From positions 32,001 to 96,000 of the forward strand of contig JBMNFY010000008.1 in assembly GCA_050949565.1 (NCBI GenBank): a stretch of DNA of 64,000 nt. The letters are read 5' to 3'. Position 1 is the first letter of the stretch. Each line of letters opens with the position of its first letter. Shown here piece after piece: positions 1 through 64,000 of this stretch. Origin of the DNA: Kiritimatiellia bacterium. GTDB lineage: Bacteria > Verrucomicrobiota > Kiritimatiellia > RFP12 > UBA1067. A model generated the notes under the pieces. That model saw only the letters and a program-made list of their open reading frames with translations, ran no database searches and was not told the DNA's origin. The position numbers and the translations under genes were made by a program.

Positions 1-2
1 AA

Positions 3-323
3 ATGATTGCGGATGGAATCGCATTGTGTCCAGTCAGCTATGTAGAGTTGGCACCTGCGTTTCTTGGCGTCAGTCAGCGGCAAAACGAGTTTCTGGACAG
101 CATCGGCATTCAATATTCCCTTCCTTGGAGTTGGCAAGACACGCAAAACGCCTACAAGGCTTGGGAGCGCCACGTCGACCTCTATCGGCAGCGAAAAGTT
201 CTTAAGCGCCCCGTGGCCGACATTCTCATCGGCGCATTCGCCATCGGCCGAGGTGGTCTTTTGACACGAAATTCCGCTGACTTCCGACGTGTGTTCCCCA
301 AACTCAAAATCGTCGAGCCTTAG
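3..323 (+). CDS. PIN-domain (VapC-like) toxin/nuclease, probably 5'-partial
   Basis: PIN-type motifs ...SYVEL... and RPVADILIGAFA...LLTRNSADF; lies at the window edge. Confidence 0.75.
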   Translation: MIADGIALCPVSYVELAPAFLGVSQRQNEFLDSIGIQYSLPWSWQDTQNAYKAWERHVDLYRQRKVLKRPVADILIGAFAIGRGGLLTRNSADFRRVFPKLKIVEP

Positions 324-327
324 CTTA

Positions 328-1245
328 ATGACGGAGACACTAGGACTTTTAACTTCTATCGCCTGGGCGCTTTGCGCAGCCGGCATTGCGTGGTATTGCC
401 TCAATATCTTGCAGCAGATCACGTATGTCACGCTGGCGGATGGCCGTCAACAGGAACGCAAGCTACCGGCCATCTTTCGCTTGCTCCTGCCGTTCGCGCC
501 GAATCTCTACCATGTCGTGACCCGCCCCGCATTTGAAAAAGCGCGCGTCACCGCCGACCGTAAACTGGTAGCGGCAGGCTTTGAGGGCCTGCTTTCCGGC
601 AAGGAGTTTCTGGCGCTGAAACTGCTGATGCCGGTCATCTGTGGCGCTCTTTGGTTTGCCCTGCTCCGTCTCATTTCAGTGTTGAGTCCGCAATCAGAAA
701 TCGCCAAGAACACGCTCCTCGCGTTTCTGCTGGGGCTGGCCCTTTTCTATTACTACCCGCTACTCTGGTTGCGGCGTGTGTTGCGGGCGCGCCACACGGC
801 GATTCAACGCGCGCTGCCGTTCGTTCTGGACTTGCTCACCCTCTCGGTTGAGGCCGGCATGGACTTCATGAGCGCGCTTCAGCGCAACTGCGAACGTCGT
901 AAACTGGACCCGCTCAACGAAGAACTGATCCGGATGACGCGCGAAATCCAAGTCGGCACCCCGCGCCGGACGGCACTGCGCAACATGGCGCAACGCGTGG
1001 ATCTCGGCGATCTGCGTTCGGTAGCGCATGCGTTGATCCAAGCGGACGAACTGGGCGTAAGCATCGGTGCGATCCTGCGGATCCAATCCGATCAGATGCG
1101 CGCCCGCCGCTTTGACCGCGCTGAGAAACTAGCCAACGAAGCCCCGGTCAAGATGCTCGGCCCGTTGATGCTGTGCATCTTTCCTGCCGTCTTCATCATC
1201 CTGCTTGGTCCCATCCTCCAACAAACCCTGAAAAGCCTGTTTTAA
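328..1245 (+). CDS. tadC: Tad pilus inner-membrane platform protein (TadC / T2SS-F family)
   Basis: IQRALPFVLDLLTLSVEAGMDF, ALIQADELGVSIGAILRIQSDQMR, AEKLANEAPVKMLGPL; ATG at 328. Confidence 0.88.
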   Translation: MTETLGLLTSIAWALCAAGIAWYCLNILQQITYVTLADGRQQERKLPAIFRLLLPFAPNLYHVVTRPAFEKARVTADRKLVAAGFEGLLSGKEFLALKLLMPVICGALWFALLRLISVLSPQSEIAKNTLLAFLLGLALFYYYPLLWLRRVLRARHTAIQRALPFVLDLLTLSVEAGMDFMSALQRNCERRKLDPLNEELIRMTREIQVGTPRRTALRNMAQRVDLGDLRSVAHALIQADELGVSIGAILRIQSDQMRARRFDRAEKLANEAPVKMLGPLMLCIFPAVFIILLGPILQQTLKSLF

Positions 1246-1248
1246 GTT

Positions 1249-2583
1249 ATGAGCATAAACACGTACGCTCTTGTCATCGATGACGGCCCACTGGCGGGCA
1301 CACGATATACCGTCTCCCAGACCGGGCTTACGCTGGGCCGTTCCCGTCAGTGCGACATCGCGATCAAAGACATGCTGCTCTCCCGCAGCCACTGCCGTTT
1401 CGAACTGCGTGACGGTACGCTGTGGGTCGTCGACTTGGCCAGCGCAAACCAGACACTGGTCAACAAGGAGGCGATCGACGAAAGGATGCTCAATCCGGGT
1501 GACCTCATTGAGGTCGGCCAAACCGTACTGCGCGTTGACTACGCCGATGCCGCAGCCGGAGACGGACAATCCCCAGCGACCCCAAGCGCGGCCCCTGCCG
1601 ACGGTGTGGTGATCGACCTTGGTTTTGGAAAAGCCGATGCGTCGGGACACGCCGAAAAGAAATCGTTCCTGCGTCCCGTCATCTGGACGCTCGGCGCTGT
1701 GCTGGTGTTGATCATCGGCGCGACGTTCATTATGGACCCCGCGCGTCGCTCAAAGACCACCGACGCCGCCACGCCCGTCAGTCTGGAGCAGGACAAGACT
1801 TTGCTGGTGCAGTACGAAAAAGTCGAAGCCTCGACCGACAACCTCTTCCGCTACGAACTCGCGCTCTCGCCAGCCGGTATGCTGGCTGTCAAGATCGATG
1901 ACCTGTCCGGCAAGAACCGCCACGTCCGGAAGGAGAAGCAGGTTGAACCCGCACTGTTGAACGAACTGGTCCGCGACATCGAAAACAGCGGCTTCTTCTC
2001 ACTCGACAAGAGCTACTCCGGTTTCGCCCCCTCCCCCAACCAACTCAACGAGTGGACGCTGACCGTCGCCATCGGTCCGCGTGTCCATACCTGCCGTGTC
2101 ACCAACCGACTCGAACCCGAGGGGTTCCGGACATTGCGTGAACGGCTCGAAACGTTCAGTAAAAACGAACTGGGTATTTGGGCCATCCAGTTCTCCGCTG
2201 ACAAACTCACCGAACTGGCACGCGATGCTTTGTCGGTGGCCCGCAAAAAGTTTGACGAGCGCGATGTCAAATTCGGTAACCTGCACGAGTCCATCCGCAG
2301 TTATCAGGAAGCGGTCTTCTACCTCGACACCGTCAACCCCAAGCCGGACTTTTACACCACAATCATCGAAGGCTTCGAAACGGCCGAAGCCGAACTCGAC
2401 AAGCGCTACGAAGAGCAGCGCTTCCAGGCCAATCGCGCCATCAACCTGCAGGATTGGCCTACGGCGGCGCGTGAATTGAAAATCCTGCGCGAGATGATCC
2501 CAGACACCGCAGACAGCCGCAACAAAGAAGCGACCCAGAAGCTCATCGATGTCGAGGGACGCCTCAGAAAAATCCGCCGTTAA
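1249..2583 (+). CDS. FHA-domain membrane protein with helical C-terminal region
   Basis: N-terminal FHA (LGRSRQCDI, LSRSHC, DLASANQTLVN); single TM segment VIWTLGAVLVLIIGATFI. Confidence 0.85.
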   Translation: MSINTYALVIDDGPLAGTRYTVSQTGLTLGRSRQCDIAIKDMLLSRSHCRFELRDGTLWVVDLASANQTLVNKEAIDERMLNPGDLIEVGQTVLRVDYADAAAGDGQSPATPSAAPADGVVIDLGFGKADASGHAEKKSFLRPVIWTLGAVLVLIIGATFIMDPARRSKTTDAATPVSLEQDKTLLVQYEKVEASTDNLFRYELALSPAGMLAVKIDDLSGKNRHVRKEKQVEPALLNELVRDIENSGFFSLDKSYSGFAPSPNQLNEWTLTVAIGPRVHTCRVTNRLEPEGFRTLRERLETFSKNELGIWAIQFSADKLTELARDALSVARKKFDERDVKFGNLHESIRSYQEAVFYLDTVNPKPDFYTTIIEGFETAEAELDKRYEEQRFQANRAINLQDWPTAARELKILREMIPDTADSRNKEATQKLIDVEGRLRKIRR

Positions 2584-2609
2584 CCTGCCGCTCATTTGAG
2601 GAAACCGCC

Positions 2610-3938
2610 ATGACACGCAACTTCACCACTTGCCTCCTCGCCGCCCTGCTCGCGGCGTTCACCTTGTACGCCGCAAGGAAGGACGGCCCCACCACCCGCC
2701 TCGACGTGACCTCTCATCCCGCCGGGGCAACGGTCCTGATCGACCATCAGGAACGAGGCGTCACGCCGCTGACCCTTTTCGACCTCGCCCCCGGCCCCCA
2801 TCTGGTGCAGTTCACGAAAGACGGCTGCCGTGACACCTTTGAAAGCGTCTCGCTGGAACTCGGCGTGGTGCGCACGGTTGGTGCCCGTCTGGAACCGCTC
2901 ACCGGTATCCTGCTGGTCACTTCTGATCCGCCTGCATGCGATGTGGCGGTTAAGGGGGTCTCGCTGGGAAGCACCCCGCTGCTCGTCACCACGCTTGAGA
3001 GCGGCGTCCACCGCCTCACGGTCTCCTCGCCCGGCTACCAGACCAAGGAGATCGACGTGACGCTGGAAGGCCGTACCCCGATCAAGCAAGAGGTCACCCT
3101 GCTCTCCGACTCCGGTACTATGGCCTTGACCTCCGATCCGGAGGGGGCCGAGGTGCTGATTAACGGTATCGCACGTGGCCGCACGCCCTGCCGCATCGAT
3201 CGCATCCCCGGCGGAACGGTCACGGTCAAAATCCAAGCCGAGGGCTTCCAACCGCACACGCGGGAAATCTCACTGGCCGCCGGCGAAGTCCAAAACGTCG
3301 ATGTGCGTCTGACGCCGCTACCGGGGACACTGCGCGTGGTCTCAATCCCTGAGGGCGCGCGTGTCTACATTGACGATGAATACAAGGGCGATACGCCCTT
3401 CGATCTGAAGAACGCCGAGCCTAAAACCTACCGCGTCCGCGTCGAGCGCGCCGGACACGAACCGCTTGCGCGCGATGTAACGCTCGCAAAAGCCGCATCG
3501 ATCACCGAGGAGTTCCGCCTCTCCAAAATCACGGGACGCCTCGAGATCATCACCGCGCCGTCGCGTGCTACAGTCTTGATCAGCGGCAAGAAGGTCGGAA
3601 TCACCAGTACCCACGGCACCGACAGCACGGCGGTTTCCGATCCGTTCGCGGTCGAGGAGGTGCTGGAGGGCGAGCATGAAGTCGAAATCTTCCGCAAGGG
3701 GTATACCTCGCAGAAGCGGCGCATCACCGTGAAGCGCGGAGAAACGCAGACCCTTCAGTTCAAGCTGGAACGTCAGTTTATCCCAAACTACGAGGTCGTT
3801 ACCGGCCGTGCCCATTACAAAGGCGTGCTGGAGTTCATGAACGAGGAGGGCATCCACCTTGAAATCATGCCGGGCATCAGCCAGACGATCCCGATGAAGG
3901 ATGTCAAGAAGCACGGCCCGCTGACCGAAACCGAATGA
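2610..3938 (+). CDS. Secreted multi-PEGA-domain protein
   Basis: Signal peptide plus five repeats like LxVTSxPxGAxVxID..xGxTP. Confidence 0.88.
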   Translation: MTRNFTTCLLAALLAAFTLYAARKDGPTTRLDVTSHPAGATVLIDHQERGVTPLTLFDLAPGPHLVQFTKDGCRDTFESVSLELGVVRTVGARLEPLTGILLVTSDPPACDVAVKGVSLGSTPLLVTTLESGVHRLTVSSPGYQTKEIDVTLEGRTPIKQEVTLLSDSGTMALTSDPEGAEVLINGIARGRTPCRIDRIPGGTVTVKIQAEGFQPHTREISLAAGEVQNVDVRLTPLPGTLRVVSIPEGARVYIDDEYKGDTPFDLKNAEPKTYRVRVERAGHEPLARDVTLAKAASITEEFRLSKITGRLEIITAPSRATVLISGKKVGITSTHGTDSTAVSDPFAVEEVLEGEHEVEIFRKGYTSQKRRITVKRGETQTLQFKLERQFIPNYEVVTGRAHYKGVLEFMNEEGIHLEIMPGISQTIPMKDVKKHGPLTETE

Positions 3939-6448
3939 GTGCGTTTCCGGTCGACGCCATCCTACCCGACCTAGCCGCCTCGTTGGCGGCTAACCGCACA
4001 GCGGTGTTGCAGGCCCCGCCCGGCACGGGCAAAACCACGCGCGTAGCACCGTTTCTGCTGGACGCCGCCTGGCTGAAAGGACGCAAGATCCTGCTGCTCG
4101 AACCGCGGCGGCTCGCTGCGCGTACCGCCGCCGCTTTCATGGCACGCCAACGCAGCGAGCGGGTCGGCGAAACCATCGGTTACCACATCCGTCTCGAACG
4201 CCGTGCCGGGCCGCGTACGCGCATCGAACTCCTGACCGAAGGTCTGCTCACTCAACGCCTGCTGCACGATCCCGAACTCTCCGACACCGGGCTGGTGATC
4301 TTCGATGAGTTTCACGAACGCAGTCTGGCTGTCGATACTGCGCTGGCGCTCGCACTCGATACGCGCCGCGCACTGCGACCGGATCTGCGGCTCGTCGTCA
4401 TGTCTGCCACACTGCGCCCTGAAGCCATTGCCGCACACCTTGGCGACGCCGACATCCACACAGCCGACACGCGTCTCTATCCGGTCGAGACGCGCCTGCT
4501 CGACCGTCTCTCCACCGCATCCATCCCGCAACAAGCCGCCGGGGCCGTGTTGCGCGCGCTGCGCGAAGAAACGGGCAGCGTGTTGCTTTTCCTGCCGGGC
4601 GAAGGCGAAATCCGCCGCACGCTGGATCTGCTACGCAATGCAGACCTCCCGCCGGAGGTCTCGCTCTATCCCTTGTACGGTGCCCTGTCGCGCGAAGAGC
4701 AGGACGCCGCCGTGGCCCCGCCCGCCGTAGGCCGACGCAAGGTCGTGCTCGCCACCTCAATCGCGGAGACCTCGCTCACCATCGAAGGCATCCGTGTCGT
4801 CATCGACACCGGCTGGATGCGAGTGCCGCGCTTCTCGCCGCGCAACGGCATGTCACGTCTGGAAACCCTGCGCATCACCCGCGACCGGGCCGACCAGCGG
4901 CGCGGCCGCGCCGGACGTCTCGGCCCCGGCGTCTGCTACCGGCTGTGGGATGAAACCACCGATCTCCAACTTGCGCCTGAAGCACTGCCCGAGATTTTGG
5001 ACGCCGATCTCGCCGCGACGGTGCTGCAAGCTGCCGACTGGGGCACCAGTGCCCGCGACAGCCTGCCTTGGTTCACGCCGCCGCCCGACGCCGCATGGCG
5101 GCAAGCGGTCGGTCTGCTCCAAGCACTCGGTGCCCTCTCGCCCGCAGTCAGCCCTTCCGCCTTGGGCGCTACCGAATCTGCGGAAGCTCCCCCTCCAATG
5201 ATCACGGAGCGCGGCCGTGCCATGGCTGCACTGCCCGCCCATCCGCGCCTCGCCCACATGATTTTCGAAGCCGCGCGCGACGGTGCCGCGCAGCAAGCCT
5301 GCCTGTTGGCGGCAGTGCTCACCGAAGCCGCCTCCGAATCATCGGTACGCTACGAAACCGACGTGCGCCGTCTGCTGGACCGCGTACACGAAGGCGGCCG
5401 CGACGGCTTCAGCTACCGCGTCCATGAACTCGCCCGCCGCTGGGGACGCCGCCATCCGCCCACCGACCGTCAACGCCTCTCCGAAGGCCTGCTGCTCGCC
5501 TGGGCCTTCCCGGATCGATTGGCGCGGCGGCGCGACGCCACCGGCCGCTATCTGCTGCGCAACGGACGCGGCGCGGTCATTGACACCGCCGATCCGTTGG
5601 CGCGCGCGGAGTGGCTTGTCGCCGCCGAGTTGACCGACGACACCGCCGAAGCCAAGATCCGTCTGGCGGTGCCGCTCGACCAAAGCGAGGTTGAAGCCGC
5701 CTTTGCCGATCAAATGGAACGCCGCACATTGACCTTTTGGGATAAACGTAGCGAAGCAGTCATCTCGGTGAATCGCCTCTGCCTCGGCGCGATCACGGTG
5801 CATGAGGGCGGTCAGGCCGCGCCGGATGCCACCGACCTGCGCGCCGCCCTCTTTGAAGGCATCCGTCAGAAGGGAATCAGCCAACTGCCCTGGAGCAAAC
5901 GCGCACGCGCCCTGCAAGAGCGCGTACTCTTCCTGCGCCGCGCCCTACCGGAACAATCCTGGCCCGATTTTTCCGACGACGCGCTGTTGTCTGATCTCGA
6001 TACCTGGCTCGGCCCGTTTTGCGATGGCGTCACCCGCTGGAGCCATGTGACCGCGCTTGATCTCGCCGCGATTCTGCAACGTCGGCTGGAAGCGTGCGGC
6101 TGTTCGCGCCACGCCTTAGACACGCTCGCGCCTACGCACCTGCCGGTACCCAGCGGCTCGAACATCCAAGTTCGCTACGATCAAGATCCGCCCTACATGG
6201 AGGTGCGCATTCAGGAGGTGTTCGGTCTCACGTGCACACCGACTGTAGCTGGCGGACGCGTACCGGTCGTACTGCACCTGCTCTCACCCGCGCACCGCCC
6301 GGTGCAGGTGACCCGCGATCTGGAGAGCTTCTGGTCCACCGGTTACGCGCTGGTGCGCAAAGACCTGCGCGGACGCTACCCGAAACATTACTGGCCCGAA
6401 GACCCGCACCAAGCCGAACCGACACGCCGCGTACGCCCGCGTCCTTAA
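3935..6448 (+). CDS. hrpB: ATP-dependent RNA helicase HrpB
   Basis: APPGTGKTT, DEFHERS, SATL, ATSIAETSLTI, QRRGRAGR and C-terminal LRGRYPKHYWPEDP. Confidence 0.95.
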   Translation: MSAFPVDAILPDLAASLAANRTAVLQAPPGTGKTTRVAPFLLDAAWLKGRKILLLEPRRLAARTAAAFMARQRSERVGETIGYHIRLERRAGPRTRIELLTEGLLTQRLLHDPELSDTGLVIFDEFHERSLAVDTALALALDTRRALRPDLRLVVMSATLRPEAIAAHLGDADIHTADTRLYPVETRLLDRLSTASIPQQAAGAVLRALREETGSVLLFLPGEGEIRRTLDLLRNADLPPEVSLYPLYGALSREEQDAAVAPPAVGRRKVVLATSIAETSLTIEGIRVVIDTGWMRVPRFSPRNGMSRLETLRITRDRADQRRGRAGRLGPGVCYRLWDETTDLQLAPEALPEILDADLAATVLQAADWGTSARDSLPWFTPPPDAAWRQAVGLLQALGALSPAVSPSALGATESAEAPPPMITERGRAMAALPAHPRLAHMIFEAARDGAAQQACLLAAVLTEAASESSVRYETDVRRLLDRVHEGGRDGFSYRVHELARRWGRRHPPTDRQRLSEGLLLAWAFPDRLARRRDATGRYLLRNGRGAVIDTADPLARAEWLVAAELTDDTAEAKIRLAVPLDQSEVEAAFADQMERRTLTFWDKRSEAVISVNRLCLGAITVHEGGQAAPDATDLRAALFEGIRQKGISQLPWSKRARALQERVLFLRRALPEQSWPDFSDDALLSDLDTWLGPFCDGVTRWSHVTALDLAAILQRRLEACGCSRHALDTLAPTHLPVPSGSNIQVRYDQDPPYMEVRIQEVFGLTCTPTVAGGRVPVVLHLLSPAHRPVQVTRDLESFWSTGYALVRKDLRGRYPKHYWPEDPHQAEPTRRVRPRP

Positions 6449-6537
6449 CCGTAACTCGGTCTGGCGTTTTTTCCAAAAGGTGTATATAGTGTGTATGTGA
6501 CGCTTACAGAACACGCGCCCACGACAAAGGAGATACC

Positions 6538-7101
6538 ATGAACGTCGCTCACAGGTGGTTGGCTCTCATCGGACTCGCATTCGCGGTACAGGCAAAGGAG
6601 GTTGCCCCGCTCTTCCCCTTTGTAATCTCGTATGACGGACCGGACAATGCGTCGAGCGTGGCGCATCTGCTGGACGCACCTGCGGGCCGACACGGTTTTG
6701 TAAGGGCGCAGGGTGGTCATTTCGTTACCGATGCTGGACCGATCCGCTTTCATGGGACAAACCTGACCGGTCCCGCGAACTTCCCTTCGCGCGCGGACGC
6801 CGACAAGTTAGCCGCGCGGCTCGCCCGCTTCGGCATCAACTGTGTGCGCTTGCACTTCATGGACACCTGGTACGTGAATTTTATGACGCGACCCACCCAG
6901 GGGATTCTGGCCGACGACACGCATACGCAGCGCGAACTGGATCCGAAGCAACTCGACCGGTTGGATTACATGATCGCGGCATTCAAACGCGCCGGCATCT
7001 ACGTGAACATCAACCTGCATGTCGGTCGCACACTGGACGAGCGCGACGGCCTCCCCGGCATCAAGGGCTTGTCGTGGGCCAACAAAGGCATCGGGCAGTT
7101 T
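6538..7101 (+). pseudogene. Secreted GH5-like glycoside hydrolase, truncated by IS
   Basis: Signal peptide, IRFHGTNL, RLARFGINCVRLHFMD, LDRLDYMIAAFKRAGIYVNINLH; runs into the IS terminal repeat at ~7102; no 3' half seen in the window. Confidence 0.75.
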
Positions 7102-7125
7102 AAGGAGTTTCCCCAAAAAATCTGG

Positions 7126-8385
7126 TCATTCCAGAAAGACCAGTCCGAGCGGGTTTGATTCGGGGTCTGGCGGCTTGTAGCCGTACCATTTCCCGTGGCG
7201 CGTGAAGAGCCTCCCGAGGCCGTCGGCGACGGCGTAGTGGAGGAACTCGGCCACGCCGTAGATGCGCTTGGCGGCGTGGGTGATGTTGGTCGTCAGGATC
7301 TCGCAGCGCAGCCGTCCGGCCAGCCAGACGCAGTTGAAGTAGATGACGGCCAGCAGCAGAGCGACCATGTTTTTCAGGCGCCGGTACGTCAGGACCCGGA
7401 CGTCCTCGAGGTTGTAGCTCTGCTTGACGAAGCGGATCGCGTCCTCGACGCGCCACCGCGTCAGATAGCCCTCGACGACCTGCCACAGGGACTTGCGCGA
7501 CGTCGTCCCGGCCAGCGTGGTCAGCAGGAGCATCGGCCGCTCGCCGAACCCCTTCACCACGACCATGCGCAGGGGCTTGTCGGGCCTCTGCGGCAGGGCG
7601 ACGGTCATGGCGCCGAACTCCAGCTTATAGCTTTTCACCCCGTCCCCCGTCTCCCTCGTGACGATCTCGATGTGCTTCATGGGGCAGGATGCCGCCAGTT
7701 CTTCGGCCAGCGCGGTCCGCCGGCCGTGGAGCAGGTTGCGGTTGCCCACGAGGCGCACGATGTAGTCCAGTTTGCGCCGGTCCAGGCCGTCGAACAGCCA
7801 GTCTCCGTCGCCTCCGCGGTCGATGACGTAGATGCCGCGCTTCTTCGCGCGGGAGCTGATCTGGTCGATGACGCCGAGCACCTCGTCGTTCTGGCTGATG
7901 AAGCCCTCCGCCTCGCTCGACCACAGCCGCATGTGCAACGGCGTGATCCGGCGGCCGCCGCTCTCGCAGGCGACCGCCAGGCAGGCGCTGTATCCGTTGC
8001 CGATCTCCCCCGTGCTCCCGTCCCGGACGCGGGCGAGATATTCCATCTTCTTCGCGTACAGCTTACGGATGTCGGTCGGGTCGATGACGATCAGCGTGTC
8101 CTGATGGACGTGACGCGAGCCCAGACGGGCGACAGCGTCGGAAATCCCCTGCTCGATGCCCTCGCTCCCGAGCATCCGGCTCAGCCTGTCCTCCAGTTTC
8201 TTCATCGATATCGGCTCGTCGAGCGCGCGGGCGATCCGGCTGAGCTTCACGTCCTGCGACGCCTGTATCCCGTAGACCATGTCGCCCACGAACTTGCCGA
8301 GCGGCTTGGAAAACCGGGGGGAAAGTTCCCCCAAAAAATTCTTGAGTTGCTCTCGCGCTTTGAACGCCGTTGCGCTATGATTCAC
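7126..8385 (-). CDS. IS4-family DDE transposase
   Basis: IDPTD, IDRGGD and YREK motif YLTRWRVEDAIRFVK; GTG start at 8385 after GAAAGGA RBS. Confidence 0.9.
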   Translation of the reverse strand: MNHSATAFKAREQLKNFLGELSPRFSKPLGKFVGDMVYGIQASQDVKLSRIARALDEPISMKKLEDRLSRMLGSEGIEQGISDAVARLGSRHVHQDTLIVIDPTDIRKLYAKKMEYLARVRDGSTGEIGNGYSACLAVACESGGRRITPLHMRLWSSEAEGFISQNDEVLGVIDQISSRAKKRGIYVIDRGGDGDWLFDGLDRRKLDYIVRLVGNRNLLHGRRTALAEELAASCPMKHIEIVTRETGDGVKSYKLEFGAMTVALPQRPDKPLRMVVVKGFGERPMLLLTTLAGTTSRKSLWQVVEGYLTRWRVEDAIRFVKQSYNLEDVRVLTYRRLKNMVALLLAVIYFNCVWLAGRLRCEILTTNITHAAKRIYGVAEFLHYAVADGLGRLFTRHGKWYGYKPPDPESNPLGLVFLE

Positions 8386-8501
8386 GTCGGTTTTCCTTTC
8401 CGGTTTTTGGTTTTTGGTTGAACCGCCATTTTGGCAGAACCGGCGGAGGAAAACCACTTTTTCACTTTCAGGCACGCCCGTCAGAGACGCATCCCCTTTG
8501 T

Positions 8502-8514
8502 TTTCAAGGACTTA
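8502..8514 (+). promoter_or_regulatory. Possible IHF-type site near the IS left end
   Basis: TTTCAAGGACTTA is a 1-mismatch match to WATCAANNNNTTR. Confidence 0.3.
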
Positions 8515-8551
8515 GATATAATTGCCCCCGATTTTTTGGGGAAAGTCCTTA

Positions 8552-8720
8552 CCTGTCAAGCGGCGGCGGCTGGCCGAGACGCTGTTCCTCGGCCACCTGC
8601 GCTACGCGACCTACGGGCGCGGCGACATCGGCTTCTGCCATCCGTTCGTGCACCGTGCCGCGCGGCTCAACCGCACGCTCTTCCTCGCGGGCAACTTCAA
8701 CCTCACGAACACGCATGACC
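8552..8720 (+). pseudogene. Internal fragment of class II glutamine amidotransferase (PurF-like)
   Basis: FLGHLRYATYG..CHPF..LAGNFNLTN; lacks a start and the C-terminal part. Confidence 0.6.
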
Positions 8721-8803
8721 TCGAGGACGAGCGCGACGGCCTTCAGCGTGACATCGCCGCTGCCGCCGGAAACACCAATGTCGAAGGAGTGCAGGCCCTT
8801 CGC

Positions 8804-9128
8804 GTGAGAAACGGGGTCGTAGTTTGACATTAGACAAACAGCAGCGTGAGAAACGGGGTCGTAGTTTGACATTAGACAAACAGCAGAAAGGCGAAGACAA
8901 GGAACGGTGAAATGATAGTGTGAGAAACGGGGTCGTAGTTTGACATTAGACAAACAGCGTGAGAAACGGGGTCGTAGTTTGACATTAGACAAACAGCAGA
9001 AAGGCGAAGACAAGGAACGGTGAAATGATAGCGGCTCGGCTGAAAACCAACGGGTCTTGTATCGGTCGGTTGCGCACGTATCGAGGGTGCTGGAAAAATG
9101 AAATGTCTCATGTCAAACTACGACCCCG
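8804..9128. repeat. Array of four direct 39-bp repeats plus one inverted copy (MITE-like ends)
   Basis: GTGAGAAACGGGGTCGTAGTTTGACATTAGACAAACAGC at 8804, 8846, 8920, 8959; identical 34-bp segment at 8885 and 8998; inverted core at 9104-9128. Confidence 0.9.
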
Positions 9129-10499
9129 ATAACCCTTGCCGGCGATGTAAGGCACCCAGTTGAAGATTCTCTTCGCATTTTCGCTTTTCTGCTTCGCTGT
9201 CCAGAAGCTGCCGTAGATGGCACGAAAGAGTCGGTCGCGCAGCATCTCCGCATCATCGATTGTATCTTCCGCCGGATCAAGCCCCGCCTCCCACTGCCAC
9301 GTGCCTTTGAGCGCAGAAACGCTCCCGCTGACCTTGGTCGCCCACGGAACATCGGGGAATTCATAATCGTTCGTCTGGGTCTTCGTCGTCCACAGGAGCG
9401 AATTGCCCATCGTGCTCCTGTCGGAGACTTTTGGCGCCCGCTTCGGCTCGTCGTATTCATCCTTTGCCTCGCGTCCGAGCATATACGCCGCCCCCGCCCA
9501 ATAGCCGAGCCATCCATCACCTGTGGCATCGCAGTAGAGCGGCGCGACAAAACGCCGTCTCGCCCCCGTCTCAACATTCCGCGCATCGACCGCAACAATC
9601 TTGCGCGCGGCGTTCGTCACGACTCCGTACGCCCGCCAGCCGGTGTTGATGCTGATGTTCTTGTAGCTCTTGACGAAATTCATGCGTTTCGCATCATCTG
9701 CAGCCATCGAATTGCCGTTAGCGGGCGTGTTCTTTATTGCATCGACAATCCAATGGTATTCTCGTCTCTTCGCCTCAGTCTTGACGCGTATCTCGTCGCT
9801 CGCGTTGCCGCCAAGCTTTGGACGGTCTTGCACGATTGCCACATTCATTCCGGCCTCTGCTGCCGCAACCGCCGCTGCCGTACCTGCCATTCCGCCGCCG
9901 ACAACGACGAAGTCGGCCTTAATGACATCACCCGGCGCACCAACCTCACCTCGCATCTTCGCACGCCATGCCGCAAGTGCGGCAGGAGCGTTCGGCGGCA
10001 TCGCCGTATCTTCAGGGCAAAGGTAGATTGCGTCGCAGCGTCCCTCGAAGCCGGTCAGATCATGGAGCGCAAGAACCTGCGGTCCTTTGCCGACCTTGAC
10101 GGCACCCGCATCAACCCATCCCCAAGTGTCTGGCGCAACGCCGAGTGTATTGGGAAATGTCTGTCCGCCAAGAACAAGCTGAAAGCGGCCAGGTTTCTCG
10201 CCCTTCCAATCGGGCGTCCAGTCTCGCGTCCTCACAAAGGCACGGACACGACCAGGCTTTATGTTGACCCTGGTTTTCGCGTCCGCGACGGGAATGCCCT
10301 TGCCGTGCGCAAGGAGATAGGGCGAACCCATCTGCTCCACGAACTGTGGATCGACAACTCATCCGCCCTTGTCTATAAACGATTCAGCCTCAACAAGGCA
10401 TGTCGACATCTGTGCGGATGCCGACATGGATGCCGTTGCACAAAACGAGACCGCAAGCAGAATGCGACGCATCGATTTGGCAAGGATTGAAGTTTTCAT
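9108..10499 (-). pseudogene. Secreted FAD-dependent oxidoreductase (xanthan lyase/GidA-like fold), inactivated
   Basis: ATG 10499 with signal peptide; TGA at 10359-10361 where the motif GGWVVD expects Trp; VVVGGGMAG, LGGNAS, DATGDG; 3' end cut after ..IAGK by the inverted repeat. Confidence 0.8.
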
Positions 10500-10509
10500 T
10501 CCGGAATCC

Positions 10510-13254
10510 CTATTTGAAAACCAAAATCATCCCGGTGGGCTTGGCAAGATAGAGGGTCTTTGTGTCACCGTCCGACATCCACTTGACGCGGGTATCGGTG
10601 ATGGGTGCGTTGGAGACTGCCCAGTTAGCGCTGGATGTGCCGAACGAAGATGGGACCGTGAGGACAGGGACTTTATCGGCTTTGAGCACAGCCTCGGTAA
10701 TCTCCGATGCATCGATGGTGATTGTGCCGGATGCGGAGAATGTTCCAGATACCACTTGAGGTGTTCCTGTAGCCTTCACGGTCGCGCCGGCCGCAAGCGT
10801 AATATTCGTCATCGCGTTGCCGGTCGTGAGAGAGCCGTTCACCAAGAGTGTTCCGTAAGCCGTCCCGCTGAAATTGTTTCCGTTGGCAAGTTTTCCGCCG
10901 TTATAGAAGTTGCTCACGCAGAGGGTCATGGTGCCGTCGATTCGCAACTCTCCCGACGCACCGATGTTCAACGTGCAGTTCGCGCCTGTCGTATTCGCAC
11001 GGGCACACTGAAACGTGCCGCCATTCACGTTAATCGTGCCATCTCCTGTTATGGTCGTGTTGACAAGCCAGAAGCCTGCGGTTCCGTTGAGTGTGAGGGT
11101 ATTCGAGCCGAGCGCAATGCCCGTCTGGTTCCAGCTAGGCGCCATGAGGCCGAAATTTCTCCCGGCAGTCACCGTCGCATCTCCTTCAAGACTTAGATTT
11201 ATGGTCTGATACGTGGTATTGCCGATTGCGGAACCGGTATTGACGAAGAACGCGCCATCTTCCAGCACCACCGATATGGTAAGGTTTTGAACGCCGTTCG
11301 CATCGAACGTCGCGCCGCTCGCCACACGGACGGTGTGGGTGGGATTGGAGGTTCCCGTCCCGCTCTTGCTCGCGACCTTGAGCGTTCCGTTGCTGACGAT
11401 TGTGGTGCCGGTCGAATCGTTGCTGAACGGCCAGCTTACCGTGCCGTCGCCCGTCTTGACGAGAGTGCCGTTGTTCACGATATTGCCGATGCCGCTGATG
11501 TCATCGGCCGTCACTGTCTTGCCAGAGGAGATGACCAAAGTCGAGCCGGTCGCGTCAACGAACTCGATGCACCCAACCGCCACATTCTCATTGACAGTCA
11601 GCGTGTAGTTGCCCGTCGCTGTAATGCGCACGATGTCATCTGAAGCAGGCATGACGCCGCCACTGAGGGTCGTCCAATCCTTGCTAGTGTCGAGCGTCCA
11701 CTTATGAACGGTCTGCGCTGTCACACGCACGTCACAGACACCGTAGCCAGCGGCAGTGTAGCTGTCCGCAATCGCGTTGCCGCTTCCCCACTCCTGCCCA
11801 GTATACAGATTCACGCCCGGATTGCCCCATTTCTGGTTCGGAGCAAAGATGGTCGAGGCATAAATCCCGTCGGCACCGTTCTCGAACGACACGACGGCGC
11901 ATTTGAGCCAGTCTCCGTCGCGCTCCTGATACTCGACGATAATGTTCGTCACGCTTCCGACGTCGTCCTCGTACACCTTCGTATTGTAAGCTGCTGTGGT
12001 CGGTTCAACCGAATCACAGTATTTCGTGCCCACATAGCCACCGGTCAGGCGCCCAGTGAACACGCCTCCCTTGATGTCATCGAGCGTGAGCGTTTTCGAC
12101 GGGTCGGAGAACACCTTGGTCTTGGCAGGATATTTCGCGATGCACTGCGGGATGGCGTATAGTTCCGAAACAGAATAGTTGCCTTCGCCGCCGGCAGAGC
12201 AGTTGCCGCCTGAGCCGTTCGACTTGGTTACAGTCCCGCTCGCGTCGATGGCAAACTTCTGCGCGTTGGCCGTGCCGTTGTAGGAGTAGCACGGCTGCGA
12301 GGCCCAGACGCCGCCCACGCCGTCCACAAGCTGTATGATCGCAGTCTTCTTCATCTCGGACGACTCGAACTGCATCACGATCTTTTCGAGTTTGTCGTTG
12401 GCTGCGTTCGTCCAGCACGTCTTGAAAGCCGCCCAATTATTCGTCACAGGCTTGTCGAGAGCATCGGCCATGCGGAAGCCTGCGACGAAGGCGCAGTCCT
12501 TGAGGTCTTCAAGTGTCACGCCAGGAAAAGCGAGGCTCGAATCCGGCACTGCTTTGACGCCATGGATTCTCAAGCCCCATGCCTTGTAGCCACCGCTCGT
12601 GCCGCTGCCGGTCGGAGCGGTCTGGGCCTTGGCGAACGATGCATTGCTGCCGTCCAGCCCGTACATGCGCCTGTTGTAGTATAACGCGTTGCCGCTGTGG
12701 TAGCACCAGCCAAACTTCTGCACATAGACGCCGCCATCGCCGTTGGTAAGGACGAAGACGACCGCCTTAGCCTGCCCCTCGTCGCTCGTGCCGAACTGGT
12801 ATGCAAGCACATCGACGCTGTTGTTCGTCTTGTGGCGTTGTGGATGGAGTCCCCACGCCGTCGCACGGGCTGTGATGGTATTGTCGCCATCGCCGCCGTC
12901 GAGTTCGGTGATGAGCGTATAACGGTTGATCTCGTCAAGCGTCTTACCGGGAAACGCGAGCTGCGGCTCGTAACCGATTTCTATGTCGGACGCGATGCCC
13001 TCTATCTTGATGGCGGTACAGTCCTGCTTTTCCTTTACCTGATAGTACGTCGTTGTCGACGCTCTTGCGGTGAGAGTCGCTGCAGTGGAAACGGCGGCGA
13101 CAAGCAAAATGCAACGAAATATTTTTGTCAGTGTTGTTTTGTAGAGTAGAGACCCACGCCTCGACGTTGCCGTCGATGCGGCTTCCCCCTCGTCAAACCG
13201 TACGTGCGGATTTCCCGCATACGGCTTTCCATTGAGTGCTTCTCTTTTTGTCAC
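10510..13254 (-). CDS. Large secreted surface protein with autotransporter-associated beta-strand repeat; N-terminal 38 codons are intron-derived
   Basis: Signal peptide KTTLTKIFRCILLVAAVSTAATLTARA; ~3 internal repeats (FPGxTLxD..IVxxxxGxxGxY); GTLVKTGDGT..TGTTIVSNGTL; C-terminal GMILVFK. Confidence 0.8.
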   Translation of the reverse strand: MTKREALNGKPYAGNPHVRFDEGEAASTATSRRGSLLYKTTLTKIFRCILLVAAVSTAATLTARASTTTYYQVKEKQDCTAIKIEGIASDIEIGYEPQLAFPGKTLDEINRYTLITELDGGDGDNTITARATAWGLHPQRHKTNNSVDVLAYQFGTSDEGQAKAVVFVLTNGDGGVYVQKFGWCYHSGNALYYNRRMYGLDGSNASFAKAQTAPTGSGTSGGYKAWGLRIHGVKAVPDSSLAFPGVTLEDLKDCAFVAGFRMADALDKPVTNNWAAFKTCWTNAANDKLEKIVMQFESSEMKKTAIIQLVDGVGGVWASQPCYSYNGTANAQKFAIDASGTVTKSNGSGGNCSAGGEGNYSVSELYAIPQCIAKYPAKTKVFSDPSKTLTLDDIKGGVFTGRLTGGYVGTKYCDSVEPTTAAYNTKVYEDDVGSVTNIIVEYQERDGDWLKCAVVSFENGADGIYASTIFAPNQKWGNPGVNLYTGQEWGSGNAIADSYTAAGYGVCDVRVTAQTVHKWTLDTSKDWTTLSGGVMPASDDIVRITATGNYTLTVNENVAVGCIEFVDATGSTLVISSGKTVTADDISGIGNIVNNGTLVKTGDGTVSWPFSNDSTGTTIVSNGTLKVASKSGTGTSNPTHTVRVASGATFDANGVQNLTISVVLEDGAFFVNTGSAIGNTTYQTINLSLEGDATVTAGRNFGLMAPSWNQTGIALGSNTLTLNGTAGFWLVNTTITGDGTINVNGGTFQCARANTTGANCTLNIGASGELRIDGTMTLCVSNFYNGGKLANGNNFSGTAYGTLLVNGSLTTGNAMTNITLAAGATVKATGTPQVVSGTFSASGTITIDASEITEAVLKADKVPVLTVPSSFGTSSANWAVSNAPITDTRVKWMSDGDTKTLYLAKPTGMILVFK
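13141..13228 (-). ncRNA. Group II intron domains V and VI with 3' splice site
   Basis: Minus strand AAAGCCGTATGCGGGAAATCCGCACGTACGGTTT (DV, AGC triad); DVI hairpin TCGACG-GCAA-CGTCGA; ends CTCTACTCTAC (AY) at 13141. Confidence 0.92.
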
Positions 13255-13315
13255 GGCTTTCGTCCTTTCTTCGCTTTAAATGGCTGTGAATTATATTTGT
13301 TTTTTTTTCTGTCAA
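13255..13315 (-). promoter_or_regulatory. Promoter-like boxes and RBS inside the intron tail
   Basis: TTGACA (13315-13310), 14-bp spacer with A9 run, TATAAT (13295-13290); AGAAAGGA 8 nt before GTG at 13254. Confidence 0.5.
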
Positions 13316-14012
13316 ATCCGCGTTCTCGCAGTTACGAGGCGATACAGCCCATAGTGCGCCATCTCGCCATAGTACGAGTCCGCGAACTTCAGTCGGCAGC
13401 GCCGCTGGCTCTTCCTGTTGAGGAATCGCGCCATGCGCTTCAGCACATGGTGGTTCACCTTGCGGAAGGCCCTTGACGGATATCCGACGGAGTAGAACGC
13501 GCCCCATCCCTTCAGCAGTCTGTTCACCCTCTCGACGACGGTTTCGACAGGCAACAACACATTGCGCGAATGCGTCAGTTCGTGGACTTCGCGGCACACC
13601 CTCTTGACCGACTTCGGGGACGGGCCGAAGTGCAGGTACCTCCCGCCCGTCCCGAAGAGCCTGTCCCTCGCCTTCCTGAACTCGTAGCCGAGGAACACGA
13701 GCGACGAGCGTTCCGCGTCGAGGTCGAGGACTTTCGTCTTCTCCCTGTTCACGGTCAGCCCCATCCGCTCTTCGAGTATGCCTTCCACCTTCCGCAGGAA
13801 CCCGTCCCTCCACCTCTTCGCGAGCAGGACGAAATCGTCCGCGTACCGGACTATCGTCATCGTCTGCCCCATCGCTTTCGCCGTGAGGCTGGCTATCGTC
13901 TCGAACCAGTGGAGGTAGATGTTCGACAGAAGCGGGGATATGACGCCGCCCTGCGGCGTCCCCCTCCCCTTGGGTTTCACCATTACGCCGTTGGGTTCTC
14001 TTGCGCACGCTT
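13312..14012 (-). pseudogene. Group II intron reverse transcriptase/maturase, C-terminal half only
   Basis: GTPQGGVISPLLSNIYL, RYADDFV, GLTVNREKT, FLGYEF, maturase X (LLKGWGAFY); 5' part missing at the junction with the IS fragment. Confidence 0.92.
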
Positions 14013-14770
14013 TCAGCTCCCGCGCGAAGAAGCGCGGCATCTACGTCATCGACCGCGGAGGCGACGGAGACTGGCTGTTCGACGGCCTGGACCGGCGCAA
14101 ACTGGACTACATCGTGCGCCTCGTGGGCAACCGCAACCTGCTCCACGGCCGGCGGACCGCGCTGGCCGAAGAACTGGCGGCATCCTGCCCCATGAAGCAC
14201 ATCGAGATCGTCACGAGGGAGACGGGGGACGGGGTGAAAAGCTATAAGCTGGAGTTCGGCGCCATGACCGTCGCCCTGCCGCAGAGGCCCGACAAGCCCC
14301 TGCGCATGGTCGTGGTGAAGGGGTTCGGCGAGCGGCCGATGCTCCTGCTGACCACGCTGGCCGGGACGACGTCGCGCAAGTCCCTGTGGCAGGTCGTCGA
14401 GGGCTATCTGACGCGGTGGCGCGTCGAGGACGCGATCCGCTTCGTCAAGCAGAGCTACAACCTCGAGGACATCCGGGTCCTGACGTACCGGCGCCTGAAA
14501 AACATGGTCGCTCTGCTGCTGGCCGTCATCTACTTCAACTGCGTCTGGCTGGCCGGACGGCTGCGCTGCGAGATCCTGACGACCAACATCACCCACGCCG
14601 CCAAGCGCATCTACGGCGTGGCCGAGTTCCTCCACTACGCCGTCGCCGACGGCCTCGGGAGGCTCTTCACGCGCCACGGGAAATGGTACGGCTACAAGCC
14701 GCCAGACCCCGAATCAAACCCGCTCGGACTGGTCTTTCTGGAATGACCAGATTTTTTGGGGAAACTCCTT
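14013..14770 (+). mobile_element. 5'-truncated second copy of the same IS4-family element
   Basis: Near-identical to 7102-7859 in inverted orientation (one V/I difference seen in the translation); ends in IR ..GGGGAAACTCCTT at 14770. Confidence 0.92.
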
Positions 14771-14785
14771 TTATTCTTTCCCCCC

Positions 14786-14814
14786 TTGACCTCTCCGAAC
14801 GCATGTCGCATACT
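14786..14814 (+). promoter_or_regulatory. Sigma70-like promoter for the dapA operon
   Basis: TTGACC-17 bp-CATACT, 30 bp before the dapA ATG. Confidence 0.5.
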
Positions 14815-14843
14815 TGTGGCACATCATTTTTTTGAAGGACGTT

Positions 14844-15713
14844 ATGACGCTAACAGGCACATTCACTGCATTAGTGACCCCATTCAACACCGACGGCAGC
14901 GTCGACTACCCCGCGCTGCGCGATCTGGTGAACTGGCAAATCGAAAACGGCGTGACCGGCCTTGTACCGGTCGGCACCACTGGCGAAGCGCCGACACTTG
15001 ACTTCGCCGAACACGCCCAGGTCATCGAAGCTGTCGCCGAGGCTGCGGCCGGCAAATCTGTAATCATCGCCGGCACCGGCGCCAACTCAACCGCCGAGGC
15101 GATCGATCTGACGCGCGACGTGCTGAACGCTGGCGTCGACGCCACGCTACAGGTCACGCCCTACTACAACAAGCCAAACGCTGAAGGGCTCTACCGTCAC
15201 TTTATGTCGGTCGCCGAGTTGGGCCTGCCGGTCGTGCTCTACAACGTGCCGGGACGTACCAGCAAGGAGATCCCGCTGGATGTGGTGGTACGGCTGGCGG
15301 CACATCCCAACATTGTAGCGATCAAGGAGGCGGCCGGCAGCGTGGAGCGCGTCAGCGCCATCCGCAACGCCTGCGATCTGCCGGTGCTGTCCGGCGATGA
15401 CGGTCTGGCGCTCCCCATGATCAGCGTCGGTGCCTGCGGCGTGATCAGCGTGGCGTCGAACGTGATCCCCAAGGAGATGTCGGAGTTGATCCGTCTCGCG
15501 CTCGCGGATGATCTGGTCGGCGCGCGTGAGTTGCACCGTACTTACTACCCCCTGTTCCGCGATCTCTTTATCGATACCAATCCGATTCCGGTGAAAACGG
15601 CACTGACGCTGATGGGGCGGGTCGGCCCGACGTTCCGGCTGCCGCTCTGCGAGCCCTCGGCCGCTGTCCGCGATCAACTGAGCCGCACACTGCGCAGCTT
15701 GAGTCTTCTTTAA
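14844..15713 (+). CDS. dapA: 4-hydroxy-tetrahydrodipicolinate synthase
   Basis: TALVTPF, GTTGE, LYNVPGRT, IKEA, SGDD, TNPIPVK. Confidence 0.95.
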   Translation: MTLTGTFTALVTPFNTDGSVDYPALRDLVNWQIENGVTGLVPVGTTGEAPTLDFAEHAQVIEAVAEAAAGKSVIIAGTGANSTAEAIDLTRDVLNAGVDATLQVTPYYNKPNAEGLYRHFMSVAELGLPVVLYNVPGRTSKEIPLDVVVRLAAHPNIVAIKEAAGSVERVSAIRNACDLPVLSGDDGLALPMISVGACGVISVASNVIPKEMSELIRLALADDLVGARELHRTYYPLFRDLFIDTNPIPVKTALTLMGRVGPTFRLPLCEPSAAVRDQLSRTLRSLSLL

Positions 15714-15722
15714 TCCCCAAAC

Positions 15723-16553
15723 ATGGAAATGATCTTGATGAAAATTGCGATTCTGGGTGCGGCAGGCCGCATGGGTGAAAACCTGCTACGCTGCGCGGGC
15801 AAGTTCGAACAGTGCGAGATCGTCGCGGCCACCGAGCGCCCGGGCCATCCGGCGATCGGTTCGCGCGTGAAGGCGGTCTGCGGTGCGCTGATGAACGTTG
15901 AGGCCGTCCCCGACGACCTTTGCTATACCGACCAGTGGCCGGGACAGGCGGAAGCCGTCATCGACTTCACCTTCCACACCACGGTCACCGACCATCTTGC
16001 AAACGCTGTGAAAAACGGCCAAGCCTATGTGCTGGGCACCACCGGGTTGACCGATGCCGAGAAGCAGAGCGTCCACGAGGCCGCCGCCAAAATCCCGATC
16101 GTCTGGGCGCCCAACATGAGTCTGGGCGTGAACTTGCTGTTCGAACTCGTACGCCGCTCGGCCGCAGTTCTCGGCCCTGACTACGATGCCGAGATTGTCG
16201 AGATGCACCACCGTCTCAAGAAGGACGCGCCGAGCGGCACCGCGCTCGGACTTGCCGAAGCGCTGGCCGCAGGCCGCGGCGTCGATCTCAAAGAGGTCGC
16301 GTGCTACGGACGCGAAGGCATGCCCGGCGAACGGCCGCGCGGCGAGATCGGCATCCACGCCCTGCGTGGCGGCGCGGTCGTCGGCGATCACACCGTCATG
16401 TTCGTGGCCGACGAGGAGCGGATCGAACTGACGCACCGCGCCAACAGCCGCGAGGCGTTCGCGACCGGCGCGCTACGCGCCGCCCTTTGGCTCCAAGGCC
16501 GCGCACCCGGCATCTACACGATGCGGCATGTGCTCGGCTTTGAATCCGTGTGA
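15723..16553 (+). CDS. dapB: 4-hydroxy-tetrahydrodipicolinate reductase
   Basis: GAAGRMG, IDFT, GTTG, PNMSLGVN, EMHHRLKKDAPSGTA. Confidence 0.95.
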   Translation: MEMILMKIAILGAAGRMGENLLRCAGKFEQCEIVAATERPGHPAIGSRVKAVCGALMNVEAVPDDLCYTDQWPGQAEAVIDFTFHTTVTDHLANAVKNGQAYVLGTTGLTDAEKQSVHEAAAKIPIVWAPNMSLGVNLLFELVRRSAAVLGPDYDAEIVEMHHRLKKDAPSGTALGLAEALAAGRGVDLKEVACYGREGMPGERPRGEIGIHALRGGAVVGDHTVMFVADEERIELTHRANSREAFATGALRAALWLQGRAPGIYTMRHVLGFESV

Positions 16554-16559
16554 GGAAAC

Positions 16560-17201
16560 GTGTGCCATCATCCACAGCTTCGCGAGTCGATCCTCTCGCT
16601 CGGCAGTAACGAGGGAGACCGCCTGCTGTGGCTGAGCCGCGCCCGCGCGGCACTCGCCGCCGAAGACGCGCTCACGGTGCGGGCGTGTTCGCCGGTCTAC
16701 GAGACCGACCCCGTCGACGTTCCCGACGCATTTGCACAGCAGCGTTATCTCAACCAGATCGTCATTGTTGAAACCGCACTTGAGCCGCAGGATTTTTCGC
16801 GCCGCATGCACGCTATCGAACAGCGACTGGGGCGGACGCGCGGCGCTGTACGCAACCTGCCGCGAACCATTGACATCGACATCATCACACTTGGGGATAT
16901 CCGCTCAGCAGATCCCGAACTGACGCTGCCCCACCCCCGCGCCGGAACGCGCCGGTTCGTGTTGCAGCCGCTCGCCGACTTGCGCCCGGACGCCTGCCTG
17001 CCGGGCGACACGCGCACAGTCAGCGAACGATTGCGCGACCTGCCCGACGTTCCCCGCGTCACACTTTTCGCGCCGCCCAGCGGCGATGCAAGCGTTCGTG
17101 GCATGGGCGTCCCGCCCATGAAACACGGGCAAGATGCCCGTGCCACACCTGCAAGCAAGAGATTTTGCAAGAACCTCTGTAGAAAAGGAGAATCACCATG
17201 A
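16560..17201 (+). CDS. folK: 2-amino-4-hydroxy-6-hydroxymethyldihydropteridine diphosphokinase, C-terminus extended by REP
   Basis: LSLGSNEGDR, SPVYETDP, PRTIDIDI, LTLPHP, RRFVLQPL. Confidence 0.92.
   Translation: MCHHPQLRESILSLGSNEGDRLLWLSRARAALAAEDALTVRACSPVYETDPVDVPDAFAQQRYLNQIVIVETALEPQDFSRRMHAIEQRLGRTRGAVRNLPRTIDIDIITLGDIRSADPELTLPHPRAGTRRFVLQPLADLRPDACLPGDTRTVSERLRDLPDVPRVTLFAPPSGDASVRGMGVPPMKHGQDARATPASKRFCKNLCRKGESP
17098..17177. repeat. REP doublet plus one MITE end
   Basis: GTGGCATGGGCGTCCCGCCCATGAAACACGGGCAAGATGCCCGTGCCAC followed by ..TTTTGCAAGAACCTC. Confidence 0.85.
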
Positions 17202-18463
17202 AACAGCTCGCCCCCTACTCAATGGGTATCGGCGACCGGTTCGGTCAGCAAGGTACAGCCCAACTCGAAGCCTTTCACCTGCTGGCCGAGCACGAAGGCG
17301 TGACCGTCGTGCCGGTCTGGAACAAATCAAACCGGGAACACACCCTGATCGGCACGAAGCCGCAGGACGTGCGCGACGAAGCCGACGCGGCGGTACGCGA
17401 AGCCGCTTGGAAGGCCCCCTACTTCGTGGACGCCGACCACATCACCCTGAAGAATGTCGATCCGTTTATCGAGGCCTCGGACTTCTTCACGCTGGACGTC
17501 GCGGACTACATCGGCGAAACTCTGGGCGAGAGCGAGATTTACGCGTTCATTGGACGGCACGAGACGCTCGTCGGCACCCACGCGATCGAAGGGCTTGAAG
17601 AGCCGCTGACCTTGACACGCCACCATTTGGCCGAATGCCTGCGCAGCACGCTCTTCGCGGTACGCCAGGCCGGACGACTCTACCGACACATCGCGGAGAT
17701 CAAGGGAGCAGACAACTTTGTGACCGAGATTTCGATGGATGAGGCCGAGTTGCCGCAGACCCCCGAGATGCTCTTTGTGATTCTCGCCGCCGTGGCGGCC
17801 GAAGGCATACCGGCGCAGACGATCGCGCCCAAGTTCTCCGGACGCTTCAATAAAGGTGTCGACTACGTGGGCGACCCGCAGGAGTTCGCGGCTGAATTTG
17901 ACGCCAATGTTTGCGTGGTGCGCGAGGCGGCACGACGCTTCGGGCTGCCCGCCTCGCTCAAGCTCAGCGTGCATTCCGGCAGCGATAAGTTTTCGCTCTA
18001 CCCCGCCATCGCGGAATCCTTGGCCAGGCACCGCGCGGGCGTGCATATCAAAACCGCCGGCACCACCTGGCTGGAAGAACTGACCGGACTGGCCAAGTCC
18101 GGCGGCGAGGGACTCGCTATCGCCAAAGAGATCTACCGGCTGGCGTTGCCGCGTTTCGACGAACTGTGCGCCCCGTATGCGGCCGTGATCGACGTGCAGC
18201 GCTCGCGCCTACCGCGACTCGATGAGGTTGAAGGCTGGAATGCGGGCCGCTTCGCCGCGACGCTCAAGCACGCTCCCGCCGACACCCAGTTCAACTCCGA
18301 CTTCAGGCAGTTCATGCACGTCTCCTTCAAGATCGCCGCTGAACTCGGCCCGCGCTATCTGGACGCGCTGCGCGCCTGTCAGCCGGTGGTTGCCAAACAC
18401 GTCACCGAAAACCTTTACGTGCGCCACCTCCAGCCGATATTCGGTGCATTGCGCCCGTCGTAA
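17198..18463 (+). CDS. uxaE: Tagaturonate/fructuronate epimerase
   Basis: SMGIGDRFG, VDADHI, EISMDE, KLSVHSGSDKFS, HIKTAGTTWLEE. Confidence 0.88.
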   Translation: MKQLAPYSMGIGDRFGQQGTAQLEAFHLLAEHEGVTVVPVWNKSNREHTLIGTKPQDVRDEADAAVREAAWKAPYFVDADHITLKNVDPFIEASDFFTLDVADYIGETLGESEIYAFIGRHETLVGTHAIEGLEEPLTLTRHHLAECLRSTLFAVRQAGRLYRHIAEIKGADNFVTEISMDEAELPQTPEMLFVILAAVAAEGIPAQTIAPKFSGRFNKGVDYVGDPQEFAAEFDANVCVVREAARRFGLPASLKLSVHSGSDKFSLYPAIAESLARHRAGVHIKTAGTTWLEELTGLAKSGGEGLAIAKEIYRLALPRFDELCAPYAAVIDVQRSRLPRLDEVEGWNAGRFAATLKHAPADTQFNSDFRQFMHVSFKIAAELGPRYLDALRACQPVVAKHVTENLYVRHLQPIFGALRPS

Positions 18464-18512
18464 TAGCATGCGCGCATAACCCCCCAACCGAAAACGAAAG
18501 GAGCGCGGACCG

Positions 18513-21098
18513 ATGAACGTCTCAAACAGATTGCGGACACAGGGCTGGTTCTGGAGTATCGCGCTGATATGGGTCGCCGCCGCGTACGGCCGCGAACCGC
18601 TGTCGGTCAGGGTCGCGACAACTCCGGGCGGACCGCAGATCCATGTCAACGGAACTCCAGTGCCGCCGCGCTTTTTCTGGGGTTCCGAAAACAGCGGAAA
18701 CATCCGGGCCGATGCCGATTGGTCAACATGTCAGTTCGATCTCACACCGGAACGGGATGCGCCCGGCAACGCCACGCTCCACTTCCGTTTTGCCGACACA
18801 CCGGGAGAGGTCTGGATCAAGGAGTTGCGATTCATCGATACGGTGACCGGCGCTGACGTGCTGCCGAGCGGCAGTTTCGCATCGGAAGCCGCGTTCCAAC
18901 AGTGCTGGAGCGTCTGGCCCCAAGGTGCCGAGAACACGGTGGGAACGCTGGCCTTCACCGACAACGCACTGCACGTCACGCTACGCGCGCCTGCCGCCGG
19001 TACCGCGCGACCGGACTTTCACCTCTACAGCCGACACCTGACTTTCAGCAAGGCCCGCACCTACCGCTGCTCCTTTGCCGTGAAGGCCGCGCCGGCGCAA
19101 AGCGTACTGCCCTGCGTGTACCGTGTCGACAACGGGCACTACTCGCGCATCGGCGGGCCGCCCGGTTCGTTCTACACGCAAATCGCGCTGGCACGCGATG
19201 CCGGTGTCAACTTGGTTTCATTTTCGGCCCCGGCCTGCTGGGCACCGCCGGAGAAAACGCAAGACTGGTCGCCGCTCGATGCCCTCTGCCGCCGCATCAT
19301 CGCGGTCAACCCCAATGTCCTGCTGGTTCCCCGCGTCAGCGCCAACGCCCCCGACTGGTGGCTGAAACACCATCCCGACGCGCGCATGGTCTACGACGGC
19401 CAAACCCCGTACCCGATCTCATGCGTGTCGCACCGCGCTTACCGTGCCGCCGTCTGCGCGCATCTGGAGAAACTGACGCAACACTTGCGCGAAGCCTTCC
19501 CCGGCCATTTTGCAGGCGTGCATCCCTGCGGGCAAAACACCGGCGAATGGTTCTATTACGACTCTTGGGAACCGCCGCTCAGCGGCTACGACCCCGCGAC
19601 GCGCGACGCCTTCCGCGCCTGGCTCGCGGCGCGTGGCGTCCCGGATGCGGCAACAGCCGAACCGCCTGAACACCAAGCGCGGCGGGCGCACCCCCACGGC
19701 CTGTTGCGCGACCCCGCGCGTGAACGCCGCTTGATCGACTTCGCCTTGTTCCAGCAAGAGGAGATGGCCGACCATGTGCTGGCGCTCGCGGCGGCCTGTC
19801 GCCGTGGCTCCGGCGGACAGGCGCTGACACTCTTCTTTTACGGATACGGCTTTGAGTTCGGACCACTGGGCAACGGCGCGCCAACCAGCGGTCACTACGC
19901 GCTTGAAAAGGTGCTGCGCTGCGGTGCGGCAGACATCGACATCCTCTGCTCGCCAATCTCCTATACCGATCGCCGGTGGCTGGGTACCGCCCCAGTGATG
20001 AGCGCCGCCGAAAGCGTGACGCGCAGCGGAATCCTGTGGCTCAACGAGGACGACTCGCGCACGTACCTTGATCCGCGCAAACAAGAGCACGTCCAGGAGG
20101 GCGGACTGGTCAACCTACAGCAGACCCAACAGGTGATGCTGCGCAACACCGCGCAAGCCGCGCTGCGCGGCTTCGGTACCTGGTGGATGGACCTGCCCGG
20201 CCAAGGCTGGTTCAACGATGCCGCCATCTGGCGCGAGATGGTGCGACTGAGGCCGGTTGACGAGGCCATGTGCCGCAGGCCGCAACCGTTCACGCCGGAA
20301 ATCGCCGCCATCATCGACGAGACCAGCATGTGCCACCTGACCGGCGGATCAGCGACGGCGGCGCAACCGCTCATCTACGAAGGACGCGCCGCGCTCGGTC
20401 GCTGCGGTGCGCCTTACGGCCAGTATCTGCTGGCGGACGCACTCGCCGGGAAAGTGTCGGCGCGCCTGCTGTTTTATTTGTCAGCCTGGCATCTGGACGA
20501 CGCGCAGCGTAAGACGTTCGCGGCGCAGCGGCGCGATGCAGGCGCGACCGTGCGCGTTTGGTGCTGGGCACCGGGCTATCTCCGACCGGATCGTGCCGAT
20601 CTCGGCGGCATCGCGGACGTGACCGGCTTCAAGGCGCGTCCGGCGGATGTGGAGACGGCTCAGGCGACACCCACCGCGCGCGGGCGGCAACACGGCCTGA
20701 CGCAGGCATGGGGACCGGTCGCCAAGGTGAGGCCGCTGTTCACGGTCGAGGCCGCAGACGACGAGGTCTGGGCCACGTACACCGACGGCTCGCCCGCCGT
20801 GGCGATACGCCGCGCCGCTCAGGGTCACGACGTGTTTGTCGGCGTCCCGCAACTCACGCCCGAACTGGTGCACGCGCTTGCGCGGCTGGCGGGTGTCCAC
20901 TGCTACACCGCGCCGGGGCCCGCGCTGTGGGCCGCGAACGGTCATCTCTCCATACAGGCCCACACCGACGGCGCGGTACGCATCGACACCGGGCGGCAGA
21001 ACCGCGTCACCGATGCCCTGGACGGTACCGAACTCGGCAATGGCCCAGTCATCACGCTCCACATGCAACCGGGTGAAGTCCGCGTGTTGCACGATTGA
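18513..21098 (+). CDS. Secreted beta-galactosidase-like (GH42/clan A) glycoside hydrolase
   Basis: Signal peptide; CGQNTGEWFY, LCSPISY, EDDSRT, WWMDL..GWFND; trimerisation-like C-terminus. Confidence 0.65.
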   Translation: MNVSNRLRTQGWFWSIALIWVAAAYGREPLSVRVATTPGGPQIHVNGTPVPPRFFWGSENSGNIRADADWSTCQFDLTPERDAPGNATLHFRFADTPGEVWIKELRFIDTVTGADVLPSGSFASEAAFQQCWSVWPQGAENTVGTLAFTDNALHVTLRAPAAGTARPDFHLYSRHLTFSKARTYRCSFAVKAAPAQSVLPCVYRVDNGHYSRIGGPPGSFYTQIALARDAGVNLVSFSAPACWAPPEKTQDWSPLDALCRRIIAVNPNVLLVPRVSANAPDWWLKHHPDARMVYDGQTPYPISCVSHRAYRAAVCAHLEKLTQHLREAFPGHFAGVHPCGQNTGEWFYYDSWEPPLSGYDPATRDAFRAWLAARGVPDAATAEPPEHQARRAHPHGLLRDPARERRLIDFALFQQEEMADHVLALAAACRRGSGGQALTLFFYGYGFEFGPLGNGAPTSGHYALEKVLRCGAADIDILCSPISYTDRRWLGTAPVMSAAESVTRSGILWLNEDDSRTYLDPRKQEHVQEGGLVNLQQTQQVMLRNTAQAALRGFGTWWMDLPGQGWFNDAAIWREMVRLRPVDEAMCRRPQPFTPEIAAIIDETSMCHLTGGSATAAQPLIYEGRAALGRCGAPYGQYLLADALAGKVSARLLFYLSAWHLDDAQRKTFAAQRRDAGATVRVWCWAPGYLRPDRADLGGIADVTGFKARPADVETAQATPTARGRQHGLTQAWGPVAKVRPLFTVEAADDEVWATYTDGSPAVAIRRAAQGHDVFVGVPQLTPELVHALARLAGVHCYTAPGPALWAANGHLSIQAHTDGAVRIDTGRQNRVTDALDGTELGNGPVITLHMQPGEVRVLHD

Positions 21099-22536
21099 TG
21101 AAGAAGTTCACAGGTAAACCGAGGTTTGCGATGAATATGACGTCTAACATGACAAGGCTGATCATAGGATGCCTCATGGTGTCCGCTTGGACTAGCCTTG
21201 CCGTTGACCCGTGCGATTTGCTCGGGAAGCCGTTCACGTTGGAAACGGCTGTGTCGCTCTGGCCCTCCAACAGCGTCATAAAGGTACAGAGCAGATCATT
21301 TAGCATTGAACCCGTGAATATACTAAACCCCATATGGAAGCAGGAAGCGTATCTCGTTGACCGGCCGGAAGTAGACGACGACGCTGTCTGGTACCAAAAA
21401 CCAGTCATTAAGTATGACGTGTCAAAGAGCCCGACGAACACAGCCGGAATCTTAATGAAGGTCCATGTGTATACACACGACACGAATCAGCCACCTGTTC
21501 ACAGCCTTCTCTCGAAGTATCGGATAACAACCCCATCGCTGACCAATGAGGCTCTTGCAAAACCCCTCGTGGCATGGGCGTCCCGCCCATGAGGCAAACA
21601 CGGGCAAGATGCCCGTGCCACGCCCCTTGTGACATGGGCGTCTCGCCCATGAAAGAGCAACAAGGTTTTGCAAGAGCCTCCAATATGTGCGTGCGTTTCC
21701 CGAATCAGGCATGGACAGGGATTGACGAGGTCACTTTTCACGAGGACAGAACGATTGGAATAAGTAACTTGCCGCCAGTCAGGGTCTCGTATTGCTTTAA
21801 GGATGGCTGGTTGGACCGGGTTTCTATTGCATTACCGTCAAATGCACCTGATTTCCGTCGTAACGTGGCGGTGAAAACATATGACTCATCTGAATCAATC
21901 ATCGACCTACCGTTCCTAATGCGTCCGTCCATTCATGTTTTAGGGGAGTACGATATAGAGTGGTCTGAATATGTAAAAAACTCTCGCTTGGAAAAAGTGA
22001 AGTTGAAAGTGAAGGAGTTGAAAGAGAGTGACAGAGCGAAAGTGGGAGAAAAAACATTTGGTTATTTGAAGGAACTAGGCGTTTATCCGGTCGTGTACAT
22101 TTATGACCCTCGCTCGCGACCTCCAGAAAGCGACGGATTTTATGCTTCTTCCACAATGGGCATTGTCGTTGAAACAGCAGTCTCATGCCCATTTGGGCTA
22201 GAATTCGAAAGCATCCTGTATATATTCGTCAATTTTAAAAAAATGGGAAAGGACATCAAGATACGGATCGCCAAAGACCGATTCCTTCCGAAAACGGAGG
22301 CGGAATGCAAGAAAAGCCTAAAGATCAATTTTGAATCGCGCCGATATGATGGGGAATACAAAATATGGTTATGCAATAATAGGATAACGCTCCTTATTGA
22401 CAAAAACGGGGATGTGTGCATGGTGGGGGTGGATTATTTTCGTACAGACTCTATAAGCGAACCGACTGCACGGTATTTCATACGGCGTATGATACGGTAT
22501 CATGAGGCTCAATCACTCATGGATCTTTATGACTAG
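21095..22536 (+). pseudogene. Low-GC secreted hypothetical gene split by a MITE
   Basis: Removing 21548-21680 plus one CAAT copy (137 bp) joins ORFs 21095 and 21574 in frame (..SLTN|MCVRF..). Confidence 0.7.
21548..21680. mobile_element. 133-bp MITE carrying REP palindromes
   Basis: Perfect 17-bp TIRs GAGGCTCTTGCAAAACC / GGTTTTGCAAGAGCCTC; 4-bp TSD CAAT. Confidence 0.88.
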
Positions 22537-22593
22537 TGGCGAGAAACTGCGGTGGTATGAGGCTGAATCAATTTTACGGTAGACCCAAATAGT

Positions 22594-23046
22594 ATGAACC
22601 GATCTTTATTCATCACAGCAACGCTGTTGGTTATCTTGGGTTGTTCGCCAAAAACAGGTACGGTATCTGTGGAAGATGCGGAGTTTCTGAGTTTTGCCTG
22701 GTGGTGTAACGGCGGTGAAGAGAAAAGCCGGATCATTTACGAAATCGAGACGTCGCCCAAGGCGACCTACCGCAATACCGTGATAAACTCTTCTATGCTC
22801 ACCCACGAAGAAAAGAAGATTATCGCCGATACCATCTCACCTGACGCTTACACGCACGCAACGCTTAAAAAAGCGGAATACCAGAACGCTCAGTTTCTAG
22901 TCATTGACCAATTCAATCCGCTACGCATTGTGGGGAAAGACAGCGAGGGCAGGGAGATCATCGAGGGTGGATCAGGCACCTTGGAGTTGATTCCCCTAGG
23001 CGCCACCGGCGTGATTCAACGCTGCGTTACGTACTACGACTGGTGA
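22594..23046 (+). CDS. Hypothetical lipoprotein
   Basis: Lipobox LVILGC; low-GC segment. Confidence 0.65.
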   Translation: MNRSLFITATLLVILGCSPKTGTVSVEDAEFLSFAWWCNGGEEKSRIIYEIETSPKATYRNTVINSSMLTHEEKKIIADTISPDAYTHATLKKAEYQNAQFLVIDQFNPLRIVGKDSEGREIIEGGSGTLELIPLGATGVIQRCVTYYDW

Positions 23047-23171
23047 TCGAGCACACGACGGGTTAGGGTTGTGAGCGGCAGTTCGTGCGGCGTTGCGAAG
23101 CGTGCGCCCGACAGATGCGGACCGGTCACGGGGATACTGCTGAGCCCGACCGCCTCGAAGAGGTGCCATAC
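23047..23171 (-). repeat. Diverged duplicate of the mutY 3' end
   Basis: 125 bp aligning with 23613-23737, 11 mismatches by eye. Confidence 0.9.
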
Positions 23172-23357
23172 TCAATCTTCTCCCGTCACCAAACGTGAAA
23201 TTATCCTTTTGGCAAGAATCTCGTTAATCTCGCGATGGCGGGGCAAAGGTTCGGAGTGTCCGGTGATCGGGTTATGGTAGATGTCGTGACGGCTCCCGCG
23301 CCGGAGCAGGACGCACCCCGCATCCTCTATTTGCTTCACGAGGATGCGTCGCTTCAT
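23172..23357 (-). CDS. hicA: HicA-family toxin
   Basis: GCVLLRRGSRHDIYHNP..PLPRHREI. Confidence 0.88.
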   Translation of the reverse strand: MKRRILVKQIEDAGCVLLRRGSRHDIYHNPITGHSEPLPRHREINEILAKRIISRLVTGED

Positions 23358-23545
23358 GCGTACTCCAACTCTGCCACCTTTCGTATTCCGGGAATTTCAT
23401 CAGCATTGAAGATATCGAGAAGATCGCGTAGGCTGGCCTTCAAGTCGTCGAAATCCTCGCCTTGTGTCCAATGGTCTGGATAGTCGTTCAGGTAACCAAG
23501 ATAACGCCCATCCGACTCTTTCCAATATGTGAAGAGGGTCTTCAT
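23354..23545 (-). CDS. hicB: Short HicB-family antitoxin
   Basis: YLGYLNDYPDHWTQGEDFDDLKASL; TTGTCA-17-GATTTT 6 nt before the ATG suggests a leaderless transcript. Confidence 0.82.
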   Translation of the reverse strand: MKTLFTYWKESDGRYLGYLNDYPDHWTQGEDFDDLKASLRDLLDIFNADEIPGIRKVAELEYA

Positions 23546-23599
23546 GTTGGTAAAATCTCATTTCCCGACGGCTTTGACAAGAATGAATGGCGAATAATC

Positions 23600-24646
23600 C
23601 TAAGAGGAGCGGTCGAGCACACGACGGGTTAGGGTTGTGAGCGGCAGTTCCTGCGGCGTTGCGAAACGTGCGCCCGACGGACGCGGATCGGCCGTGGGGA
23701 TACCGCTGAGCCCGACTGCCTCGAAGAGGTGCCACACCTGTTTGAAGTGTGTGAAGGTGTGGGTGAAGCATCCCCGCGCTTCGATGCGCGTAACACGCAT
23801 CCCGGTCGCCGTGCGCAATACACGCGCCGCATCACGCGCGGTCGGCGTCCCGCCGGATGCGCCGTTCGGCAGTTCCCACAATCCGCCCAGCAGACCATCG
23901 GGCGCACGCTGTGTGAGCAACACACGTCCGGCTGCATCGCGCACCAGCACCGCCACCGCAGTACGCGTCGGCAGGGTTTTACGGGGCGGGCGCGTCGGCA
24001 GCGCGGCCTGGCGTCCTTCGCGGCGCGCCACGCAATCATCGCGCAATGGACACGCATCACAGCACGGTGAACGCGGCGTGCAGCATGTGGCTCCCAGATC
24101 CATCATCGCCTGATTGAAATCGCCGGGGCGTCCGGACGCCACGATCCACGGCTGCAGCCACTCCGCCAGCCGCGCACGCGCCGCTGGCTTACGGAAGTCG
24201 TCATCCCATCCCAGATAACGTGCGAAGACGCGGAGCACGTTGCCGTCCACCACCGGTGCCGGAATGCCGAAGCAGATGCTGGCGATGGCTGCGGCTGTGT
24301 AAGGCCCCACGCCGGGCAGCGCGGCCCAGCCCGCGACATCGCGCGGCAATTCGCCGCCCGACGCCACAATCTGCTGCGCCGCCCGCTGGAGATTGCGGGC
24401 GCGTGTGTAGTAGCCGAGTCCCTCCCACAGCTTGAGCACCTGCTGCTGCGGCGCGGCGGCCAATGCCGCCACCGTGGGAAAGGCCTGCATGAAGCGCGTG
24501 AAATAACCGCGGACGGTCTCGACCTGCGTCTGCTGCAACATAATCTCGCTGACCCAGACGGCATACGGATCGGGATGGTCACGCCACGGCATCTCGCGCC
24601 GGTTTGCGTCGTACCAGTTCAACAGGCGACGGTGGGTGGGAGTCAT
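23600..24646 (-). CDS. mutY: A/G-specific adenine glycosylase
   Basis: WVSEIMLQQTQV, WEGLGYYTRARNL, LPGVGPYTA, VDGNV, C-x6-C-x2-C-x5-C, GLLGGLWE. Confidence 0.95.
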   Translation of the reverse strand: MTPTHRRLLNWYDANRREMPWRDHPDPYAVWVSEIMLQQTQVETVRGYFTRFMQAFPTVAALAAAPQQQVLKLWEGLGYYTRARNLQRAAQQIVASGGELPRDVAGWAALPGVGPYTAAAIASICFGIPAPVVDGNVLRVFARYLGWDDDFRKPAARARLAEWLQPWIVASGRPGDFNQAMMDLGATCCTPRSPCCDACPLRDDCVARREGRQAALPTRPPRKTLPTRTAVAVLVRDAAGRVLLTQRAPDGLLGGLWELPNGASGGTPTARDAARVLRTATGMRVTRIEARGCFTHTFTHFKQVWHLFEAVGLSGIPTADPRPSGARFATPQELPLTTLTRRVLDRSS

Positions 24647-24655
24647 ACCCGCTGG

Positions 24656-26836
24656 CTACCGGATGAACAGCAGCTCTTGATAGGTCGGCAGCGGCCAGAG
24701 CGTGTCATCGACCAGCCCCTCCAGTGCGTCGGCCAACTCGCGCACGCGCTCCATGGCCGGCATCACTTTCTCGCGCATGTAGCGCGCATGGCCAGCCTTG
24801 CAGGCGTGATGCGTTTCCGCCTCACGCGAGATCTCGGCCAGTTGGTTGAGTTCTTCCTGCAGGCTGACGGTCAGACGGCTGACCTCGGCCAGCGTTGAGG
24901 TGTCAACCGGCAGATCAAGCTGGCGCAGCTTCAGCGCGGTGTCGGCAAGGCTTCCCTGCGCCTGACTGACGGCCGGCAGGATCAGGGTGCGGCCGATCTC
25001 TTGCGTCAGACGCGCCTCGACCGTGATATCCTTGATGTAGCGCTCCAGACTGATCTCGTAACGGGCGCGCAACTCGCGTTCGGACAAAACCCCCTGCCGC
25101 GCCATGGTCGCGATGGTTTCCGGCGCCACATACTGCGCCAGCGCATCAACTGCCGAGGGAATGTTTTGCAAACCGCGCCGCGCCGCTTCCTCGTGCCAGG
25201 CGGCGGTGTAGTTGTCGCCGTTAAACACGATCTTGCCGTGCGCGTCCCACACCTCTTTGACCACGGCCTGCACCGCCGCGTTGAGACGTTCGGGGTCGCC
25301 GTTGACGCGCGTCTCCAACTCCGTGGCCAGAAAATCGAGCGAGTCCGCCACGATCGCGTTCAACACCATGAGCGGACCGGAGACCGATTGGCTGGCGCCG
25401 ACGGCGCGGAACTCAAACTTTCCTTCGGTGAAGGCAAAGGGGCTGGTGCGATTGCGGTCGCTCTTCTCTGTCATCAACGGGGGCAGGCTGTTCACGCCGA
25501 GCGCCAGCGCCTTCTTGCCGCGGTGCAGCACATGCGACGTACTGGCCGCGACCCGCTCGAACAGCTCGGTCAGATGATCGCCCAGGAAGATCGAGATGAT
25601 CGCCGGCGGCGCTTCGCACGCGCCGAGTCGGTGGTCGTTGCCTGCGTGCGCGACCGACGCACGCAGCAGCGGGCCGTGGAGCGAGACCGCCCGGATCACG
25701 GCCGCGCAGAACACCAGAAAGCGCGCGTTGGCCTCCGGCGTCTCGCCGGGATTGAGCAGGTTGGCGGTCGCGGTGTTGAGCGACCAGTTGACATGCTTGC
25801 CGGACCCGTTCACGTCGGCAAAAGGCTTTTCGTGCAGCAAACAGACGAAGCCATGCTTGGCGGCCGTGCGTTGCAGAATCGCCATCACAAGATGCTGGTG
25901 GTCTGCGGCGATGTTGGCCTGCTCGAAGATCGGCGCGATTTCGAACTGTCCCGGCGCGACTTCGTTGTGGCGCGTCTTGATCGGCACCCCAAGGCGGATG
26001 AGATCTTGCTCGCATTCGATCATGTAGGCCAGCACGCGCTCATGGATCGCGCCGTAATACTGATCTTCCAGTTCCTGACCTTTGGGCGGCTTGGCACCGA
26101 ACAGAGTGCGCCCCGCGCTGATCAGGTCCGGACGCAGCAGAAAAAGCCGCCGGTCGATCAGGAAATACTCCTGTTCGCAACCCGCGTTGGCGTCCACCTT
26201 CTGTTCAGGTTCGCCGAACAGCGTCAGGATGCGCCGCGCGTGGCGGTCGACCGCCTGCATCGAGCGCAAGAGCGGCGTCTTCTTGTCGAGCGCGTCGCCG
26301 TTCGAGGCGCAAAACGCACAGGGGATAAAGAGCGTGCGACCGCCGGCCGCTTCGAGAATGTAGGCGGGGCTGGTCACATCCCATGCCGTGTAGCCGCGCG
26401 CCTCAAAGGTCGCGCGCAGTCCGCCAGAGGGCAGGCTGGAGCCGTCGGCCTCGCCGCTGACAAGCTGTTTGGCCGAGAACTTGGCAATGGCGCCGCCGTG
26501 TCCGTCGGGCTCCAGGAAGCTGTCGTGCTTTTCTGCGGTCAAACCGGTGAGCGGATAAAAGACATGGGCGTAGTGGGTGGCGCCGTTTTCAATCGCCCAG
26601 TCGCGCATGGCCTCGGCCACCGTCCCTGCGACCGACACATCGAGCCGCTCGCCGAGATCGATCGTGCGCCGCACCTTGAGGTAGACCGATTCCGGCAGAC
26701 GTTGCCGCATCACATCGTCGTTAAAGACACAACTGCCGAATGCCTGCTGTGCGGCGCGAAAGGCACCGATCTCCGCGTGCGCGAAGCGCGACGGAACAGC
26801 GGCGATTGACTGGATAGCGGCATATCGAGTATTCAT
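24656..26836 (-). CDS. glnA: Glutamine synthetase type III
   Basis: [66 protein letters not shown]. Confidence 0.93.
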
Positions 26837-26857
26837 CACGTCAGACGGTCTCCCGGA

Positions 26858-27367
26858 TCAGGCCTGTCGCGGCTGGCGCAAATCCAGCGCCATCGCGATT
26901 TCAGGACAAGTGAAAGGGTTGGCGTGTTTGGTGCAGTTGATGCACCCCATGTAAAGTTTGTGCATGACCTGAGTCTTGGGAATGATCTTGAAACCGAGGG
27001 TCTCGAAAAACTTCGGCGCAAAGGTCAATACGATCGCCTGCGCAGGCTCGAAGCGCCGCACCTCATTCAGGATACGCGTGACGATTTGCGTGCCGACGTG
27101 CGTGCGGCGGTAGGCCTGCAACACCGCGACCGACTGGATTTCAACCGCGGCACGTTCCGGCTCGCCGATCTCCGGCAGGATCTTCCAAGCGGCGCACCCC
27201 ACTACGTTCCCGTCGATCTCACAAACTACGAACCGGTCAATGTTCTGGACAATATCACCGATCGGTCGCGAGATCAGGTCATCCTGGTGACTGCGGATCA
27301 GTTCAAAAATCTGTACCGCGTCGCGAAGGACAGCGGCCCGGATCAGATGGGTTTTCTGTGTTTCCAT
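26858..27367 (-). CDS. GNAT acetyltransferase, ArgA-like short form
   Basis: VVGCAAW, EIQSVAV, LTFAPKFFETLGF, CINC..CPEIAM. Confidence 0.75.
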   Translation of the reverse strand: METQKTHLIRAAVLRDAVQIFELIRSHQDDLISRPIGDIVQNIDRFVVCEIDGNVVGCAAWKILPEIGEPERAAVEIQSVAVLQAYRRTHVGTQIVTRILNEVRRFEPAQAIVLTFAPKFFETLGFKIIPKTQVMHKLYMGCINCTKHANPFTCPEIAMALDLRQPRQA

Positions 27368-27578
27368 GAATGGCCTCTACGATACCCTTTCAGTCCACTC
27401 CGCCTCAAGCAGAAACACGAAGGCGCGAAGGTTGTTTGGGGGCAGGGTTGGCCGCAAATCACACGTCACGAGTCGCGAGTCAACATCTCTTATTGCGACC
27501 ACGCAGTGGCTCGCAATGATGAGTGTAAAAGTGGCGGCCCCACAAATCTCCCGCAGTTTCTCCACCGAGCAGTGCCTT

Positions 27579-28637
27579 TCATGGTTCAGCGCGGGACGAA
27601 TACAGAGAACGGGCCGCGGCAATTTGATCAACCTGTTCTTCGTGCAGTTTCTCGAACTGCGGCAACGTCTTAACCCACGGTGCGGCGAGGAACCCCTGGA
27701 TGTTATCCGGTGCGCATGTTTTTTTGATGAACTTCGCCGTTGCGGCCATGTTTTCCGGCGTTGACCAGTTCGATCCCGTCGGCACCTGATCGAACCCCGC
27801 CTCGTCCAGCCATACGTAGGCGTTGCCATACGCCTTACGGTTTTGGGGCTTGTCGAGGTCAATCTCGCTGAGTCCGTAGTACCAGTTCGATTGGAGAACG
27901 CTTTTCGGCATGCGCTTCAGGAATTCGTCCTTCGCGTGCCAAATCTTGTCGCTCCAGCACCAAGCGCGAACGCCGCGTTTCTCGACCTCTTTCACGATGA
28001 AGAGGAAATCATGCCACCACAGGTCGCCCTGGCGGACGATGGCGATGGAATGACTCTGCTGGTGCTTGGCGGTCTCTTCGTCGAATCCGATATGGAAATA
28101 GCGCGGCGTATCGAAAGTCTCAATCACGTCCGCGATCACATCCGCGCAGACCTGATAATATTTCGGCGTCGAGACCATCTTGTGATAATCCTTGAGCCAG
28201 ATGTCGTGCGTCGTGGAGAAATTGAGCTTGGGGATCGGCTCCAGCCCCTTAGTGCGCAACTGTTCCAACTTTCGTCGGAAACGCTCGACGCTCCACGTTC
28301 CCTTCACCGCCAGTTCCGGGTGGCTGGGATAGTACAACGCCTCTTCCAGATCGATGACAATGGTATTGAGCCCTTTCGCCACCATGCGGTCGGTGATGCG
28401 GTCGAAAACGCCTTCGTCGAAGCGCACATGATCCGCCGCCGTCATCAGCTTGATGTCATCGCCCTGATACTTCCCCCACTTCTCGACAGGAATGTCGCTC
28501 TGGATATTCACGCCGAAGTGCAGCAAGATGGCCCACATGAATTCCGGTTGCGGCCGCACTGCCGCCGATTGGAACGTAGAACACCCTGCGGCCGCAGCCA
28601 GACCGGTTCCGATAAACGCTCGTCTTGTCACGTCCAT
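27579..28637 (-). CDS. Tat-exported TIM-barrel protein (GH20-like)
   Basis: TRRAFI Tat signal; YPSHPELA, FHIGFDEE, WSD. Confidence 0.65.
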   Translation of the reverse strand: MDVTRRAFIGTGLAAAAGCSTFQSAAVRPQPEFMWAILLHFGVNIQSDIPVEKWGKYQGDDIKLMTAADHVRFDEGVFDRITDRMVAKGLNTIVIDLEEALYYPSHPELAVKGTWSVERFRRKLEQLRTKGLEPIPKLNFSTTHDIWLKDYHKMVSTPKYYQVCADVIADVIETFDTPRYFHIGFDEETAKHQQSHSIAIVRQGDLWWHDFLFIVKEVEKRGVRAWCWSDKIWHAKDEFLKRMPKSVLQSNWYYGLSEIDLDKPQNRKAYGNAYVWLDEAGFDQVPTGSNWSTPENMAATAKFIKKTCAPDNIQGFLAAPWVKTLPQFEKLHEEQVDQIAAARSLYSSRAEP

Positions 28638-28822
28638 TTTACTCCCTTTCTTTTCGAGAAACCTTCTCCGCACGAAGATTGTCAAAAAGCTTGCTCCTGA
28701 TCCTCAAACGCGCAGGCATTGTATAACAAATCGTATGGTTTGAATACGCTTGAATTAGGGACGGGGGGTGTAGTAAGGTTGGCACCCATCACGACCTGAT
28801 ACCACACGTCTACTGACCACTT

Positions 28823-30004
28823 ATGAAGCCGATCTATTTTGACAATAATGCCACGACCTGCATCGCTCCCGAAGTGCGCGACGCGATGATGCCGTTTTTC
28901 AATGAGCTATACGGCAACCCCTCCAGCATGCATATGTTCGGCGGCCAGGTTGCCAAGCATGTGCAGCACGCGCGCGAACGCGTGGCCGCCTTCCTTAACG
29001 CGGACCCCACCGAGATCATCTTTACGAGCTGCGGCACCGAAAGCGACAACATGGCAATCCACGGCACCGCTGAGCTGCTAGGCCCGCAGTCCAAGGTCAT
29101 CACCTCGCGCGTCGAGCACCCGGCCGTTCTGGGGCCCTGCCGCCGTCTCAAAAACATGGGGCACCGCGCGATCGAGCTGCCGGTGGACACGTCGGGACAG
29201 ATCGACCTCGAAGCGCTGCGCGATGCGCTGAAGGACGGTACGCCCGCGATCGTCAGCTTGATGTGGGCCAACAACGAGACCGGCGTGATTTTCCCGATGG
29301 AGAAGATCGTTGAAATCGCCAAAGAGGCAGGTGCCATCATCCATACCGACGCCGTGCAGGCTGCGGGCAAGCTGCCGATCGACGTAAAGCGCGTGCCGGT
29401 CGACATGCTTTCGATTTCCGGTCACAAGCTGCATGCACCCAAGGGCATCGGCATCTTCTACCTGCGTCGCGGCACGCGCCTCAAGACCTTCATGCTCGGC
29501 GGCCACCAAGAGAGCGGACGGCGCGGCGGCACGGAAAACGTGCCGTACATCGTGGGGCTCGGCAAGGCCGTCGACCTCGCGGCGGCGTATATGGATGAGG
29601 AGCGGCGTACGCTCGCGCGCCTGCGCGACAAACTGGAGAACGGCCTGCTCGCCACCTGCCCAGACGCGCGTGTCAACGGCGACCGCATGAACCGTCTGCC
29701 CAACACCACCAACATCAGCTTCGAATATATCGAGGGCGAGGCCATCCTGTATCACCTGAGTGATCTGGGCATCTGCGCGTCGACCGGCTCAGCCTGCGCG
29801 ACCGGCTCGCTCGAACCGTCGCACGTGATCCGCGCGATGGGCGTGCCGTTCACGGCGGTTCACGGCTCGGTGCGCTTTTCACTCAGCCGCTACAACACGG
29901 AAGCGGAAGTGGACACCGTACTTGAACACATGCCGCGCATCGTGCGCAAACTGCGCGACCTCTCGCCCTTCGGCAAGGGCGATACGTTGCCGGTGGAGTT
30001 GTAA
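28823..30004 (+). CDS. nifS: Cysteine desulfurase (NifS/IscS)
   Basis: YFDNNATT, GNPSS, NNETG, HTDAVQ, SGHKLHAPKG, STGSACATGSLEPSHV. Confidence 0.93.
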   Translation: MKPIYFDNNATTCIAPEVRDAMMPFFNELYGNPSSMHMFGGQVAKHVQHARERVAAFLNADPTEIIFTSCGTESDNMAIHGTAELLGPQSKVITSRVEHPAVLGPCRRLKNMGHRAIELPVDTSGQIDLEALRDALKDGTPAIVSLMWANNETGVIFPMEKIVEIAKEAGAIIHTDAVQAAGKLPIDVKRVPVDMLSISGHKLHAPKGIGIFYLRRGTRLKTFMLGGHQESGRRGGTENVPYIVGLGKAVDLAAAYMDEERRTLARLRDKLENGLLATCPDARVNGDRMNRLPNTTNISFEYIEGEAILYHLSDLGICASTGSACATGSLEPSHVIRAMGVPFTAVHGSVRFSLSRYNTEAEVDTVLEHMPRIVRKLRDLSPFGKGDTLPVEL

Positions 30005-30200
30005 AACGCAGAACGTTGAACGTAGAACGCAGAATGCAGAACGCAGAACGCGAAACGCAGAACGTTGAACGCAGAACGCAGAACGTTGAACGCAGAACGT
30101 AGAACGCAGAACGCGAAACGCAGAACGTTGAACGCAGAACGCAGAACGTAGAACGCAGAACGCAGAATGGAGAACGCAGAACGCAGAATGGAGAACGGGA
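30005..30200 (+). repeat. Heptamer tandem array (AACGCAG-type, 28 units)
   Basis: Unbroken 7-bp periodicity from the nifS stop to the next gene. Confidence 0.95.
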
Positions 30201-30205
30201 GAAAA

Positions 30206-30649
30206 ATGGCAGAGAAAACATACGACTTGGAAGAGCGTCTTCTGAACTATGCGGTGCAGATTGTGCGGCTGGTCGAAAAGCTGCCGAATACGCGGGCGGG
30301 CAACCACATCGCCGGCCAACTGCTTCGCTCCGGCACCTCTCCCCTGCCCAATCACGGAGAAGCGGAAGGCGCGGAGTCCCGCAATGATTTCATCCACAAG
30401 TTGGGAATATGCCACAAAGAGTTGCGCGAGTCGTACCGCTGGCTAAAACTGATCCAGCGCGTACCGCTTCTGCCGCCTACGGACACCGCCTTATTGGAAA
30501 CGTCCCTTCGTGAAACCGATGAACTGTTGCGAATTTTTATCTCGAGCAGTCGAACCGCCCGTGCCAACGCCTGCCGGGAAGAAACACCAGAGTATGAGGC
30601 CGAACGTCGAACGCAGAACGTAGAACGCAGAACGCAGAACGCAGAATGA
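30206..30649 (+). CDS. Four-helix-bundle protein (TIGR02436 / 23S rRNA IVS / Avd-like)
   Basis: LEERLLNYAVQIVRLVEKLP, QLLRSGTSPLPNHGEA, SRNDFIHKLGICHKELRESYRWL. Confidence 0.9.
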   Translation: MAEKTYDLEERLLNYAVQIVRLVEKLPNTRAGNHIAGQLLRSGTSPLPNHGEAEGAESRNDFIHKLGICHKELRESYRWLKLIQRVPLLPPTDTALLETSLRETDELLRIFISSSRTARANACREETPEYEAERRTQNVERRTQNAE

Positions 30650-30913
30650 AGGATGGAGAATGGGGAACGTCGAACGCAGAATAAAGGATGGAGAATGGGG
30701 AACGGGGAACGCAGAACGTCGAACGCAGAACTTTAAACGCAGAACGAAAAACACTTCGACGTTCTGAGTTCTGAATTCGACGTTCTGAGTTCCTGCCGTC
30801 TTTGCCCGCGTGCATGCGGCGCGGATCGCCTCGTGGGCCAGTTCGGCTACTGCCGGGCGGGCGTGCTGCCGCGTGTTTTCCGTTACGGCGCGCACTTCGG
30901 CGAAGAGCCGCCA
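30602..30913 (+). repeat. Heptamer array plus duplicated 5' end of the radical SAM gene (copy A, TAA at 30734)
   Basis: 30794-30913 matches 31217-31336 with 6 C/T differences; preceded by direct then inverted heptamers. Confidence 0.9.
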
Positions 30914-31096
30914 CAAATCATACCCATCAGAGACTTAAAGAACCTCGACACCTACACCAAACACTTTCTCTTGAAAACGCCGGAGCTTCCGTCTACAGTT
31001 GACCGCGTGCGAACGTCGAGCTCAGAACACAGAACGCAGAACGTCGAACGCAGAACGTCGAACGCAGAACACAGAACGCAGAATGAAGGATGGAGA

Positions 31097-32131
31097 ATGG
31101 GGAACGCAGAGCACAGAACGCAGAACGCAGAATGTAAAACGCAGAACACAGAACGCAGAACGCAGAACGAAAAAAACTTCGACGTTCTGAGTTCTGAGTT
31201 CGACGTTCTGAGTTCCTGCCGTCTCTGCCCGCGTGCATGCGGCGCGGATCGCCTCGCGGGCCAGCTCGGCTACTGCCGGGCGGGCGTGCTGCCGCGTGTT
31301 TTCCGCTACGGTGCGCATTTCGGCGAAGAGCCGCCAATCACCGGGACGCGCGGTTCGGGCACCGTCTTCTTCTCGCACTGCACGATGCGCTGCATCTACT
31401 GCCAGAATCATCCGTGGAGCCAAGCTGGACATGGCGATGACCTCACGGTGGAAGTGCTACGCGATATTCTCGCGCAGCTTGCACGGCAGGGTTGCCACAA
31501 CTGGAACCTGGTCTCCCCTACCCCATGGCTGCCGCAGATCCGCGAAGCGGCGAAGCCGCTACTTCGCGCTGGAATCGCCCTCCCATTTGTGTATAATACG
31601 TCGGGTTACGAATCACTAGAGACATTGGAGGCTTTTGCCGACTTGGCGGACATTGCGTTGATTGATCTGCGCTATGCCCGGGCCGAGAGCGCGGCGGAAG
31701 GTTCCGATGCGCGGACGTACGTCGAGGCGGCGCGCGGTGCGTTGCGGTGGTTCTGGGAGCGTCTGGGACCGCTGGAGACCGACGCCTCGGGAATCGCTGT
31801 GCGCGGCGTGATCTGCCGGATCTTGGCGTTGCCGGGGCGTATCGCCGAAGCGGTGGAGAACCTCGAATGGCTGGCGCGGCATACGGGCAGCGGTATCCAC
31901 GTCAGTGTGATGTCGCAATACACGCCGTTGCACCGCGCGTTGCAGACGCCGGGCTGGGACCGCAAGGTCTCGGCTGACGAATACGCGGTACTGGTGGAGG
32001 CAGCCGAAGACCTCGGATTGGGGAACGGCTGGATACAGGAGTTTGAAGGCGAAGCGCCCGCCGACCTGCTGGGGCAGAATATGCCCGCAGGCGAAGGTGC
32101 TGTGGGTGCGGGCTCGAATACGCCCGCGTAG
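31097..32131 (+). CDS. Radical SAM protein (PflX-like)
   Basis: CRLCPRACGADR, HFGEEPPI, GSGTVFFSHCTMRCIYCQN, VYNTSGY; ATG 31097 with GGAG RBS lies inside the heptamer array. Confidence 0.85.
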   Translation: MGNAEHRTQNAECKTQNTERRTQNEKNFDVLSSEFDVLSSCRLCPRACGADRLAGQLGYCRAGVLPRVFRYGAHFGEEPPITGTRGSGTVFFSHCTMRCIYCQNHPWSQAGHGDDLTVEVLRDILAQLARQGCHNWNLVSPTPWLPQIREAAKPLLRAGIALPFVYNTSGYESLETLEAFADLADIALIDLRYARAESAAEGSDARTYVEAARGALRWFWERLGPLETDASGIAVRGVICRILALPGRIAEAVENLEWLARHTGSGIHVSVMSQYTPLHRALQTPGWDRKVSADEYAVLVEAAEDLGLGNGWIQEFEGEAPADLLGQNMPAGEGAVGAGSNTPA

Positions 32132-32185
32132 GACAGTGTTATAGAGAGTCAACGGGTCGCGCGGTGCGCGGCTGAAAGGGTAACG

Positions 32186-32950
32186 ATGAGCGGTCATAGT
32201 AAGTGGTCCACCATTAAGCACAAGAAGGGCGCGGCGGATGCCAAGCGCGGTAAGATTTTTTCAAAAATTGCCAAGGAAATGACGATCGTTGCCAAGGCAG
32301 GCGGCGGCGACCCCAACACCAATCCCACGTTGCGCACCCTGATCGCGAAGGCTAAAGCGGTCAACATGCCTAACGACAACATCGACCGCGCCATCAAAAA
32401 GGGCACGGGCGAGTTGGCGGCCGACATCCTTGAGGAGATCACCTACGAGGGGTACGCGCAAGGCGGCGTGGGGCTGGTGGTCAAGGTACTGACGGACAAC
32501 AAGAACCGCGCGGCGGCCGAAGTCCGCAACATCTTCAAGAAGAACGGTTCTGATTTTGCGACCCTGGGCTCGGTCTCGCGCGGCTTCGAGCGCAAGGGCA
32601 CGATCATGATTCCGGCGGCCGAAGGAGTGACCGAAGAAAAAGTGATGGAGGTGGTCCTCATTGCGGGTGCCGAAGACATGGAATCTGAAGAGGACGGCTT
32701 CACTGTCACCTGTTCACCCGCAGCGTTCTCGGATGTGTGCGCGGCGCTGGAGGCAGCCGAGATCGTGTTCGATCAGGAAAACTCACAGGTCGGCCTCGTG
32801 GCGCAAACCTTGGTGCCGGTCAAAGAGTTGTCGGTCGCCAAGGCGGTCAACAAGTTCGTCGACGCGCTGGAAGAGCATGATGACGTGCAGGACGTCTACA
32901 CCAACATGGATATCGACGACGCGCTCGTCGAGCAGCTTGAAGCCGAATAA
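32186..32950 (+). CDS. yebC: YebC/PmpR family protein
   Basis: MSGHSKWSTIKHKKG, TDNKNRA, LEEHDDVQDVYTN. Confidence 0.95.
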   Translation: MSGHSKWSTIKHKKGAADAKRGKIFSKIAKEMTIVAKAGGGDPNTNPTLRTLIAKAKAVNMPNDNIDRAIKKGTGELAADILEEITYEGYAQGGVGLVVKVLTDNKNRAAAEVRNIFKKNGSDFATLGSVSRGFERKGTIMIPAAEGVTEEKVMEVVLIAGAEDMESEEDGFTVTCSPAAFSDVCAALEAAEIVFDQENSQVGLVAQTLVPVKELSVAKAVNKFVDALEEHDDVQDVYTNMDIDDALVEQLEAE

Positions 32951-32978
32951 TCGGCCGAACGACGTGATCCACGATACG

Positions 32979-33008
32979 GACGCAGGCGCACCGCCTGCGT
33001 CTTTTTTT
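32979..33008 (+). terminator. Intrinsic terminator after yebC
   Basis: GACGCAGGCG-CAC-CGCCTGCGTC followed by T7. Confidence 0.85.
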
Positions 33009-33031
33009 GTGCCGTGGCGACGGATGCGCCC

Positions 33032-35263
33032 CTATTCCGCTGACGGCTGCTTTTCAGAACTGTCCCGCACATCCGCGAACAGCCGCAAATCGGAGGGCGC
33101 GGGAAAAGCGGCACAGGCGGAGCGGGCCGCTTCGGTCAGAGGAATCTGCCATGCGTCGAACACCGACGCGATGTTGTGCCCGGTGATGCGCGAGAAGCGG
33201 ATGGCCCACTGGTCGCGTTTATCGGCATCGTTTTTCGGGCGTTGCGCGGGTTCGAGCGTACGGTATTCGGCAAACAGCCGCTCAAACGCCTGCCATCCAT
33301 ACGTCTGTTGCAAACGCACGAACACCTCCAGCGCCAGAAATGGATCGCGGCACCAGGCCTCGTGCGATTTGCCCTCCGCCACCCATTTGCGCACGGTTTT
33401 CTGGATGCCGGGTTCCCCCATGCGTGTCTTGCGCGGCGGAATGCCGCAGGCATGCTCCATGTTGTAGAGCGTGAAAAAATTCACCGTGACCTCGCCGGTG
33501 CCATGGAAGGTCCAATCCCCGTTTTGATGGTTGTGGCCGAGTTCATGGAAAAAGCCCCAGTCGCCTTTCTCCCGCAGCTTGGCCAAGTTGACCAGATCAG
33601 GCGCCGTGACCGTCGGGATCATAATAGGATAGCCGGCATGCATCCAGCCCGCGCACAACTGGACGTCGGCGCAGAAGCGCTCCGGCGAGCGGCGCTCGGG
33701 AGGCAACCCGGTCAGCCGCGCGTCTTGATCCGCGATACGGTCCCAGAATTCGAGCAGGGCCAGCGGGTCTTCCAGTCCGCGCACCGCCTCGGACGGCACC
33801 GTCAGGATCACCTTGTCGCTTTCAATTTCGGCCCAAGGCGATGGCAGCGCGCGCATCGTCGTGCGCCACGCCGCTACGGTATCGCGTCCCTTTTTGAACC
33901 AGATCGTCTGACAGGCATTCCGCAACGTCACGCGCACGATGCGCTCCGCGGCCTCGACCTTATCCGGCACGACCACATAGATCAATCCGCCGAAGGGCGA
34001 AGCGAATTCCACCCGTGTCGCATTGAGCGGCACGGTCACATCCACTTTCGGCGCGCGACGCCACTCGTCATGGCGCGTGTTGTCGCAGGTTGTGGTGCCG
34101 ATCCGCAGTTTGAGTCCCAACTTCTCGGCCCCGGCCGGCAGTTCGACGGTAACCGGCTCCCCCGCTACGGCGTAAAGCCCCGTGCTGCGCCAGCGCGGCA
34201 CATCGAGATTCACGGCCACCACGCGCCTGCCACGCGGCGCATTGCGCGGCGGCAGACCCGGATAGACTGCCGCTGCCGGATGCGCGGCCCACAGGTCGAG
34301 CGGCTTGGCACGCCACGCGCGCTGGTGGTCGATCAACGCGAGGCGCGCCGCGATGTCAGCCGCCGTGAGCGGCGCGTCGGGCGTCGGCAGTTTGGCTGCC
34401 GCCGGCGAATCTGCCAGCGTCTTCAACGCAGTGGACAACGCGCACGGCTCGGGCGGCAGCACCGCACGGGCCGCGCAGAGCGTGTGGCTGATCTGACGTA
34501 GCGTCGCGCGGTCGGTCACGCCACCCGCAACGGCCAGCCGCAGCGCCTCCGTCGCATTCACCGCCGCCGGAATCTCGCGGTCGGTGCGATACCCCTCCGG
34601 ATCTGTGCGGTTGGCGAAATCGTCATTGATGAAGAGGCCCGCCGGTCCGAGCAGGCGGTTGAACAGGTTTTCTGTGGCCAGGGATTTGCCGCCGGTCACC
34701 TGCTGCCAGCCCCATCCGATACCGGAGGCCAACAACCCACCACCGCCCGTGATAAAGGCGCGCACACGTTCGACGTCATCCCCCTTCAAGCTGTCGGGAT
34801 AGGCCGCAAGGACACTGCGGGCAGTAAGCGCATCGAGCGAAGGGATTTCACGTACGTTCAGGCCCTCGATGCCGGACAGCGCGCGGGTCATGGCTGCATC
34901 GCGGTAGACCATCACAACCACATCGCTCTGCCCCTTACCGAGCCAGCGCACGGCATTGCGGATGAAGATCGCGGTATCGGCCTTAGCAACCCCTTCCGTG
35001 TAAAACGAGGGATGCCCCACCGCGACGACGCGTCCCTGCCCGTAATGACTAGCGGCGGCGACGGGCTGCACCGACTGTCCGCACGCCGCACCCACCAACG
35101 GAAATGCGTTCGATCCCACACACAGCACGACTCCCGGAGCGCCTCCTGAGTCGATGGCGCGCACGTGCTGCAACAAGGCACCGCGTGCCTCATCCTGCAA
35201 CGTCGCGCCGCAAGCGACCGCGACACATCCAACAATACCCGCTATCCAACCCATCATGCGCAT
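33032..35263 (-). CDS. Secreted M60-family metallopeptidase
   Basis: WRSTGLYA, SPFGGLIY, GWMHAGYPI, WGFFHELGHNHQ, GEVTVN. Confidence 0.88.
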   Translation of the reverse strand: MRMMGWIAGIVGCVAVACGATLQDEARGALLQHVRAIDSGGAPGVVLCVGSNAFPLVGAACGQSVQPVAAASHYGQGRVVAVGHPSFYTEGVAKADTAIFIRNAVRWLGKGQSDVVVMVYRDAAMTRALSGIEGLNVREIPSLDALTARSVLAAYPDSLKGDDVERVRAFITGGGGLLASGIGWGWQQVTGGKSLATENLFNRLLGPAGLFINDDFANRTDPEGYRTDREIPAAVNATEALRLAVAGGVTDRATLRQISHTLCAARAVLPPEPCALSTALKTLADSPAAAKLPTPDAPLTAADIAARLALIDHQRAWRAKPLDLWAAHPAAAVYPGLPPRNAPRGRRVVAVNLDVPRWRSTGLYAVAGEPVTVELPAGAEKLGLKLRIGTTTCDNTRHDEWRRAPKVDVTVPLNATRVEFASPFGGLIYVVVPDKVEAAERIVRVTLRNACQTIWFKKGRDTVAAWRTTMRALPSPWAEIESDKVILTVPSEAVRGLEDPLALLEFWDRIADQDARLTGLPPERRSPERFCADVQLCAGWMHAGYPIMIPTVTAPDLVNLAKLREKGDWGFFHELGHNHQNGDWTFHGTGEVTVNFFTLYNMEHACGIPPRKTRMGEPGIQKTVRKWVAEGKSHEAWCRDPFLALEVFVRLQQTYGWQAFERLFAEYRTLEPAQRPKNDADKRDQWAIRFSRITGHNIASVFDAWQIPLTEAARSACAAFPAPSDLRLFADVRDSSEKQPSAE

Positions 35264-35517
35264 GAATATCCCTCCCGGTGCCGACGGAACACGGCACACC
35301 GTTTGTGGTGCGTGTTTTCTATCAGAAGCCATTGCGTCGAGTCAAGCGTGAGGTAATCTGTTCGATAGACTTGCGGAGCATCGCGAGTATCAATTTTGAG
35401 AATTTTTGGGGTTGACTTTTACCCCCCCCGCACAATGCGTGCCAACCGTAGGGACCGGTGGGCTACCGGTTAATCCTACGGGATGGTAATGAACAGAATC
35501 CAACCGAAAGGTCACTT

Positions 35518-37029
35518 ATGAACGGAAACAGAAACACCGTATCCTGTTCCGCGTTCCTCTCCCGCTTGGCGCGCCTCTGTGCGCTTGCTGTAGCGGGGCT
35601 GTTCGCGGCAACGGCCACCGCCGACCCGTACCTCACATTCTCAAGCGCGGACACGTTCACGATCACGCCGCAGGAAGCGTTGTGGGACGGGACGCTCCAG
35701 TACTCCACCGACGGGCAGAACTGGGCGGCCTTCGGCACCGCCGGCGCGACCGCGGCGGACGACGGCTCCGGCACGTACAAGCTCTACCTCCAAGGGACGG
35801 ACAACACCCGCATCTCGGCCGCCACCACGAACGCGATCGCCTGGACGCTGACCGCCGCCGGGACGGTCGCCTGCTCCGGCAACATCGAGGCCCTGCTCGA
35901 CCATGCGGCGGTGGCCGCCGGACAGCATCCGGCGATGGCCGACTACTGCTTCGCAAACCTGTTCACAAACTGGACGGCATTGGTGCAGGCACCTGCGCTG
36001 CCGGCCACGACGATGACCACCTACTGCTATGGCAGAATGTTCCTCGGCTGCACGGGCCTGACGCGGGCACCCGTGCTGCCGGCCATGACGCTGGCTCCCG
36101 TTTGGTGCTACGGCGGCATGTTCCGGGGTTGCACGGGGCTAACGAAGGCACCTGCGCTTCCGGCCACGACGCTGGCCGAACGATGCTACCAGGCCATGTT
36201 CAACGGCTGTACGGGGCTGGTGCAGGCACCTGCGCTGCCCGCGACGACACTGGCCGATCAGTGCTACGGCGGCATGTTCTGGGGCTGCACGGGGCTAACG
36301 AAGGCACCGGAGCTGCCGGCCACGACGCTGGCCTATCGTTGCTACAGCAGCATGTTCCGGCGCTGCACGGGACTGACGCAAGCACCCGCGCTGCCGGCCA
36401 CGACGCTGACCGATCACTGCTACGACTGCATGTTCGAAGGCTGCACGGGCTTGACGCAGGTACCTGCACTGCCCGCCACGACGCTGGCCCCCTATTGCTA
36501 CGGTGCCATGTTCTGGGGCTGCACGGGTCTGACGTGGGTGCCTAAACTGTCGGCGACGGCGCTGGCTGATTACTGCTACGCCGGTATGTTCCGGGACTGC
36601 GCGGGCATCTCGTTGCACGCCCAAGGCCCCGGCACGGAGTGGAGCATCCCGTCCGCTGCGGTGCCCGCAACGGGCTGGCACAACGGTATGTTCGCCGGCA
36701 CGAGCGGCACCTTCACCGGCAATCCGGTTATCGGCGTCGTCTACTACTGCACGTCGGGTAGCGGCCCCGGCCCCGATCCCGATGACCCGGAAGCGCCGAA
36801 CATCGTCGCGATCACCGTCGACCCCGGCGCCTCGACGCTCGCCATCACGATCGACAACGCCATAACCGGCGCGTGGTACACGCTCCTTGTGGCGGACGAG
36901 CTTGGCGATCCTTGGGCGGTCAGCCCGGCCGTCCAGGCGACGGCGGACGGCATTCTGATCTTCCAGAACGTGCCCGCGACGCTGCCGCACCGCTTCTACA
37001 AGGTGAGGGCCAGCGCGACCCAGCCGTAG
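35518..37029 (+). CDS. Secreted BspA-like leucine-rich repeat protein
   Basis: Signal peptide; ~9 repeats of 26 aa LxxAPxLPATTLAxxCYxxMFxGCTG; C-terminal RFYKVRA. Confidence 0.85.
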   Translation: MNGNRNTVSCSAFLSRLARLCALAVAGLFAATATADPYLTFSSADTFTITPQEALWDGTLQYSTDGQNWAAFGTAGATAADDGSGTYKLYLQGTDNTRISAATTNAIAWTLTAAGTVACSGNIEALLDHAAVAAGQHPAMADYCFANLFTNWTALVQAPALPATTMTTYCYGRMFLGCTGLTRAPVLPAMTLAPVWCYGGMFRGCTGLTKAPALPATTLAERCYQAMFNGCTGLVQAPALPATTLADQCYGGMFWGCTGLTKAPELPATTLAYRCYSSMFRRCTGLTQAPALPATTLTDHCYDCMFEGCTGLTQVPALPATTLAPYCYGAMFWGCTGLTWVPKLSATALADYCYAGMFRDCAGISLHAQGPGTEWSIPSAAVPATGWHNGMFAGTSGTFTGNPVIGVVYYCTSGSGPGPDPDDPEAPNIVAITVDPGASTLAITIDNAITGAWYTLLVADELGDPWAVSPAVQATADGILIFQNVPATLPHRFYKVRASATQP

Positions 37030-37080
37030 CCGCAAGCGATTACAACGAAAGACAGATAACGAACAAAGGATGACTAATGA

Positions 37081-37119
37081 CGCGGGGGACGAGCGGACGC
37101 TTGTTCCCCGCGCATTTTT
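37081..37119 (+). terminator. Intrinsic terminator
   Basis: CGCGGGG..CCCCGCG stem followed by ATTTTT. Confidence 0.65.
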
Positions 37120-37207
37120 GAACGTCGAACGCAGAACATTGAACGCAGAACGCAGAAGGTTGGGAAGGCTTATTACCTCTTACCTACTACCTCTTACCTA
37201 TTACCTA
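37120..37207. repeat. Two short heptamer runs (GAACGCA-type and TTACCTA/C-type)
   Basis: Visible 7-bp periodicity between convergent genes. Confidence 0.75.
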
Positions 37208-39022
37208 TGCCGGTGTTGACACGAACGAAACGATAGATCGGCGGAACGATGCGTGCTGCGGTTCGATTTGACTTTTGCGGAAGAAGGTTTGCCAGTCTGG
37301 CGAGGTTGGAGACTGCTCCTCGTAGTCTTGCAATGTAAGTCCGTCGGCTTCCCGGACAGTCAGCTTTGAGGTGCGCTGTACGGGAATATACTCGACCCAT
37401 TTGACGGGGATCTCATGCCAGTTGCCGTCCCCCCCCAACTTTGAGACATAGTCAACTCGGTGCTCTCCCCGGAAACCGTGCGCGGTAACGGCCACCTCCG
37501 TGTAACCGGCATCCGTGCGGACAGCTTGCGTTTTGAGCAGGTTTTCGGTGACGGATTCGTCATGCTCGAAGGCATGCTGTCCGTGGAAGTTGGCGATGGC
37601 CTCGTGTTCCCAGAATGAAGCGGTCTTACCCAGCACACTCGCATAGATGTCGGCGTGGGAACGATGTTGTTGGTAGAGGGGAATGGTTAGAACCGGAGCG
37701 AGAGCAAAATACAGGGCGCGAAAATAGGCATTGCTGTAGGTGTTGAAAAACTCGCGGGCGGCGGCAAGATCGTAATTATGAAAAAGCGAGGGGGCAGCCG
37801 TGATGTCGGTCGTCGCAAGGTGTGCGGGCCTGACAAGGTTAATCATGCGGTCTTTGATAAAGACAAAATTGTCGCCAAAGCCGACGGTCTTGTCGCGCAG
37901 GAGATTAAGCATCTGTTGCTGCGCCAGAGGGGTAAAGAGCAGGCGAAACTGAACTTCGTCGTTGCGGTCGGTGGCGTGGAAAAGCGCGGCGAATTGCCGG
38001 TTGGACATGATGGTGTACCCGTACTCGTCATCGAGATTGCGGGAGAACGCTTCGAGTTTGGCGACGGTACGCTTCATACGCCACCTGCTAAAAAAACCAT
38101 CGCCAGCATTTGAAAGGCTGGAGGGCGTGCGGCTGAAGGTAAGGTCAGGGGCGGCCTCGTTGCCGTAGATGAGGAATTTTTCGCGGGAGTATTCCGGCGC
38201 AGGCTTGTCGACGGATGCGTGAAGCGTCTCGGTGCGCGTAACCCAGCGCGTCCGGGTGCGGCCCTCGGAATCTGTGTAACTTTCGCGTTCCTGCCAAGAG
38301 ATCGTGATCGAGCCATGGTAGGTCTTGGTTCCCATACGGAAGTCGAGCGTCTCGGCAAGGACAAAGGGATTGCCGTTGATTTCCCCGCTCTGCGCGAAGA
38401 GCACGGATCTATCACGGTTAAAGCTGTCATCCCAGCCGAAGGAATGGTACAACTCGTCGAGTCGCGCGCGAGAGAAGTATGGGTCGAGCGCAAGGCGCGG
38501 GACAGTCTGCTGGACAAGCTTGGCGATCATGCCCCAGTCATAAAGCCGGTTGAGCGGGGCAAGTTGCGCTGACGCCTCGGCCACTTTCTCCTCGCGGTGC
38601 TCAGCAAGCGACCGGAGGCGTTCGTCCAACAAGCGGATAGCTGGATTCAGTTTGGCAGCGATGAACGCAATACCGGCCGCTGCAACCGCAGCGCAAATCG
38701 CCGCCCATAGGCCGTTGACACGTATCGGGAGTTCAATGTCCGGCGAGAGAAACGGCAAAATGAAAAGTACAAGACCGATGAACCCCACAATGACGATGAT
38801 GACAGACAACGCCCGCAGTACCTTCCAATTGGAACGGCTCGAATCCGCGGCGGCGAGTTGCGCGTCGAGCGCACGTATTTCCGTCATGGTTGCGGCGTTG
38901 GCATCCCCGTCCACACCGGAACGTTCGACCAACTTCTCAAAAAAGGCGGCCGTGTTTTCTGCGTGCTCCGCCTTGAAACGGTCGCGATAGAGGGCCAACG
39001 GTTCGTAGACATCTTCCGTCAA
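37205..39022 (-). CDS. LemA-associated membrane protein of unknown function
   Basis: 605-aa ORF with two TM helices, translationally coupled to lemA; SGEINGNPF, DEVQFRLLFTPLAQ. Confidence 0.75.
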   Translation of the reverse strand: MTEDVYEPLALYRDRFKAEHAENTAAFFEKLVERSGVDGDANAATMTEIRALDAQLAAADSSRSNWKVLRALSVIIVIVGFIGLVLFILPFLSPDIELPIRVNGLWAAICAAVAAAGIAFIAAKLNPAIRLLDERLRSLAEHREEKVAEASAQLAPLNRLYDWGMIAKLVQQTVPRLALDPYFSRARLDELYHSFGWDDSFNRDRSVLFAQSGEINGNPFVLAETLDFRMGTKTYHGSITISWQERESYTDSEGRTRTRWVTRTETLHASVDKPAPEYSREKFLIYGNEAAPDLTFSRTPSSLSNAGDGFFSRWRMKRTVAKLEAFSRNLDDEYGYTIMSNRQFAALFHATDRNDEVQFRLLFTPLAQQQMLNLLRDKTVGFGDNFVFIKDRMINLVRPAHLATTDITAAPSLFHNYDLAAAREFFNTYSNAYFRALYFALAPVLTIPLYQQHRSHADIYASVLGKTASFWEHEAIANFHGQHAFEHDESVTENLLKTQAVRTDAGYTEVAVTAHGFRGEHRVDYVSKLGGDGNWHEIPVKWVEYIPVQRTSKLTVREADGLTLQDYEEQSPTSPDWQTFFRKSQIEPQHASFRRSIVSFVSTPA

Positions 39023-39681
39023 AAGAACGTGCTCCGCGCCTGCGCCTTTGTTTCAGCCGAAGCCGTGAACGGGATACGCGTGGTGTACCCCGCGCGGGCG
39101 GCCACGATCATTTTGGTTGGCCAAGCGAAGATGTCCGTGTTCCAGATATTGACGGTGTCGTTGTACAGCGCGCGTGCAGCCGTAATCTCTTTCTGCAGGT
39201 AGCTGTTCTGGCGCATAGCATCGGCGATAGCGGCGTGAGCTTTAAGCTCGGGATAAGCTTCGACCTGCGGAAAGAGGCGACCGAAAGCGCGATCAAGATG
39301 TCCCGACACGACGTTGCGCTCGTTATCGGCGTGTGCACCCCCCCGGAAGGCAGCGACGGTTTTCATCACATCCTTATCGAGATCGATAGCTTTCTCGACC
39401 AGCGGTGCGACGTTCTGCAGGATCTGCACGCGCTGCTCAAGGAAGTTGTCGATCTGCGAGGCATCGGCTTGAATCTTCTGCTGAAGCTTTTGGAAATAAT
39501 TCCTCGCATTTATTTTCATGAAAAGAAAGATGAGGCCCGGCAAGATGCCGAGCGCCCACAGCATAATCTCGAAAAGCGTCGAACCAAAGCCCACCTTCAC
39601 GGGAATTTGCTTTTCGATGACATTGATATCCCGCCCCTGCTGATTGACAGGCGCATTCATTTCATCCAATTCATTAGCCAT
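39019..39681 (-). CDS. lemA: LemA family protein
   Basis: IDNFLEQR, EAYPELKA, EITAARALYNDTVNIWN..WPTKMIVA. Confidence 0.85.
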   Translation of the reverse strand: MANELDEMNAPVNQQGRDINVIEKQIPVKVGFGSTLFEIMLWALGILPGLIFLFMKINARNYFQKLQQKIQADASQIDNFLEQRVQILQNVAPLVEKAIDLDKDVMKTVAAFRGGAHADNERNVVSGHLDRAFGRLFPQVEAYPELKAHAAIADAMRQNSYLQKEITAARALYNDTVNIWNTDIFAWPTKMIVAARAGYTTRIPFTASAETKAQARSTFF

Positions 39682-40064
39682 TCTGTAACCCCCCAATCAA
39701 ATAGGAACGAGTACCCTGTTACACGACTCCCGAACGATAGCACACGCCCTGCCCCATTTCAAGCCACCGCGCAGATCATTTGCAGAGTAGCTCTTTTACT
39801 CTCAGGATCGCGAACCACTGTGTGGTCGCAATAAGAGAAGTTGACCCGAGACCTTCGACCCGCGACTTGCGGCTGAGCCCTCCCCCCCAAAAAAAATCTG
39901 CGTAATCTTGCAATCTGTGGATCAATAAACCAACTCCTAACTCCTAAATCCTAAATCCTCCTTTTCTCCCAAGGCTTGCGTGCATGCTGGAAAACCGCTA
40001 CACTGCCTCCAGTTTTCAAGGTTGTTTAGGGGCGTGGACCGGATTAAATTCAGGTGGTAACACG

Positions 40065-43000
40065 ATGGCGATTGGTTTTAAAGAGATTTCTGTTCAGAAA
40101 CGGAAAGCGGATTGCCTTTGGGCAGTAGGGCTGAGCTTGCTTGCTCTGTTGGTTTATGCACTGACGATATCCACCGGGGTTTATCCCGGAGAGTCGGCAC
40201 GGTTGGTGGCGACCTACAGCGGACTCACACCGATTGAACTGCCCCTCCACCCGATTTGGGGGGCGATCGTCTCGTGGCTCAGTTCGGTCCCTCTGTTCAC
40301 GCTCCCGCTTCGACTGAACCTGTTCAGCATGCTGTGCACGGTCATTTCGGTGGGGATCCTCTATCGTCTCATGGCGTTTCTGGTCCATGAACTCATCTAC
40401 GAAGAGTACTCCGTCGAGTATTCGGCACGCGTGTCGCAGTGGGCGGGCGCGGTTGCCGCGATTGCCTTCATGTTCGCCGCCCCGGTCTGGCAGTCGGCAA
40501 CGCGCCTTCAGTATCAGAGCTTCGATATGCTGCTGGTCTTGACGTCCGCCTCGCTGCTGATCTCCTTCGCGCGCACCAAATGGCGCGTATTCCTTGTCGC
40601 CTTCGCGTTGTTACAGGGCATCGGGATTGTCGAATCAGTGATATTCATCCCCTTGGCACCGGTGTTTCTGGTGTTTCTGATCGCCGTGTTGTGGAAACAG
40701 GGACAACTCACGCTGAACCGTGTTGCGTGGATGGGGTTGATCGCAGCGGCGGGACTGGGACTTTATTATCTGGTTGCACGCAGGTTTCTGGCTTCGCCGG
40801 GTGCTGAAGCGCTAGGCTTCACAACGCCCACTGACGTGATGGTCGAAGTCTGGAAAGCCCAGCTCATCGAATTGCGCTCCGGCCTGCCGCGCGTTAATTG
40901 GCTGATTCTGCTCCTGACCAGTGTTGTGCCGTGGCTCGCGGCCGCTTTTGCCTCCTTCCGGGCATTGAATAATGAGCGCTCATGGAGCCAATACATCCTG
41001 CACTTGACCCTGACCATACTGGTGGTGCTTGGTCTCGGTAATGCGGCGATCTCTCCCTGGGAAATCCTCAAGCCGTTGGGACGCCTGCCGGTGTGGGCCT
41101 ACACCCTGTTGGCGATGACGGCGGGTTATTCGGTGGCCTACTGGTACCTTCTTCTCAAGGTCGAGCGTCCCAGACGCGGACAGGCCACCTCGGTCGTGAC
41201 CAAACGGACCGGCGACTGGCTCGGACTGATCGTCACCTACCCCTTGGTCGGGATTGTAATCATCGCCTCGCTCATTAACGTCATGGAGTGCCGCGGTTCA
41301 CGCGGGGCCTTTGCCGACCGCTGCGCCCGCGAGGTTCTCGACCGCCTCGGTTCACGCACATGGTTCGTGACCGACGGAACGCTGGACCCTCATCTGCTGG
41401 TCGCAGCCCACGAACGCGGGCAGGAGTTGAATCTACTTTGCTTGCAGAACGACATGAGCCCCTTCTACCTCAAATGGATGGCCCGGCAAATCGAAAGTAA
41501 AAACCTGTTTGCCGACGAGGATCTCCAGCGCATGAAAAACACGCTGGCACTGGGTATCCTGCCCTTTATCCAAGACTGGTTCGCCATGGACAAAGAAATC
41601 GAAAAAAAGGTGGCAGTCTTCGGAGTCCCCGATTTCTGGTACACGGCCGGTTTGACCCCGGTCCCTGAGTACTTTTTCTTTACCGGTGTCCGTGACATTC
41701 AGGTGTATAAAGACGTGCCGCTGTTCAAAGACTACATGGCTTTCTGGAAGGAGATGGACCCCATACTCGCTGCCAGCAAAAAGGACAGCACAGACCCGAC
41801 GGTACGCCACCGCCTGCACCTGCGCCGCCACATGGGGTTCGTCGCCAACAATCTGGGAGTGCTGCTGGAAGACCTTGGCAAAGAGGAAGACGCCTTTGCT
41901 GTCTACACGCACGTGCACAATGTGATCGACCCCGAAAACATCTCGGCGCTGTTCAACCGCTTCGAGATGGCACGCCGCGGCGCAGCCGCAGCCAGTGCCA
42001 GCAAAGAGCTGATCGAGCGCGAGCTTAAAGACTTCATCGCCGGTCTGAAGCACCAGTACCCGCTTTGGTCGCTCTCGCGTTATTACGGCTACGTCCGCTC
42101 ACCAGAGCTGTTCGCGCGCCTCGGATGGGGCTGGGCGCTCTCCGGCCAAACCGGCGCGGCGCTGGCCGGCGTGACGCGTGCGGTCGAGTTGCTGCCGACC
42201 GAACAGCGCAGTTCGGCCATGCAAACGATGGCCGCCATCTATTCGCTTTCCGACGATAAATCCAAGACGACCGCGATCTACCAAGACATGATCAAGAATG
42301 ATCCCAACAATCGCGCGGCCATGCTGGGGCTGGCCCGTATCGCCGTTCAGGAAGGCGCTCTGGATAAAGCGAAGAGTTGGCTGGAACAGGCCGCCAAGTC
42401 CGATGACACACGCGGCACGCTGGGTGTCGAATGGGCCGTGATCCACTTGATGAACAACGATCTCAACAACGCACGTCTTGCCCTGCAGGAAGCGACCGAC
42501 CTCCAGCCTAAAAACTTACAGGCCTGGGCGATGCTGGCCATGGTCCAACTGCAGCAGGACCAGGTTGACGAAATCGAATCCGTCGTCCTGCCTAAGATGG
42601 AAAAAATCGCCGGCACCTCCGACAACTACTTCATCCAGATCACGCGGGCACAGACCGCGCTCAAAAAAATCGAGAAACTCCAGCAGACCGCCCTCGCTGC
42701 ATCTCAACCCGCTGGGTCCGTGGGTGAGAAAGAAGATAGCGAATTCAAAAAGTACCAGCGGGCCGCCCGCGACGCATTCCTGCGGGCCTCCATGTTGCGT
42801 CCCGACATCGTTGGCGTCAAAGACATGATCCTGCAACTTGACATGGCCATGAACGACCAAAAGAGCGCCGAGTTGCATGCACGACAGGTGTTGCGGACGA
42901 ACCGCGGACATTCGCTCGCCAACTACGTGATGGGCTCGCTGCGCCTGCAAGAGGGCGCGTACGGCGAAGCGGAGGACTTCCTGCGCCGCAGCGTCGAAAG

Positions 43001-43385
43001 CCAACCGAGCGCGGCCGCGCTCAACGACTTGGCCGAGGTGTTGCGCCGTATCCGAAAGTTCGACGAGGCAGAAAAACATGTGCGTGCAGCCCTTGCCTCC
43101 AACCCGGACCTGTACGTGGCATGGGAAACGTTGGCTGTAATCCTGCTGGAATCCGGTAAAAACCTCGATGAGGCGGAGCGGGCAGTCCGCAAATCGCTTG
43201 AATTGTACCAAAAGGACCTGCGAGTCCAGATCACGCTCGCCCGGATCCTCCTGCAGAAGGGCGAAACCGAGCGTGCCCGCGAAATACTCCATAAGGTGAA
43301 GAGCCGCCAAGGCGAGTTGTCCCCGTTCGATCAGGCCGAACTCAACAAGCTTTCGGAAGCCGCCTCATCCGGCCGCAAGCGCTAA
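40065..43385 (+). CDS. Multi-pass membrane protein (DUF2723/GT-C-like N-terminus) with C-terminal TPRs
   Basis: YALTISTGVYPGES..HPIW..RLNLFSM; many TM segments; TPR-like helices such as ALNDLAEVL. Confidence 0.75.
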   Translation: MAIGFKEISVQKRKADCLWAVGLSLLALLVYALTISTGVYPGESARLVATYSGLTPIELPLHPIWGAIVSWLSSVPLFTLPLRLNLFSMLCTVISVGILYRLMAFLVHELIYEEYSVEYSARVSQWAGAVAAIAFMFAAPVWQSATRLQYQSFDMLLVLTSASLLISFARTKWRVFLVAFALLQGIGIVESVIFIPLAPVFLVFLIAVLWKQGQLTLNRVAWMGLIAAAGLGLYYLVARRFLASPGAEALGFTTPTDVMVEVWKAQLIELRSGLPRVNWLILLLTSVVPWLAAAFASFRALNNERSWSQYILHLTLTILVVLGLGNAAISPWEILKPLGRLPVWAYTLLAMTAGYSVAYWYLLLKVERPRRGQATSVVTKRTGDWLGLIVTYPLVGIVIIASLINVMECRGSRGAFADRCAREVLDRLGSRTWFVTDGTLDPHLLVAAHERGQELNLLCLQNDMSPFYLKWMARQIESKNLFADEDLQRMKNTLALGILPFIQDWFAMDKEIEKKVAVFGVPDFWYTAGLTPVPEYFFFTGVRDIQVYKDVPLFKDYMAFWKEMDPILAASKKDSTDPTVRHRLHLRRHMGFVANNLGVLLEDLGKEEDAFAVYTHVHNVIDPENISALFNRFEMARRGAAAASASKELIERELKDFIAGLKHQYPLWSLSRYYGYVRSPELFARLGWGWALSGQTGAALAGVTRAVELLPTEQRSSAMQTMAAIYSLSDDKSKTTAIYQDMIKNDPNNRAAMLGLARIAVQEGALDKAKSWLEQAAKSDDTRGTLGVEWAVIHLMNNDLNNARLALQEATDLQPKNLQAWAMLAMVQLQQDQVDEIESVVLPKMEKIAGTSDNYFIQITRAQTALKKIEKLQQTALAASQPAGSVGEKEDSEFKKYQRAARDAFLRASMLRPDIVGVKDMILQLDMAMNDQKSAELHARQVLRTNRGHSLANYVMGSLRLQEGAYGEAEDFLRRSVESQPSAAALNDLAEVLRRIRKFDEAEKHVRAALASNPDLYVAWETLAVILLESGKNLDEAERAVRKSLELYQKDLRVQITLARILLQKGETERAREILHKVKSRQGELSPFDQAELNKLSEAASSGRKR

Positions 43386-43400
43386 CACACCGCACGGAGC

Positions 43401-43429
43401 TTGACTTATGACCGTCTGAGTCCCATAAT
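43401..43429 (+). promoter_or_regulatory. Sigma70-like promoter
   Basis: TTGACT-17 bp-CATAAT upstream of 43476. Confidence 0.55.
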
Positions 43430-43475
43430 CTTACTTGATTTGATAATGGGCCAGTTAAATGATTAGGAGTCATCT

Positions 43476-45014
43476 ATGAAACCGATCGTAACAGGTTGTA
43501 CCCCACTGATGCTTGCTCTCATCCTCGCCGTGACCACGGCGCTGAGTGTGTGCGGCGCACACATTTTTGACGGTGACGGTTCCGACGAAGCCGGGTTTGT
43601 CCCGCCGCCGCCCCGTCAGGAAATCCCGCCGCCACCCGCGAACATGGCGGGCGGCGAGACCTTCATCCCCTATCCGCCGCCGCCGGCCACCCCGGCGTCC
43701 CGTTCGGAAAAGAAAAATCCGCCCAGACCTCCGACGATGTTCACCAAGCTGACTTCGCAGTACGGAGAACAGGACTGGAACGCGCGCCCGAACGATCTGA
43801 ACAATCTGCTGAAGGCACTCAAAGACATGGCTGAAGTCGACTATGATTTCGAAGCCAAGTCGTTTGCGGAGATCGATGCGGACCCCGACCGGAACCCGAT
43901 CCTCTACCGCTCGGGCCACTATCACTGGAGCCTTGACGACGCGGAGAAGAAAAAGCTGCGCGAGTATCTGTTGCGCGGTGGAACGATCATTCTGAACGCC
44001 GGCATGGGTTCAAAGCCCTTCTATGACTCGGCGATCAAGAATCTCAATGAGGTTTTCCCGGAAGCGCCGGTAAGGCGTCTCAGCCCCGACCATCCGATCT
44101 TCCACGCCTACTACAGCCTCGATAAGGTCAACTATCGGCCAGGCGTTCGCGCGTTGTACAACGGCAACGAGCCTTGGCTTGATGGCGTCACGATCGACTG
44201 CCGCACCGTGGCGATCGTCTCGCGCTTCGGCATGGAGGTCGGTTGGGATCCGCTGGACGACGACAATATCATCGCCTATGGACCGGAATCCGCCCAACAG
44301 CTCGGCATGAACATCCTGAGCTATGCCAGTGCCATGCGCAACTGGACGTTGGAGAACATGAAGAAGACCCGCTTCGAGGACGCGAAGCAAGTCTCGACCG
44401 CAGGTTCAATGAACATCGCGCAGGTTATCTACGATGGCGAGTGGAAAACACGGCATGTGGGCCTCTCCGTATTGCTCTCGCAGTACAATGTCAAAACCGG
44501 CGTCCCGGTGAAGTTCTCGACCAAGGAGATCCGTCTGACAGATCCCAAGCTGTTCGATTCCCCCGTGCTTTACATGACGGGCCACGAATCGTTCACTTTG
44601 AAACCCGACGAGATCACCGCGCTGCGCAACTATCTGACGCACGGCGGTCTGTTGATCGCCGAGGCCTGTTGCGGACGCAAGGCGTTTGACGTCTCCTTCC
44701 GTGAGAATATGGCGCGCGTACTGCCCGGCACCTCATTCAATGCCCTGCGCGCCGGCCACCCGCTTTTCCGTCTGCCGAACGACATCTCGAGCATGAAAGT
44801 GACGCCGGCCCTCGCCAAGTCCTACAACAACGCTCCGGCGATCGCGCCGCAGGTGCTGTCTTTGGAAGTCGATGGTAACCCCGCCGTGATCTATAGTCCG
44901 ATCGGCATGGCGGGTGCGTGGGAACTCTCGCCCAACAAATATTGCAACAGCTACCTCGAAGATGACGCGCTCAAGCTGGGCGTGAACATCCTGATGTATT
45001 CGAGCACGCGTTAA
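43476..45014 (+). CDS. Exported protein with two DUF4159 domains
   Basis: Twice PILYxxGH..LRxYLxxGG..HPIF..LGxNIL. Confidence 0.8.
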   Translation: MKPIVTGCTPLMLALILAVTTALSVCGAHIFDGDGSDEAGFVPPPPRQEIPPPPANMAGGETFIPYPPPPATPASRSEKKNPPRPPTMFTKLTSQYGEQDWNARPNDLNNLLKALKDMAEVDYDFEAKSFAEIDADPDRNPILYRSGHYHWSLDDAEKKKLREYLLRGGTIILNAGMGSKPFYDSAIKNLNEVFPEAPVRRLSPDHPIFHAYYSLDKVNYRPGVRALYNGNEPWLDGVTIDCRTVAIVSRFGMEVGWDPLDDDNIIAYGPESAQQLGMNILSYASAMRNWTLENMKKTRFEDAKQVSTAGSMNIAQVIYDGEWKTRHVGLSVLLSQYNVKTGVPVKFSTKEIRLTDPKLFDSPVLYMTGHESFTLKPDEITALRNYLTHGGLLIAEACCGRKAFDVSFRENMARVLPGTSFNALRAGHPLFRLPNDISSMKVTPALAKSYNNAPAIAPQVLSLEVDGNPAVIYSPIGMAGAWELSPNKYCNSYLEDDALKLGVNILMYSSTR

Positions 45015-45994
45015 TGCCGTCCATGCCTGCGCCCCACATGTTTTCTAAATACCGAGGGTCTTGCAAAACCCCTTGCCTACAGGTGTGGCACGGGCATCTT
45101 GCCCGTGTTTCATGGGCGGGACGCCCATGCCACGAGGGGGTTTGCAAGCGCCTCCACCGTCGTCGGGCCGCGCCTTTTTTCGGGGCCGCTGTCGTCATGA
45201 TGCTCTGCGTGTGTGCCCGCGCACAAGTGGCCACGCCGCAGGAAGAGGCCTTTCTCAAGGCGTGGGGCGCACATGTCCGTACGCCGAACGACCACAAGGC
45301 CGTGATCGAGGTCTGCCAGAGCGTAATGGACAAAAGTTCCACGCTGGGCGAGTTCCTCCCTGTCGTCAAAACGCTGGCGGCTTGGCACCTGCTGGCCGGC
45401 GGCAAACAGGCGGACGCCATCCGCATCTTCGAGAGCGCGGTGATCAATGATAAAGCAGCCCGCCCGATCCCGCGTTTTGCGGACACCATGGCCCGCCGCT
45501 GGCTGACGCGTCTTGATCATGCCCAGCTCGAAAAGGCGCTCAGTGTCTATTATGCCGACAACGTCGAGTTCCCGTCCAATCTCGCTCCGCTTATGAATCT
45601 GCCGCCCGGCAAGGCCCCCCCCAAGAATGATCGCTTCGGTGACCCTTGGGTCTACAAGACCGAGGCCTTCAGCCGTCTCTCTGGAACGGCCAACCAACGC
45701 TATTCGCTCTACAGCAAAAACATGGGCAACAAGCTCTCCTCGCTCAAGGCGTTGCCGGCCGAGGTTTACGGCAGCAATAAAAGCGCCACGATCATCGGCC
45801 GCAGGTCGTCCACTCCGCTCAGCATCGAATTTGAAACGGTGACCGAATCCGGCACGCAACGCGGCGTGGCCACGGAGGGTGGTCTGGTCAGCGGCATCCG
45901 TTTTTTGAAACTGGGATCTGACGGACGTTTCGCGTTGATGATCGATAGCGATTGTGATTTCTGGGTGATCGCCACGCCCGCAAGGAGCCGTTGA
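45014..45994 (+). CDS. Secreted hypothetical protein (MITE inserted in frame near the N-terminus)
   Basis: Coupled to flanking genes; signal peptide ..FFGAAVVMMLCVCARA. Confidence 0.7.
   Translation: MPSMPAPHMFSKYRGSCKTPCLQVWHGHLARVSWAGRPCHEGVCKRLHRRRAAPFFGAAVVMMLCVCARAQVATPQEEAFLKAWGAHVRTPNDHKAVIEVCQSVMDKSSTLGEFLPVVKTLAAWHLLAGGKQADAIRIFESAVINDKAARPIPRFADTMARRWLTRLDHAQLEKALSVYYADNVEFPSNLAPLMNLPPGKAPPKNDRFGDPWVYKTEAFSRLSGTANQRYSLYSKNMGNKLSSLKALPAEVYGSNKSATIIGRRSSTPLSIEFETVTESGTQRGVATEGGLVSGIRFLKLGSDGRFALMIDSDCDFWVIATPARSR
45054..45154. mobile_element. 101-bp REP-containing MITE
   Basis: GAGGGTCTTGCAAAACCCC .. GGGGGTTTGCAAGCGCCTC; flanks TACC / CACC. Confidence 0.8.
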
Positions 45995-46899
45995 TGAGCA
46001 AAGAAGGAATCTCCGCCTACCTGACGCCCGCCCAGATGTCAAAGCTCAACCGTCTCGCGCTCAATTCGCGCTATGTCGTGGAAGGCACCTTGGCTGGGCG
46101 TCATCGCAGTGCACAAAGAGGCGCCAGCACCGAATTCGCCGACCATCGCGCTTACATGCCCGGCGACGACCTCAAACGTATCGACTGGAAGGTCCTGGGC
46201 CGTACCGACAAATACTACATCCGGCGCTATCAGGACGAGACCAACCTGCGCGTCTACCTGCTGATCGACCGCAGCGGATCGATGAACTACACTTCCGGCG
46301 AGCACCCCACTAAATACAGTTACGCCTGCACCCTTGCCGCCGCCTTGGGCTACGTCGTCCTCAAAGCACGCGACGCCGTCGGGATGTATATCTACGGCGA
46401 GAAAATGGACGCGGCACTGCCCTGCAAAAACTCCTTCAATGAACTGAACAACTCATTGAAGGTCCTGCAAAGCTACAAACCCGCCAAAGGCACGGCAGGC
46501 GCAGATGTCATGCACCAGATCGCGGAGTCCATCAACCGCCGCGCCATGATCATCATCATCTCCGACCTGCTCGACGACCAGCCTGAAATCATCAAGGCAA
46601 TTGCGCACTTCCGCAAGAACCTGCACGACGTGATCGTCTGCCACATCCTCGATCCGGTCGAGCTGAGCCTCGACATCAAACGCGGCGCCGAGTTCGAAGA
46701 TTTGGAAACCGGGGAACGCATGGTCGCCGATCCCCGCTCGATGGCCAAGGAGTACAAAGACCTGATGGGCCAGTTTATCGACGACTACCGCAAGGCCTGT
46801 TCCGAAATGAAGGTCGACTACCGCCTCGTCAAAACCGACGAGCCCGTCGACAGCTTTGTCCGCGCCTATTTAGAAGAGCGCAAGCGCCTCTCCCGTTGA
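45994..46899 (+). CDS. DUF58 (vWA-like) protein
   Basis: GRHRS..GASTEFADHRAYMPGDDLKRIDWK, LIDRSGSM, IISDL. Confidence 0.9.
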   Translation: MSKEGISAYLTPAQMSKLNRLALNSRYVVEGTLAGRHRSAQRGASTEFADHRAYMPGDDLKRIDWKVLGRTDKYYIRRYQDETNLRVYLLIDRSGSMNYTSGEHPTKYSYACTLAAALGYVVLKARDAVGMYIYGEKMDAALPCKNSFNELNNSLKVLQSYKPAKGTAGADVMHQIAESINRRAMIIIISDLLDDQPEIIKAIAHFRKNLHDVIVCHILDPVELSLDIKRGAEFEDLETGERMVADPRSMAKEYKDLMGQFIDDYRKACSEMKVDYRLVKTDEPVDSFVRAYLEERKRLSR

Positions 46900-46920
46900 T
46901 GGCACCACTTGAGTGTTGAA

Positions 46921-47203
46921 CCTAAAAAGAGCAGTTGAACCGTCAACTCTCTTTGGTTTCTGGTTTCAAGGCTTCATGGTTTCATCCAAATCGGGATCGG
47001 GATCGCTATCGGGATCGATTGTTTAACCACGGAACACACCGAACACACGGAAAGGCATGGCTCTGTTTCCGTGTGTTTAGTGTGTTCCGTGGTTCCAATC
47101 AGAAATTGCGTTCTGCACCAAACAGGTGCGGCGAGGATCGCGATGAAAGCCAATGTTTACGCGGCTTTGCTCAAAATCCGTACGCCCAACTGCCGTTTTT
47201 AGG
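46921..47203. mobile_element. ~280-bp composite MITE (CCTAAAAA ends)
   Basis: CCTAAAAAGAGCAGTTG .. CAACTGCCGTTTTTAGG; internal GGGATC hexamer run and CACGGAACA-type palindrome; inverted copy at 61415-61687. Confidence 0.8.
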
Positions 47204-47272
47204 TTGAACGTTGAGCGTTCGATGGTTCGATCCCGATAGCGCATAACGCAACACCACGCATGCACTAATGAC

Positions 47273-47752
47273 CTAGCGTCCTACTCCTCTCTGCGTCCGC
47301 GTTTTTTCTGCCGTCAATTCGTGATCTCCTCTACTCGCTGGTTTTTTTCTAGGCAGCCATATGGCTGTTCCCCCTTCTATGTTGAACCATCGTTTGGGAG
47401 CGACTTCACGATATTCGGCCCGAATCGACCCGTTTTCGTGTGAAGCCGTTTCCCTGTTCATGCACTCTTCCCCATTCTCGTGACAATCATGTCTGACGGG
47501 TTCGTATGTTTTGACAAACGCCACCGAGAGCGATGATGGACGACAGAGAACAACCATAATACAACCTAGTATGGCAAGCGTTAGTGTGCCGAACCCCTTA
47601 TCCACACTGATTTCTTTCTTGAAAACTGTGACGATTATCGAATATCGAGCCCGATCATTGTAGCATCCCATAAATGCGACGGCCGCCGACAAAAAACACA
47701 CAATCGCCAATATTCCCAGAACATTTCGTATCATAAGTCCTCCAGTTGTCAA
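47273..47752 (-). CDS. Low-GC hypothetical membrane protein
   Basis: 159-aa ORF with two hydrophobic segments. Confidence 0.45.
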   Translation of the reverse strand: MTTGGLMIRNVLGILAIVCFLSAAVAFMGCYNDRARYSIIVTVFKKEISVDKGFGTLTLAILGCIMVVLCRPSSLSVAFVKTYEPVRHDCHENGEECMNRETASHENGSIRAEYREVAPKRWFNIEGGTAIWLPRKKPASRGDHELTAEKTRTQRGVGR

Positions 47753-49342
47753 TCAGGGATCATAGAATCCGCAGTACTTCGGTTTCCAGAGTTCATCAAG
47801 CTTCGTCAGTGTGTACGTGAACCAGCCGTCACCAATAGAATCGGCGCCTGTAACAAAGAGATCAACGCGAAAACCATCGGGTCCGCGTGACAACACACGA
47901 TGGACTCGTACGAGCAGTTCTCCGGTCACCAAATCGTGGTGTTTTTCGCAAATCTCGAACGGCACGCCAACGTCGGGCGGAATGAAACCGTCGGGCAATG
48001 AAGACCGAGGAAGGACGATCCGACGTAAAACGGGCGACTTCCCCTGACCGAGGTCACCCAGATACATTCTGGCGTCGGACAGTGCGTGGGTATCTGAAAA
48101 CAAGTGCGCAAGTACAACCTTCAGCGCATCTCCGGCACCGGGGGCATCGTAGTTCAGGAGAGACGGTTGGAACATCGGGACACTTGGCTCGATGATGACC
48201 TCGTCCCGGTAGGTCCACCAATTCCATTTCGAATTGTCTGAGACGACCGACAGCACTTCGGCCACCGTAATGGCCGGTACCGAAAGACGGAATTTCAGTT
48301 CCGGGTTGGTGTGGTTTGACACAGCGCAGACATGGTAGTTCGGCCCGAGTTCCTTCCACTCCGACGGCTTGAATGAATCCCGCAGGTACACGCTGAATTT
48401 GAGCGGCGGGCCACCGGGGTATTGTCGGGCGTATTCAGTCTGGAGAGTTTCCGCAAGGTTGGTGACAGAATTAACCGTGATGTTCAGATTCGTCAACACG
48501 GCTTCGACCGGGGGATAATTCCTTTGGCGTTCGACGTTCTGCGTTCCGCGTTCGGCACTCACCAGTTCCAGCCGGTCGACACCCTGCGTGAAGTTGTCTT
48601 TCTTGGTCTTGGGGTTCGCACCGGTCAAAGTCACGGTCAACACATTCTCACCTTGCACCAACTCCACAATGCCCGCCTGAACCACATGGGTCTCGACCTT
48701 CTCCGCAAAAGCATCGTACGCCGTAATCAGGCGCTTGCCGTTCAGCACGATATCCGCGATACCGTAATCATTCGCGTGCGTCAGGCCCAACGTCGCGCTC
48801 TCATACGTCACCACGCACCGCACAGCATACGGGATCGGCAGGTACAAGTTGTGGCCGCGTTTGAGATAATCCGTATGTTCCGAAACCGATGCCGCCAGCG
48901 GATAGCCGCACAGCACGCTGCCACTGAGCACTTCCAGCACGGGGCCTTCGATTTCCGGTGTGGATCGTCCATCGAGATAAACACGCAATATGCCCGAGCC
49001 ATCAGTGCCGGCTACCGTGACCCAGAAGCGCACCAGCGCCCCAGGCCCCGCAGTGTCCACCATCACATGCTCGCGCCGCACGCCGTTGGTCTCCACACGC
49101 AAAAAATGACTGAAGTCGTTATTCGCATACCAGCCGGGCTGATCCGGCGCGACCAACCCCCGATCGTAGCTGCTGAACTGCCGACTCGTGTAGGTCGGCT
49201 CCGGAAACCGCGCCATCTCTTCGCGGTCTGTCATCTCCGCCAGCAGCGAGCGCACCGTGACCGGACGTTCTGAAGAAAACCACCCCGCCAGCGACGTTCC
49301 AGCCGCCAGCACCAACACCATGCCGATCATTTTCCGTCGCAT
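47753..49342 (-). CDS. Chimeric secreted protein: truncated DUF2961 (GH172-like) N-terminus fused to an unrelated C-terminus
   Basis: QFSSYDR, GWYANND, GPGALVRFWVT, NLYLPIPY; heptamer-encoded junction ERGTQNVERQR; possibly a pseudogene. Confidence 0.6.
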   Translation of the reverse strand: MRRKMIGMVLVLAAGTSLAGWFSSERPVTVRSLLAEMTDREEMARFPEPTYTSRQFSSYDRGLVAPDQPGWYANNDFSHFLRVETNGVRREHVMVDTAGPGALVRFWVTVAGTDGSGILRVYLDGRSTPEIEGPVLEVLSGSVLCGYPLAASVSEHTDYLKRGHNLYLPIPYAVRCVVTYESATLGLTHANDYGIADIVLNGKRLITAYDAFAEKVETHVVQAGIVELVQGENVLTVTLTGANPKTKKDNFTQGVDRLELVSAERGTQNVERQRNYPPVEAVLTNLNITVNSVTNLAETLQTEYARQYPGGPPLKFSVYLRDSFKPSEWKELGPNYHVCAVSNHTNPELKFRLSVPAITVAEVLSVVSDNSKWNWWTYRDEVIIEPSVPMFQPSLLNYDAPGAGDALKVVLAHLFSDTHALSDARMYLGDLGQGKSPVLRRIVLPRSSLPDGFIPPDVGVPFEICEKHHDLVTGELLVRVHRVLSRGPDGFRVDLFVTGADSIGDGWFTYTLTKLDELWKPKYCGFYDP

Positions 49343-49546
49343 CGCCTTCCCCTTCCGCTTCTTTTCGGATGCATTGGCATCTGTAAAACGACCCAGAAAC
49401 ACTCAGGTTCCAATGATGACACCCATTATGCGAGGTGGGGCAAAAAGAGTCAATCTCATGCGCATCAGATACACATTTCGACCGCTGTTTTACTAGACCC
49501 CGAGCCCCCGTCTCCTCTATACTGTCTCCACAAAGGGGGTTTCTGT

Positions 49547-50794
49547 ATGTTGCGTTCTTCAATCAACCGGCGTGGATTCCTGTTGCGCGCCGCTGCGTTC
49601 ACCACCGTCGCCGGCACCACCGTTGGGCGTGCGAACTCGACAGCACCGTCGGCCACCGTCACGTTGGGCGTCATCGGCTGCGGCGGCCGCGCCACGCAAA
49701 TGATACCGGTTTTCCTGAACCAGCCCGGCACCCGCATGCTTGCGGTCTGCGATGCGGTGCGCGAACGGCGCGAACGCGCCAAGGCCACGGTCGACGCTTT
49801 TAACGGCAACACAGACTGCACGGCCTACCGCGACTTCCGTGATCTTCTCGCACGCAAGGACATCGACGCCCTCTATATCGCGACCGGCGACCGCTGGCAC
49901 GCGCGCCTCGCGATCTACGCCATGCAGGCCGGCAAAGACGTCTACTGCGAAAAACCGATCTCGCTCTCCATCCACGAAGGCGAGGCCGTCGTGAAGGCTG
50001 CCGCGCGCTACCACCGCGTGTATCAGGGCGGGGTACAGCGTCGCACCGTCGGCAACTTCATGACCGCCATGTCGCTGGTCAAGAACGGACGCCTCGGCCG
50101 CATCCACACGGTGCACGCCGGCATGGCGGGCATGGGGCGCTCGGCGGCCAACCACTTTCTGCCCGAAGAGAAAATGCCGCCGGTCGACGAGATCGACTGG
50201 GATATGTGGCTCGGCCCCACCCCCTGGCGCCCTTACAACAACGCCTATCTCAAGCGCTGGCACGGCGAATACGACTACCACGGTGACCTCACCGAATGGG
50301 GCAGCCATACCCTCGACCTCTGCCAGATGGCGCTCAACCGCGAACACATCACGCCGGTTCGCTACAAGCCGATCGACGACACCACCGTACATGCCTGGTA
50401 TGCCGACGGCATTCAGGTGGTGATGCGCCAGAAAGGCTTCCGCAATTCATGCGCCGTGCGCTTCGAGGGCGACGAGGGCTGGGTCGAAACCGACGACTCC
50501 GGCGACATCCAAGTTTCCTCCCCCACCTTGTTGGACACCCGCGCCATCCAATCCGAAAGCTGGATGCGTCCGGTGGCCCATCCGGCCGAGTTCATCGCCT
50601 GCGTCAGGTCGCGCCAAACGCCGACCGCACCGGCCGACGCACTGCACATCACGCACGTCGCCTGCCATGCCGCCACGATCGCTTATCACTTGAAGCGTGA
50701 ACTCACCTTTGATCCCGCCGCGCTTGCGTTTGTCAACGATGCCGAGGCCAACCGCCTCATCCACCGTTCAAACCGCGCTCCCTGGTCCATCTAA
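49547..50794 (+). CDS. Tat-exported Gfo/Idh/MocA oxidoreductase
   Basis: NRRGFL, GVIGCGGR, AGKDVYCEKP, DWDMWLGP. Confidence 0.9.
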   Translation: MLRSSINRRGFLLRAAAFTTVAGTTVGRANSTAPSATVTLGVIGCGGRATQMIPVFLNQPGTRMLAVCDAVRERRERAKATVDAFNGNTDCTAYRDFRDLLARKDIDALYIATGDRWHARLAIYAMQAGKDVYCEKPISLSIHEGEAVVKAAARYHRVYQGGVQRRTVGNFMTAMSLVKNGRLGRIHTVHAGMAGMGRSAANHFLPEEKMPPVDEIDWDMWLGPTPWRPYNNAYLKRWHGEYDYHGDLTEWGSHTLDLCQMALNREHITPVRYKPIDDTTVHAWYADGIQVVMRQKGFRNSCAVRFEGDEGWVETDDSGDIQVSSPTLLDTRAIQSESWMRPVAHPAEFIACVRSRQTPTAPADALHITHVACHAATIAYHLKRELTFDPAALAFVNDAEANRLIHRSNRAPWSI

Positions 50795-50813
50795 TCCTGC
50801 ACGAGGTTACACC

Positions 50814-53800
50814 ATGTCCATTGTTGCCCTCACCGCCCGTCTTTTCACACACATGCCGCGCCGCAAGGCTGTCATCCTGCCGCTCTTCGCGGCCGCGCTG
50901 TTCGCAGTGCGTCCGCTCGCCGCCGATGAGGCCGCGCTGCTCCGCCAGCTTGCCGAGGGCACCCCGGCCGAAAAAGACAGCGCGCGCCAAACCCTGCTGG
51001 TCAGCGCCACAGCCGCCGCCATCCCGACGCTCACTGCCCAGCTCGCGCGTCCCGAGACCTTCGATAGCGCCTGCCTGTTGCTGGAAGCCCTCGGCCTGCC
51101 CGAAGCCGATGCCGCCCTGCGCGCCGCGCTCACCACGCTGGATGGTCGCGAACTGGCCGGTGTGATCGCCGCCCTGACCCGCCGTGCAGACACCGCCGCC
51201 GAAACCGCGATTCTTGCGCTGGTCGACCGTCCGCAACCGGTGCGTTCCGCCGCGTTGGCGTACCTCGGCAAACTCGCCACCCCCCGCGCATTGGCTGCGC
51301 TGGCCGCCGCACCGCAAGACGCAATCACGGCCGATGCCATGCTCGTAGCCGCAGAGACGTTGCTCGCACGCGGCGACGAAAAGCAGGCCCTCGCACTCTA
51401 TGCACGGGTCTCGGACGACACCCGTCTGGCGGATCATATCCGGCTGGCCGCCTTTTGTGCACGCGTCACCGCTGACCCCGACCGCGCGCACACGCTGTTG
51501 CCCGCCGCATTGAACCATGCTTCGGCAGTGTGGCGTGGCACTGCCGCCCGCCTCACCGCCCAACTCCCGGACAAGCTACTGAAACGGCGTGGCGAAGACT
51601 TGATGAAAGCACTCGAACCGCAGGGTCGCCTCGCTGTCGTGCAGGCGCTGGTCCATGCCAAGAAACGCGCCGGTGCACCGCTGGTGCGTGCCGCGCTGAA
51701 AGACGGTCTTGATGCGCCCTCCCGGTTGGCAGCCGCCGCCGGACTCGGCGATATCGGCGATGCCGATGACGCGGACGCGCTGATCGCACTGCTCGGCCAG
51801 ACGGACGACGCGCTGGCGGATGCGGCGCGCATGAGCCTAATCAAGCTGGACGACCCCAAGACCGACGCCCGGATCGCGAAAGCGCTTGCGCGGCGCCCGG
51901 CCAACGACGCCGCCCTCACGCGCCTACTGGGCGTCGCGGCCTTCCGCAAAACACCGCGCGCCGCACCGGCCATCGCTGAACACCTCGCGGCCACCGCGCC
52001 AACCGTGCGCACCGCCGCGTTCCAGGCGCTGACCGAACTCGCGACCGACAAACAGATCCCGGCGCTCGTCGCGGCCTTCTGCAAAGCCGTCGATCCCCAA
52101 GAACGGCGCGCCGCTGAAAAGGCGCTCATGGCCTGCGCGCGCCGCGAACCTGACGCGACCACCGCCGCCATTCTGCCGTTGTTCGCCGGAGCCGATGCCG
52201 AACGCCGCAGCAGCCTGTTGCAAGCGACCGGCTTGGCCGGCACGCCTGCCGGGCTGGAGTTGATCCAACGCGCCGTGGACGACAGCGAACGCGCCGTGGC
52301 CGATGACGCCGTGCGCGTACTGGCTAACTGGAAAGAGAAGACCGCCGCCCCCAAGTTGTTGCAATTGGCTAAAACCTATCCCAACACCAGTCTGCGCGTA
52401 ATCGCGCTGCGCGGTTATATCCGGCTGATCGATCAAGAGCAGGACCAAGCTGGTCGCGCCACCATGTTGCGAGAAGCCAGCGCACTGGCCACGCGGACGC
52501 AGGAGAAGGCCCTCGTCGCAGGTGCTTGGCGCACCGTGCCCACCCCCGAGGCGGTCGCCGCGCTCACACCGATGCTGGACGATCCCGCGCTTAAAACCGA
52601 GGCGCTCAAGTCTCTCAAAGTCATCGCACTGCACACCCCCGTGGACGTGCCGGACAAAGCGCCAGGCTCTTTGCTCACACCGCTGACCTTTGTGCCGCGC
52701 CGCATCGGCACCTACCGCTCAGAAGCCTGCTGCGTAGCCGATTTCAACGGTGACGGCAAACTCGACATCGCCGCCGGCCCCTACCTCTACCTCGCCCCCG
52801 ACTGGAAGGCCGTGCGCATCCGCACCGTTTCCAGCAACGTCGGAGAGGATGGCAAAGGCTACGCCGATGACTTCTGCAACCTAGTCGTCGATGTCAACAA
52901 GGACGGCAAGCCCGATATTCTGGCGGCCTGCTGGTTTTCGAAAACCTCCTACTGGTATGAAAACACACTGGGCAGTTCCAAAGAGCTGTGGCCCGAGCAT
53001 GTCATTGACCCGCTGGGCAACCACGAAACCGGCACGCTGGTCGATATCGACGGCGACGGCAAAGCGCTGGAGTTTCTGCCTGATACGGGTGTGACCGTCT
53101 GGTACGAACCGGGCACGCTGACCAACGGCCAGCCCGGCTACGTGCGCCACACGATCTCCATGGACAAGTCGCCGTTCGGCACCGGCGTCGGCGACATCAA
53201 CGGCGACGGACGCCCTGACGTGATCCGGCCCAACGCCTGGTTCGAGGCGCCGAAAGACATCCGTAAGGACACATGGAAGAAGCACCCCATCGCCTTGGGC
53301 GGCAAAGACGGCAAAGTCGAGCACACCGCCAACATCATCGTCTTCGATGTCAACAAAGACGGCCTGAACGACCTCATCACCAGTGTGGCCCACAAGTACG
53401 GCATCTTCTGGTACGAGCAGCAGCGCGATGCATCCGGCACCATCTCTTGGCGTCAGCATCTGATCGACGACACCTGGACGCAGCCGCACTATCTGGCGTT
53501 CGCCGACATCGACAACGACGGCAACAAGGAAGTCATCGTTGGCAAGCGTTTCATGGCCCACAACGGCGGCGACCCCGATGCCTTCGGTAAGCTGTGCGTG
53601 TTCTACTACCGTTTCACTCCCGGCCCGAATCCGGTCTTCCGCAAGCATGTGGTCACCTACGATGAGGGCGTCAGCGCCGGCCTCAACATCGTGCCGGTTG
53701 ACATTGATGGCGATGGCGACATCGACCTCATCACCACCGGCAAATGGGGCGGTCCTGTGATCTACGAGAACCGGATGACCGAGTGGGTTTCCGACGACGA

Positions 53801-54290
53801 ACGCCGGGCCGCACTTGGAGTCAAGCCCACTGTCCCCGAGCCGCTGCCGGTCGACAATCTGGCGCTCGCCTCGCGCGGTGCCAAGGCCTCATCCGACAGC
53901 GAACTGCCCGGCAACACCGGATGCACCGCGCGCCTCAACGACGGCAAACGCAGCACGCACTCCGACTTCCCCGCGACCCGCTGGCACTCTGCGCTCACGC
54001 CGATGCCCCACTGGGCCGAGATCAAACTCGCCAAGCCCGCCGCCGTGCGTCGCGTTATCGCGCATTTTGCCGATCCCAACGGCTATGCCACGGCGTTCGA
54101 GATCCAGGTCAAAAAGGGAGACGCATACACGACCGTCTACAAGACCGACAAAAACCGCGACGGCAAGTCGGTCAACGTCACCTTCGACCCGGTGCAGACC
54201 GACACCGTGCGCTTCGTGTTCAGCGCCAATGCCAACCCCGCCTACCCCAACGCCGCGCAACTCAGCGAACTCGAAGTCTACGCAGAGTGA
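50814..54290 (+). CDS. Secreted HEAT-repeat + FG-GAP/VCBS propeller + discoidin-like protein
   Basis: HEAT helices; DFNGDGKLD, DVNKDGKPD, DINGDGRPD, DIDGDGDID; C-terminal NLA..SS..LNDG..ELEVY. Confidence 0.85.
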   Translation: MSIVALTARLFTHMPRRKAVILPLFAAALFAVRPLAADEAALLRQLAEGTPAEKDSARQTLLVSATAAAIPTLTAQLARPETFDSACLLLEALGLPEADAALRAALTTLDGRELAGVIAALTRRADTAAETAILALVDRPQPVRSAALAYLGKLATPRALAALAAAPQDAITADAMLVAAETLLARGDEKQALALYARVSDDTRLADHIRLAAFCARVTADPDRAHTLLPAALNHASAVWRGTAARLTAQLPDKLLKRRGEDLMKALEPQGRLAVVQALVHAKKRAGAPLVRAALKDGLDAPSRLAAAAGLGDIGDADDADALIALLGQTDDALADAARMSLIKLDDPKTDARIAKALARRPANDAALTRLLGVAAFRKTPRAAPAIAEHLAATAPTVRTAAFQALTELATDKQIPALVAAFCKAVDPQERRAAEKALMACARREPDATTAAILPLFAGADAERRSSLLQATGLAGTPAGLELIQRAVDDSERAVADDAVRVLANWKEKTAAPKLLQLAKTYPNTSLRVIALRGYIRLIDQEQDQAGRATMLREASALATRTQEKALVAGAWRTVPTPEAVAALTPMLDDPALKTEALKSLKVIALHTPVDVPDKAPGSLLTPLTFVPRRIGTYRSEACCVADFNGDGKLDIAAGPYLYLAPDWKAVRIRTVSSNVGEDGKGYADDFCNLVVDVNKDGKPDILAACWFSKTSYWYENTLGSSKELWPEHVIDPLGNHETGTLVDIDGDGKALEFLPDTGVTVWYEPGTLTNGQPGYVRHTISMDKSPFGTGVGDINGDGRPDVIRPNAWFEAPKDIRKDTWKKHPIALGGKDGKVEHTANIIVFDVNKDGLNDLITSVAHKYGIFWYEQQRDASGTISWRQHLIDDTWTQPHYLAFADIDNDGNKEVIVGKRFMAHNGGDPDAFGKLCVFYYRFTPGPNPVFRKHVVTYDEGVSAGLNIVPVDIDGDGDIDLITTGKWGGPVIYENRMTEWVSDDERRAALGVKPTVPEPLPVDNLALASRGAKASSDSELPGNTGCTARLNDGKRSTHSDFPATRWHSALTPMPHWAEIKLAKPAAVRRVIAHFADPNGYATAFEIQVKKGDAYTTVYKTDKNRDGKSVNVTFDPVQTDTVRFVFSANANPAYPNAAQLSELEVYAE

Positions 54291-54314
54291 GTGAGACGGC
54301 GACCCCCTAGCAAA

Positions 54315-54478
54315 CTCAACTGCTGTTTTAGGCTAAACGAACGAGGCTCTTGCTCCCCCGTGGCATGGGCGTCCCGCCCATGAAACACGGGCAAGATGCC
54401 CGTGCCACGACACCTGCAAGTAAACCTAAAAACGGCAGTTGGGCGTACGGATTTTGAGCAAAGCCGCGTAAACATTGG
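54315..54478. repeat. Cluster of MITE ends around a REP doublet
   Basis: CTCAACTGCTGTTTTAGG (54315-54332), GAGGCTCTTGC, REP 54360-54408, and 54425-54478 matching the reverse complement of 47150-47203. Confidence 0.8.
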
Positions 54479-54479
54479 T

Positions 54480-55133
54480 TCAAACCGCGCGGCGGCGCGG
54501 AATGAGCGGGTGGAGCCCATAGATCTCGCGTTCGATCGTCTCGACGACCCGCACGCGCGACGTTTCATCTAATGCCAGCGGCCACGCCATCAGATTGGAC
54601 GGCTCGGTCGCCTTGCCCACGTAGGGCGGCAAGGTCACGGAACGTCCACAGTAGTGGAACCCCAGACGTTGGTAAAAGGAGACACGGCGCGCCGCATAGA
54701 GGTCAGTGCCAAACGGCTCCACGTCGAGCACGACGGGACCGCCTACATGGCACTGCACCGCGCGTAACGCCTGCTGACCGAGACCTGCCGACCGGAACGC
54801 GGCACCAATCGCCACATGCTCGATAAAGCAGAAACCGGGCAACGTCCACATGCCGAGCACGCCCACCACCTCTTGGCCGCGCAGGATGGCGGAAAAGCGG
54901 TAGCGCGGCTGGCGCATCACCTTCAGATGTTCAAACAACGAGCGGCGCTCAAAATCAGCGAACGACTCGGTGTAGATAGACCAGGCTTTTTGAAACATCT
55001 CGCCTTCAGGGGCGAGGTGTGAAGAAAACCACAATCCACCTTGGTGGAGAGGTAGGTCCATTTGACCTACCATCGAGCAGACCTCACAGGGTCTGTCAGA
55101 TGCTGTAATATTCATAGGCTCGCCGCCTCGCAA
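54480..55133 (-). CDS. GNAT acetyltransferase
   Basis: IYTESFADFERR, FIEHVAI..FRSAGLG, VVLDVEP, ARRVSFYQRLGF; start uncertain. Confidence 0.8.
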   Translation of the reverse strand: MRGGEPMNITASDRPCEVCSMVGQMDLPLHQGGLWFSSHLAPEGEMFQKAWSIYTESFADFERRSLFEHLKVMRQPRYRFSAILRGQEVVGVLGMWTLPGFCFIEHVAIGAAFRSAGLGQQALRAVQCHVGGPVVLDVEPFGTDLYAARRVSFYQRLGFHYCGRSVTLPPYVGKATEPSNLMAWPLALDETSRVRVVETIEREIYGLHPLIPRRRAV

Positions 55134-55339
55134 GCGATGCGGCGATTAGCCAACTCACTTCTTCTCGTGTCGGTTTGTATCCGGCGATACGCCGGTACCA
55201 GCAACCGGTATCTCTGGTCAACGACCGTTACGAAACACCTTTCGGTTGCATCACGATGGAGAGTAGTGTACGCCTTCCCCACTGGCTTGACAAGCGGGAA
55301 AAGAAATCAGAAAGCAGAAAGTCAGGGATGGCCGCGGCG

Positions 55340-57423
55340 TCAGCGAAGAAAAATCATGGTGCCATAGTTGTTGATGGCCTCGGGGGTGCCCAAAACAGCG
55401 AACACGGGATCGTACTGCGTCGCGTAGTCCGCCGCCACCCAGTCGACACTCTGCGCGGCCCACTGGAGGCGCATCTCATCAAGCCACCCCCTCCAAGCAT
55501 TGCCTCCACTCACCATTCTTCCGAGACGCAACGGGTTGACGGAGTTCGTCAGCGCGTATCCTCCAGCCTTCACACCGCCCGCCGTCTGACCGTTCACGTA
55601 GAGTTGTGCGTTGCCGTTCTCCATCACGGCGGTAACGTAGACGAACGCCGCGTTACAATCCGCCTGCCCCCGCACGACATTTTGCACGTTGCCACACCCA
55701 ATCACGTTGTAGTTGGTCGTTTCATTCTGAAGCGTCAACTCAAAACCGGGGATATCCGTGTGGTCTGTCTTGCACGAGAAGATACGGCTGTAGTAGGTGC
55801 CTGCGGAGAGAGTTGTCTTCACCCAAGCGGAAAGTGACACGTTGCGTCCCAGCAGATCGGCCCACTTGTCATCCTTCGCCACCTCCACATGGGCCGCCCC
55901 GCCGCTGTAGAAGGCCGTTCCCACAATACCGGCATCCGTGAAAGTGGGCGCTGTGGAAGAGTTCGCCACGGACAGCGCATTCGCCGAGGAGTCCTTGTTC
56001 GAACCGGAGAAGTGCCACACACCCCGATAGCCTGCACTCTTCCACACATCGCCCGCCGAGACCGCCGTCGATGTCTGCCCGCGGTGACGATAGTACAGGA
56101 AAAGCGAAGTGACCGTGCCCGCAAGACGCGGCACCCGCACCCACACGAGCGACTCCCCGTTCGGATTCCACACGTCAATTTCATGCGGAACGAGCCGATC
56201 CTCCGCATCCGCAAAGCGGATGTCGCTGCCATCTGCCGCGCAGTCGTGGTAGAGAGGCGAACCGGCAGGAATACGTACCAGCGCCGGGAAGTTCGCAAGC
56301 GTCTCGACTCCCGCATAACCGGAGAATGTCACGGCAAGACGCCGCCTGAAGTTCTTCACGTCCAATGTCGTTGCGGGCTCCAACTCCTCAAGCGCGCCCA
56401 GAACCGCAAAATTGGGATTGTGCTGCGTCGCATAGTCCGCCGCTACCCATCGGCACTCGATGCAGTCCACCGGAGGCGCACCTCGTCGAGGGTGCCGTTC
56501 CAACACTGGTTACCCCCGGCACGATGCGAATTGCCGCCCACGCCGATTCCCATATCCGCTTGAATCACAGTATACCCCGTATCCACGATGGACGCCTCCA
56601 CGAGCGCCCCGTTTACGTACAGACGTGCGCCGCCGTCGCGGTAGACAGCGGTCAGATGGACGTAATCCTCCGTGAGGCTGGGGACTTCCACTATTTTTTG
56701 TTTGTTGGTTGGGCCACCCATCATCACTTTATTGATGGCATTCTGCATCGTCAGTTCAAAACCCTTTTCCTCAGTATGAACAGACTTGCTGGAGAGGATT
56801 CGCCCATGGCCGACCGCATCGGCCTTCACCCAGGCGGAGTAGGCGAAGTTCGTTCCCTCGAACCCCTCCCAGATGGCCATGGGCGTCATGAAGTATTTCT
56901 TGCCATCACCGTTGAATGCTGTCCCCACCGGTCCCGCCGCCGTGAATCCAGGCGCCGGAGATGAGTTCGTTCCCGTGAATTTGTTGGTGGTGGACTCCGC
57001 GTTGGAACCGGAGAAGTGCCACACCGCATGGTACGACGTCCACACCTCGCCTGACGTACTCTGCAAGGGCGGCAGACCGCCCGAGTAGAGCGTGAGTGTC
57101 GTCGTCAAGCCCGTGAGTTCCGGCACGCGTACCCACACAAACGACTCGCCGTCCGGATTCCATACGTCGATCTCGTGCGGTGCCAGATTGCCAGCGGCAT
57201 CGGCAAAACAGATGTGTCGTCCGTCCGGACTATCCGCGTAGATTTCTGAATTCGCAGGAATGCGCACGAGCGCCGGGAAGTTCGTGAGCGTCTCGGCCCC
57301 CGCATAACCAGAGAACGTCACGGTACAGCGGTGGAGGAAAGTCGAAGTATCCAACTCCACGGACGATGCCGCACCAGCGAATCCGATCGTTGCCAACGCA
57401 CAGGCGAGCCCTAACTTTTTCAT
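55340..57423 (-). pseudogene. Secreted protein with two DUF2341 + LamG modules, 1-nt frameshift at ~56449
   Basis: Module 1 ends LDEVRL..SADG*, while module 2 reads LDEMRL..SVDWVAADYATQ; adding one T restores DWVAADYATQ; C-terminal GTMIFLR. Confidence 0.8.
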
Positions 57424-57468
57424 CACAACCTCCTTCTCCTCTTATCGCTTCTCGGTTACCCCGAGGCA

Positions 57469-58833
57469 TTATTGCTTGCCGAACGCGATGTCGGCGAAAT
57501 CAAGCATCCATAGCCAATCGTATCCTGAAATACCGTGCCCACCGCCGCGCCGCACGTAGCCGAGGTGGGTGCCGATACGGCCGGTGTCGTAGTTGGCCGG
57601 GAAGTCACCCGCCGGCAAGCCGGGAAGCCCGAGGAACTCCCATGCGGGAGAGGCCGCGCGGCAGGCGAGGAACTCGCCCTTCGTATCGAACCATCCCTGA
57701 TTGAATCCCTGTACGAGGATACGGCGCGGCGCGATCGCTGCCACGAGAAGATGCTGGTCGAACTTCATCGCCTGCTCGTTGTCGATGTACTTGCCGTAAG
57801 CCTTGCAGTACCAATGATGGAACATGCTCATCTCGGTGGAGACGTTCTCACCGAAGTCGCGCTTGGCGAGAGGCACGCCGCCGCCACCGGTCTGGTTGGG
57901 AACGCACACGGCGAAGCGTTCATCGCGGACAGCGGCCAGAAGGGCGGTCTTTGCCAAACGAGAACAGCCGGTGGCCACGGACTTCTTCGCATCGATCTCT
58001 GGAATACGTTCGGCAAGGTCAAGCCCGCGCGAAAGCGCCCAGGCCCACGCGCCTAATGCCGTCGTATTATCGTCCTTCGCGGGATCGCGTGGCGGCCACA
58101 GGGTGAAGACGCCGGTGTAAGCCAATTCGCGAGGGGTGCCGCGCTTGACATCGTGCTCCTCCACGTCAGGCGAGATCTGTCCGTAACATGCGCTCATCAC
58201 GGCATATCCGCGGGCGAGGATGGTTTCAAGCGGGCACTGCGACGTCTCATCGGTGTTGCGCAATCTGCCGCGTGATTTTTCTAATTCCGATTTTTGCCAG
58301 ACATGGCCGTCTGCACCACCACTGCGCAACCACATGCCTTCGGCGAGGACGATCTGCGGATCTGTGGCCAGTTCATGGTTCCCGCGGTAGTTGAGGAACA
58401 GCACAACGGGCACCTTCTTCGTATTCTCACAAACGGGGACGTTTCCATCCTTCTTTGCCTTCGTCTCCTGTATGTGGTTCGGCAGAAACACGATCCAATC
58501 AATCACCGGACCGGATTTGTCGTCACGGAACCACATCTTGTACTGGCGGCGAATGCCGAGGCCCGCGAGGGTCTCGCCCTCCTCGATCAGTTCGGTCTTC
58601 ACGACCTCCGGCGGCGGAGGCGGCTGTCCGTACATCTCACGGGCGAAGATGTCCAGTATCTCACGGCGGCGGGCAGGCCACTCCGCCGCCGACGCCAACT
58701 TGCGTCCGTCCGCGAATGTGAGCGGATCCTCCAGCGTGTACGGGGCCACCTTTGCCTCATCATAGTTCGGCGGACGGGCCATGACCATGCCCGCCAACGC
58801 CACTGTACCAGCCACTATCACTCTCTTCATCAT
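57469..58833 (-). CDS. CE15-family (glucuronoyl esterase-like) esterase
   Basis: NYDEAKV..LEDPL, W..RRREI, GAWAWALSR, GCSRLAKTAL, DQHLL. Confidence 0.85.
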   Translation of the reverse strand: MMKRVIVAGTVALAGMVMARPPNYDEAKVAPYTLEDPLTFADGRKLASAAEWPARRREILDIFAREMYGQPPPPPEVVKTELIEEGETLAGLGIRRQYKMWFRDDKSGPVIDWIVFLPNHIQETKAKKDGNVPVCENTKKVPVVLFLNYRGNHELATDPQIVLAEGMWLRSGGADGHVWQKSELEKSRGRLRNTDETSQCPLETILARGYAVMSACYGQISPDVEEHDVKRGTPRELAYTGVFTLWPPRDPAKDDNTTALGAWAWALSRGLDLAERIPEIDAKKSVATGCSRLAKTALLAAVRDERFAVCVPNQTGGGGVPLAKRDFGENVSTEMSMFHHWYCKAYGKYIDNEQAMKFDQHLLVAAIAPRRILVQGFNQGWFDTKGEFLACRAASPAWEFLGLPGLPAGDFPANYDTGRIGTHLGYVRRGGGHGISGYDWLWMLDFADIAFGKQ

Positions 58834-59094
58834 CTTCCCCCTTCGGTCTCGTCGCAGAACGTAAATCAGGCTACGCTCCATCCCGGCCTCATGCGTGCAT
58901 GCGTCCCTTTACCGCAATAACACACAAGGAGTATACTTCACTACGCAGCCATTTTCAAAGCACTAATGAACTAACCAAATCCCTGCTTGAGCCCCGGCCG
59001 TTTCCTGCTATACTCTACGATGTACTAAATGGTGTTTAGCCTACTGCGGGTGGACTGTGTGTCTGCCGCCCGGGGGCCACAAAGAGGGAGAGTC

Positions 59095-60456
59095 ATGAAA
59101 TTGCTGAAGATCAACCGCCGTCATTTCGTTAAGTCCGCCACCGCTGGTGCCTCGCTCGCTGCCCTGCCCGGCATCCTGAAGGCCCAGCAAGCCCCATCGC
59201 AGAACGTGGTTGGCGCCAACAGCCGCATCAACGTCGCCTGCGTCGGATACTCTGATCGCTTCAGAGGCGCCTTGCTGCCGTCGTTCATCAAATGCAAGGA
59301 CGAACTGAATTTCGACATGGTCGCGCTGGCTGACCTCTGGAGCGTGCGCCGCGAAGAGGGCAAGGCCGGCATCGAAGAGAAAATCGGCCACAGCATCGAC
59401 GTTTACAAGAGTGACGAAGAGCTTTACGAGAAGGCGAAGAACGTTGATGCGGTGATCATCTCCACCGCCGACTTCCAGCACGCCATGCACACCGTGCATG
59501 CCGTTAATGCCGGCAAGGACTCCTTCACCGAGAAGCCGATGGCTGAGGACATGGACGCCGCCAACGCCGCGCTCGATGCCGTCAACGCTGCCCGCAAGGC
59601 CGGCAACCGCGGCGGGGCCATCGTGCAGGTCGGCTCACAGCGTCGCAGCGGCCAGGCTTACCACATCGCCAACGAGTATATCCGCTCCGGCAAGTTCGGT
59701 GACATCACCTACGTGGACCTCTGCTGGAACGTCAACCAGCCCCAGCGCTGGCGTCGCGGCGACCTGCCGTCCAAGCTGAAAGAGGCTGACACGGATTGGA
59801 AGAAATGGCTGCTCGACCGCCCGATGGTCGCATTCGACCCGCGCAAGTATCTTGAGTTCCGCCTTTTCTGGCCCTATTCGTCGGGCATCCCGGGGCAGTG
59901 GATGTGCCACCAGATCGATACCGTCGCCTGGTTCACCGGTTTCGAGTTCCCGCGCTCGGCCATGGCCGATGGCGGTCTGTATGCCTGGAAGGACGGACGC
60001 CAGAGCGCCGACACCTTTACCGCCATCTTCGAGTACGGCCCGGACAATGATCCTGACAAGGGCTTCCAAGTCGTATTCAGCTCGCGCCAGCACAACGCGG
60101 CGCGCGGCAACGTCGAGAAGTACCATTCCAAGATCGGCACCATCGACCTGATCAAAGGCACGGTCTCCAACGAGGGGGTCGAGCGGGCCAAGCTCGAGAC
60201 CACCAAGCTGTCCGAATCCGAAGCAGCCTCGACCGCCGCGAACACCGGCGCGGGCAGCATGGAAGTGGCGCACATGCGCAATTGGATGGAGTGCGTCCGC
60301 TCGCGTAAGCAGCCGAACGCCCCGATCGAGGCCGGCTACAGCCACGCAGTGGCTTTGATCATGTCCAATGCCTCGATGCGGACCGGCATGCGGGCGACCT
60401 TCGACCGCGCGCGGCGTCAGGTCATCGCCGGCGGCAAGGTGTTTAAGGGATATTGA
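59095..60456 (+). CDS. Tat-exported Gfo/Idh/MocA oxidoreductase
   Basis: NRRHFV, GANSRINVA, STADFQH, EKPMA, QVGSQRRS. Confidence 0.9.
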   Translation: MKLLKINRRHFVKSATAGASLAALPGILKAQQAPSQNVVGANSRINVACVGYSDRFRGALLPSFIKCKDELNFDMVALADLWSVRREEGKAGIEEKIGHSIDVYKSDEELYEKAKNVDAVIISTADFQHAMHTVHAVNAGKDSFTEKPMAEDMDAANAALDAVNAARKAGNRGGAIVQVGSQRRSGQAYHIANEYIRSGKFGDITYVDLCWNVNQPQRWRRGDLPSKLKEADTDWKKWLLDRPMVAFDPRKYLEFRLFWPYSSGIPGQWMCHQIDTVAWFTGFEFPRSAMADGGLYAWKDGRQSADTFTAIFEYGPDNDPDKGFQVVFSSRQHNAARGNVEKYHSKIGTIDLIKGTVSNEGVERAKLETTKLSESEAASTAANTGAGSMEVAHMRNWMECVRSRKQPNAPIEAGYSHAVALIMSNASMRTGMRATFDRARRQVIAGGKVFKGY

Positions 60457-60517
60457 GCGTGAACGCTCACCGCTGAACGCCGGGCGTTCAGCGGTGAGGT
60501 GACGGAGGACTTTGACC

Positions 60518-61399
60518 ATGCGTTTCACACGGAGAAAGTTTATGCAGCACACCCTCTGCGCGGCGGCCGCAGCTTCAACCTGCGCGACCCGCGCAGCCGA
60601 CAAGCAGGGAAGAATACTGTTCGGTGTCTGCACCAGCTATAGCAGAGCGGAGCAGTTGAAGGCCATCGGCTACGACTTCATTGAAAGCGGCGTCAGCGGC
60701 ACCTTCAAGCCCACAATGTCGGATGCCGACTATGAAGCCGAACTGGCCAAGCTCAAGCAGTCGGCCTTGCCGTTCCGCTCCTGCAACGGCTTTATTCCCG
60801 GCACGTTCCGGCTCACGGGCCCCGAGACTACGCACGACACAGCGCTCGAGTATGCGGTCACGGCCTGTCGTCGCGCCGACCTGCTCGGCGTACCCTACAT
60901 CGTCTTTGGTAGCGGCACCGCGCGCAAACTTCCGGACGGCTTCGACCCCGTGAAGGGCAAAGAGCAGTTCATTGATTTTTGCCGCAAACTCGGCGACCGC
61001 ATCCAGAACCTGAAAGTCACGATCGTTTTGGAGCCGCTCAACAAGGGCGAGACCAACCTCCTCAACTCGGTGACCGAAGGCATCGAGTATGTGGACACGA
61101 TCGCCCGCCCGCGCATCCAGCTTCTGGCCGACTTCTATCACATGATGAAGGAAAACGAAGGCCCCGACGCCATCCGCAAAGCCGGCGCCCGTATCCGTCA
61201 CTGCCACATTGCCGAGCTTGAGGGCCGTAAAGCCCCCGGCACCAAAGGCGAGGATCTGAGCGGCTACTTCAAGGCGTTGCGCGATATCGGCTACACCGGC
61301 GGCGTCTCCTGCGAATGCGGCTGGCCCAAAGAGAATATCGAAGAGGCCTGGAAGAAAGCACTCGCGACCATGCGCCAGCAAGCTGGTCAAGAGGGATGA
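60518..61399 (+). CDS. Tat-exported sugar phosphate isomerase/epimerase (xylose isomerase-like TIM barrel)
   Basis: TRRKFM, IVFGSG, LEPLNKGETN, ADFYHM, HCHIAE, SCEC. Confidence 0.85.
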   Translation: MRFTRRKFMQHTLCAAAAASTCATRAADKQGRILFGVCTSYSRAEQLKAIGYDFIESGVSGTFKPTMSDADYEAELAKLKQSALPFRSCNGFIPGTFRLTGPETTHDTALEYAVTACRRADLLGVPYIVFGSGTARKLPDGFDPVKGKEQFIDFCRKLGDRIQNLKVTIVLEPLNKGETNLLNSVTEGIEYVDTIARPRIQLLADFYHMMKENEGPDAIRKAGARIRHCHIAELEGRKAPGTKGEDLSGYFKALRDIGYTGGVSCECGWPKENIEEAWKKALATMRQQAGQEG

Positions 61400-61414
61400 A
61401 CGCTCAACGCTCAA

Positions 61415-61687
61415 CCTAAAAAGAGCAGTTGAGCATGCAGATTTTGAGCAAAGCCCCGTAAACATCGGCTTCCGTTGAGATCCGCGCCGCACCTATTTGG
61501 TGCAGAACGCCATTTCTGATTGGAACCACGGAACACGCTAAACACACGGAAACAGAGCCATGCCTTTCCGTGTGTTCGGTGTGTTCCGTGGTTAAACAAT
61601 CGATCCCGATAGCGATCCCGATCCCGATTTGGATCAAACCACGAAACCTTGAAACCAAAGAGGGGTGAAGGCTCAACTCTTTTTAGG
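61415..61687. mobile_element. Second (inverted) copy of the ~280-bp composite MITE
   Basis: Same ends and internal repeats as 46921-47203. Confidence 0.8.
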
Positions 61688-61764
61688 ATTACTGTCTGCC
61701 TCTTGACATTTCGGATAAATGCCCTTATTTTGTGACACAAAAGAAACAAAAAAGGATTTACTTT

Positions 61765-63108
61765 GTGACAAATGCGCTTTTTTACCGGCCCTTATTAGAG
61801 GATTTGCGGTGTTGGCGGGACGATCCGAACCGCAAGCCCCTGATTGTCTGCGGTGCGCGCCAAGTCGGCAAGAGCTGCCTCGTGCGGCTCTTTGCCGGGG
61901 AGTATCCGCGCTATGCGGAGCTGAATCTGGAAAAGCCCTCGCATGCCGCCTTGTTCCGGCGCGGGCTGACGCTGTCTGAACTGATCCAGGCGATTATGCT
62001 GGAGTGCCGGGTGCCGGCAGGCTCCTCGCCGCTGCTCGTGTTCCTGGACGAGATTCAGGAGGTACCCGAGGCGGTGGCGATGTTGCGCTTTTTCCAGGAG
62101 GAACGTCCGGACCTGCATGTCATTGCCGCCGGGTCGCTACTTGAGACGGCACTCGAGGCCGCGGCGATCTCCTTTCCGGTGGGGCGTGTGCAGTATTTGT
62201 ACGTCAGGCCCCTGGCCTTTGCCGAGTTTCTGGCGGTCATGGGAGAGGATGCCGCCAGGGAGGCGTTGTTCACCGTGCCGGTCCCCGCGTTTGCCCACGC
62301 CCACCTGCTGAACCTGTTCCACTCCTATGCGCTCGTCGGCGGCATGCCCGAGGCCGTCCTGTGTTACCGCGATGGCGGGCGCGACCTGCAGGCAGTTAAC
62401 CGGGTCTATGCCGATCTCCTCTCGGCCTTCCGCGACGACATTCCAAAGTACGGCCGCACGGCGACGCAACGGCGACTGCTGCTGCACGCCCTGGAAAGCG
62501 CGCCCCTTGTGGCGGGATCACGGGTGACGTTTCAAGGATTCGGCGGCTCGGACTACCGCTCCCGTGAAATGGGGGAGGCCTTGCGTACCCTTGAGCGTGC
62601 CCGTCTGCTGGAACTCGTCTATCCGACAGTCCAGGGGGTGCCGCCGCTGATGCCGGACCGCCGGAAGGCGCCCCGGTTGCAGTTCCTCGACGTTGGCCTT
62701 GTTTGCCACATGGCTGGATTGCAGCGGCACCTGATCGGCATCCGCGACCTGTCGGATGTATACAGGGGACGCCTGATCGAGCAGGTCGTCGGCCAGGAAC
62801 TCAAGGCCATCGATGCCCGTGCCGATCTGCCGCTGATCTTCTGGGTGCGTGATAAGGCGCAATCCCAGGCCGAGGTGGATTTCCTGTTGCAAACAACCGC
62901 AGGAGTGGTGCCGGTCGAGGCCAAGTCCGGCACGGCCGGCAAGCTCCGGTCGCTGCATGAGTATCTTTCGCGCTATCCCGCGCCGCTGGCGGTACGTGTC
63001 TATGGCGGGATGTATGAGGAACACCCGGTTCAGGTTGGCGAGAAGACCTGCCGTCTGGTCAATGTGCCGTATTATGCAACAGGGTTGCTGCCCCGCTATA
63101 TTGCCTAA
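61765..63108 (+). CDS. AAA-family ATPase with DUF4143
   Basis: GARQVGKS, FLDEIQ, AAGSLL, VGGMPE, AEVDF, VEAKSG; TTGACA-17-TATTTT upstream at 61703-61731. Confidence 0.88.
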   Translation: MTNALFYRPLLEDLRCWRDDPNRKPLIVCGARQVGKSCLVRLFAGEYPRYAELNLEKPSHAALFRRGLTLSELIQAIMLECRVPAGSSPLLVFLDEIQEVPEAVAMLRFFQEERPDLHVIAAGSLLETALEAAAISFPVGRVQYLYVRPLAFAEFLAVMGEDAAREALFTVPVPAFAHAHLLNLFHSYALVGGMPEAVLCYRDGGRDLQAVNRVYADLLSAFRDDIPKYGRTATQRRLLLHALESAPLVAGSRVTFQGFGGSDYRSREMGEALRTLERARLLELVYPTVQGVPPLMPDRRKAPRLQFLDVGLVCHMAGLQRHLIGIRDLSDVYRGRLIEQVVGQELKAIDARADLPLIFWVRDKAQSQAEVDFLLQTTAGVVPVEAKSGTAGKLRSLHEYLSRYPAPLAVRVYGGMYEEHPVQVGEKTCRLVNVPYYATGLLPRYIA

Positions 63109-63225
63109 GCCGAGACCACCCTAGATCATGGTGCATGACCTTCGCACACCCCTTGCCACCAACCGATTGCGCGCGTCGTCCCAATTTTTGTTTACGAAAA
63201 GAAACGATATTGTTATCTTTCGTAT

Positions 63226-64000
63226 ATGAAATTTGAGGAACTGGTGGAGCCCCTTCATACCGCGCAAAAAAATCCTTTCCATCTCGCGGATGCGTATGCG
63301 CAGCTATTGGGCGTTCAGCCGGCTTCCGTTCTCGAGCCCGGCGTCCCCTACCACACCGGCTTCCATTGGACCGAGCGCCACCTGCAGTGCCTCTGGTACG
63401 ACGAGCGTTATCGTCCCCGCAGTTTTCCGTTACCTGGCGGCGAAACCGCGCAGGTTCTCAGTCCGGGCGAGTGGAATCTGGAGGCCGGGCCGGACTTTCT
63501 CAATGCCACGCTCTTGATCCAGCCGGGCGACCGCCGGTTGTGTGGCGACATCGAAGTGCATGTGCGTCCGACCGATTGGGATACGCACGGCCATCAGACC
63601 GATCCCGCCTACGACCGCGTTGTGGCGCATGTCACGTGGTTTGCGGGGCCGCCGCCCCGCTCGCTGCCCGCGCATGTTTTGCCGCTCGCGCTCGCGGAAC
63701 CGATCGCAGCCATGCCGGGACTCTCGCTGGATGACATCGACCTGAAAGCCTACCCGCACGCCGCGCTGCCGGCCACGCCGCGACCCTGCGAAGCGCGGCT
63801 CAAGAACGACCCCGACCGCGCACGCGCCCTGCTCGCCGCCGCCGGTCATTACCGGCTCCAACTCAAGGCGGCGCGCCTCCGCGCCCGGCTGGCGCAGACC
63901 GGCGACCGCCATCAGCTCTTCTACGAAGAGGTCATGGCCGCCTTGGGCTATAAACACAACCAAATGCCCTTCCGCCACCTTGCACGTTTATTGCCAGTCG
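63226..64000 (+). CDS. DUF2851 family protein, 3'-partial (absent from the ORF track)
   Basis: Hand translation from ATG 63226: ERHLQCLW..SPGEWNLEAGPDF..GDIEVH..DWDTHGHQTDPAYDRVVAHV. Confidence 0.85.
   Translation, partial: MKFEELVEPLHTAQKNPFHLADAYAQLLGVQPASVLEPGVPYHTGFHWTERHLQCLWYDERYRPRSFPLPGGETAQVLSPGEWNLEAGPDFLNATLLIQPGDRRLCGDIEVHVRPTDWDTHGHQTDPAYDRVVAHVTWFAGPPPRSLPAHVLPLALAEPIAAMPGLSLDDIDLKAYPHAALPATPRPCEARLKNDPDRARALLAAAGHYRLQLKAARLRARLAQTGDRHQLFYEEVMAALGYKHNQMPFRHLARLLPV

Follow-up and report, generated by a model that had tools for sequence, protein, structure and literature searches.

What provides the translation start of a secreted-protein gene whose 5′ end is occupied by the remains of a group II intron? 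The locus that raises this question lies in the window, the whole 64,000-nt stretch of DNA from a Kiritimatiellia bacterium analysed here, and reads from right to left on the minus strand. It comprises the following features, a slash marking the splice junction:

13290–13315, minus strand: outward-facing promoter-like boxes, TTGACA (13315–13310) and TATAAT (13295–13290)
13263–13270, minus strand: Shine-Dalgarno-like sequence AGAAAGGA, 8 nt 5′ of the GTG
13141–13254, minus strand: leader ORF of 38 codons, starting with GTG (13254–13252), in frame with the downstream gene
13141–13229, minus strand: domains V and VI (DV-DVI) of a group II intron up to the 3′ splice site (...CUCUACUCUAC/A), Rfam RF00029
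13060–13140, minus strand: start of the 3′ exon, signal peptide KTTLTKIFRCILLVAAVSTAATLTARA of the interrupted gene without its Met
10510–13140, minus strand: body of a secreted repeat protein, 876 residues
13312–14012, minus strand: C-terminal half of a reverse transcriptase (RT)/maturase (RT blocks 5–7 and X domain), 5′-truncated, Pfam RVT_1 and GIIM
14013–14770, plus strand: 758-bp 3′ part of a 1449-bp IS with a DDE_Tnp_1 transposase, from blastn and Pfam

The RF00029 match clears the gathering score of 40 with 51.7 bits and ends with ...CUAC at 13141; because it spans the whole model (positions 1–77 of 77), the 3′ splice site given by the model end falls at 13141, where the first-pass annotation had put it. 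The window copy carries the DV-DVI structure ending in ...AY and the RT with X domain by which a bacterial group II intron is recognized. Of the intron portrayed in that annotation the 3′ end is present, but not an intact RT element: the RT fragment covers positions 111–205 of the 205-position RVT_1 profile plus GIIM, and it meets the IS piece directly at the junction 14012/14013. The IS piece corresponds to positions 692–1449 of an element with ~14 full copies elsewhere in the genome (blastn, own genome). Homology to other family members ends at 14012, where the IS starts, and the window copy has neither a GUGYG 5′ end nor domains I–III; it is a fragment of a member of a group II intron family and unable to splice. 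Its relatives begin with GTGCGCC and match RF02005 and so possess the 5′ end and the ribozyme core. A search of the window's own genome (92% complete) for the 5′ half of this intron, by the family's 5′-end sequence, RF02005 and a second RT of the family, found none, with the RF02005 search giving no match in any control genome either. We suggest that a deletion ending inside the IS took domains I–III, the N-terminal half of the RT and the gene's own ribosome-binding site and ATG.

The boxes, AGAAAGGA, the GTG at 13254 and a stop-free frame through DV-DVI, all described from the sequence at first reading, were found on the minus strand. The 38 codons down to 13141 translate as MTKREALNGKPYAGNPHVRFDEGEAASTATSRRGSLLY and continue in the exon with KTTLTKIFRCILLVAAVSTAATLTARA..., so that leader and repeat protein form one ORF of 914 aa (10510–13254). 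The 876-residue repeat protein has no family match in Pfam or NCBIfam; of 61 related genomes, the own genome (G000) counted, 17 encode a homolog. A homolog in G035 begins with MKRMVNLLLCIVVLTTFVFAFTAGA at the aligned position, which shows that the window gene lost its Met precisely at 13141 and bears out the proposal that a signal peptide lacking only its Met follows the leader. The exon itself is without ATG or GTG; its sole TTG lies at exon codon 12, inside the signal peptide, with no visible Shine-Dalgarno sequence 5′ of it. The 914-aa secreted protein, if made, would have to initiate at the GTG at 13254. The leader, placed ahead of the signal peptide, would leave with it at signal-peptide cleavage, and a 38-residue extension at this position may impair export.

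The window RT fragment shares 63% identity with the complete RT of a relative, L016, which scores 371 bits on TIGR04416 (cut-off 300). The family RT has 484 aa, the TIGR04416 match stops at residue 449, and a family search detected no further family beyond it. The best PDB relatives are the IIC RTs 7uim, 5hhj and 6ar1, ranked above the IIB RT 6me0 and the IIA RT 5g2x, and the closest relatives of the window RT come from Kiritimatiellae MAGs. At locus L037 the intron extends from 2396 to 4425 (~2.03 kb) with the RT match from 2751, which leaves ~355 nt for all of domains I–III; the D1–D4 region fits RF02005 and not the model that matches a different intron, L025. The last 20 nt of DV-DVI were matched 297 times, spread over 72 of the 221 genomes of the family (reversed-pattern control, 0), and in some genomes numerous remnants accompany full-length copies, with several leaders on one contig. 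A phylum-wide pattern search located the DV-linker motif in 13 of 401 genomes, where it is not specific to the lineage described here. Positions 13141–14012 (minus strand) of the window represent a dead, 5′-truncated remnant of an endonuclease-less group II intron of a Kiritimatiellae lineage.

Where this lineage inserts can be read from its junctions. Among 34 distinct non-nested 5′ junctions, 31 end in a start codon (ATG 27, TTG 3, GTG 1), and a 4-mer Shine-Dalgarno core lies 5′ of 29 of the 34. Each of the 53 unique 3′ ends is followed by an exon that begins with A. One ortholog pair preserves the empty site, ATG/AAAATG: intron-free G102 reads ...GTCCATG/AAAATGAAAATAACT, and the remnant-bearing G098 resumes exactly at AAAATGAAAATAACT. 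Insertion right after start codons, as the first-pass annotation proposed, is thereby shown at the level of sequence, and the lineage would retrohome between the start codon and the second codon of a gene. We found no conservation at −4 to −10 of the 34 junctions, and no conserved hairpin was evident by eye in the 34 5′ exons. The final bases of the exon change in step with EBS1: CAU with AUG, CUG with CAG (L040), CGU with ACG (a nested intron) and CGGAU with AUCCG (the G265 lineage). Target recognition appears to use a 3-nt EBS1 (CAU with AUG) and, next to it, a U pairing with the A that opens the exon. The EBS2-like loop of the ATG lineage is CUCCU; a fixed EBS2 register at −13 to −9 fits L042 (UCUCG versus exon CGAGA) and the nested intron (UCAUU versus AAUGA), with L016, L037 and L040 outside it, and we put forward an EBS2-like or anti-Shine-Dalgarno pairing only tentatively. 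The related G265 intron (8 copies, target ...ATCCG/TGG) proved to be of a different lineage; it serves here as the outgroup and has no promoter boxes, no Shine-Dalgarno sequence and no in-frame leader.

We collected 53 unique related copies from other genomes, gathered by similarity to the leader itself. All 53 contain an in-frame ATG or GTG with no stop before the exon, and the leader lengths of 38, 36, 37 or 76 codons differ in every case by a multiple of three nucleotides; an AAAGGA-type motif stands at the equivalent position in nearly all of the 53 copies listed. Downstream, 41 of 52 copies have 100 or more open codons in frame 0, whereas frames 1 and 2 reach this length in 3 and 10 copies, and 11 of the 52 precede short or broken frame-0 ORFs. 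In a second sample, selected solely by the last 20 nt, a long frame-0 ORF follows 22 of 24 informative copies, and the three copies cut within the leader each have other in-frame starts. The leader peptide is carried by 463 protein clusters and is N-terminal in 143 of the best 150 of these 463, which, with the closest RT relatives in Kiritimatiellae MAGs, verifies the similar N-terminal peptides on Kiritimatiellae proteins mentioned in the first-pass annotation. Judged from the 53 of 53 copies and the N-terminal peptide in protein clusters, the recurring layout is beyond chance. Of the targets, 93 of 131 are signal-peptide-like against 53% in the control, a moderate and roughly measured enrichment obtained with a crude hydrophobicity rule and a home-made ORF control. 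The target genes are not exclusively those of secreted proteins.

Most genomic copies are remnants cut on the 5′ side in which the start survives. Of 38 copies whose homology ends inside a contig, 36 are 5′-truncated and keep 114–1223 nt, 23 of them ≤200 nt. The shortest length, 114 nt, is exactly that of the leader ORF, truncations end at or 5′ of the start, and the 5′-truncated remnants retain the leader start. At the G098 copy the native −10 box, ribosome-binding site and ATG are gone, and a frame of 892 codons is still open. The copies vary by ~2–3% and are thus young, so part of the leader conservation reflects shared recent ancestry.

We propose that the interval from RT stop to domain V contains, in members of this lineage, three elements, namely a TTGACA/TATAAT pair, a Shine-Dalgarno sequence and an ATG or GTG with a frame open through DV-DVI into the 3′ exon, and that an unspliced or splicing-dead copy would still let the host ORF be translated, fused to a leader of ~38 residues. 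That the intron supplies its own translation start, as first suggested for the window, is supported by conservation: the kept start, the whole-codon length changes and the truncated remnants. The sequences show the preference for target sites, the empty site, the anatomy, the conserved frame and the pattern of truncation; promoter activity, translation, export and any selective benefit are inferred. As a whole, it is probable that the window holds a remnant of a start-codon lineage with its own boxes, Shine-Dalgarno sequence and in-frame start.

The usual spacer between −35 and −10 boxes is 16–18 nt. In the window the two hexamers are separated by 14 nt, which contain an A9 run, and the RT stop TGA (13314–13312) sits within the TTGACA hexamer. 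Where 190 nt or more remain, 27 of 28 copies have both hexamers, with spacers of 10–18 nt that are mostly under the optimum. A consensus promoter scan with a 16–18 nt spacer rule made no call at the 14-nt spacer. The boxes noted at first reading are present, but given the 14-nt spacer here and 10–18 nt across copies they may be weak or off. Among Logan contigs of the gut metatranscriptomes X3 and X6, unitigs start exactly at 13141, with loose ends into other exons. Contigs of a digester run (X1) cover 12300–12989 with 0–1 mismatches; none bridges 12989–13185, and no joints are reported. In all of these runs DNA carry-over is possible, and such contigs carry no transcript-start information.

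The same layout might be neutral junk left by a decayed intron, with the gene silent or started elsewhere, the database leader ORFs artefacts of gene callers and the copies simply recent. A divergence of merely ~2–3%, the uncalled promoter with its 14-nt spacer and the 11 of 52 copies before short or broken ORFs are what such a relic predicts. We nevertheless consider it unlikely, since 53 of 53 leaders are in frame and stop-free although they fall into four or more length classes, all separated by multiples of a codon, since truncations end at or 5′ of the start with a minimum equal to the ORF length, and since the three shorter remnants have substitute in-frame starts. The open 892 codons of the G098 gene without native ribosome-binding site and ATG, the window exon whose one candidate start is the TTG at codon 12, and an outgroup lineage without any of these features point the same way. 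A second alternative is that the short ORF benefits the intron, through translational coupling to the RT or through ribosome traffic over DV-DVI that times splicing, and that its run-on into the exon is incidental. In a sister subclade (L042, L036, L038 and L040), RT stop and leader start share bases as ATGA or GTGA, and promoter boxes are absent; the L040 exon opens with a stop codon and the L038 frame shuts after 10 codons, as this explanation would have it. It needs no open frame into the exon, however, yet the promoter-bearing clade is stop-free in 53 of 53 copies, and remnants without RT or ribozyme core keep the ORF, so that we hold it to be quite improbable.

The remnant could finally act as a splice acceptor, as the first-pass annotation offered as its alternative: DV-DVI would be spliced in trans or alternatively to a 5′ exon and domains I–IV made elsewhere, and the product, with the ...ATG 5′ exon joined to AAAACAACACTG, would have its native Met-signal peptide restored. 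Natural split introns are divided in domain IV, and the break points of the remnants fall in domain IV as well. In truncated copies 995 of 1008 DV-DVI pairs are intact and 38 of 51 changed cells are still paired, but the pairing changes are common to subfamilies and the copies young, so that intact pairing cannot separate RNA-level selection from recent origin. Genomes that combine many remnants, full-length copies and several leaders per contig would offer partners for such a reaction. The window's genome offers none, being without 5′ half, RF02005 match or second family RT at 92% completeness, and the alternative is unsupported here. The 5′ exon would moreover give an ATG only; the Shine-Dalgarno sequence, start and frame of the leader would be needless, yet are found in 53 of 53 copies; and the contigs of RNA libraries, a weak test, contain no joined form. 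We regard splice acceptance as the least probable of these explanations and retain the intron-supplied start as the preferred reading.

Several known systems share parts of this arrangement. In C.te.I1 of Clostridium tetani, downstream DV-DVI copies serve alternative splicing onto surface-protein exons, and there as here solo DV-DVI units lie immediately 5′ of ORFs for surface or secreted proteins. In C.te.I1 an upstream full-length intron splices to alternative acceptors and its 5′ exon gives coding sequence, whereas the genome analysed here (92% complete) is without a 5′ half, the 5′ exon would give ATG only and each unit has its own Shine-Dalgarno sequence and start. Group IIC introns combine a short EBS1-IBS1 pairing with recognition of a terminator hairpin. 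The present family resembles them in its endonuclease-less RT near solved IIC RTs and in a very short EBS1-IBS1 (3 nt and one exon base), but it targets Shine-Dalgarno-ATG sites instead of hairpins, and its D1–D4 region fits RF02005.

Introns of subgroup IIB1 at initiation and termination codons, such as Avi.groEL and EcKTE56.groEL, have been described (Michel, Costa, Doucet and Ferat 2007, Biochimie; as cited in PMC12584367). That clade is, according to PMC12584367, likewise a monophyletic lineage tied to translation signals of coding genes, including initiation codons, and start-codon insertion is found here too (31 of 34 5′ junctions and the empty site). The EcKTE56.groEL RT carries a C-terminal endonuclease domain (PMC12584367), whereas the 484-aa RT of our family ends soon past the maturase domain and is IIC-like, and L037 with its ~2.03 kb and ~355 nt for domains I–III departs from a further published characteristic of the clade. 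The present family is hosted by Kiritimatiellae, and its sample covers 34 different junctions on the 5′ side and 53 different 3′ exons, mostly of secreted-protein genes; for the IIB1 clade, the introduction and discussion of PMC12584367 make no mention of an in-frame leader or internal promoter. Group IIC-attC introns have outward-oriented promoters, Pout (Leon and Roy 2010, PMC3001079), and the boxes here, as a putative promoter, would likewise let an intron restore expression 3′ of its insertion. According to PMC3001079, Pout lies in domains I/II, was sought on the bottom strand of introns at attC sites and concerns transcription only, whereas here the strand of the intron itself carries the boxes, in the interval from RT stop to domain V, followed by a Shine-Dalgarno sequence and a start fused to the host ORF. 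The main texts searched describe neither an in-frame leader through DV-DVI nor introns of Kiritimatiellae, and Michel et al. (2007) may contain relevant detail. Start-codon-associated introns, in the different IIB1 clade, and outward promoters of IIC-attC introns are thus already in print; a description of the leader was not found.

A broader interpretation can be offered as a tentative possibility. The lineage might read initiation regions in a ribosome-like manner, with an anticodon-like EBS1 (CAU plus one base) against AUG/A and an anti-Shine-Dalgarno-like CUCCU loop against the Shine-Dalgarno sequence at loose spacing; its frequent 5′-truncated remnants might have come to serve hundreds of genes, the majority encoding secreted proteins, as functional 5′ ends, and the A/G run of the spacer a possible on/off switch. 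Coupled transcription and translation makes introns costly in bacteria. By inserting at the one position from which an in-frame restart of its own can save the entire protein, a retroelement could live in bacterial coding genes, and in secreted targets signal-peptide cleavage would strip the added tag. The ribozyme core DV-DVI would then act as coding sequence in hundreds of proteins, and decayed introns would be reused as cassettes of promoter, ribosome-binding site and start. A recognition mode of 4-nt pairing with a possible Shine-Dalgarno read-out may be useful in targetron design. Gene callers already output hundreds of leader-bearing proteins, and the 38 additional residues probably mask signal peptides from predictors, which would skew secretome estimates for gut and digester Kiritimatiellae.

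On the minus strand, all elements that the first-pass annotation had placed around a GTG start at 13254 are present, namely the promoter-like boxes, the ribosome-binding site (RBS) and a frame that stays open through group II intron domains V–VI (DV–DVI).

Features of the window copy, with sequence elements as read from the DNA
14013-14770, truncated insertion sequence (IS) with DDE_Tnp_1 transposase, positions 692-1449 of a 1449-bp IS
13312-14040, minus strand, ORF of the reverse transcriptase (RT) fragment: Pfam RVT_1, C-terminal part only (profile positions 111-205 of 205), and maturase domain GIIM
13315-13310, minus strand, TTGACA box
13314-13312, minus strand, RT stop TGA, within the TTGACA hexamer
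13295-13290, minus strand, TATAAT box
13270-13263, minus strand, RBS-like AGAAAGGA
13254-13252, minus strand, GTG start

From the GTG, 38 stop-free codons run through DV–DVI as far as 13141, where the 3′ exon opens AAA ACA ACA (peptide KTTLTKIFRCILLVAAVSTAATLTARA), and leader and exon form a fused ORF of 914 aa. The best homolog of the window gene, in comparison genome G035 (46% identity across query residues 9-479 of 876), opens with MKRMVNLLLCIVVLTTFVFAFTAGA at the corresponding position, so that the window gene lacks exactly its Met, in agreement with the signal peptide short of only this residue that had been noted at 13141. The window protein had no match in Pfam or NCBIfam. Its C-terminus (10510-10540, minus strand) reads ...KPTGMILVFK, and tails fitting the pattern G-[MFL]-x-[LIV]-[LIV]-[VF]-[KR] end many large leader-bearing proteins (the window's and protein clusters P0075, P0111, P0115, P0116, P0129 and P0149); this short tail may be a sorting or anchoring signal.

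The Rfam model of group II intron DV–DVI, RF00029, matches in full at 13141-13229 (minus strand; 51.7 bits, gathering score 40) and is the sole Rfam family found in the whole 64 kb. Since intron similarity stops where the IS begins (14012/14013), the window intron is a 3′ fragment, without domains I–III and the N-terminal half of the RT, and cannot splice. It is a dead remnant, a point missed by the first-pass reading, which is largely right as a whole. The genome carries ~14 full, almost identical copies of the IS along with several fragments (at 7102-8551 and 14013-14770 in the window, and on contigs C5, C6, C7, C8, C11, C15 and C17); the window's full copy lies 5.5 kb from the truncated one, in opposite orientation. 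Beside this full copy, ORF translations at 8549-9111 (minus strand) contain short direct repeats (peptide ...CLMSNYDPVSHA... repeated), which points to a small tandem repeat in the DNA where the IS ends.

In the window's genome (assembly 92% complete) we found no other RT of the family, no intron 5′ end and no second leader; RF02005 gave no match there, and the same search was also silent in all its control genomes. The one other RF00029 match is an unrelated, ORF-less intron of ~700 nt on a different contig (L002 ~880-1590, contig C7 ~107940-108650; 46.3 bits). It begins GTGCGCCC directly behind a GC-rich hairpin and looks like an IIC-type insertion behind a terminator.

Within the family, 99 of 221 genomes matched the 120-nt leader in a search that scored only three candidates per genome; no match came from the 6 remaining genomes of the genus to which the window belongs. 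Among 53 unique copies with a 3′ end, gathered by similarity to the leader itself, the first exon base is always A, and every copy has an in-frame start without intervening stop (ATG 45, GTG 8), which extends to other copies the framing and start seen in the window. Of the leaders, 47 are 38 codons long, 3 have 36, 2 have 37 and 1 has 76; every length change thus comprises whole codons. At least 100 open codons follow in the continued leader frame (frame 0) in 41 of 52 copies, versus 3 in frame 1 and 10 in frame 2. Because this set had been collected with the leader, we also searched for the last 20 nt of the intron, obtaining 297 matches in 72 of the 221 genomes (up to 31-32 copies per genome) and 0 with the reversed pattern. 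We sampled 29 loci, one per genome, 24 of them with sufficient upstream sequence: 22 stand before a long frame-0 ORF and 2 have decayed exons. A start lies at the canonical 36-38 codons in 15 of the 24, several others being long-insert variants; L218, L221 and L226 are cut within the leader, yet have other in-frame starts.

Of the 53 copies, 15 reach a contig end. Where homology ends inside the contig (38 copies), all but 2 full-length copies are 5′-truncated; these 36 retain 114-1223 nt, with 23 retaining at most 200 nt, and the minimum of 114 nt corresponds precisely to the leader ORF. Some copies are internal-deletion minis with both ends (L157/L161, L164). Remnants of the kind found in the window make up the majority of copies. 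TTGACA and TATAAT boxes are found in 27 of 28 copies retaining at least 190 nt, at a spacer of 10-18 nt that varies because an A or G run differs in length, and the boxes would be active as promoters. The window spacer is 14 nt, and a consensus scan with 16-18 nt spacers called no promoter there. Its homopolymer (13296-13309, minus strand) is A9, and near-identical copies reach A13 or G10 (variants in L114, L144, L145, L146, L156 and L165); this layout resembles phase-variable promoters before surface-protein genes, and the homopolymer counts may include assembly error.

We found 38 distinct 5′ junctions, 4 of which represent one nested insertion within another intron. Insertion right after start codons, as proposed from the window alone, is confirmed by 31 of the 34 non-nested junctions (ATG 27, TTG 3, GTG 1, other 3) and by an empty site in G102, where AAGAAGGGAAAAGTCCATG is followed directly by AAAATGAAAATAACT. 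In the G098 ortholog (93% protein identity), a 155-nt remnant ends exactly ahead of AAAATGAAAATAACT; the native -10 box, RBS and ATG are lost and the frame is still open for 892 codons. A full-length intron, L016, starts directly behind AAGGAGAAGATGAATATG. A 4-mer Shine-Dalgarno (SD) core lies upstream in 29 of 34 junctions, mostly 6-9 nt from the start, and information content at positions -4 to -10 does not exceed 0.17 bit. In domain I (...UCAUA...), the triplet fits AUG and the preceding U the exon's A. The triplet varies in step with the target: CUG with exon end CAG in L040, CGU with ACG in the nested intron, and CGGAU with AUCCG in the separate G265 lineage. The loop upstream of exon-binding site 1 (EBS1) is CUCCU in the ATG lineage and covaries with exon positions -13 to -9 in two relatives but not in three, so that an anti-SD read-out by this loop is offered as a hypothesis.

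A twintron has a related intron inserted into domain I of the host intron, at position 142, behind ...ACAAAGGAATGAGCCAAACG. The EBS1 triplet of the inserted intron, CGU, matches ACG, and an SD-like AAAGGA lies upstream although no translation start is there (L184 146; L186 1643; L188 1643, duplicate L187; L199 1643). The G265 intron, a related lineage from another family of the same class, is present in a one-contig genome as 8 near-identical full copies (L250-L257, G265:C1), all behind ...CCGTGCCATCGGTGTAATCCG and ahead of TGGTCGAAAA..., apparently within a dispersed repeat. None of the 8 has boxes, SD or in-frame leader, making this lineage a useful outgroup.

RT relatives (55-91% identity) come from Kiritimatiellae MAGs and from a small number of short contigs in other bins. 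In L035, 190 nt at the intron 3′ end are 99.5% identical, and a different signal peptide, likewise Met-less, follows; L018 and L037 repeat boxes, SD, ATG and in-frame DV–DVI, each with a signal peptide next. Similar N-terminal peptides on Kiritimatiellae proteins, mentioned in the first-pass annotation, do exist: the 37-residue leader peptide matched 463 of 1.84 billion cluster representatives at E<=0.001, 62 of them at E<=1e-10. Among the best 150 of the 463, the leader end falls inside the first 80 residues in 143, lies beyond residue 80 in 1 and was not found as a motif in 6. Behind ...SLLY follow the second residues of widely differing proteins, many being signal peptides; others, judged by their N-termini only, look like a putative integrase, isopropylmalate-dehydrogenase-type enzyme, macro-domain protein and RND pump. 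By a rough criterion alone, targets resembling signal peptides are enriched (93 of 131 proteins and 43 of 53 DNA copies, versus 41.5% of control ORFs and 52.8% of those whose second codon starts with A). Anatomy, target preference, conserved frame, truncation pattern and empty site are established from the sequences themselves. Beyond these, the leader would be translated, export would tolerate it and signal peptidase would probably remove it.

Tandem leaders occur in P0001, P0005, P0016, P0023, P0078 and P0138; the second leader has no Met of its own (...SLLY, then TTGKALNGKP...), which suggests homing of introns to a site behind the start codon in the leader of another copy. P0138 also has a leader fused to RT sequence downstream of a GTG within an RT resembling the window's. 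A further variant has extra sequence between the ends of DV and DVI (peptide ...CTAEASLRRVHCRRQPEGRASVCA...), always in frame and stop-free, of ~21 residues in several variants and longer in others (P0001, P0005, P0079, P0083, P0131, P0143 and P0145; loci L138, L220, L225 and L242).

Two other readings of the conserved frame were weighed. In Clostridium tetani C.te.I1, downstream DV–DVI copies serve splicing onto alternative surface-protein exons. The suggestion that DV–DVI leaders act as cis or trans splice acceptors finds no partner in the 92%-complete assembly of the window's genome, and trans-splicing of the remnant is very improbable. Hardly more probable is a short ORF serving the intron itself, which leaves unexplained the open frames in remnants without any ribozyme core.

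Outward promoters have been described in IIC-attC introns (Leon and Roy 2010, PMC3001079), and the IIB1 clade at initiation or termination codons of Michel et al., as cited in PMC12584367, has a 300-700 nt domain-I insertion; the lineage here fails that clade's structural features. Our literature search turned up no account of leader translation across DV–DVI. The feature is real, and the lineage-wide design, which combines start-codon homing with an in-frame restart, seems to represent a variant of specialized group II introns that has not been described before.
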